DNA from: a virus
DNA: 5,423 nt
Reading direction: 5' to 3' (one strand)
Virus record (IMG/VR): IMGVR_UViG_3300045988_113695
Location: 1-5,423 of that record
In this document: piece by piece, positions 1 to 5,423 of the stretch
How the letters are laid out: every line of letters begins with the position of its first letter
Position numbering within the stretch: the first letter of the stretch is position 1
Notes under the pieces: model-generated
What the model was told of the DNA's origin: nothing
The model's database searches: none
Seen by the model: the letters and a program-made list of their open reading frames with translations, nothing else
Position numbers and translations under genes: made by a program

Positions 1-55
1 GGCATTCCTACTGTCAAGGTATATCTCCGTCTTTGAGAAGAAGATCTAAATTTGA
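1..55. repeat. Terminal redundancy. Bases 1-55 are identical to 5369-5423, a circularisation overlap of a circular genome of about 5368 nt.
   Basis: There is an exact 55-nt match between the two window ends. The reading frame of the capsid gene is preserved across the junction. Confidence 0.9.
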
Positions 56-449
56 CTATTATTGGCCTGAGTTTGCTAATCTTGGTGAGCAACCTGTTTA
101 CAAATCTCAGTTGTTTTTTAATGGTAATGGTATTCCCGGTTCAACTGGTGATTCTGTATTTGGTTTTCAAGAATATGCTGCTGAGTATAGAGAATTCAAT
201 AATGAGGTTCATGGCCATATGCGTCCGGATGTTTCTCAATCCATAGCTATGTATAATTTCTGCGATTCTTATGCTTCTGCTCCTGTTCTTAATAGTGATT
301 TTATGAAAGAGAGTCCTAAGAATCTTGATAGATCCTTGGCTGTTGTTTCTTCTAAAGCTTCTCAATGTATTGCTGATTTCTATTTTAAAGGTTCGATTGC
401 TCGTGAGATGCCTGCATTCTCCATACCTTCTAAATTAGGTGGATTCTAG
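1..449 (+). CDS. VP1: Major capsid protein VP1 (F-like), C-terminal part. It runs in frame (frame 3) from the window start to TAG at 447-449 and is the continuation of the ORF that leaves the window at 5423, because 5369-5423 equals 1-55. The track's start at 33 is an internal TTG, not a real start.
   Basis: Frame 3 has no stop from base 3 to 449. Translating across the junction (...LRYRHSYCQGISPSLRRRSKFDYYWPEF...) is seamless. The product is long with T-biased third positions like the other genes, and it continues an ORF with an unmistakable Microviridae capsid N-terminus. Confidence 0.88.
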   Translation, partial: HSYCQGISPSLRRRSKFDYYWPEFANLGEQPVYKSQLFFNGNGIPGSTGDSVFGFQEYAAEYREFNNEVHGHMRPDVSQSIAMYNFCDSYASAPVLNSDFMKESPKNLDRSLAVVSSKASQCIADFYFKGSIAREMPAFSIPSKLGGF

Positions 450-451
450 TT

Positions 452-1111
452 ATGCCAGAATATCCTTCAAGTGCGGTGAATTCTCCTGCAATTGCTGGTA
501 GACCTGATGGTTCATATCCTTATTCTGGTCAAATTGCTCAATGGACTAGTGATATATTTGGAATTGGTGATCCTGAACATCCTTATGCTAAAGGTTCTGA
601 CAGGTGGTTTAATGCCTATGAATCTGCTGTTGATTTTGATCGTAATGTTGCTTTAACTAGAGCTAACAATGAGTTTAATGCTGAGGAAGCTCAGAAGGCT
701 CGTGATTGGTCTGAACAGATGTCCAACACTGAAGTGCAAAGACGTATGAATGATCTTAAAGCTGCTGGTGTAAATCCTATGCTTGCTTATCAGTCTGGTG
801 CTGCTGGTGCTTCCACTCCTTCATCAGCTGTTGCTAGTGCTGGTAGTCCTGCTGTTTCTCATACCAATACTTCTCCAAAACATACTTCTAAAGCTCCACT
901 TCTCGGTACTATGCTTTTGATAGCTGGTAAAGCTGCTCTTACTGGTACTGCTTCGGCTAAAGATGTTGCTGGTATTACTGAGGCTGTTTCTGGTGCTGTT
1001 AAGGATTCTGCTAAAGAGGTTTATAAACCTGTTGAACTTTCTCCTGAAGAAAGAAAGTTTGCTGAGCAATTGCTTAATGGTGATTATATTCCTCCTAAAA
1101 GTTCTAAATGA
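452..1111 (+). CDS. VP2: Minor capsid / DNA pilot protein VP2 (H-like), 219 aa.
   Basis: It starts 2 nt after the VP1 stop, with AGGTGG (436-441) placed 9-10 nt upstream. It contains the pilot-protein signature QRRMNDLKAAGVNPMLAY (about 737-790) followed by a long Ala/Gly/Ser/Thr-rich flexible region, typical of gokushovirus VP2. Confidence 0.8.
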   Translation: MPEYPSSAVNSPAIAGRPDGSYPYSGQIAQWTSDIFGIGDPEHPYAKGSDRWFNAYESAVDFDRNVALTRANNEFNAEEAQKARDWSEQMSNTEVQRRMNDLKAAGVNPMLAYQSGAAGASTPSSAVASAGSPAVSHTNTSPKHTSKAPLLGTMLLIAGKAALTGTASAKDVAGITEAVSGAVKDSAKEVYKPVELSPEERKFAEQLLNGDYIPPKSSK

Positions 1112-1120
1112 TGCTATAAT
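1112..1120 (+). promoter_or_regulatory. Extended -10 element TGcTATAAT directly after the VP2 stop. Candidate promoter reading into the hairpins and VP4.
   Basis: A consensus TATAAT at 1115-1120 has TG at -15/-14. No good -35 is present, and an extended -10 can compensate for that. Confidence 0.3.
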
Positions 1121-1176
1121 AGTTTTGGTAAAGAAATTTACCACTAGAATGGCCTCGTCTGTGTGTTAAACTGATA

Positions 1177-1209
1177 AAAGAGTGGATCTCATGCAGTCCA
1201 CTCTTTTTT
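1177..1209 (+). terminator. Intrinsic-terminator-like hairpin. A 10-bp perfect stem AAAGAGTGGA / TCCACTCTTT with a 10-nt loop is followed by a T-run of 6 (1204-1209). Because of the A-tract on the 5' side it could act in both directions.
   Basis: The inverted repeat is 1177-1186 against 1197-1206. The T-run shares three T with the 3' arm (1204-1206) and continues to 1209. It lies 65 nt after the VP2 stop. Confidence 0.55.
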
Positions 1210-1213
1210 GTTC

Positions 1214-1249
1214 AGTTGTACCCTTTGTCTTGATGTAAAGGGTACAACT
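1214..1249 (+). other. Second hairpin. A 13-bp perfect stem AGTTGTACCCTTT / AAAGGGTACAACT with a 10-nt loop lies immediately downstream of the first hairpin and just upstream of the Rep start. Candidate complementary-strand origin or regulatory structure.
   Basis: The inverted repeat is 1214-1226 against 1237-1249. There is no T-run after it. Confidence 0.5.
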
Positions 1250-1279
1250 GACACCATGCATGAAGAAAGGTTTAAAATT

Positions 1280-2437
1280 ATGAGTTGCTATCATCCATTA
1301 CATTGTTTTTATACAGGTCTTAAGACTAAAAAAAATAAAGATTTGGTTATTATTCAAAGTGGTGATTGTTTGGCTGTGCCTATTACTATTTTGTTGCGAG
1401 ATAAATACAAGGAACAAATGACTTCTGATGAACTTAAAGATTTGAAAATTGGTTATGATTATCTTGCTTTTAAGTATTCTAATTTTAAAGGCAAAAACCT
1501 TGTTTGTGAAGGAATGTTTACAAAGTTTAAAGAAATTCCTTGTGGAAAGTGTATTGGCTGTAAATTGGATTATTCTCGTACCTGGGCTATTAGATGCATG
1601 AATGAATTTGATAGTGTTGGGAAGGTTGGATTGTTTTTAACTTTGACTTATAGTAATGATAAAGTTAATGTTAGAGAATTTGATGTTTCTCATAAGGTTA
1701 TTGAAGCTTTCCCACCATTGAACATTAATTCCCACAATGGCAAAGCTGTTTATTCGGTTTTGATAAAAGAGGATTTACAGAAGTTTCAAAAGAGATTGAG
1801 AAAATATCTTGATGATTATTTTCCTGATGAAAAACATCATATTTCATATTTTTGCTGCGGTGAGTATGGTGGATCTACTTTTAGATCACATTTTCATGGT
1901 TGCTATTTTGGATTAGATAGAAAATATTTTCCTGATTTGAAAGTATTTAAGAATCATGGTACTACTTATTGGAAAAGTGCAATTTTAGATCGTATATGGA
2001 ATAAAGGTAATGTTATTGTTGGTGATATATCTTTTGAGTCTTGTGCCTATGTTGCAAGGTATGTTTTGAAAAAGAAAATGAATGATGCTATTGCTTGTCC
2101 TGCAAGTGAGAAATATCCAGAATTTGTATTGATGTCGAGGAGACCTGCAATAGGCCTTCGCTACCTTCTCGACAATCAAGCAGTTTTAACAGATACTGGT
2201 AAATTGGCCGTCCGCCGTAAGTCGTATTCTGTATCCGTTTCTTTGCCTTTGTTTTACAAACGTAAGTTAGGTGATCAGCTTGATTATCTTGATAGGTTTA
2301 AGCCAGACCCTTTTAAATCTTCGAACAATTTCGATTTAGCACAATTAAAAAATATAAATCGTATTTGTGAGAACGATTTAAAGGAAGAAATTAAAACTTA
2401 TCAAATTAAAGTGCTGAAACTTAGGAATAAAGTATGA
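1280..2437 (+). CDS. VP4: Replication initiation protein VP4 (A-like rolling-circle Rep, HUH endonuclease). Preferred start is ATG 1280 (MSCYHPL...). The open frame extends upstream to ATG 1208 and 1256, but 1208 lies inside a hairpin.
   Basis: RCR motif 1 FLTLTY is at 1634-1651, motif 2 HFH (RSHFHGCYF) at 1889-1897, and motif 3 YVARYVLKK with two Tyr at 2048-2074. There is an N-terminal PCGKCIGC Cys cluster. GAAAGG sits 9 nt before ATG 1280, and the N-terminus M-x-C-x-x-P resembles other gokushovirus Reps. Stop is TGA at 2435-2437. Confidence 0.9.
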   Translation: MSCYHPLHCFYTGLKTKKNKDLVIIQSGDCLAVPITILLRDKYKEQMTSDELKDLKIGYDYLAFKYSNFKGKNLVCEGMFTKFKEIPCGKCIGCKLDYSRTWAIRCMNEFDSVGKVGLFLTLTYSNDKVNVREFDVSHKVIEAFPPLNINSHNGKAVYSVLIKEDLQKFQKRLRKYLDDYFPDEKHHISYFCCGEYGGSTFRSHFHGCYFGLDRKYFPDLKVFKNHGTTYWKSAILDRIWNKGNVIVGDISFESCAYVARYVLKKKMNDAIACPASEKYPEFVLMSRRPAIGLRYLLDNQAVLTDTGKLAVRRKSYSVSVSLPLFYKRKLGDQLDYLDRFKPDPFKSSNNFDLAQLKNINRICENDLKEEIKTYQIKVLKLRNKV

Positions 2438-2505
2438 AAAATTATTATTATGTAATAATATTGAATTTGCTTGTGATTTTATGTAATGTAATTTTAATTT
2501 TGGTA

Positions 2506-2534
2506 TTGCTTTTTAAATGACACTATGATATAAT
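2506..2534 (+). promoter_or_regulatory. Sigma70-like promoter. The -35 is TTGCTT (2506-2511), followed by a 17-nt spacer and an extended -10 TGaTATAAT (2526-2534). It sits in the 122-nt AT-rich intergenic region upstream of the accessory ORF at 2560.
   Basis: It has a consensus -10 hexamer with a TG extension and a canonical 17-bp spacer to a TTG-containing -35. It lies in the only long non-coding stretch of the genome. Confidence 0.4.
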
Positions 2535-2559
2535 TACAATTGAAAAGAGGTAAAACTGC

Positions 2560-2928
2560 ATGAGGTATAAAGAATTTAGAGATGTTATGTTGTCGAAAGG
2601 ATATTCTGTTGTTGATGTTATGGATTGTATTCGTGATTTTTTACGAAGTGATGCTTGCTCTTCTTGGGTTTTGTTATCATTCAATCAGCATGTTGCTTTG
2701 TTTTGCGATCATATTATGGATCATTGCGAGAGAAAAAAAAGGCATTATGATCTTGATGATGCTTTTAACAAATTGATGGATATGTATAATGTTGAACACA
2801 GTTGGTTTGGTGATCGTCCTCTTGATGATGTATTTGATGATCTTTGTTATGATCTTTGGGAAGATTTTTGCCATTTGGATTCCCACCAGTTTGACGATTA
2901 TTGGCAAGATTTATTAAAGGATTGTTAA
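2560..2928 (+). CDS. Hypothetical protein, 122 aa, strongly acidic (about 24 Asp), Cys/His-rich with a CDHIMDHC cluster and a Trp-rich C-terminus. It has no recognisable family and sits in the accessory region.
   Basis: ATG 2560 is preceded by AAGAGG (2544-2549). The frame is open to TAA at 2926-2928. Codon usage (T-ending) matches the core genes. It is the first ORF after the long AT-rich non-coding region with a promoter-like element. Confidence 0.6.
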   Translation: MRYKEFRDVMLSKGYSVVDVMDCIRDFLRSDACSSWVLLSFNQHVALFCDHIMDHCERKKRHYDLDDAFNKLMDMYNVEHSWFGDRPLDDVFDDLCYDLWEDFCHLDSHQFDDYWQDLLKDC

Positions 2929-2952
2929 TATGCTTCAAGGTTGCATTAATGG

Positions 2953-2980
2953 AACTATCAGATCTCCTACTCTGATAGTT
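2953..2980 (+). other. Hairpin with a 10-bp perfect stem AACTATCAGA / TCTGATAGTT and an 8-nt loop, between the acidic ORF and the TM ORF. It abuts the AAAGGA RBS of the TM gene.
   Basis: The inverted repeat is 2953-2962 against 2971-2980. There is no trailing T-run. Confidence 0.4.
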
Positions 2981-2993
2981 AGAAAGGATTCAT

Positions 2994-3251
2994 ATGAATC
3001 AAGAAATGATTGTATCTGTTTCAAGTGCTGCGGCAAGTCTCTTCGTTGCGTTCTGCTCATTCCTTATTAGTTTCCTGAAGACTAAACAAGCTAATAAAGA
3101 AACTGAAGCTGCTAAGTTGAGATATGCTGAAGCTGTATTGAATGGTTGTTATTTGATTTGTCCGGATTGTGGTAGAAAGATTGATTTAAAGGATATTCAC
3201 TGGTATCAACAGTCTTCTACTTCTGATTTAATGAAAGGAACTACTAAATGA
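2994..3251 (+). CDS. Small membrane protein, 85 aa. It has one N-terminal TM helix (IVSVSSAAASLFVAFCSFLISFL) followed by KTK, then a charged C-terminal tail with a C-x4-C-P-x-C cluster. Candidate lysis or exclusion protein.
   Basis: ATG 2994 has AAAGGA 6-7 nt upstream. A hydrophobic 23-aa segment is followed by basic residues (positive-inside rule). Its stop TGA 3249-3251 overlaps the ATG of the next ORF. Confidence 0.55.
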   Translation: MNQEMIVSVSSAAASLFVAFCSFLISFLKTKQANKETEAAKLRYAEAVLNGCYLICPDCGRKIDLKDIHWYQQSSTSDLMKGTTK

Positions 3252-3361
3252 GAAAAAGAGAAAATTCCCATGCTCGACATGCTATATTTAGCACAACTGC
3301 TAGACGTACAAAGGCTGTTAATTTGCCTAGAATGAATTCAAGAGGTGGAATCAGATTATGA
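3248..3361 (+). CDS. Arg/Lys-rich mini-protein of 37 aa (MRKRENSHARHAIFSTTARRTKAVNLPRMNSRGGIRL). Candidate J/ORF8-like ssDNA-binding packaging protein. It is below the ORF-track size cut-off.
   Basis: The ATG at 3248 overlaps the upstream stop (ATGA), and AAAGGA (3232-3237) lies 10 nt upstream. There are about 10 Arg/Lys plus 3 His in 37 aa. Its stop TGA 3359-3361 overlaps the next ATG at 3358. Gokushoviruses (Chlamydia phage ORF8, phiMH2K ORF8) encode a similarly small basic protein. Confidence 0.5.
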   Translation: MRKRENSHARHAIFSTTARRTKAVNLPRMNSRGGIRL

Positions 3362-3606
3362 CTAAAATTGTATTTGAAGTTTTCGATAAAGTTTCTAAAC
3401 TTTATAGTGATCCTGTTGTAGTTGTGAACTTTGATGTTTATGCTAGAAATCTTTTAGATGCTGATTTTATTAGAAATCATTTAGATGATTTTGTTGTTTA
3501 TGAAGTCGGTTCTTTTGATGATGCTCTTGGAACTATTAAGATTTATCCTGAGCCTATTATTCATGAGTTAGGAACTTTGCAACATGGAACAAAAGAAAGT
3601 AAGTAA
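3358..3606 (+). CDS. VP5: VP5-like small non-structural protein, 82 aa. By position it would be the C-like DNA-synthesis/packaging factor, immediately upstream of VP3.
   Basis: ATG 3358 has AGAGGTGG 9 nt upstream. The size and position (between the Rep/accessory block and VP3) match VP5 in the usual gokushovirus order. I recognise no sequence motif, so the assignment is positional. Confidence 0.45.
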   Translation: MTKIVFEVFDKVSKLYSDPVVVVNFDVYARNLLDADFIRNHLDDFVVYEVGSFDDALGTIKIYPEPIIHELGTLQHGTKESK

Positions 3607-4105
3607 AGAAGAAATTGTTTCTATTCCTTCTGTCAATGTTTATCCATTTACTTTTAGAGCTTACAAAGATGAACCTTTGGATTTGTCTCGTACCAAAGAA
3701 TCTGTTTGGATTGAAAATGAAGATGGTCAGATTGTCCAAAATGGTTTTGAGGATGTGGATCTAAAAATTCAGAAAGCTGCTGAAGGTGTTTCTTTGATTG
3801 ATGTTTTGAGAAGGGATCAATTAGCTGATCAGAATTCTATTGCTCCTGTTAATGATGCTCAATTTGGTGATGTTTCAAAAGTTGAACATGATTTGGTTTT
3901 AGCTGATAAGCAAGCTAGATCTGCGATAGATTCTTTTAATAATCTTCCTGAGGCATTTCGTGCAATGTTTGACAATGATTATCGTAAATTTGCTCAATCG
4001 TTTAGTGAAGATTTGTTGAAAAAGTATATTGGTAGTGTTTATAAGCTTGATGATAAGAAAGTTGATAATAAGAAACTTGATGATAATCAGGAGGATAAAA
4101 AATAA
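3584..4105 (+). CDS. VP3: Internal scaffolding protein VP3, 173 aa.
   Basis: The protein is acidic, with an LPEAFRAMFDNDYRKFAQSF segment resembling the conserved C-terminal region of gokushovirus VP3, and a Lys/Asp-rich tail. Its stop TAA 4103-4105 overlaps the VP1 ATG (TAATG). It overlaps the 3' end of the upstream ORF by 23 nt in another frame. Confidence 0.72.
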   Translation: MEQKKVSKEEIVSIPSVNVYPFTFRAYKDEPLDLSRTKESVWIENEDGQIVQNGFEDVDLKIQKAAEGVSLIDVLRRDQLADQNSIAPVNDAQFGDVSKVEHDLVLADKQARSAIDSFNNLPEAFRAMFDNDYRKFAQSFSEDLLKKYIGSVYKLDDKKVDNKKLDDNQEDKK

Positions 4106-5423
4106 TGCCTAATTTGCAACATACATTTGATATAGCTCCTACTAATGTTAATCGAAAGAGATCTATATTTAGTTTAAATCACACAAATAAGCTTGATTTC
4201 AATGCCGGTGATTTGATTCCTATTGATACAATTGAGATTTTGCCCGGTGATACTGTTTCAATGGACATCTCTGCTGTTATTCGTTTATCAACTCCACTCG
4301 TACCTGTTATGGATGATGCTTTTGTTGATGTTTTTGCATTTTTTGTTCCCAATCGTATTATTTGGAAACATTGGGAAGAGTTTTGCGGTGAAAATAAATC
4401 TTCTTATTGGGCTCAAACAACTGATTGGTTGTTGCCTACATTGATTGTAGGTGATTCTTATGTTGCTGTCGGTTCTGCTGGTGATTTCCTTGGTTATGGT
4501 GCAGCTGCCTCTGGTCAGTATCAAGGTAATTTAGCTGCTTACGGTAATGTTCTTGCTGCTGGTGCTTATGTTCAAATTTGGAATGATTGGTTTCGTGATC
4601 AAAATACTCAAGCTCCTCAGAATACTTTCTATGAATTGGCTAATGGTGCTGAAATTGATTGTTCTTCTGGTGATATTCATGCTGATATTCTTCAACCTAA
4701 TTCTTTCCAGATTTCTTTAGGTCTTTTGCCAGTCAATAAGATTCATGATTATTTTACTTCGTGTTTGCCAGCTCCTCAAAAAGGCAATGCTGTAAGTTTG
4801 CCTCTTGGTCAGTTAGCTCCTGTTGTTTTTACTGATGATACGACAAAGTTTAATGCTAATGCTGGTATTCCTAGATTTAACACTAATGGTTTGGGTGATG
4901 AAGCTAATGGTTATGATCTGCATGCTTTCAATTCTTTGATTCAGCAAAATCATAAATTGGTTGGAACTGATCGAAATGTTACTGTTTCTAGTGGTGGAAA
5001 GGATTTGTCTATTGTTAATGCTTATGCTGATTTGTCTTCAGCATCTGCTGCAACTATAAATCAATTGAGACAAGCATTTGCTACACAGTATTTCCTTGAG
5101 AATGATGCTCGTTTTGGTACTCGTTATGTCGAGGTTCTATTAGGGCATTTTGGAGTAAATGCTGGCGATTATCGGCTTCAACGTCCAGAATATCTTGGTG
5201 GTTCACGTATTCCTGTATCCACTACTCAAGTCTCTAATAATACTGCTTCTTCTGGTACACCTCTTGGCACTCTTGCTGGTTTTACATATGGTCAACAGTC
5301 TGGTTCTTTGTTTACTAAGTCTTTTACTGAACATGGTCAATTATTGATTCTTGCTGCTTTGCGTTATAGGCATTCCTACTGTCAAGGTATATCTCCGTCT
5401 TTGAGAAGAAGATCTAAATTTGA
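4105..5423 (+). CDS. VP1: Major capsid protein VP1 (F-like), N-terminal about 440 aa. The frame is open to the window end, and in the circular genome it continues at base 1 and ends at 449. The total is about 570 aa.
   Basis: ATG 4105 has AGGAGG (4089-4094) 10 nt upstream. The N-terminus MPNLQHTFDIAPTNVNRKRSIFSLNHTNKLDFNAGDLIPIDTIEILPGDTVSMDISAVIRLSTPLVPVMDDAFVDVFAFFVPNRIIW matches the conserved Microviridae capsid pattern (phiX F shows a similar pattern: ...PVIAGDSFEMD...RLSPL...VDIFTFYVPHR...). There is no stop in frame 1 from 4105 to 5423. Confidence 0.9.
   Translation, partial: MPNLQHTFDIAPTNVNRKRSIFSLNHTNKLDFNAGDLIPIDTIEILPGDTVSMDISAVIRLSTPLVPVMDDAFVDVFAFFVPNRIIWKHWEEFCGENKSSYWAQTTDWLLPTLIVGDSYVAVGSAGDFLGYGAAASGQYQGNLAAYGNVLAAGAYVQIWNDWFRDQNTQAPQNTFYELANGAEIDCSSGDIHADILQPNSFQISLGLLPVNKIHDYFTSCLPAPQKGNAVSLPLGQLAPVVFTDDTTKFNANAGIPRFNTNGLGDEANGYDLHAFNSLIQQNHKLVGTDRNVTVSSGGKDLSIVNAYADLSSASAATINQLRQAFATQYFLENDARFGTRYVEVLLGHFGVNAGDYRLQRPEYLGGSRIPVSTTQVSNNTASSGTPLGTLAGFTYGQQSGSLFTKSFTEHGQLLILAALRYRHSYCQGISPSLRRRSKF
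5369..5423. repeat. Second copy of the 55-nt terminal redundancy.
   Basis: Identical to 1-55. Confidence 0.9.

What the first reader, a model, noticed from the sequence alone, without database searches (positions are those of the whole stretch)
2994..3251. Single-TM 85-aa protein: candidate single-gene lysis or exclusion factor in a subfamily without a known lysis gene
The N-terminal 23-residue hydrophobic helix followed by KTK and a charged tail has the same architecture as phiX174 E, which has an N-terminal TM and inhibits MraY. Gokushoviruses generally lack an identified lysis gene. This ORF has a good RBS and is translationally coupled to the downstream basic mini-ORF. The C-terminal C-x4-C-P-x-C plus His residues could form a small metal-binding knuckle, which known amurins do not have.
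Basis: inference. Interest (0 to 1): 0.6.

Follow-up and report, generated by a model that had tools for sequence, protein, structure and literature searches.

The report
Conserved membrane protein, candidate lysis gene
The 85-codon ORF is a real, conserved gene for a small membrane-anchored protein with half of a metal-binding site; it belongs to an unnamed family shared by gut gokushoviruses and tiny phi29-like phages, and it is the best candidate for their missing lysis gene, although its function is untested.

Summary
Window 2994-3251 (+) encodes an 85-aa protein with an AAGGA ribosome-binding site, a 23-residue hydrophobic helix (residues 6-28) and a K-rich flank. The helix alone is not significant, because this T-rich strand has 22 hydrophobic ORFs. 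Conservation is what matters: the ORF is kept in 8/8 relatives, dN/dS is 0.06-0.18, and 156 clusters (50% identity) match the family profile. Gokushovirus members sit between Rep and VP5. Podovirus members sit in ~12-kb phi29-like dsDNA genomes (profile-profile E = 1e-15). It is the only conserved membrane-protein gene in the window. It is also the only called one in a 12.5-kb podovirus genome that has no recognizable endolysin. Charge distribution predicts N-out/C-in in 281/284 members. Only Y-x-I-C-P-x-C-G-x-K-I-x-L is conserved family-wide. C52 and H69 are not, and most members have just two Cys, so any metal site must bridge chains, as in the matching Mrp/NBP35 motif. There is no similarity to phiX174 E and the gene is not overprinted. 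Best reading (about 0.4): a metal-clasped, oligomerising lysis effector. Rivals are an E-type amurin, a p16.7-like membrane organiser, or an exclusion factor. Function was not tested.

The parts
2994..3251 (+). Coding sequence of the 85-aa bitopic membrane protein (stop codon TGA at 3249-3251).
   Evidence: ORF list. 21 close homolog clusters. dN/dS 0.06-0.18. Family of 156 clusters at 50% identity.
2983..2988 (+). Shine-Dalgarno-like AAAGGA, 5 nt upstream of the ATG.
   Evidence: Sequence read directly. The GGA core is invariant in 7 relatives.
3009..3077 (+). Codons 6-28, the transmembrane helix IVSVSSAAASLFVAFCSFLISFL. It carries a conserved stripe of small residues at positions 11/12, 15, 18/19, 22 and 26.
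   Evidence: KD 2.04. Modelled as helix. Small-residue frequency 0.65-0.95 at those positions in 151 non-redundant members. Within the clade, pN is 0.029 for codons 1-26 against 0.12 for codons 27-70, at pS about 0.5.
3078..3098 (+). Codons 29-35, the basic juxtamembrane flank KTKQANK, which sets the N-out/C-in topology.
   Evidence: The post-TM flank has mean net charge +1.9 against -1.1 for the N-terminus. The C-flank is more positive in 281/284 members.
3099..3146 (+). Codons 36-51, a charged amphipathic helix with a hydrophobic stripe at positions 37, 40, 44 and 47. Its length varies across the family.
   Evidence: AF2 helix 3-50. Column statistics. The distance from TM end to first Cys ranges from 18 to 42 residues.
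3147..3197 (+). Codons 52-68, a beta-hairpin knuckle C-Y-L-I-C56-P-D-C59-G-R-K-I-D-L-K-D-I. The CPxCG turn is encoded at 3159-3173. This is the family signature.
   Evidence: Highest information content, 2.43 bits. AF2 strands 53-55 and 62-64. Sub-threshold zinc-ribbon matches. Mrp/NBP35 motif matches.
3198..3248 (+). Codons 69-85, a poorly conserved polar tail predicted to be disordered.
   Evidence: pLDDT < 50 for residues 74-85. Information content 1.27 bits. Variable in length.
2953..2980 (+). Conserved hairpin (AACTATCAGA / loop TCTCCTAC / TCTGATAGTT) immediately upstream of the ribosome-binding site. It may be a regulatory element for the gene.
   Evidence: DNA fold -7.8 kcal/mol, z = -2.9. 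95% of cells paired, with 2 pairs showing changes on both sides, in 7 sequences.
2930..3070 (+). Upstream ORF of 46 aa. It starts 1 nt after the ORF122 stop, reads through the hairpin and overlaps target codons 1-26 in another frame. It may be a regulatory uORF and is probably not a protein-coding gene.
   Evidence: Found in 8 of the 11 relatives scanned, at 46-51 aa. In L010 an ATG at the same spot is visible in the alignment, but that reading frame was not translated. Target dS is not depressed in the overlap, pS 0.51 against 0.54.
3248..3361 (+). Downstream 37-aa basic ORF ending in GGIRL, in the position of the gokushovirus VP8 / phiX174 J DNA-binding protein (analogy as in the PMC9431446 table). 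It is coupled to the target by ATGA in this genome.
   Evidence: dN/dS 0.03-0.14. The same ORF follows the homolog in distant gokushoviruses. The coupling is absent in clade 2.

Best explanation
Window 2994-3251 is a genuine phage gene. Its product is a small single-pass membrane protein. About five residues, including a conserved acidic one, face outside the cell. One transmembrane helix follows, and roughly 57 residues lie in the cytoplasm.

The cytoplasmic part is an amphipathic helix that ends in a beta-hairpin carrying a single C-P-x-C-G knuckle. One chain supplies only two cysteines, so I infer the following model. Two or more chains pack side by side, through the small-residue stripe in the membrane helix and the hydrophobic stripe in the cytoplasmic helix. 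Their knuckles then jointly hold one metal ion or iron-sulfur cluster, as a clasp.

I commit to the function being host lysis. The protein would accumulate in the membrane late in infection and oligomerise into a membrane lesion, like a holin or the MS2 L protein. The lesion would collapse membrane integrity and lead to wall failure through host autolytic activity, or through an unrecognised phage muralytic enzyme in the podoviruses. The clasp would set or gate oligomerisation.

Shown: the gene is real, the family exists, and the architecture, charge distribution, two-Cys limit, synteny and sole-membrane-protein status are as described. Inferred: the topology, the oligomer, metal binding and the lysis function.
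For: Real gene:
- dN/dS is 0.06-0.18, equal to core genes.
- The ORF is intact in 8/8 relatives, unlike 20 other hydrophobic ORFs.

Family:
- 62 and then 98 clusters by word-indexed search.
- 156 clusters at 50% identity by exhaustive search, nearly all 60-116 aa.
- No match reaching a curated cut-off or carrying a function in Pfam, PHROGs or PADLOC. The precomputed Pfam column is '-' for every homolog.

Synteny:
- Gokushovirus members lie after Rep and before the basic ORF, VP5, VP3 and VP1.

Cross-realm sharing:
- Members occur in phi29-like podoviruses.
- A gokushovirus-only profile against a podovirus-only profile gives 98.6% probability, E = 1e-15, over 75 columns.

Sole membrane protein:
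- It is the only conserved one in the window.
- It is the only called one among 19 genes of the 12.5-kb podovirus L035, which has no recognizable endolysin or holin.

Topology and oligomer:
- Charge bias in 281/284 members.
- Small-residue and hydrophobic stripes.
- TM pN of 0.029 at pS about 0.5.

Half-site:
- Exactly 2 Cys in 62% of members and no His in 49%.
- The best unbiased PDB hits are Mrp/NBP35 proteins over sYfvCPnCG. Their CXXC binds a [4Fe-4S] cluster bridging two monomers (PMC6345978).

Need for a lysis gene:
- None is identified for gokushoviruses in the literature searched (PMC3394797, PMC9431446, PMC9239249).
Against: - No experiment supports the function, and no family member occurs in a cultured phage or with a known host.
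- No endolysin lies next to the gene in any context. No member convincingly matches a holin profile: 1 of 18 members at E = 0.008.
- A strongly conserved cytoplasmic metal knuckle is not a known holin or Sgl feature. Sgl proteins are usually lineage-specific and often overprinted, whereas this family is broad and has its own frame.
- The gene is accessory. Two of the three capsid relatives sampled have no TM ORF in the Rep-VP5 interval, and only about 7 of 2,767 deposited microviruses have a detectable homolog.
- A holin without an endolysin does not by itself explain wall breakage.
- The AF2 model has only moderate confidence (mean pLDDT 64), and no multimer could be modelled.
- Being the only TM protein fits other membrane-associated roles equally well.
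Confidence: 0.4

Rival explanations
1. E-type amurin. The transmembrane helix, perhaps with the knuckle, binds and inhibits a specific host membrane enzyme of peptidoglycan precursor supply (MraY, MurJ, MurG or similar). Growing cells then burst at the septum, with no pore and no endolysin needed.
For: - It has the same N-out/C-in single-pass layout as phiX174 E (E topology from my own knowledge of the MraY-E-SlyD complex).
- The exact TM sequence is almost invariant within the clade, despite near-saturated synonymous change: pN 0.029 against 0.12. That fits a specific helix-helix partner.
- It would explain lysis without an endolysin in both the gokushoviruses and the tiny podoviruses, where none is recognizable.
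Against: - No sequence similarity to E or to any Sgl in Pfam or PDB.
- The gene is not overprinted, and the window's TM has no proline.
- The TM sequence is not conserved across the family, whereas the cytoplasmic knuckle is. In E the TM domain is the functional part (own knowledge).
- A family this broad is atypical for Sgls, which arise de novo repeatedly (PMC7693330).
Confidence: 0.17
2. Membrane organiser of replication or packaging. The protein would be a functional analogue of phi29 p16.7 (N-terminal membrane anchor, coiled coil, C-terminal binding domain). It would tether Rep, the ssDNA product or the procapsid to the membrane through the knuckle.
For: - The architecture is the same as p16.7 (own knowledge of p16.7).
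- In gokushoviruses the gene directly follows or overlaps the end of Rep.
- In podovirus L019/L035 it sits at the border between the replication and morphogenesis modules.
- Both virus groups replicate through ssDNA intermediates, and zinc knuckles often bind nucleic acid (own knowledge).
Against: - p16.7 C-terminal domain structures, which I recall are in the PDB, are not among the PDB hits even at E <= 10.
- Beyond the juxtamembrane lysines, the cytoplasmic part is near neutral, with an often acidic tail. That is poor for DNA binding.
- In podoviruses L024/L025 the gene is embedded among collar and tail-spike genes.
- It is absent from most gokushoviruses, which replicate without it.
Confidence: 0.17
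3. Superinfection exclusion or host-takeover factor. It would be a small membrane protein that blocks entry of competing phages, or interferes with a host membrane process such as division. It would be dispensable for the basic lytic cycle.
For: - It is an accessory gene with a patchy distribution.
- It is shared horizontally between unrelated phage types.
- Small bitopic phage proteins with such roles exist, for example SPO1 Gp56 (own knowledge).
Against: - Only about five residues are predicted outside the membrane, which leaves little to meet an incoming phage.
- A 5.4-kb genome has little room for luxury genes.
- Purifying selection is as strong as on core genes.
- PADLOC gives only zinc-finger noise.
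Confidence: 0.1
4. Chance ORF. It would be a hydrophobic reading frame produced by the T-rich strand in a non-coding spacer, and not a gene.
For: The strand carries 22 hydrophobic ORFs of at least 25 aa, most of them clearly spurious.
Against: - dN/dS is 0.06-0.18, with pS up to 0.8.
- The ORF is intact in 8/8 relatives.
- Homologs at 20-40% identity keep the same architecture and position.
- It has a conserved ribosome-binding site.
Confidence: 0.01

Closest known systems
phiX174 protein E (Bullavirinae lysis protein, an MraY inhibitor; Pfam Microvir_lysis)
   Same: A small protein of a microvirus with an N-terminal single transmembrane helix, predicted N-out/C-in, and a basic region after the helix. 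It would provide lysis without an endolysin.
   Different: - No sequence similarity.
- It has its own reading frame between genes, not overprinted in a scaffold gene.
- The window's TM has no proline.
- The family-wide conserved element is the cytoplasmic CPxCG knuckle, whereas E's C-terminal part is replaceable (own knowledge).
- The family extends to dsDNA podoviruses.
Holins of tailed phages (small single- or multi-TMD proteins with charged C-termini, such as phi29 gp14 and the holins embedded in the structural modules of small podoviruses)
   Same: - Size, one TM helix and a charged cytoplasmic C-terminus.
- Helix-packing small-residue stripe.
- Sits among structural genes in two podoviruses (L024, L025).
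- Only called membrane protein in L035, the one podovirus genome seen almost entire.
   Different: - No adjacent endolysin.
- No convincing holin profile match.
- A conserved metal knuckle is not a described holin feature.
- Gokushoviruses have no endolysin for a holin to release.
Mrp/NBP35/ApbC iron-sulfur carrier ATPases, CXXC dimer-bridging motif
   Same: - Near-identical local motif (s-Y-f/i-v-C-P-n-C-G-x-K) preceded by a hydrophobic stretch. These proteins are the best unbiased PDB hits, and hhalign gives 94.9% over 36 columns.
- Two Cys per chain.
- In Mrp/NBP35 these two Cys from each monomer hold a bridging [4Fe-4S] cluster (PMC6345978).
   Different: - No P-loop ATPase domain, and the protein is only 85 aa.
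- The similarity covers about 36 residues and may be convergent.
- Metal or cluster binding by the phage protein is untested.
phi29 p16.7 (membrane organiser of phage DNA replication)
   Same: An N-terminal membrane anchor, then a coiled-coil helix, then a small C-terminal cytoplasmic domain that dimerises. It is encoded by a phi29-type phage (own knowledge).
   Different: - No sequence match.
- The C-terminal domain here is a roughly 17-residue knuckle hairpin, not a 70-residue DNA-binding domain.
- The cytoplasmic part is not strongly basic.
Zinc ribbon / rubredoxin-type knuckles, and intermolecular zinc clasps (Rad50 zinc hook, CD4-Lck zinc clasp)
   Same: - A CPxCG knuckle at a beta-hairpin turn, with sub-threshold matches to many Zn-ribbon Pfam families.
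- The two-Cys-per-chain logic of the Rad50 hook and the CD4-Lck clasp (own knowledge).
   Different: - A zinc ribbon has two knuckles in one chain. Here the second is absent in most members.
- No homology to Rad50 or CD4/Lck is claimed. They are mechanistic precedents only.

Membership tests
phiX174 E / Microvir_lysis | Detectable sequence or profile similarity to protein E | tested here: not met
   There is no Pfam hit for the window protein at E <= 1 other than Zn-ribbon noise. The E family is not among the 25 most-matched Pfam families for 47 members. The PDB profile search at E <= 10 lists no E chain.
phiX174 E / Microvir_lysis | Gene overprinted inside the scaffolding gene in another frame | tested here: not met
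   The ORF lies between ORF122 and the basic ORF in its own frame. Synonymous sites vary freely, with pS 0.3-0.8.
phiX174 E / Microvir_lysis | N-terminal single TM helix, N-out/C-in | tested here: met
   KD 2.04. The charge bias predicts C-in for 281/284 members. This is a prediction only, not an experiment.
phiX174 E / Microvir_lysis | Functionally essential proline in the TM helix (Pro21; own knowledge) | tested here: not met
   Window residues 6-28 contain no Pro. Only a minority of family members have Pro at alignment positions 7 or 11.
phiX174 E / Microvir_lysis | Inhibition of MraY and dependence on SlyD | not testable with these tools
   This needs genetics or biochemistry in a host.
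Holins | Small protein with at least one TM helix and a charged hydrophilic C-terminus | tested here: met
Holins | Encoded next to, or in a cassette with, an endolysin | tested here: not met
   No muralytic enzyme is recognizable in the window. None is recognizable beside the gene in podoviruses L024, L025 and L035. Many neighbours have no annotation at all, so this is a weak negative.
Holins | Match to a described holin family profile | tested here: not met
   The only holin match is phrog_608, for 1 of 18 members at E = 0.008. There is none among the 23 PHROG families matched by A3, and none among the 25 most-matched Pfam families.
Holins | Timed hole formation that collapses the membrane potential | not testable with these tools
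   This needs expression and membrane-potential assays.
Zinc ribbon (Cys4, two knuckles) | CPxCG-type knuckle at a beta-hairpin | tested here: met
   C56 and C59 are invariant, P57 is 95% and G60 is 72% in 151 non-redundant members. AF2 places strands at 53-55 and 62-64. Sub-threshold Zn_ribbon matches occur in up to 30/47 members.
Zinc ribbon (Cys4, two knuckles) | A second Cys/His pair in the same chain completing a four-ligand site | tested here: not met
   Exactly two Cys in 177/284 members and no His in 140/284. C52 and H69 of the window are not conserved.
Mrp/NBP35/ApbC | CXXC motif in the context s-Y-f-x-C-P-x-C-G | tested here: met
   PDB hits 2ph1 and 3kb1 at E = 1e-3 and 3e-3. A Tissierellaceae Mrp protein carries QNMSYIVCPNCGEKI. 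hhalign gives 94.9%, though that target was pre-selected by motif.
Mrp/NBP35/ApbC | P-loop ATPase domain with deviant Walker A (GKGGhGK[ST]; PMC6345978) | tested here: not met
   The protein is 85 aa, with no such motif and no ATPase domain.
Mrp/NBP35/ApbC | Binds a [4Fe-4S] cluster bridging two monomers | not testable with these tools
   This needs anaerobic purification or reconstitution and spectroscopy.
phi29 p16.7 | Sequence similarity to p16.7 or its C-terminal DNA-binding domain | tested here: not met
   The family profile against all PDB sequences at E <= 10 lists no p16.7 chain. That p16.7 structures are in the PDB is from my own knowledge.

The most novel reading that the evidence does not exclude
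A single lysis protein family, dimerised by a cytoplasmic metal or iron-sulfur clasp that senses the redox or metal state of the dying cell, is shared by horizontal transfer between ssDNA gokushoviruses and minimal phi29-like dsDNA podoviruses. That would make it the first lysis gene known for gokushoviruses. It would also be the first holin- or Sgl-type protein with a metal-gated trigger, and indirect evidence that some gut gokushoviruses infect the same (probably Bacillota) hosts as phi29-like phages.
Probability: 0.12. Interest if true: 0.85.

Novelty: new variant of a known kind. Interest (0 to 1): 0.6.

Why it matters
- **An open question becomes testable.** How gokushoviruses, among the most abundant ssDNA phages in animal guts, release their progeny is unknown. 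The literature searched offers only occasional peptidase genes (PMC3394797, PMC9239249). This work gives a concrete, conserved, unannotated candidate that can be cloned and tested directly. It comes with precise predictions for topology, dimerisation and the C56/C59 metal site.
- **It questions the view of microviruses as genetically isolated.** The family crosses from ssDNA microviruses to dsDNA phi29-like podoviruses. Microviruses have been described as genetically isolated from the wider pangenome (PMC9239249).
- **It hints at shared hosts.**
- **Single-gene lysis proteins have practical value.** They are of interest as 'protein antibiotics' that reveal weak points in the cell envelope (PMC10229422).
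- **It would improve annotation.** The gene is currently missed in most deposited genomes that carry it.

Tried and rejected
1. Homology to phiX174 E, holins, p16.7 or any named family. Pfam, PHROGs, NCBIfam, PADLOC and PDB sequence searches gave only zinc-ribbon-type noise.
2. Fold search of the AF2 model against BFVD. Nothing reached E <= 1e-3, and the model is too simple and low-confidence to be informative.
3. Host or prophage search in 185,579 bacterial and archaeal genomes. The only confirmed hit was the host's own Mrp/ApbC ATPase, not a prophage copy, so it gave no host clue.
4. Cultured phages with known hosts. None carries the family.
5. Endolysin adjacency in podovirus contexts. None is recognizable.
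6. Rival lysis candidates inside the window:
   - The embedded hydrophobic ORF 52-246 is open in 7/8 relatives, but VP1 dS is not depressed there, so I rejected it.
   - The 28-aa ORF 2434-2520 is not conserved, 0/8.
7. The upstream ORF 2930-3070 as a second overlapping gene. Target dS in the overlap is not depressed, so its overlapping part is not coding-constrained.
8. A self-contained Cys3-His metal site. I rejected it because C52 and H69 are not conserved.
9. The search for related loci with the full family alignment failed for lack of a conserved 7-10-column block. A subfamily alignment worked.
10. Universality at this genome position. I rejected it because two of three capsid relatives have no TM ORF there.
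Full report
**Context**

The window is a complete gokushovirus-type genome, with every gene on the + strand:

| Coordinates | Gene | Evidence |
|---|---|---|
| 4105 to the end, wrapping to 449 | VP1 major capsid | Pfam Phage_F |
| 452-1111 | VP2 pilot protein | PHROGs |
| 1208-2437 | VP4 replication initiator | Pfam REP_ORF2-G2P |
| 2560-2928 | Acidic 122-aa ORF | no family |
| 2994-3251 | The finding | |
| 3248-3361 | 37-aa basic ORF | |
| 3358-3606 | VP5 | Pfam Phage_ORF5 |
| 3584-4105 | VP3 scaffold | Pfam Chlamy_scaf |

The first and last 55 nt of the window are identical, which is an assembler overlap. The true circle is therefore 5,368 nt and VP1 is intact at 570 aa. The capsid protein is at most 43% identical to any of 2,767 deposited microvirus capsids, so the lineage has no close deposited relative.

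**Checking the observation**

The ORF, its length and its coordinates are correct. AAAGGA lies 5 nt before the ATG. Residues 6-28 (IVSVSSAAASLFVAFCSFLISFL) contain no charged residue and reach a Kyte-Doolittle 19-residue mean of 2.04. KTK follows the helix. The stop codon overlaps the next ATG as ATGA.

A hydrophobic ORF is not remarkable on this strand. There are 22 + strand ORFs of at least 25 aa with a TM-grade segment, almost all of them alternative frames of real genes. Conservation is what separates this ORF from the rest:

- It is the only such ORF kept full-length in 8 of 8 related genomes.
- Its dN/dS against six relatives is 0.06-0.18. Rep is 0.06-0.12, VP3 0.07-0.24 and VP5 0.09-0.33.

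**The family**

- A single-sequence search found 21 clusters at 62-98% identity, all on contigs of 5.6 kb or less.
- tblastn against deposited phages found weak, mostly unannotated matches in seven pig and monkey faecal microviruses.
- Seven fetched loci were examined, and each match is a 77-88-aa ORF with the same layout. In six of the seven, the ORF sits immediately upstream of a basic ORF ending in (P)RGGIRL and of VP5.
- A profile search raised the family to 62 clusters.
- An exhaustive HMM search of 1.84 billion representatives gave 156 clusters at 50% identity with E <= 1e-3 (43 with E <= 1e-10). Nearly all are 60-116 aa.
- No Pfam, PHROG, PADLOC or source name attaches to any member.

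**Architecture, from 284 retrieved members**

- 276 have a TM-grade helix.
- The short N-terminus has mean net charge -1.1, and position 4 is acidic in 70% of 151 non-redundant members. The 12 residues after the helix average +1.9.
- The C-side flank is more positive in 281 of 284 members. By the positive-inside rule this predicts N-out/C-in.
- The helix-to-cysteine distance varies from 18 to 42 residues.
- In 151 non-redundant members, the most conserved block is [YF]-[VI]-[IV]-C-P-x-C-[GK]-x-K-[IVL]-x-L, at 2.43 bits per column. The TM helix scores 1.67 and the linker helix and tail about 1.3.
- The TM helix carries a stripe of small residues at window positions 11/12, 15, 18/19, 22 and 26. 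These are 65-95% G/A/S/T/C, and A19 is 95% small.
- The cytoplasmic helix has a hydrophobic stripe at positions 37, 40, 44 and 47. Both stripes have the 3-4 spacing typical of helix-helix packing.
- AlphaFold2 with the family alignment gives one helix over residues 3-50, strands at 53-55 and 62-64 flanking the CPDC turn, and a disordered tail. Mean pLDDT is 64.

**The metal site is a half-site**

Across the family, 62% of members have exactly two Cys and 49% have no His. A four-ligand site within one chain is therefore impossible for most members.

The best unbiased PDB hits of the family profile are two Mrp/NBP35-type proteins (2ph1 at E = 1e-3, 3kb1 at E = 3e-3), aligned exactly over sYfvCPnCG. 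The only confirmed hit in 185,579 prokaryotic genomes was likewise a Tissierellaceae Mrp/ApbC protein with QNMSYIVCPNCGEKI. hhalign gives 94.9% over 36 columns, but that target was pre-selected by motif. In Mrp/NBP35 proteins this CXXC binds a [4Fe-4S] cluster that bridges two monomers (PMC6345978).

I treat this as a mechanistic precedent and possibly convergence, not as membership. There is no ATPase domain.

**The family crosses virus realms**

- Member P0112 (71 aa, E = 4e-9 to the gokushovirus-seeded profile) lies in a 12.5-kb phage that has a protein-primed family-B DNA polymerase, a Phi29-type capsid protein, a phi29 gp9-like tail protein and a packaging ATPase.
- Members P0250 and P0268 lie in 12.8-14.5-kb phages with a Phi29-type capsid, between collar and tail-spike genes.
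- A gokushovirus-only profile against a podovirus-only profile gives 98.6% probability and E = 1e-15 over 75 of about 90 columns. The window's own clade against the podovirus profile gives 95.9% and E = 5e-9.
- No contig carrying a member exceeds 14.5 kb. The family therefore appears confined to very small phage genomes.
- This contrasts with the reported genetic isolation of microviruses (PMC9239249).

**Evidence bearing on function**

*For a lysis role*

- The protein is the only conserved membrane protein of the window. The embedded ORF 52-246 is open in 7/8 relatives, but VP1 synonymous divergence is not reduced there: dS is 0.75-1.38 inside against 0.67-0.70 outside.
- It is the only one of 19 called genes in podovirus L035 with a TM segment, and that genome has no recognizable endolysin or holin.
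- It has the size, single TM helix, charged cytoplasmic C-terminus and packing stripe typical of holins.
- The literature searched names no lysis gene for gokushoviruses. Peptidases are suggested for some (PMC3394797, PMC9239249), and a published table lists the Chp1 equivalent of the lysis protein (gpE) as Unknown (PMC9431446).

*Against a lysis role, or neutral*

- No endolysin is adjacent anywhere.
- No holin profile matches.
- A conserved cytoplasmic knuckle is not a described holin or Sgl feature.
- The gene is accessory. Of three capsid relatives sampled, two have no TM ORF in the Rep-VP5 interval. The third (Peromfec virus RodF8_36) has a non-homologous 104-aa ORF with the same front half but no CPxC.

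*On the phiX174 E analogy*

- The topology is the same.
- There is no sequence similarity, no overprinting and no TM proline.
- Family-wide conservation is concentrated in the cytoplasmic knuckle rather than in the TM helix.
- Within the window's clade, however, the TM segment is almost invariant. Codons 1-26 have pN 0.029, against 0.12 for codons 27-70, at pS about 0.5. That is more than a passive anchor needs and keeps a specific helix-helix partner, self or host, in play.

**Most likely mechanism**

*Shown:* a real, selected gene; a bitopic architecture; a charge bias; a two-Cys limit; packing stripes; and sole-membrane-protein status.

*Inferred:* N-out/C-in topology; parallel self-association through both helices; a metal or cluster shared between knuckles of different chains; and late accumulation leading to a membrane lesion and lysis.

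My probabilities are:

| Reading | Probability |
|---|---|
| Holin-like, metal-clasped lysis effector | about 0.4 |
| E-type amurin | 0.17 |
| p16.7-like membrane organiser | 0.17 |
| Exclusion or host-takeover factor | 0.1 |
| Chance ORF | 0.01 |
| Something not considered | the remainder |

**Regulatory surroundings**

A 10-bp hairpin (2953-2980) lies directly upstream of the ribosome-binding site. It folds better than shuffles (z = -2.9), and relatives show compensatory changes: ACTATCAGA/TCTGATAGT becomes ACCATTAGA/TCTAATGGT. 95% of cells are paired, although there are only 7 sequences.

The same stretch is read by a 46-aa upstream ORF (2930-3070). It starts 1 nt after the ORF122 stop and overlaps target codons 1-26. 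It was found in 8 of 11 relatives scanned. The target's synonymous sites are not constrained in the overlap, so it is at most a regulatory uORF. Tight translational control would suit a toxic membrane protein, but this is speculation.

The ATGA coupling to the basic ORF is not conserved. Clade-2 genomes have about 380 nt without a conserved ORF in between.

**Verdict**

The E analogy is topological only, and the proposed self-contained metal knuckle is wrong in detail. What is new:

- an unnamed, widespread family;
- its half-site knuckle, with a dimer-bridging precedent;
- its presence in both ssDNA gokushoviruses and minimal phi29-like dsDNA phages.

Noticed in passing
window 1-55 and 5369-5423: The two ends are an identical 55-nt direct repeat, an assembler k-mer overlap. 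The genome is therefore a 5,368-nt circle, and VP1 (4105 to the end, plus 56-449) is intact at 570 aa.
   Followed up: yes
window 2953-2980: A conserved 10-bp hairpin lies just upstream of the target's ribosome-binding site, and relatives show compensatory base changes. It could be a translational or transcriptional control element, or an ssDNA structural signal.
   Followed up: partly
window 2930-3070: A 46-aa upstream ORF (MLQGCINGTIRSPTLIVRKDS...) starts 1 nt after the ORF122 stop, reads through the hairpin and overlaps the target's first 26 codons. It was found in 8 of 11 relatives scanned, but the overlap shows no extra synonymous constraint.
   Followed up: partly
window 2560-2928: This 122-aa ORF is very acidic and rich in Cys, His and Trp, and matches no family. 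Its position after Rep is conserved, but it evolves fast (dN/dS 0.18-0.86, and 29-76% identity among relatives whose Rep is 80-93% identical).
   Followed up: no
window 3248-3361: This 37-aa basic ORF ends in GGIRL and is strongly conserved (dN/dS 0.03-0.14). It is present after the homolog in distant gokushoviruses, yet it is absent from the annotation of most deposited records examined. It is probably the VP8/J-like DNA-binding protein.
   Followed up: partly
L010 3295-3673 (also L018 3292-3669): Clade-2 relatives carry an insert of about 380 nt, with no conserved ORF, between the target homolog and the basic ORF. Its nature (non-coding element, origin or decayed gene) was not examined.
   Followed up: no
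L032 (OM869640.1, Peromfec virus RodF8_36) 3790-4104 and 3445-3576: A capsid relative lacks the family. At the same position it has a non-homologous 104-aa ORF with an acidic N-terminus, a small-residue-rich TM helix and a K-rich flank, plus a 43-aa extremely hydrophobic ORF. Two other relatives (KT264794.1, PP511412.1) have no TM ORF there.
   Followed up: partly
window 52-246: A 64-aa two-TM ORF is embedded in the 3' end of VP1 and stays open in 7 of 8 relatives. VP1 synonymous divergence is not reduced across it, so it is probably a by-product of the T-rich frame and not an E-like overprinted gene.
   Followed up: yes
window 2434-2520: A 28-aa extremely hydrophobic ORF (KD 3.2) overlaps the Rep stop codon. 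It is not conserved in any of 8 relatives.
   Followed up: yes
L025 10705-11718: A 337-aa protein of a tiny phi29-like podovirus carries a Hint/intein-like module (Pfam Hint, E = 1e-6, just below the curated cut-off), which is unusual in a genome of about 14 kb.
   Followed up: no
L035 (whole 12,523-nt contig), L024, L025: These phi29-like podoviruses of about 12-14.5 kb have no recognizable endolysin or holin by Pfam, PHROGs, NCBIfam or PDB sequence search. In L035 the family member is the only TM protein called. How these phages lyse is as open a question as it is for the gokushoviruses.
   Followed up: partly
L026 23-961 (Tissierellaceae MAG, JALNZV010000011.1): The host Mrp/ApbC Fe-S carrier ATPase shares a stretch of about 36 residues (helix plus SYIVCPNCGEKI) with the phage family. 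Whether this reflects capture of a host fragment or convergence is unknown.
   Followed up: partly

Follow-up and report, generated by a model that had tools for sequence, protein, structure and literature searches.

The locus between orf85 and VP5 raises the question of whether a short open reading frame of 37 codons, lying on the + strand at positions 3248-3361, is a gene at all and, if so, what kind of protein it encodes. An earlier note on this DNA had proposed a small basic protein of the J/ORF8 type, packaged by microviruses together with their genome. The ORF was found exactly where that note had placed it, and its product is very likely VP8 (ORF8), the small basic DNA-binding protein known from gokushovirus-type Microviridae.

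The viral genome and the reading frame between orf85 and VP5

The stretch of DNA analysed (the window, 5,423 nt) represents a complete circular gokushovirus-type Microviridae genome together with an assembly repeat. Positions 1-55 and 5369-5423 form an exact terminal direct repeat of 55 nt, an artefact of circular assembly, so that the actual circular genome measures 5,368 nt, with VP1 crossing its junction. Pfam and PHROG searches recognised VP1 to VP5, all of them on the + strand, these being the major capsid protein VP1 (Phage_F, E-value 1e-27), the pilot protein VP2, the internal scaffold VP3 (Chlamy_scaf, 1.4e-12), the replication initiator VP4 (REP_ORF2-G2P; phrog_942 at 6.6e-78) and VP5. 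The gene order is VP1-VP2-VP4-orf122-orf85-miniORF-VP5-VP3. When the whole window was compared with the GenBank phages by megablast, the sole match was of 48 bp within VP1, indicating that no close relatives have been deposited there. A scan for promoters and terminators gave no signal exceeding the shuffled expectation. The features discussed here are as follows.

2560-2928, + strand: orf122, acidic and rich in Cys, His and Trp
2994-3251, + strand: orf85, with a hydrophobic N-terminal helix (IVSVSSAAASLFVAFCSFLISFL) and then a zinc-ribbon-like CPDCG motif
3234-3239, + strand: Shine-Dalgarno-like AAAGGA, 8 nt 5' of the VP8 ATG
3248-3251, + strand: ATGA junction orf85/VP8, the TGA of orf85 (3249-3251) overlapping the VP8 ATG
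3248-3361, + strand: very probable VP8 (ORF8) coding sequence, 37 codons and TGA, with the product MRKRENSHARHAIFSTTARRTKAVNLPRMNSRGGIRL
3248-3313, + strand: basic N-terminal and middle segment of VP8 (residues 1-22), carrying seven of its ten Arg/Lys and the two His
3341-3358, + strand: RGGIRL codons of VP8 (residues 32-37), a predicted capsid anchor from invariance in the family and analogy to SpV4
3358-3361, + strand: ATGA junction VP8/VP5, the VP8 TGA (3359-3361) overlapping the VP5 ATG (3358-3360)
3358-3606, + strand: VP5 (Pfam Phage_ORF5, E-value 4.7e-9; phrog_1670)
4105-5423, then 56-449 over the circular junction, + strand: VP1, major capsid protein of 570 aa, delimited from the Phage_F match, the reading frame and the terminal repeat

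The mini-ORF begins with the ATG at 3248-3250 and cannot extend upstream, as an in-frame TAA lies directly 5' of this codon (3245-3247). The ATGA overlaps described in the earlier note are present on both sides, as is the ribosome-binding site that it had called proper, and orf85, the mini-ORF and VP5 are probably translationally coupled by means of the two overlaps. In the interior of the mini-ORF (3252-3357), no other overlapping ORF of at least 30 aa was found on either strand.

Its codons had been described as T-biased, which stood in part. The third codon positions have equal shares of T and A (41% each), and T is thus below the range of the other genes (48-66%); the high third-position A is due to the use of AGA for six of the eight Arg codons. 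The frame is nevertheless the one which best fits the coding bias of the genome, since T at third positions reaches only 14% and 19% in the two other frames of this stretch. The peptide is basic, as had been claimed, with 8 Arg and 2 Lys, although the exact Arg/Lys content is 27% (10 of 37 residues) and not the approximately 30% given before. It also has two His and a single acidic residue (Glu), resulting in a net charge of +9, and its mass is estimated at about 4.3 kDa.

The Arg-Gly-Gly codons close to the end of the mini-ORF (AGAGGTGGA, 3341-3349) also form an SD-like GGTGG approximately 10 nt before the VP5 ATG, and the anchor motif hence doubles as a downstream RBS. Within the wider family, tight coupling to the downstream gene brought no enrichment of GGAGG (9 of 38 coupled cases and 5 of 27 uncoupled ones), and this dual use of the Arg-Gly-Gly codons therefore looks incidental.

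Conservation of the frame as protein

Short ORFs are common, the window possessing 45 of at least 30 aa, and an open frame of 37 codons is by itself within chance; its significance comes from conservation. The mini-ORF might accordingly be regarded as a frame left open by chance within non-coding spacer DNA, with any conservation being due to constraints on the nucleotides, such as the RBS of VP5, and not on a protein. This reading would agree with the SD-like GGTGG ahead of VP5 and with the fact that gene callers left the mini-ORF uncalled, but the substitutions observed among relatives argue strongly against it.

Two related IMG/VR contigs, L011 (IMGVR_UViG_3300045988_057821) and L012, were compared with the window, their VP5 proteins having identities of 78% and 88% to that of the window. 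Each has an ORF of 37 codons at the corresponding site. Between the window and L012 there are nine nucleotide differences, distributed over the three codon positions as 2/0/7, of which seven are synonymous and two non-synonymous (pS 0.27, pN 0.02, pN/pS 0.09). Between the window and L011 there are 28 differences (8/4/16), with 16.5 synonymous and 11.5 non-synonymous (pN/pS 0.21). The earlier note had pointed to the balance of synonymous and non-synonymous changes, and across the three pairwise comparisons pN/pS ranges from 0.09 to 0.21. The final 22 residues are identical in the window and both contigs with the codons differing, and Arg residues have been retained through two-base codon switches from AGA to CGC or CGT, a pattern at odds with a chance frame.

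The signals surrounding the ORF were also compared. AAAGGA is kept in L011 and L012, even though the upstream context in L011 differs, and the downstream ATGA overlap with VP5 is likewise kept in both. The upstream overlap with orf85 is kept in L012 and has been lost in L011 by way of an insertion of about 370 nt, and therefore this overlap is not essential. The insert (L011 2517-2890) lies between the orf85 homolog and VP8 and holds an ORF of 60 codons (2597-2779).

As for the two ORFs preceding the mini-ORF, orf122 had no Pfam or PHROG match and is conserved in L012 and more divergent in L011. There was no convincing Pfam or PHROG family for orf85, which is conserved in both contigs. A membrane protein or one of a lysis type is conceivable for orf85; no other lysis gene is evident in the genome.

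Single-protein scans with VP5 and VP4 gave only these same two contigs, L011 and L012, and VP5 was too divergent to serve as an anchor. For an unbiased set, 80 IMG/VR loci were picked by VP4 similarity alone, using the VP4 alignment, and their six-frame ORFs of 20-80 codons were searched with a profile built from the peptide family (E-value ≤0.01). Matches were obtained in 75 of the 80 loci, all on the VP4 strand, with zero matches on the opposite strand of these loci and zero in shuffled DNA at the same threshold. In four of the five remaining loci, a motif search found a sub-threshold ORF ending in RGGFRM-stop or RGGWRF-stop, the fifth being a partial locus. An intact comparable ORF of 35-59 codons on the VP4 strand is thus present in 79 of the 80 VP4-anchored loci; an absence of such an ORF from related genomes, which the earlier note would have counted against the gene, is clearly not observed. 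These relatives have the same C-terminal motif even where the downstream gene is a different or distant one, which is not what would be expected of a sequence held constant by the RBS of VP5.

Homologs of the product have in addition been seen as protein in virions (PMC11281519). The reading as a chance frame is effectively refuted by the substitution pattern together with the conservation in 79 of 80 loci, and its probability is considered to be close to negligible. The ORF is a real gene that codes for a protein and is held under purifying selection.

Family membership and the comparison with phiX174 J

When MRKRENSHARHAIFSTTARRTKAVNLPRMNSRGGIRL was searched against the PHROGs, phrog_10695 alone was matched (E-value 1.8e-3, 19.4 bits), residues 2-37 of the peptide aligning to positions 4-39 of the 39 in the profile. 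ORF8 of Chlamydia phage Chp2 matches the same PHROG at 5.8e-19, the 'putative DNA binding protein' of Bdellovibrio phage phiMH2K (J-like according to its GenBank record) at 8e-8, and three metagenomic homologs at 1e-9 to 4e-13. This PHROG is still labelled 'unknown function'.

The earlier note had suggested alignment with ORF8 of Chp2 and with phiMH2K, and a common Phe (F14) and C-terminal motif were indeed found. In an alignment of ten sequences which includes these two, F14, R32, G33, G34, I35, and R36 (window numbering) are invariant and all ten members terminate in RGGIR[LFM]-stop. RGGIRL forms the C-terminus in 37 of the 65 unique family members, with the window peptide being one of these. 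Using tblastn against 50,697 phage records, the peptide matched 270 records, with a coverage of 80% or more of its length in 155, and the recognised organism groups among the matches listed were all microviruses. The E-values are individually weak (the best being 3e-3), and membership is hence taken from motif, size, context and conservation combined.

Chp2 ORF8, the phiMH2K protein and VP8 of phage phiEC6098 are similar to the window peptide in size (38-44 aa compared to 37 aa) and in possessing a basic N-terminal two-thirds, a Phe at about position 14 with a T-A motif after it, and an RGGIR[LFM]-stop ending. They also have the PHROG, strand and genome type in common with it. On these sequence grounds the window protein is a member of the family formed by Chp2 ORF8, phiMH2K and phiEC6098 VP8, and is referred to as VP8 below.

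There are also differences between the window and these phages. VP8 of the window has 10 Lys/Arg compared to the 16 reported for phiEC6098 (PMC11281519), and it has two His residues. The gene is located downstream of VP4 and immediately precedes VP5, in contrast to ORF8 of Chp2, which is situated just upstream of VP4, and the window has two extra ORFs, orf122 and orf85, between VP4 and VP8. Members of the family range in length from 35 to 59 aa, most being of 36-42 aa, and have 8-17 Lys/Arg with a median of 13. The window peptide is found at the low-charge end, as 11 of the 65 unique members carry 10 Lys/Arg or fewer.

The position of the VP8 gene varies across gokushovirus-like genomes (loci L015-L093), being just upstream of VP4 in 50 of 65 unique members and downstream of it in 14 of 65, the window included. 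Among the junctions of VP8 with its downstream gene, ATGA is the commonest type (14 of 75).

Phage phiX174 J, a small basic peptide of 38 aa, enters the particle along with the ssDNA and has its C-terminus lodged in a coat-protein pocket that is hydrophobic (PMC11281519); it is annotated in GenBank as 'core protein; DNA condensation'. VP8 has been described as an Arg/Lys-rich polypeptide analogous to it (PMC11281519) and would work in a like manner. The composition and C-terminal Leu of the window VP8 resemble those of a J-type small basic peptide, its anchoring being predicted from homologs. It could be asked whether this likeness goes beyond functional analogy, with VP8 belonging by common descent to the phiX174 J family (Microvir_J) itself. 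The two are similar in size (37 and 38 aa) and in their basic N-terminal part, both have a hydrophobic C-terminal residue after Gly-Gly (RGGIRL in VP8 and YVGGQQF in J), and the structure of their last four residues within the capsid pocket is conserved (PMC11281519).

The sequence comparisons and the genomic position are all against such descent. With Pfam Microvir_J (PF04726), neither the window peptide nor Chp2 ORF8 nor the phiMH2K protein gave a match at an E-value of ≤10, whereas phiX J itself matches at 1.7e-16. The latter falls in PHROGs 2354 and 3780 and not in phrog_10695, and comparing the VP8 alignment with phiX J by hhalign gave a probability of 0.3%. In phiX174, J (848-964) lies immediately upstream of F (1001-2284), while in the window VP5 and VP3 separate VP8 (ending at 3361) from VP1 (starting at 4105). 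Sequence homology of VP8 to phiX174 J was thus rejected, and common descent is judged to be highly unlikely. There is also a difference in their arrangement in the capsid, the N-terminus of phiX J heading to the two-fold axis and that of SpV4 VP8 to the five-fold axis (PMC11281519). Phage phiX174 J is therefore a functional analogue and not a relative within the sequence family. Of the J/ORF8-type protein originally proposed, ORF8 stands, on the grounds of phrog_10695, the RGGIR[LFM]-stop ending, the selection on the frame and the 79 loci, and J is retained as a functional analogy only.

Predicted place in the virion and annotation of VP8

The family profile matched two solved virion proteins in the PDB, namely 8DES chain E, a 'putative DNA binding protein' of phiEC6098 ending in MRGGIRL (E-value 2.5e-6), and, marginally, 9CGM, the 'DNA binding protein ORF8' of SpV4 with 60 chains (E-value 3.6). 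As a single query against the PDB, MRKRENSHARHAIFSTTARRTKAVNLPRMNSRGGIRL gave no match with phmmer and only the family profile reached these two entries; the alignment behind this profile included the window peptide, and the PDB match thus ties the family, and not the window sequence alone, to the structures. In pairwise comparisons, the window peptide has 12 identities over 35 residues with 8DES chain E, and is identical to SpV4 VP8 at 14 of 38 positions in a global alignment.

SpV4 VP8 offers the best structural account of the way a peptide of this kind is seated in a capsid. It is 38 aa in length and is Arg/Lys-rich, with RGG near its C-terminus and a terminal hydrophobic residue as in the window protein, its C-terminus being RGGRRF compared to RGGIRL. 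[quoted passage not shown] For VP8 of phiEC6098, the same source describes only the last ten residues as ordered; it also reports the last seven residues of VP8 as superposable between phiEC6098 and SpV4 and the last four as superposing with J proteins.

By analogy to these homologs (8DES and 9CGM), VP8 of the window would be present in the virion and bind ssDNA, with approximately 60 copies lining the interior of a T=1 capsid. The stretch of the window peptide which does not vary within the family coincides with the SpV4-type anchor, and Leu37 and the RGGIR turn are therefore predicted to dock into VP1, which by the same analogy (PMC11281519) would be the binding partner of the VP8 C-terminus. 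In this arrangement, the terminal hydrophobic residue Leu37 of the RGGIRL tail would insert close to the two-fold axis into a hydrophobic VP1 pocket, equivalent to the one filled by Phe38 in SpV4, and the Arg/Lys-rich N-terminal two-thirds would point inward and bind the ssDNA backbone, partly neutralising its charge during and after packaging. Residues 1-22 are those likely to contact the genome, considering their composition and the ordering of the N-terminus in SpV4. If 60 copies are assumed, a net charge of +9 would provide about 540 positive charges for the 5,368 phosphates of the genome, or approximately 10%.

It should be mentioned that the GenBank record of Chp2 labels ORF8 as 'nonstructural'. 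VP8 could on this basis be a real but non-structural peptide, binding nucleic acid within the cell or acting in replication or packaging without being retained in the virion, or else regulating, for example, VP5. The tight coupling of VP8 to VP5 in the window would suit such a role, VP5 being a possible analogue of phiX174 C, a regulator of the switch to ssDNA synthesis (PMC11281519), as would the window peptide being less basic than most family members. Two members of the family, however, have been modelled within virions with the C-terminus inserted in VP1, and SpV4 preparations contain a band of the size expected for VP8 (PMC11281519). The conserved part of the window peptide is, moreover, precisely the anchor motif RGGIRL. 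A non-structural function for VP8 of the window is consequently given very little credence, and a virion protein remains the preferred reading.

The differences noted above could also be seen as signs of a lineage with a modified packaging module. A charge-poor VP8 (+9, with two His) would here accompany a comparatively large genome of 5.37 kb, with orf85 or orf122 compensating, and VP8 would be the middle cistron of the overlapping orf85-VP8-VP5 chain. Either the lineage-specific, membrane/zinc-ribbon-like orf85 or the acidic orf122 could then be a new partner in DNA condensation, packaging or lysis. Such a module is highly improbable. VP8 of the window is a previously uncalled member of a well-known and well-understood family, and its differences are ordinary variation.

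That automated annotation misses this gene had been supposed in the earlier note, and this proved to be so. The public gene calls of the source contig (ena:ERZ28570331, scaffold_4919) comprise VP1, as the 570-aa gene, VP2, VP4, orf122, orf85, VP5 and VP3, with a gap at the mini-ORF. The mini-ORF is likewise uncalled on a contig from the ERZ27229661 sample, which is 100% identical over the 3,953 nt compared, and the exact product MRKRENSHARHAIFSTTARRTKAVNLPRMNSRGGIRL is absent from the public gene-call collection. Of the 40 GenBank matches listed, 19 are without a feature at the match and seven are named 'DNA binding protein', with the others having only the name of a neighbour or 'hypothetical protein'.

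No new biology is implied by the finding of VP8 in this genome, and its meaning is a matter of annotation quality. VP8 is a core component of the gokushovirus virion and yet is skipped by the public gene calls on these two contigs. It can be recovered by a simple rule, namely to look on the VP4 strand for an ORF of 35-60 codons with the ending RGG-x-R-[LMIF]-stop, which succeeded in 79 of 80 loci.
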